From: an uncultured archaeon
GTDB lineage: Archaea; Asgardarchaeota; Lokiarchaeia; Sigyniarchaeales; Promethearchaeaceae
Assembly: GCA_964426185.1 (NCBI GenBank)
Contig: CAYRPF010000018.1
Location: 1-5,035 of the forward strand
Direction: 5' to 3'
DNA: 5,035 bases
Numbering within the stretch: position 1 is the first letter of the stretch; the number at the start of each line of letters is the position of its first letter. Both the position numbers and the translations under genes were made by a program. This document shows, piece after piece, positions 1 to 5,035 of this stretch. The notes under the pieces were generated by a model. The model saw nothing but the letters and a program-made list of their open reading frames with translations, made no database searches and was not told the DNA's origin.

Positions 1-44
1 TCAAATAGAATTGGAAAATTAAAAAATGGAAATTTATCTCTAAA

Positions 45-61
45 GAGGGGCACTACCCCTC
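45..61. other. GC-rich hairpin, possible terminator or small repeat element
   Basis: GAGGGG-CACTA-CCCCTC forms a perfect 6-bp stem in an otherwise AT-rich context. Confidence 0.35.
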
Positions 62-392
62 AGGCTAAAATTTTTTCTTATCAATGTACAAAACTTCATT
101 TTCTTTCATGCTAAACTTAATAATGCTTAAAGATTAATTCTTTTCCGTCAATATCATATGATATGACTTCATTACTGTTATGAGCAAGAGGAACATGTTG
201 ATTAAAGATTGGTCGACGTGTTTGGAGGCTTTAGATGCTGGAGAAATTCTTAAAGGACATAATTTCGAAATTCAGAAAATAAAATTGGTAACAAGTTGAT
301 AACCGAAATTCAGCAGAAAAAGCAGAAAAAATTGACTAATTCCAATTTTTCATTGGTTTAATAATTTCCATAAATAAGTGATTTGGTATTGA

Positions 393-489
393 TTTCACAG
401 TGAAAATAATGTGTCTACATGATGCATATACATTTAAATAAGATTAAGTTTTATATGAAAATATCTTGAGAAATTGACTTCATTTAAAT
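393..489 (+). promoter_or_regulatory. Probable promoter region of the SBP gene (candidate TATA boxes and an inverted repeat)
   Basis: TTTAAATA at 433-440, TTTTATAT at 449-456, TTTAAAT at 483-489, and inverted repeat TTTCAC-A-GTGAAA at 393-405. The region is very AT-rich, so the true element cannot be singled out. Confidence 0.3.
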
Positions 490-559
490 TTTTGCCTCGC
501 CTCGATGATAGGAGAAGTTGAGATTATCAAGATTTAGCTATAGAAATGGAAGTGTTGAA

Positions 560-2416
560 ATGAAATACAAAAGAAATATTAAAATTTTACTTGTTGGGGT
601 TCTTTTCTGTATTCTTCTATCTTTCTCGAGCAATCTAAATATAGTTCGAGCAGAAACGACAGAAGAAGAATCTGTGATCTTTAATATGGGTGGTCAACAA
701 ATGAGCTCGTTTACCACTCTTGATCCTCTTACGTATATGTCCATGCCCGAGATGGATATCATCTTTAATGTTCTTGAAGGCTTAACGACTTGGGTAACAC
801 ATGCTGATGGGTCCACTTCTATTGATCCATGCCTCGCAACTTCATGGGAATTTGAAGATATTGTAACTTTAAATGTCCATCTAAGAGAAGGTGCTTCGTT
901 TACAGATGGAACGCCATGGAATGCAACAACTTGTGAATGGAACTGGGATCGGTTAGCCAATTTGTATGCATGGTCTGGATTCGCTGGAGTTTTATCTCTG
1001 CCTGCTGATCCATTCCGAGATGTCTCTGGCGTCGATTTAAGTTGGGCTCCTGGAGGGGGTTATATTTATCCAATTAATCACACAGAAATTACAGGTGAAT
1101 ACGATATCACTTTTCACTTGAATGTACCTTATGATTTGATGAATATTATTGGGCCACACTATCGAATGATTTCCCCAACAACCTTTGCTGACTATCTATG
1201 TCAATACATGCCCGCCACATGGTTAGGAAACGAGCTTTCTGAAGTTTTAGACCTTGGGTTAGTTGGGACTGGTGCTTACTACTTAGATGAAATCAATTTT
1301 AATGAAGAAACTACGACTCTTCTGAAAAACCCTGATTGGTGGGGTCCAGAAGCTACTATTGATGTTTTGAATTACCGATATTATGCCAGTGGTGAGGATA
1401 CCATGACTTTGGCACTAGTCTCTGGTGAGCTTGACGCAGCGACCTATATTAATAAAGATATTATCGAGGGAAAGTCCAATATCGTATATTTGGGTGACCC
1501 ACAAGTTGGTGTCGGCCAAATGATTTGTATGTTACCTGAAAAAGTAAATATATCGGTTCGGGAAGCTTTAAATTATGCCTTTAATGACCAATATTTCCTT
1601 GATGAAGTGTTAGGTGGAGAAGGTGTCTTGGCTCCAGGTGCTATATTCCTTGAACAAACTTATTCAGATGATTCAGTACATCCACCAAGATTTAATTTAA
1701 CCCGTGCCAGAGAAGTTTTGATTGATTCTGGAATCGCTCCAGCAGGTGCTTCAGAGTGGACAAATGACGATTGGTTAGACGTGGCTGATGGAGATGGCTC
1801 TGTGGGTCCCCTCGGTAACTATACATTAGGATACATGGACAATTATGGAATGCCTGATTGGGCCGCATCTATGCAATCCGCTGCCCGTACAGTTGGTATT
1901 AACATTAGCTTGGTTATTGAGTCTGAAGCGACCTATTTCAACACAATCCTTAACCGTACAGAAGTGGGTAAGAAATATGATATGTTTTGCGGTATGATGG
2001 GAATGAGTTCAGCTGTTGAAATGACATTATTAATGATGTATTCTTCATCCGCTTTTTACGGTTTATCCATGCCATTGGGAGGAGTACCTGAAGTAGATGA
2101 AGCGATTTGGAATTTCATGAAAGCTTCCCCCGAGGACACTGAAACTCGCCAGACATACGCAAACCAAGTAGCAGATCGTATTAACAATGAGCTTTTCTAT
2201 TTTGCATGGATACCAGTGGGAAACTTCCCATGTGCTTACTCTAATGAATGGACTAACATCAGTTCCTTAATTGATACACGACCATGGCAATGGGTTCCAG
2301 TGACAGAAAATGGTAATGATGAAGAGAAAGTATCAGTGCCTGGATTCTCTTTAATATTCTTAGGATTCGCTTCAGCTGTTGGTGTAATTGCAATTATCAA
2401 GAAAAAAAGAGAATAA
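560..2416 (+). CDS. ABC transporter substrate-binding protein, family 5 (oligopeptide/dipeptide/nickel, OppA/DppA-like), secreted and C-terminally membrane-anchored
   Basis: Family-5 SBP motifs: 'TLDP', 'NVLEGL', 'PCLATSWE', 'LREGASFTDGTPWNA', 'VGTGAY', 'KNPDWWG', 'ALVSGELD', 'VREALNYA', 'FNLTRAREVL'. ATG at 560 is preferred over the ORF-track TTG at 518 because it directly begins a Sec-type signal peptide (MKYKRNIK, hydrophobic core, VRA|E) and follows GGAAGTG. The substrate cannot be called from sequence. Confidence 0.9.
   Translation: MKYKRNIKILLVGVLFCILLSFSSNLNIVRAETTEEESVIFNMGGQQMSSFTTLDPLTYMSMPEMDIIFNVLEGLTTWVTHADGSTSIDPCLATSWEFEDIVTLNVHLREGASFTDGTPWNATTCEWNWDRLANLYAWSGFAGVLSLPADPFRDVSGVDLSWAPGGGYIYPINHTEITGEYDITFHLNVPYDLMNIIGPHYRMISPTTFADYLCQYMPATWLGNELSEVLDLGLVGTGAYYLDEINFNEETTTLLKNPDWWGPEATIDVLNYRYYASGEDTMTLALVSGELDAATYINKDIIEGKSNIVYLGDPQVGVGQMICMLPEKVNISVREALNYAFNDQYFLDEVLGGEGVLAPGAIFLEQTYSDDSVHPPRFNLTRAREVLIDSGIAPAGASEWTNDDWLDVADGDGSVGPLGNYTLGYMDNYGMPDWAASMQSAARTVGINISLVIESEATYFNTILNRTEVGKKYDMFCGMMGMSSAVEMTLLMMYSSSAFYGLSMPLGGVPEVDEAIWNFMKASPEDTETRQTYANQVADRINNELFYFAWIPVGNFPCAYSNEWTNISSLIDTRPWQWVPVTENGNDEEKVSVPGFSLIFLGFASAVGVIAIIKKKRE
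2336..2416 (+). other. PGF-CTERM-like (Loki-CTERM-like) archaeal C-terminal sorting signal
   Basis: The C-terminus VPGF-SLIFLGFASAVGVIAII-KKKRE has the tripartite layout of archaeosortase substrates (PGF motif, transmembrane helix, basic tail), preceded by an acidic linker (TENGNDEEK). Confidence 0.75.
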
Positions 2417-2424
2417 TCTCTTTT

Positions 2425-2449
2425 ATAGCGGGATAACCGCTATTTTTTT
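2425..2449 (+). terminator. Hairpin plus T-tract terminator of the SBP gene
   Basis: ATAGCGG-GATAA-CCGCTAT (7-bp stem, 2425-2443) runs into T7 (2443-2449), starting 9 nt after the stop codon. Confidence 0.7.
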
Positions 2450-2453
2450 ACAG

Positions 2454-2487
2454 ATAATTAAGGAGGATGTTTTACAAGACCCTCCTC
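2454..2487 (-). ncRNA. Second DVI-like hairpin, probably the displaced DVI and 3' end of the remnant intron
   Basis: GAGGAGGGUCUU-GUAA-AACAUCCUCCUU-[A]-AUUAU: a long stem with one C-C mismatch, a GNRA tetraloop, a candidate bulged A at 2459 and an AU end at 2454. Confidence 0.6.
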
Positions 2488-2489
2488 AA

Positions 2490-2518
2490 GAATCAAGGGG
2501 GACTACGCCCCCCTGCTC
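2490..2518 (-). ncRNA. Group II intron domain VI (intact intron) with bulged branch-point A at 2493
   Basis: GAG-CAGGGGGG-CGUAGU-CCCCCUUG-[A]-UUC, starting 4 nt after DV. Confidence 0.8.
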
Positions 2519-2522
2519 AGCA

Positions 2523-2556
2523 GAACCGACCGTACGACTTTCACCGTAGTCGGCTC
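2523..2556 (-). ncRNA. Group II intron domain V (intact intron)
   Basis: 34-nt GAGCCGAC-UACGGU-GAAA-GUCGUA-CG-GUCGGUUC with the AGC triad, a 2-nt bulge, a GAAA tetraloop and both stems fully paired (including G-U). Confidence 0.95.
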
Positions 2557-2670
2557 AGGCTCCAAGTACTCCACTTCATGTCGCCATGTCTCCTTTATTC
2601 CCAGTCTTTGATTGAAAATCCAAGGACTTCAAGTCACCAATTCATCCTTTATAGGAGATGTCGATCTTCT

Positions 2671-4203
2671 TTATTTAATAGATATATGTTTCCCTTTCTT
2701 CCGTTTTTCCTTACGTTTTGCCCAATAATCCTTCGCAGATGGATCAAAAGGACTTAAATGAATCCGTACTTTGGGGTATTTCCACCACTGACATGTAAGT
2801 GTCCAAGGTTCTAACAGATAAACACCTTCAAACGAAAATGCCCAATTATTGGTTCCATTTCTACCCCAGTATCGATTCTTAATCCATTTCCTTCCGCGGT
2901 CAGGATGACGTTTTCGAGCCCAATTCCATAGGATTTTAAAGATCCTGTATGAGAGATAACTAAAGCTATCATGTGCGTTAGACCATTTATAATAATTGCA
3001 AAATCCCCGTATTCTTATGTTCAGACCAATTATCATATCCTTTATATCTTTATTCCAACTGATTCCGACGAATTCCTTAAGATCCTTGAGGAATCGATCT
3101 ATCCGCTGTCTCTGTGGTTTAAAGATACTCTTCTTGATTGATCCGTCCTTTCGGTAGTACCTTTGGAAAGAAAATCCCAAAAAATCAAATCCTTCAGAAA
3201 TGTTTACAATCTTAGTTTTAAGGGAATTAAAACTAAGTCCTACCGATTGCAAATGCGATTTAATTTTTGGCATAACATATTCTATGATAATTTCCTTAGA
3301 GGGTGTTATTACTATAAAGTCATCAGCATATCTAAACACACCAATATCTTTATTCTGCTTTCTTCGATTGGATGGTGCAATGTACCTACCAGTTCTTGTG
3401 TTAATACCAAACATTCTTTCCATTCCATCTAGTGCGATATTAGCTAATAAAGGGCTTATTATTCCGCCTTGGGGTGTTCCTTTATTTGTACGTTCAAATC
3501 CAATTTGAGAAATTGCACCACTTTTTAGCCATGATCGTATAATACCGTGAAATGGGCTTGTTTTGATCTTTTCGAGTAAAGCATTATGGTTTATGTTATC
3601 GAAACATTTAGATATATCTGCATCCAAAATCCACCCTGGATGGATTCTACGTCCTTTTTGGGGGAGTAATGATGTGTAAATATGGTGTGCCGCGTCAAGT
3701 GCACTTTTCCCAGGTCGGAAACCAAAACTATGTGGTTCAAATTTTGCTTCCCACTCAGGGTTCATTGCCATATTGACTAAGGCTTGCATTACTCTGTCAA
3801 GAATTGTTGGGATACCTAGTTTCCTTTTATCACCATTGGACTTTGGGATCCACACAATCCGAACGGGTTTTGGAATGTACCCATTAAATTTTAAGTTTTC
3901 TACAAGTTGTATTTTCTTGTCGGCGGTTTTATATAATTTTCCATCAACTCCAGGAGTGTTCTTCCCATTATTAATTTCAGTAATTAATCTAACTGCCCAT
4001 AGTCTTGCAGAAAGTGATCGAGTCAGAAGCTTCTGGGTTTGTTTTACCTGTCTGAAATTTCCGACTTGAGTATCTCGGAAAATCCTCTGTTGGAGATTCT
4101 CTACACGATGTTTGATTATGTCCCAATTAATTTGGTCCCAATCTATATCCATCGGTTGGTTGATGCATACAAATGCTTGATTTGTCTCACGCCTTTCTTC
4201 CAT
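2671..4203 (-). CDS. ltrA: Group II intron-encoded reverse transcriptase/maturase, no HNH endonuclease domain
   Basis: RVT_N-type N-terminus (WDQINW..VENLQQRIF..QKLL..SLSARLWAVR), then GKNTPGVDG, IPKSNGDKRKLGIPTILDRVMQ, FEPHSFGFRPGKS, DADISKCFDNINH, GTPQGGIISPLLANIAL, catalytic YADD (3319-3330), GFDFLGF and domain X (LNIRIRGFCNYY). It ends shortly after SPFDP..DYW with no Cys-pair or HNH motifs. An alternative start is MDIDW at 4152. Confidence 0.95.
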   Translation of the reverse strand: MEERRETNQAFVCINQPMDIDWDQINWDIIKHRVENLQQRIFRDTQVGNFRQVKQTQKLLTRSLSARLWAVRLITEINNGKNTPGVDGKLYKTADKKIQLVENLKFNGYIPKPVRIVWIPKSNGDKRKLGIPTILDRVMQALVNMAMNPEWEAKFEPHSFGFRPGKSALDAAHHIYTSLLPQKGRRIHPGWILDADISKCFDNINHNALLEKIKTSPFHGIIRSWLKSGAISQIGFERTNKGTPQGGIISPLLANIALDGMERMFGINTRTGRYIAPSNRRKQNKDIGVFRYADDFIVITPSKEIIIEYVMPKIKSHLQSVGLSFNSLKTKIVNISEGFDFLGFSFQRYYRKDGSIKKSIFKPQRQRIDRFLKDLKEFVGISWNKDIKDMIIGLNIRIRGFCNYYKWSNAHDSFSYLSYRIFKILWNWARKRHPDRGRKWIKNRYWGRNGTNNWAFSFEGVYLLEPWTLTCQWWKYPKVRIHLSPFDPSAKDYWAKRKEKRKKGKHISIK

Positions 4204-4424
4204 TCAATCATCTCTATTACAGATTTATTTCCGTTGGAGTCACGGGTAGTCAGCTTCCTTTCGGAATGGTTATTAACCTATCCCTTCAATTACAGAGGGG
4301 CATTCACTTTCACCCGATCTCTATCTCCCTGCTTATTTACATGGAGATTTTTACGAAGTTCATATATACAGACAAGATACAACCTTTAGAGACTTGCTAT
4401 ACCCCGAGCATTTTTGATCAGATA

Positions 4425-4449
4425 GATATGTAAAAAAAGAATACATATC
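4425..4449 (-). ncRNA. Domain Id3 stem-loop carrying EBS1 (CUUUUU, 4439-4434)
   Basis: Perfect 8-bp stem GAUAUGUA/UACAUAUC with loop UUCUUUUUU. CUUUUU is exactly complementary to IBS1 AAAAAG (4739-4734), which abuts GUGCG and supports the 5' splice site. Confidence 0.85.
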
Positions 4450-4740
4450 CTAATGCCAGTGCCTTCTTTGGTCGTCACAGTGTATCAACTCCCTTTCACT
4501 GCGTAAGTTTAACGAGGCTTCAGTTACAAGTTCACCGAAGTTTCTCATGGGTTGTTTTGGCTAGCCCTATCTGCATGGGGAGTTAGCAGAATCGGTACAT
4601 TACCACTCATGCTTTGAAACCCCACTCTTTTGGATAGGAGTTCGAGTGATTGCCACGAATAGTCTGATTCTATTGCCAGTTTTTATATGTCATCTCTTTC
4701 TGGATTCTATATATACGCTTATCTTCGTCGCACCTTTTTG

Positions 4741-4774
4741 GAACCACGCGTGGGAGTTTCCCCGTACGTGGCTC
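4741..4774 (-). ncRNA. Second group II intron domain V (remnant intron)
   Basis: 34-nt GAGCCACG-UACGGG-GAAA-CUCCCA-CG-CGUGGUUC with the AGC triad, a fully paired 8-bp lower stem, a CG bulge and a GAAA loop. The upper stem has two mismatches. Confidence 0.88.
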
Positions 4775-4864
4775 GAGCCTTGAAAATCCCTCACGTCACC
4801 GTGTCCCTAGGCATTCATCCTCATGATGAACCCAGATTTAAAACTGTTACCAGTTTCTTATCGA

Positions 4865-4921
4865 TTAAGATCTTCCATGCTTATTTCGATTTAACCAATA
4901 ATCCCGAAGAATTGGGTCAAA
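4865..4921 (-). pseudogene. C-terminal fragment of a group II intron RT/maturase
   Basis: Translates as FDPILRDYWLNRNKHGRS*, against FDPSAKDYWAKRKEKRKK in the intact IEP (FDP, DYW and R identically spaced). Similarity stops upstream of FDP, and an in-frame TGA lies 12 codons upstream. Confidence 0.8.
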
Positions 4922-4988
4922 ATCTTGTGGTATACAAAAAATAAACTTAATTATTCACTTTGGATTTGGATTTTTTTGATGTTTTCCC

Positions 4989-5035
4989 TTAGAAAATGGT
5001 GATGATAAGCCCTACTATGATAATTGAACCCCCAA
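4989..5035 (-). CDS. Possible 3' end of a membrane protein gene entering from the right edge (resembles the last helix of DMT/EamA transporters)
   Basis: One frame reads GGSIIIVGLIITIF*, which is hydrophobic with a GGxxIxxG pattern. Only 14 codons are visible, and another frame is also open here. Confidence 0.25.
   Translation of the reverse strand, partial: GGSIIIVGLIITIF

Follow-up and report, generated by a model that had tools for sequence, protein, structure and literature searches.

A group II intron nested in domain VI of a related group II intron in a Lokiarchaeon

The window (the whole stretch of DNA analysed, 5,035 nucleotides, from a member of the Lokiarchaeia) contains a complete group II intron that separates domain V (DV) of another group II intron from its domain VI (DVI) and, by comparison with uninterrupted copies of the host, is a true nest. 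Very probably, an intact intron lacking an endonuclease retrohomed into a member of another, related family, a member that is now, and was perhaps already then, a dead 3′ remnant. The anatomy of the two elements, their boundaries, the uninterrupted alleles and the pairing of EBS1 with IBS1, including its covariation, were observed directly. The nest is one case of a Lokiarchaeial intron-in-intron habit of the Methanosarcina kind.

The inner intron, the outer remnant and the insertion site

The inner intron is 2247 nt long and occupies 4733–2487 on the minus strand, to which all features described below belong. It runs from GUGCG to GAUUCUUG. The 5′ end, GUGCG at 4733–4729, fits the consensus GUGYG, and 530 nt of the intron precede the IEP open reading frame (4203–2671). 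A Pfam search of the 510-aa product showed the RT and maturase domains RVT_N, RVT_1 and GIIM and no HNH or other endonuclease domain; the product also matched the NCBIfam equivalog TIGR04416 at 318.8 bits (cut-off 300), and its YADD motif is encoded at 3330–3319. The nearest IEPs outside the Asgard archaea are cyanobacterial, with 35–47% identity. The 34-nt inner DV (2556–2523) scored 43.4 bits against RF00029, above the gathering score of 40, and the folds showed an AGC triad, a GAAA loop and an AC bulge in it. These results bear out the sequence-only reading, which had described a full intron with an RT, a DV and a DVI beginning at GUGCG directly after CAAAAAG.

The inner DVI spans 2518–2490, with the branch-point A bulged at 2493 and a 3′ tail, UUG, reaching 2487. 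The bulged A thus lies 6 nt before the 3′ end, where 6–8 nt are expected of group II introns, and the minimum free energy and consensus folds showed compensatory changes in the DVI stem across seven family members. The terminal nucleotide is G, in contrast to the usual AY. The pattern ...GA(U/C)UC(U/A)UG was found at the 3′ end of all seven relatives (CUUG in six of them), which finish in GAUUCUUG or a one-base variant of it, after which the sequences diverge. The 3′ end was set at 2487 because this ending is conserved in the relatives and because the alignment of the rejoined host is gapless. An Rfam alignment of the inner DV that stretched DVI to 2428 was rejected as an artefact, in which GGGGGGC was paired with a terminator hairpin and two hairpins were bridged.

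The outer intron is represented on both sides of this insertion. Its first recognizable part is the C-terminus of an IEP at 4921–4865 (18 codons and a stop, translating to FDPILRDYWLNRNKHGRS), as had been read from the sequence, and this tail aligned to the C-terminal FDP..YW..R.K segments of both the inner IEP and an outer-type IEP from another Lokiarchaeon (G019). With IEPs that are 46% identical, inner and outer family are relatives of each other. Between the IEP stop and DV lies the 3′ part of domain IV (DIVb, 4864–4775), which is collinear with two loci in a sister genome of the same genus, Candidatus Harpocratesius repetitus FW102 (G001), namely L054 (78% identity) and L017 (88%); the 78% identity of the outer DNA to L054 sets in precisely at 4921. 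The 34-nt outer DV (4774–4741) has an AGC triad, a GAAA loop and an AC bulge. It scored 26.7 bits against RF00029 (E 0.031, non-canonical pairs marked), below the gathering score of 40, but its earlier identification stands on strong homology to Ca. H. repetitus (E 7e-36 over 4921–4734). The J5/6 linker CAAA and the AAG of the DVI 5′ strand follow at 4740–4734, and the remainder of the outer DVI with its predicted 3′ end lies beyond the inner intron at 2486–2453, with the equivalent of the branch-point A at 2459.

Uninterrupted alleles of the host intron, which the sequence-only reading had proposed to search for, are present in Ca. H. repetitus (L054 and L017), where DV, CAAAAAG and the same DVI follow one another with no gap. 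BLAST showed that window positions 4921–4734 correspond to L054 positions 4190–4379 and window positions 2487–2444 to L054 positions 4379–4422, the boundary G being shared; because the two matches abut at 4379, the outer halves are contiguous in the Ca. H. repetitus copy. The hairpin at 2486–2453 is identified as the outer DVI because it is homologous to these uninterrupted copies: it is 84% identical to the L054 sequence immediately after CAAAAAG, and gapless alignment revealed an identical 19-nt run, UGUAAAACAUCCUCCUUA, shared with L054 and L017. Deletion of 4733–2487 in silico joined CAAAAAG to AGGAGGG, which aligned without gaps to the uninterrupted CAAAAAGAGGGGGG of Ca. H. repetitus, and the rejoined DV–DVI likewise aligned without gaps to seven uninterrupted outer-family members. 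The rejoined sequence was judged by its homology to these natural uninterrupted alleles and by folds. Rfam located two DVs on the same strand about 2.2 kb apart.

The boundaries of the insertion are exact and no target duplication accompanies it. CAAAAAG or CUAAAAG stands directly after DV in all eight outer-family members, and the inner intron follows the first 3 nt of the outer DVI on its 5′ side, standing between AAG and AGG, opposite the branch-point A. The sequence-only reading had placed the hairpin at 2487–2454, had rejoined the host by deleting 4733–2488 and had put the nest at the DV–DVI junction. The hairpin, the rejoining and the nest are all upheld, but the hairpin is shifted by one nucleotide to 2486–2453, the deleted segment ends at 2487 as judged by the ends of the relatives, and the site lies inside the 5′ strand of DVI rather than in the linker.

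Target pairing and other occurrences of the nest

Alignment with two inner-family relatives (L026 and L041) delineated the EBS1 hairpin of the inner intron at 4424–4450, with the stem GGAUAUGUA/UACAUAUCU and the loop UUCUUUUUU. Within the loop, EBS1 (CUUUUU, 4439–4434) pairs at six of six positions with IBS1 (AAAAAG, 4739–4734). The loop and the 5′ exon covary: in L026 the loop reads GUUUUCCCU and matches that intron's own exon, GGGAAA. The best candidate for EBS2 is AACU (4509–4506) in a variable internal loop, which could pair with GGUU over just 4 bp, 2 nt away from IBS1. Another candidate, GACCA (4473–4469), is unlikely, as this segment is conserved among relatives with differing exons. 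Class IIC introns are compact ribozymes that insert just after a stem-loop such as a terminator or attC and use a short IBS1 without IBS2. For comparison with that class, the outer DV does form a hairpin 7 nt upstream of the inner intron, but that intron has 530 nt ahead of its ORF and an EBS1 pairing of 6 bp; inspection by eye of the 5′ flanks of two inner-family relatives showed no recurrence of a DV as the flanking hairpin.

From these features we infer a retrohoming pathway for the inner intron. The excised inner RNA, together with its RT/maturase, would reverse-splice into the outer element on its sense DNA strand, entering the 5′ side of DVI between AAG and AGG, opposite the branch-point A. 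The pairing of CUUUUU with AAAAAG would guide the insertion, and the short EBS2 pairing with GGUU, which belongs to the 3′ strand of the outer DV, would probably help. Synthesis of the cDNA would be primed by a replication-fork strand, as in other En-minus introns, which take their primers from replication forks (review PMC4424553).

A 99% identical copy of nucleotides 1–745 of the inner intron was found at 3.41 Mb in Ca. H. repetitus, at the same outer junction. In the source genome (G000) the window copy is the only one, and a third copy of the junction was not found across 400 genomes of the phylum, so that two occurrences of the inner/outer junction are known, one in each of these genomes. 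A metagenome scan with the 5′ 18-mer of the inner intron gave 20 matches, of which 18 were chance matches in GC-rich DNA; the only match extending beyond the 18-mer, L097, is the source contig itself and ends at the same base as the window. Because the inner intron is intact and has a 99% identical copy in a sister species, we infer that it may still be active today.

It is plausible that the inner element targets intron cores deliberately. A more specific version of this idea, which we put forward tentatively and rate as possible rather than probable, is that the natural homing site of the Harpocratesius inner lineage consists of the conserved DV 3′ strand, J5/6 and DVI base of the other family (UGGUUCCAAAAAG followed, across the insertion point, by A), the lineage living as an intron parasite. 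If so, the host ribozyme would be disabled by the cut in DVI opposite the branch-point A, Asgard archaea would keep self-renewing intron-in-intron 'nurseries', and there would be a concrete model for the persistence and diversification of group II introns in the archaeal lineage nearest to eukaryotes.

Against recurrent homing, the two occurrences may go back to one and the same insertion, the composite having been copied or transferred afterwards and the choice of site having been a chance event. The outer intron could have retrohomed with the inner one inside it, or the inner intron could first have reverse-spliced into outer RNA; composite mobility of this sort has been discussed for the twintrons of Thermosynechococcus elongatus (PMC2882425). 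At the 3.41 Mb locus just 26 nt of the outer intron survive, 25 of them identical to the window, and because so little is left, an independent insertion and a single event that was moved are inseparable there. Moreover, relatives in the inner family occupy other kinds of site: one sits in domain I of an outer-family intron (G019), and the flanks of others did not look intron-like by eye. On the other hand, the sole differing outer base gives Ca. H. repetitus the family consensus CUCGC where the window has the degenerate CUCCC, the two loci are non-syntenic, and among the 35 GGTTnnAAAAAG sites in the source genome it is the intron-borne one that is occupied. We consider a single insertion unlikely, though it is the strongest of the alternatives.

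Nesting of one intron family within another, as in the window, has parallels in related genomes. An inner-family relative (66% identical) lies within domain I of an outer-family intron in the Lokiarchaeon G019 (contig C58); comparison with an uninterrupted intron in G026 showed that this nest is precise, and with both IEPs intact it is a true twintron, although its site in domain I differs from that in the window, which is in DVI. In G002, an intron of a third type sits within the RT reading frame of an outer-family intron. Insertion of introns into related introns therefore recurs at different loci (G000, G001, G019 and G002). Among the cyanobacterial IEP relatives nothing comparable to a nest adjoining DV was found.

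State of the outer intron

Within the window the outer element has no complete six-domain ribozyme: it consists of the IEP tail, DIVb, DV and DVI only, and a scaffold gap starts just beyond the window, at 5036. The similarity to outer-family IEPs ends abruptly at FDP, with stop codons upstream. For the 114 nt upstream of 4921, no intron or IEP similarity was found at any of the loci compared, and the Rfam D1–D4 ribozyme models had no match in the window. Two pairs are broken in the upper helix of the outer DV, A10/C23 and C11/C22, where seven family members keep G-C/C-G; the base of DVI is degenerate in comparison with seven relatives, and the 3′ end reads AAUUAUC where the family has AUUUAAC. 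Some uninterrupted outer-family members are parts of full-length introns whose IEP has 499 aa. L017 in Ca. H. repetitus is a 5′-truncated fragment similar to the one in the window. The outer intron was judged to be decayed because of the end of the IEP at FDP, the broken DV pairs, the degenerate DVI base and the parallel with L017, and it is most likely a dead 3′ relic. If this is correct, nothing functional would be left here for the inner intron to parasitise.

A functional twintron would require that the outer intron is complete and that its DI–DIV lie in an unassembled gap beyond 5035. The contig and the scaffold do both break at 5035/5036, where a gap of 100 N starts and the source contig also ends; the nest in G019 (C58) shows that a twintron with two intact IEPs can occur, and ORF-less derivatives of these intron families are known (G019, contig C36). 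The truncated IEP with stops upstream of it, the intron-free 114 nt and the damage to DV and DVI all speak against a complete outer intron, and this alternative is improbable, well below that of a single moved insertion.

The idea that the hairpin at 2486–2453 extends the inner intron at its 3′ end, with splicing downstream of it, can be virtually dismissed: a stable hairpin does stand directly after the inner DVI, and the Bacillus cereus intron B.c.I4 reportedly has such an extension ('domain VII'; PMC1865049), but the hairpin is absent from every inner-family relative inspected on its 3′ side, these relatives end in CUUG or CAUG, their flanks as displayed are mutually unrelated, and the hairpin is homologous to the outer-family DVI, which adjoins the outer DV without a break where the copy is uninterrupted. 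The nesting thus withstands the objection, raised in the sequence-only reading, that the hairpin might belong to the inner intron wherever it is inserted.

Significance and comparison with known nested introns

Spliceosomal introns are presumed to descend from group II introns. How these occur and behave in Asgard archaea matters for the question whether introns were already proliferating in the archaeal host of the first eukaryote (bioRxiv 10.1101/2024.12.10.627823). The present locus shows that at least one Lokiarchaeial genus holds a mobile intron that is apparently intact and was recently shared, with 99% identity across two species, and that several intron families in that genus insert into each other, one insertion cutting a helix of the catalytic core. 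It also defines a target sequence that a mobility assay could use. That introns home into other introns is already known from Methanosarcina, cyanobacteria and organelles; the window nest is a clean new example and not a new principle, and what it adds is scope and detail.

Methanosarcina acetivorans offers the closest counterpart with its nested group II introns (Dai and Zimmerly, 2003, RNA 9:14), as they are summarised in the review PMC4424553 and cited in PMC2882425. In those accounts, as here, the nests occur in an archaeon, the homing sites are specific and lie in related group II introns, no coding exons surround the nest, remnants and deletions accompany it, and other introns form a standing supply of homing sites. 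Going by the title of the paper, the Methanosarcina pattern is homing into intron ORFs (DIV), whereas the site in the window is on the DVI 5′ strand, downstream of the ORF; further, the host here is an Asgard archaeon of the Lokiarchaeia and the window nest is just two deep.

In the twintrons of T. elongatus (Mohr, Ghanem and Lambowitz, 2010, PMC2882425), the inner intron likewise occupies a conserved site of another family and recognizes its target mainly by RNA base-pairing, and the logic for independent insertions, identical inner copies within diverged outer copies, is shared. However, the inner introns of T. elongatus are ORF-less and lie in DIV, between the first and the second ATG of the outer ORF, where they are structurally harmless, whereas the inner intron of the window has an IEP of its own and interrupts a helix of the catalytic core. 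In euglenoid plastid twintrons (Copertino and Hallick, 1991/1993, as cited in PMC4424553; Eutreptiella, PMC5572947), the inner intron is described in DV or a few nucleotides from the outer 3′ splice site, and, as would apply in the window, the outer intron folds only once the inner one is removed. Those described are degenerate organellar mini-introns in protein-coding genes; the inner element here is a full retroelement that lies between genes of an archaeon, and its outer intron is most likely a relic. The twintron of Trichodesmium erythraeum (Pfreundt and Hess, 2015, PMC4649490) is prokaryotic and has an IEP-encoding inner intron in domain I of its host, which matches the nest in G019 (C58) rather than the DVI site of the window. 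It lies within a gene, and experiments demonstrated that it splices sequentially, whereas the window nest is known from sequence.

A group II intron nested in a related intron

The Rfam search on the minus strand returned two domain V (DV) matches 2.2 kb apart, a downstream match at 2558-2428 (43.4 bits, above the gathering score) and an upstream match at 4776-4655 (26.7 bits, below the gathering score). Between the two DVs lies a 510-aa ORF (4203-2671, minus strand) for the intron-encoded protein (IEP) of the inner intron, which matched RVT_N, RVT_1 and GIIM and scored above the NCBI equivalog cut-off for group II intron RT/maturase; the domain search found no endonuclease domain in it. The inner intron starts with GUGCG at 4733; downstream of its own DV (2556-2523) comes a DVI whose bulged A is at 2493. 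Directly upstream on the same strand stand the outer DV (4774-4741) and CAAAAAG. The frame ahead of the outer DV encodes FDPILRDYWLNRNKHGRS and a terminal stop, matching the C-terminal tails of IEPs, and is itself preceded by stop codons. Beyond the inner DVI, a second hairpin occupies 2486-2453 (minus strand). These results confirmed the nested arrangement described in a sequence-only reading of this DNA.

A search for uninterrupted outer alleles yielded two copies of the outer-family 3′ end (loci L054/L004 and L017) in G001, a genome of the same genus (JAIZWK010000001.1, Candidatus Harpocratesius repetitus FW102), a Lokiarchaeon from hydrothermal vent rock whose description does not have group II introns among its topics (PMC8813620). 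In both copies, DV and CAAAAAG are followed directly by AGGGGGGUGU(U/C)GUAAAACAUCCUCCUUAUUUAAC. BLAST matched window 4921-4734 to L054 4190-4379 and window 2487-2444 to L054 4379-4422; the placements meet with the boundary G alone common to both, demonstrating that the two outer halves of the window adjoin in L054. When 4733-2487 was removed, the window aligned without gaps to the uninterrupted G001 copies, and it also aligned to five further outer-family members from three other Lokiarchaeial genomes with a single one-column indel in the DVI stem, where compensatory changes were seen. The hairpin at 2486-2453, already claimed to be the outer DVI, is contiguous with the outer DV in the uninterrupted copies and is identified as such by this sequence comparison. 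Taken together, the uninterrupted alleles and the gapless rejoined alignment support the nesting interpretation, after correction of its boundary and closer definition of the site.

The boundary was fixed by comparison with seven inner-intron relatives (from G019, G007, G013 and G020, two G022 copies and an ORF-less G019 copy). All seven end in ...GA(U/C)UC(U/A)UG, with CUUG in six, and the 3′ flanks examined share no mutual similarity, indicating that the inner 3′ end is 2487, one base further than the 2488 first proposed. The hairpin at 2486-2453 therefore lies outside the inner intron, excluding a 3′ extension like that of B.c.I4. The branch A is then 6 nt from the 3′ end, a spacing equal to that of the outer family (A-UUUAAC). 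Every inner-family member examined has a terminal G in place of the usual AY, and at least two relatives start with AUGCG where GUGCG is canonical (L026/L056 in G019, position 2095; L027 in G022, position 1327).

Insertion site and target recognition

In the inner DVI, the linker UGCU is followed by GAG paired with UUC below the bulged A. By analogy, the outer linker is CAAA; below the bulge AAG pairs with UUU, and above it A pairs with U. The inner intron lies between this AAG and the next AGG, within the outer DVI helix and directly opposite the outer branch-point A. The insertion splits DV from DVI, as proposed, but the single-stranded linker is not the site.

A hairpin of the inner intron at 4450-4424 carries the loop UUCUUUUUU, which includes CUUUUU, complementary to AAAAAG (4739-4734). 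The homologous loop of a 66%-identical G019 relative is GUUUUCCCU, and its own 5′ flank is GGGAAA; this covariation of loop and exon identifies EBS1. As an EBS2 candidate, AACU in a variable internal loop could form 4 bp with GGUU on the 3′ side of DV. Across the genome carrying the window (G000), AAAAAG occurs 8868 times, GGTTnnAAAAAG 35 times and the 13-mer TGGTTCCAAAAAG twice. The only other copy of TGGTTCCAAAAAG, at 13196 of the reverse complement of contig C12 (minus strand), does not derive from an intron; G instead of A comes next, and no intron is inserted there. Targeting of catalytic cores by the inner intron, as had been suggested, is a plausible hypothesis.

State and setting of the outer intron

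The resemblance of the outer element to IEPs and the G001 copy ends exactly at FDP. The 114 nt from this break to the window end matched none of the compared intron loci, and the Rfam D1-D4 models gave no match in the window. Two pairs of the outer DV upper helix that are kept in all seven relatives are broken, and the DVI base reads AAUUAUC versus AUUUAAC in the family. L017 is likewise a same-family fragment of about 130 nt. 5′-truncated fragments are the expected product of abortive reverse transcription. An alternative is that the outer 5′ part may sit in unassembled sequence beyond the window end, since a 100-N scaffold gap (C18, 5036-5135) lies immediately upstream of the remnant and Ga0164318_10031864, the source metagenome contig (5063 nt), breaks off at the very base where the window ends. 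The FDP break, the absence of upstream intron and D1-D4 matches, the broken DV, the altered DVI base and L017 nevertheless suggest that the outer intron is probably not alive, the host ribozyme being, on its sequence, most likely a relic.

The G000 MAG (3.26 Mb, 155 contigs, 92% complete) has N runs in 62 contigs, and the window is the initial 5035 bases of C18. Owing to the gap and the end of the source contig, a 567-aa gene at 5141-6844 neighbours the outer remnant by scaffolding only. On the other side, between the outer DVI and the stop codon (2414-2416) of a plus-strand solute-binding protein gene, a G+C-rich hairpin at 2425-2443 (AUAGCGG UUAU CCCGCUAU), with runs of A and U on its flanks, probably acts as a bidirectional terminator; the Rfam DVI alignment for the inner DV, which extends into it, is wrong.

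The same junction was found at 3.41 Mb in G001 (L055, G001:3408000-3420000, about 6709-5831, minus strand). There, a third intron type is represented by about 108 nt of 3′-terminal sequence, including its DV-DVI, which precede 26 nt of the outer intron (DV 3′ strand plus CAAAAAG); these precede nt 1-745 of the inner intron (99% identical), after which the sequence breaks abruptly into unrelated DNA. The window-flanking genes have no counterpart at this locus, so this junction is present in two separate genomic settings. With no more than 26 nt of the outer intron left in G001, the two occurrences may stem either from two insertions or from a single one that moved. L055 also holds a separate ORF-less intron (8408-9115, plus strand).

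Other nests and known systems

In G019:C58, comparison with the uninterrupted homologue L037 (G026:C28) showed precise insertion of an inner-family intron into domain I of an outer-family host intron. This complete twintron (L056, G019:C58:9000-17000, 1886-6420; inner intron 2095-4322) has an inner intron inserted after GGGAAA, with an AUGCG start, a CUUG end and an intact 500-aa IEP (62% identical), and a host with its own intact 499-aa IEP. In G002:C3, an outer-family intron has a third intron type within its RT ORF (L018, G002:C3:3222-6292; genome coordinates 3937-4013 onward); the inserted element, whose DVI ends CCUACCCGAC, terminates directly in that ORF. In G002:C105 the DVs are likewise spaced about 814 nt apart. 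These cases and that in G001 imply that intron-in-intron insertion is common in these Lokiarchaeia, with sites differing between outer DVI, domain I and RT ORF. Flanks of other inner-intron relatives did not look intron-like by eye. In G019:C36, an ORF-less inner-family derivative (L057, G019:C36:2500-9500, about 1893-2830, minus strand; 5′ 680 nt plus 3′ 200 nt) has outer-family segments upstream and 63-155 nt downstream, and may be a further nest, within an ORF-less outer intron.

Group II introns have been reported in Asgard archaea (PMC8919778, citing Vosseberg & Snel 2017; bioRxiv 10.1101/2024.12.10.627823), and the literature searched contained no account of their nesting there. The lineage of the window nest matters somewhat for thinking on intron origins. 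Nested group II introns homing into related introns are established in Methanosarcina acetivorans (reviewed in PMC4424553); the L018 nest resembles the Methanosarcina pattern in that an intron ORF is the homing site. The inner intron lies in DIV in Thermosynechococcus twintrons (PMC2882425) and in domain I in Trichodesmium (PMC4649490); in euglenoid plastids it falls within or close to DV, DVI or the 3′ splice site (PMC4424553; PMC5572947). The window nest is a well-defined new case of a kind of arrangement already known.

Follow-up and report, generated by a model that had tools for sequence, protein, structure and literature searches.

The window analysed here, a 5,035-nt stretch of Lokiarchaeal (Asgard) DNA, very probably carries the relic of a twintron, in which an inner group II intron ending at G2487 lies within domain VI (DVI) of a truncated host group II intron, and the NNG terminus of this inner intron is the hallmark of a whole clade. 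The events behind this arrangement would have begun with a mobile, endonuclease-less, chloroplast-like (IIB) group II intron that retrohomed into the 5′ strand of the DVI of another group II intron, its EBS1 (CUUUUU) reading AAAAAG at the base of the host J5/6-DVI. Insertion would have displaced the remaining host DVI, now hairpin 2, and the inner intron would be excised as GUGCGAC...A-UUC-UUG through its own DVI (hairpin 1), with A2493 as the branch point. Positions refer to the window and to its minus strand unless stated otherwise (Table 1).

Table 1. Positions of the intron parts and neighbouring elements in the window
Feature	Position	Strand	Evidence
Host RT ORF, C-terminal remnant (FDPILRDYWLNRNK...stop)	4865..4921	-	tblastn against host-type and inner RTs
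Host intron domain V, 34 nt	4741..4774	-	Rfam RF00029, 26.7 bits
Host J5/6 and first bases of the host DVI 5′ strand, CAAAAAG	4734..4740	-	Uninterrupted host-type copies
Inner-intron IBS1, AAAAAG	4739-4734	-	6-bp pairing with EBS1
Inner group II intron, 2,247 nt, GUGCGAC...GAUUCUUG	2487..4733	-	GUGCG, EBS1-IBS1 register, clade homology
EBS1, CUUUUU	4434..4439	-	9-nt loop 4441-4433 of hairpin 4450-4424
J2/3, AGAGAU; gamma = A4320 in A4320-G4319-A4318-U4317	4317..4322	-	J2/3 alignment of the family and AY relatives
Inner intron-encoded protein, 510 aa: RVT_N, RVT_1, GIIM	2671..4203	-	Pfam
Inner intron domain V	2523..2556	-	Rfam RF00029, 43.4 bits, covariation
Inner J5/6	2522-2519	-	
Inner domain VI = hairpin 1 (G2518-C2490), bulged branch A2493 with 3 bp beneath	2490..2518	-	Covariation
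3-nt tail UUG, G2487 as probable last intron base	2487..2489	-	Terminal G invariant; LRR/XPF boundaries
Hairpin 2, assigned to the host DVI remainder	2453..2486	-	Alignment with 15 uninterrupted host-type DVIs
Hairpin and T-run terminator of the SBP_bac_5 gene	2425..2449	+	Sequence, fold, Pfam

Architecture of the inner intron and its host

The 5′ end of the inner intron, GUGCGAC at 4733, directly follows AAAAAG, which forms six of six pairs with EBS1 (4439-4434), and about 530 nt of ribozyme lie between this end and the RT ORF (4203-2671). The ORF is intact. The 34-nt domain V (DV) displays the AGC triad and a 2-nt bulge. Across 20 relatives, its 14 pairs were paired in 99.6% of cases, nine of them with double changes, and the 12 pairs of DVI were paired in 95.8%, ten with compensatory changes that include the three basal pairs below the branch A. 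For the two domains combined (20 members), 97.9% of cells were paired, 19 of 26 pairs were double-changed, and none of 500 shuffles did as well. The bulged A2493, followed by three covarying base pairs and a 3-nt tail, stands at -7, at the 7-8 nt spacing of group II introns. Relative to the RF00029 cut-off of 40 bits, the inner DV/DVI scores above and the host DV below. The RF00029 model mis-pairs the inner DVI with the adjacent terminator hairpin.

RNAfold analysis of 2560-2420 gave both hairpins at -58.6 kcal/mol (z = -5.86; 0/200 shuffles as good). This bears out the tandem DVI-like hairpins that a preliminary description, made from the sequence of the window, had reported, and its statement that no AY lies 7-8 nt after the bulged A2493 is equally borne out: C2490 is followed by U2489, U2488, G2487, A2486 and G2485. 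In hairpin 2, A2486-U2479 pairs with A2468-U2461, and G4734 with U2460; the hairpin is followed by A2459, A, U, U, A and U2454.

Pfam analysis of the 510-aa inner RT detected no endonuclease domain. The best solved relative of this RT is that of TeI4h (6ME0_C, E = 1e-86), and in the RT tree the G-terminal clade lies beside cyanobacterial RTs, the closest bacterial RTs being cyanobacterial. Similarity to TeI4h and tree position point to a CL/IIB-like RT. The motif GACCAAA (4467-4473) is conserved in all family members regardless of their 5′ exon, and is therefore unlikely to be an exon-binding site (EBS2).

Among 154 genomes of the same order, the upstream DV has many matches that break off exactly at GUGCG; these are uninterrupted host-type introns. 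The host DV is 75-92% identical to the DV of such introns in 11 related genomes. Fifteen uninterrupted host-type introns from related Lokiarchaeia read DV-GGUUCC(U/A)AAAAG-AGGAAGAGG...CCUU-A-UUU-AAC. Their DVI is normal: the branch A lies at -7 and the intron finishes in AC. The window carries this host-type sequence split after AAAAAG by the inner intron, and removal of 4733-2487 in silico restores a host-type J5/6-DVI that aligns with all 15 uninterrupted copies. This reconstruction implies that the 3′ two-thirds of the host DVI form hairpin 2 and that the arrangement is a twintron, the inner intron being flanked by both parts of one outer-intron domain (DVI). Judged by its position-for-position match to the 15 host-type DVIs, hairpin 2 is the displaced rest of the host DVI. 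Homology would place the end of the host intron at C2453, with the branch A2459 at -7 and a tail A-U-C; the earlier placement of the A of the second hairpin at -6 from an AU end is superseded.

On the 5′ side of the insertion, DNA homology to host-type introns is restricted to 4808-4734, and the host RT remnant is recognised by a 14-residue C-terminal match (4921-4880). Apart from this RT C-terminus and the DV region, nothing intron-like was found 5′ of the insertion, and no DI-DIII; the remnant breaks off at 4921. Intron-like sequence 5′ of the insertion amounts to approximately 190 nt and falls short of a complete outer intron. The host intron thus appears to be a 5′-truncated remnant incapable of splicing, and because such a remnant cannot splice, the window would contain a single functional 3′ splice site.

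The same kind of nesting was observed elsewhere. In Ca. Harpocratesius repetitus, a member of the same genus, the equivalent site carries a 745-nt 5′ fragment of the inner type (99% identical) followed by unrelated sequence, and the host DV loop is split by a third intron ending ...CUUACCCGAC (locus L060, G006:C1:3409000-3419000, minus strand, ~5575-5650), which gives three nested elements at the site. One metagenome contig carries the same inner-intron type in a different host-type DVI. The genome of the window itself contains this one RT and two DVs in total, and no further copies were found in it. Other members of the G-terminal clade also lie within introns: one (L122:1325-1452) is nested in another RT ORF, just before LLANIALDG, and the member with the L007/L102 3′ flank lies within the 5′ ribozyme part of a host-type intron, with an RT (MCESIEQNKG...) downstream. 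A match of genome G085 to window positions 2461-2430 was set aside as chance AT-rich similarity.

Regarding the genomic surroundings, the SBP_bac_5 gene (518-2416, plus strand) encodes a 632-aa solute-binding protein with a signal peptide, whose C-terminus (PGF...hydrophobic...KKKRE) resembles the PGF-CTERM sorting signal of archaea. The terminator hairpin of the gene lies 4 nt from the 3′ end of the host intron remnant, which it flanks, and is part of neither intron. A 100-N scaffold gap (G000:C18:5036-5135) directly follows the window, and past it a DUF885 gene on the minus strand ends at ~5140; its distance to the host remnant spans the gap.

Excision boundaries and the terminal G

Family members that interrupt protein-coding genes allow the boundaries to be read exactly. 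Three of them (L129, L112 and L113) reside in leucine-rich-repeat (LRR) genes, where interrupted repeats read TCTCTC(GUGCGAC...UUG)CCCGA. Uninterrupted repeats of the same genes provide empty sites, and all 12 of them read TCT CTC CCC GA (with TCT/TCC variants). At L129:767-835, two intron copies occupy consecutive repeats exactly 69 nt, or one 23-codon repeat, apart. The repeat sequence UCUCUC/CCCGA constitutes a multi-copy homing site.

A further G-terminal intron lies in an ERCC4/XPF-like nuclease gene of two Promethearchaeum MAGs (loci L075/L076 at G012:C90 and C125, L013 at G012:C389 and L057 at G011:C208). Exon 1 ends in ...CAA/GUGUGAC and exon 2 opens at UUG/CUC, while the intron-less ortholog of a third genome (L069, G013) reads FFSQ-LQHLK (CAA CTG) without a gap. 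Differences in exon 2 between the two MAGs are, as judged by eye, mostly synonymous, and both exons appear to be under purifying selection. The XPF case is one of a group II intron within a conserved protein-coding gene of an Asgard archaeon.

The layout of the EBS1 loop, (N U)(6 nt)(U), is constant across the family, and the 6-bp EBS1-IBS1 helix, which covaries in six different targets, stops at the base before GUGCG. G, C, U and A all occur at this position, and the base there pairs with the first base of EBS1; being variable, it belongs to the exon. The EBS1 comparison was made without L007/L102, whose 5′ end is possibly an insertion or a nest, and the XPF intron is absent from it, domain I being unassembled in G011 and G012. 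Together, the LRR and XPF empty sites and the EBS1-IBS1 register indicate that the family is excised as GUGYGAC...NNG. Applied by homology to the window intron, this would make G2487 its last base, start the 3′ exon at A2486 and set the branch A2493 at -7. Since G4734 and G2487 are both G, the junction in the window is ambiguous by one base, and homology alone resolves it.

The NNG end, UUG and not AY in the window, recurs throughout the family. In five other genomes, inner-type relatives inserted at unrelated sites read ...GA(U/C)UC(U/A)UG and then diverge. A metagenome scan with the RT alignment yielded approximately 25 further members (52-70% RT identity), and the family-wide end pattern is ...GA(U/C)U(C/U)NNG, with no second hairpin in any relative. 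Every family 3′ end present on a contig shows the bulged A, three base pairs and NNG. These ends comprise UUG, AUG, GUG, ACG and AAG (UAUG in one member): all finish in an invariant G, ~85% of members have U just before it, and C, U or A follows it.

Phylogenetic analysis of the RTs placed the G-terminal introns in a single clade (SH-aLRT 100, stem 0.72, 27 rows). No G end was seen in the 69 tree rows outside it, though many of those 3′ ends are unread; among these rows are cyanobacterial relatives of the CL type and the host-type clade, with AAU, AAC or GAC as their sequenced ends. A covariance model of the DV/DVI region was run on 151 genomes of the order; it detected G-type ends in 8 of them, with scores well separated from those of host-type ends. 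Members of the G clade come from sediment metagenomes and from eight or more Lokiarchaeial genomes; the GC content of their loci ranges from 0.36 to 0.59, so that the hosts are probably diverse. As judged by alignment and RT phylogeny, the non-AY end is a trait of the whole RT lineage and not a defect of the window copy. The non-canonical 3′ end noted in the preliminary description is thus genuine: the homologues, checked for a normal AY, all carry a non-AY end. One G-clade intron occupies two sites (L182 and L207; G150:C1:1478434 and 2950565) that have the first 7 nt of the 3′ exon in common (CAUGUGG), which suggests target recognition beyond +1.

The invariant G departs from standard pairing with gamma. 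Gamma was assigned to the x position that opens the x-G-A-U motif of J2/3, a motif matched by A420-G421-A422 of the P.li.LSUI2 J2/3 (PMC6224600). In about nine independent groups of AY relatives, gamma is A where the intron ends in U and G where it ends in C. In the G clade, gamma is always A and the last base always G, which do not form a Watson-Crick gamma-gamma′ pair, and no penultimate A precedes the terminal base as it does in AY ends. The preliminary description had taken both of its candidate ends to finish in U, in keeping with gamma = A; the assignment of gamma stands, and the terminal base is G. Pairing of gamma with the penultimate base was rejected, members ending in ACG or AAG still having gamma = A. 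A covariation scan for EBS3 against the base after the G returned U4362 as the best position (p = 0.024 alone, 0.73 family-wise), with 13 Watson-Crick and 3 G.U pairs among 18 members, or 12 of 17 Watson-Crick when one near-duplicate is left out; being non-significant family-wise, this position is not counted as evidence.

That the G clade has lost the standard 3′ grip, consisting of the Watson-Crick gamma-gamma′ pair and the contact of the first G with the penultimate A, and recognises its invariant terminal G instead, is an unlikely proposal. Such recognition may, for example, take the form of a purine-purine A.G pair or of a first-G/last-G contact. Nuclear GU...AG introns make a first-G/last-G contact.

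Competing readings of the 3′ end

The preliminary description had offered two models of this 3′ end. One closes the intron a base earlier, at U2488, with a UU terminus and the branch A at -6. The G would then be the first exon base (IBS3), kept constant by a fixed EBS3. This arrangement would supply a normal A-U gamma-gamma′ pair, since every member has gamma = A and ~85% have U immediately ahead of the G, and an invariant G is a behaviour possible for a fixed IBS3. We consider it very unlikely in view of the coding genes. With the canonical GUGCG 5′ end, counting the G as exon breaks the frame of the LRR genes and likewise that of XPF. Moving the 5′ site one base upstream saves the frame, but such a shift of both splice sites predicts TCTCTG-CCC, which occurs in 0 of the 12 uninterrupted LRR repeats, and it is also opposed by the variable base before GUGCG that pairs with the first EBS1 base. 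Members ending in ACG or AAG with gamma = A argue against it as well. What survives of this model is that hairpin 2 lies outside the inner intron; the end moves to G2487 and the branch A to -7.

In the other model, hairpin 2 is a B.c.I4-like "domain VII" belonging to the inner intron, with splicing at 2454/2453. The string A-UUC-(hairpin)-UUAU formally yields an AU end, and there are class B introns that carry a 3′ extension (PMC1865049, PMC2691827; reviewed in PMC4424553), yet this reading is highly improbable. Hairpin 2 corresponds position for position to the DVI of 15 uninterrupted host-type introns, whereas no inner-intron relative retains conserved sequence past the terminal G, and the ~25 relatives at unrelated sites have no second hairpin. 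In relatives within coding genes (LRR, XPF) the splice site immediately follows the G. The RT is CL-like (TeI4h), not demonstrably class B, and U2454 is polymorphic (U/A) between strains.

A missing AY caused by a copy-specific mutation or an assembly error, which would leave a mutated or mis-assembled 3′ end, has a negligible chance of being the explanation. The window does end at a scaffold gap, and repeats often mis-assemble, but NNG is found in every family 3′ end read, across many metagenomes and eight genomes of the order, and the intact ORF and perfect EBS1-IBS1 pairing do not suggest a damaged copy. Moreover, a single contig from an independent study (run X3) covers 2338-3687 and spans the junction with 4 differences from the window, and a JGI contig (L100) is identical to the window stretch. 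The hairpin region is not mis-assembled. Two strain variants were recorded: 2454 A>T (plus strand) changes the end of the host remnant from AUC to the family AAC, and 2513 C>T (plus strand; G2513>A in the RNA) changes a G.U pair of the inner DVI to A-U. Four DNA runs contained strain SNPs; neither a joint nor an empty-site contig was found in them. The twintron relic, with an inner intron ending at G2487, remains the preferred reading.

Relation to known introns and significance

Homing of archaeal introns into introns is already known from Methanosarcina (PMC4424553), where nested group II introns of M. acetivorans and M. mazei were reported (Dai & Zimmerly 2003, summarised in PMC4424553). 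As far as that summary describes them, they resemble the window in that archaeal introns home site-specifically into other group II introns, outside host genes, and in that nesting keeps a "perpetual homing site", as with the three elements at the equivalent place in H. repetitus. According to the same summary, the Methanosarcina introns target intron ORFs, whereas the window intron appears to target the ribozyme core (DV 3′ strand, J5/6 and DVI base).

Class B introns of the B.c.I4 type likewise have a hairpin after DVI and no usable AY at the usual distance; their extension, however, lies within the intron, is conserved in relatives and precedes splicing 53-56 nt downstream (PMC1865049, PMC2691827). 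In the window, by comparison, the hairpin would derive from another intron, is absent in relatives, and splicing is predicted right after DVI. All relatives diverge immediately past the terminal G, and those in LRR and XPF genes splice at DVI plus 3 nt, not 50-70 nt past DVI. To our knowledge, no 3′ extension other than the domain VII of class B introns has been described.

There is also a likeness in ribozyme and protein to bacterial CL (IIB1) introns such as TeI4h of Thermosynechococcus (PDB 6ME0), with which the inner intron has in common the RT, the 34-nt IIB-type DV, the J2/3 xAGAU, the EBS1 loop and a DVI with a bulged A. Sequenced cyanobacterial relatives have canonical ends (A-GUUU-AAU, UUACCCGAC) whose last base fits gamma, whereas the G clade has an NNG end, a gamma unable to pair with it and no En domain. 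Euglena and cyanobacterial twintrons also place an intron within a structural domain of another, and there the inner intron must leave before the outer one folds (PMC4424553; Trichodesmium, PMC4649490). In the window, by contrast, the outer intron appears to be a dead, 5′-truncated intergenic remnant, for which sequential splicing would be neither needed nor possible.

AY is the stated 3′ consensus of group II introns (PMC4424553, PMC4028801), annotation pipelines incorporate the GUGYG...AY boundary rule (PMC4028801), and gamma-gamma′ counts as a textbook second-step contact (PMC6224600). Our literature searches, which did not extend to Dai & Zimmerly 2003 or Simon et al. 2008, turned up neither an account of a G-terminal clade nor one of Lokiarchaeial group II ribozymes. 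A well-supported RT clade that always ends in G and yet has gamma = A suggests that the grip on the 3′ splice site can be remodelled. For studying its recognition, clean natural substrates are available in the LRR and XPF genes. Boundary predictors that seek AY will misplace the 3′ end of G-clade introns.

If recognition of the terminal G, unlikely as we hold it to be, were true, the G clade would be a natural model for an intermediate between the 3′ splice sites of group II and spliceosomal introns, its relevance arising from members in Asgard archaea, including one in the conserved gene XPF. The twintron itself would be another case of archaeal introns parasitising the conserved catalytic core of other introns.
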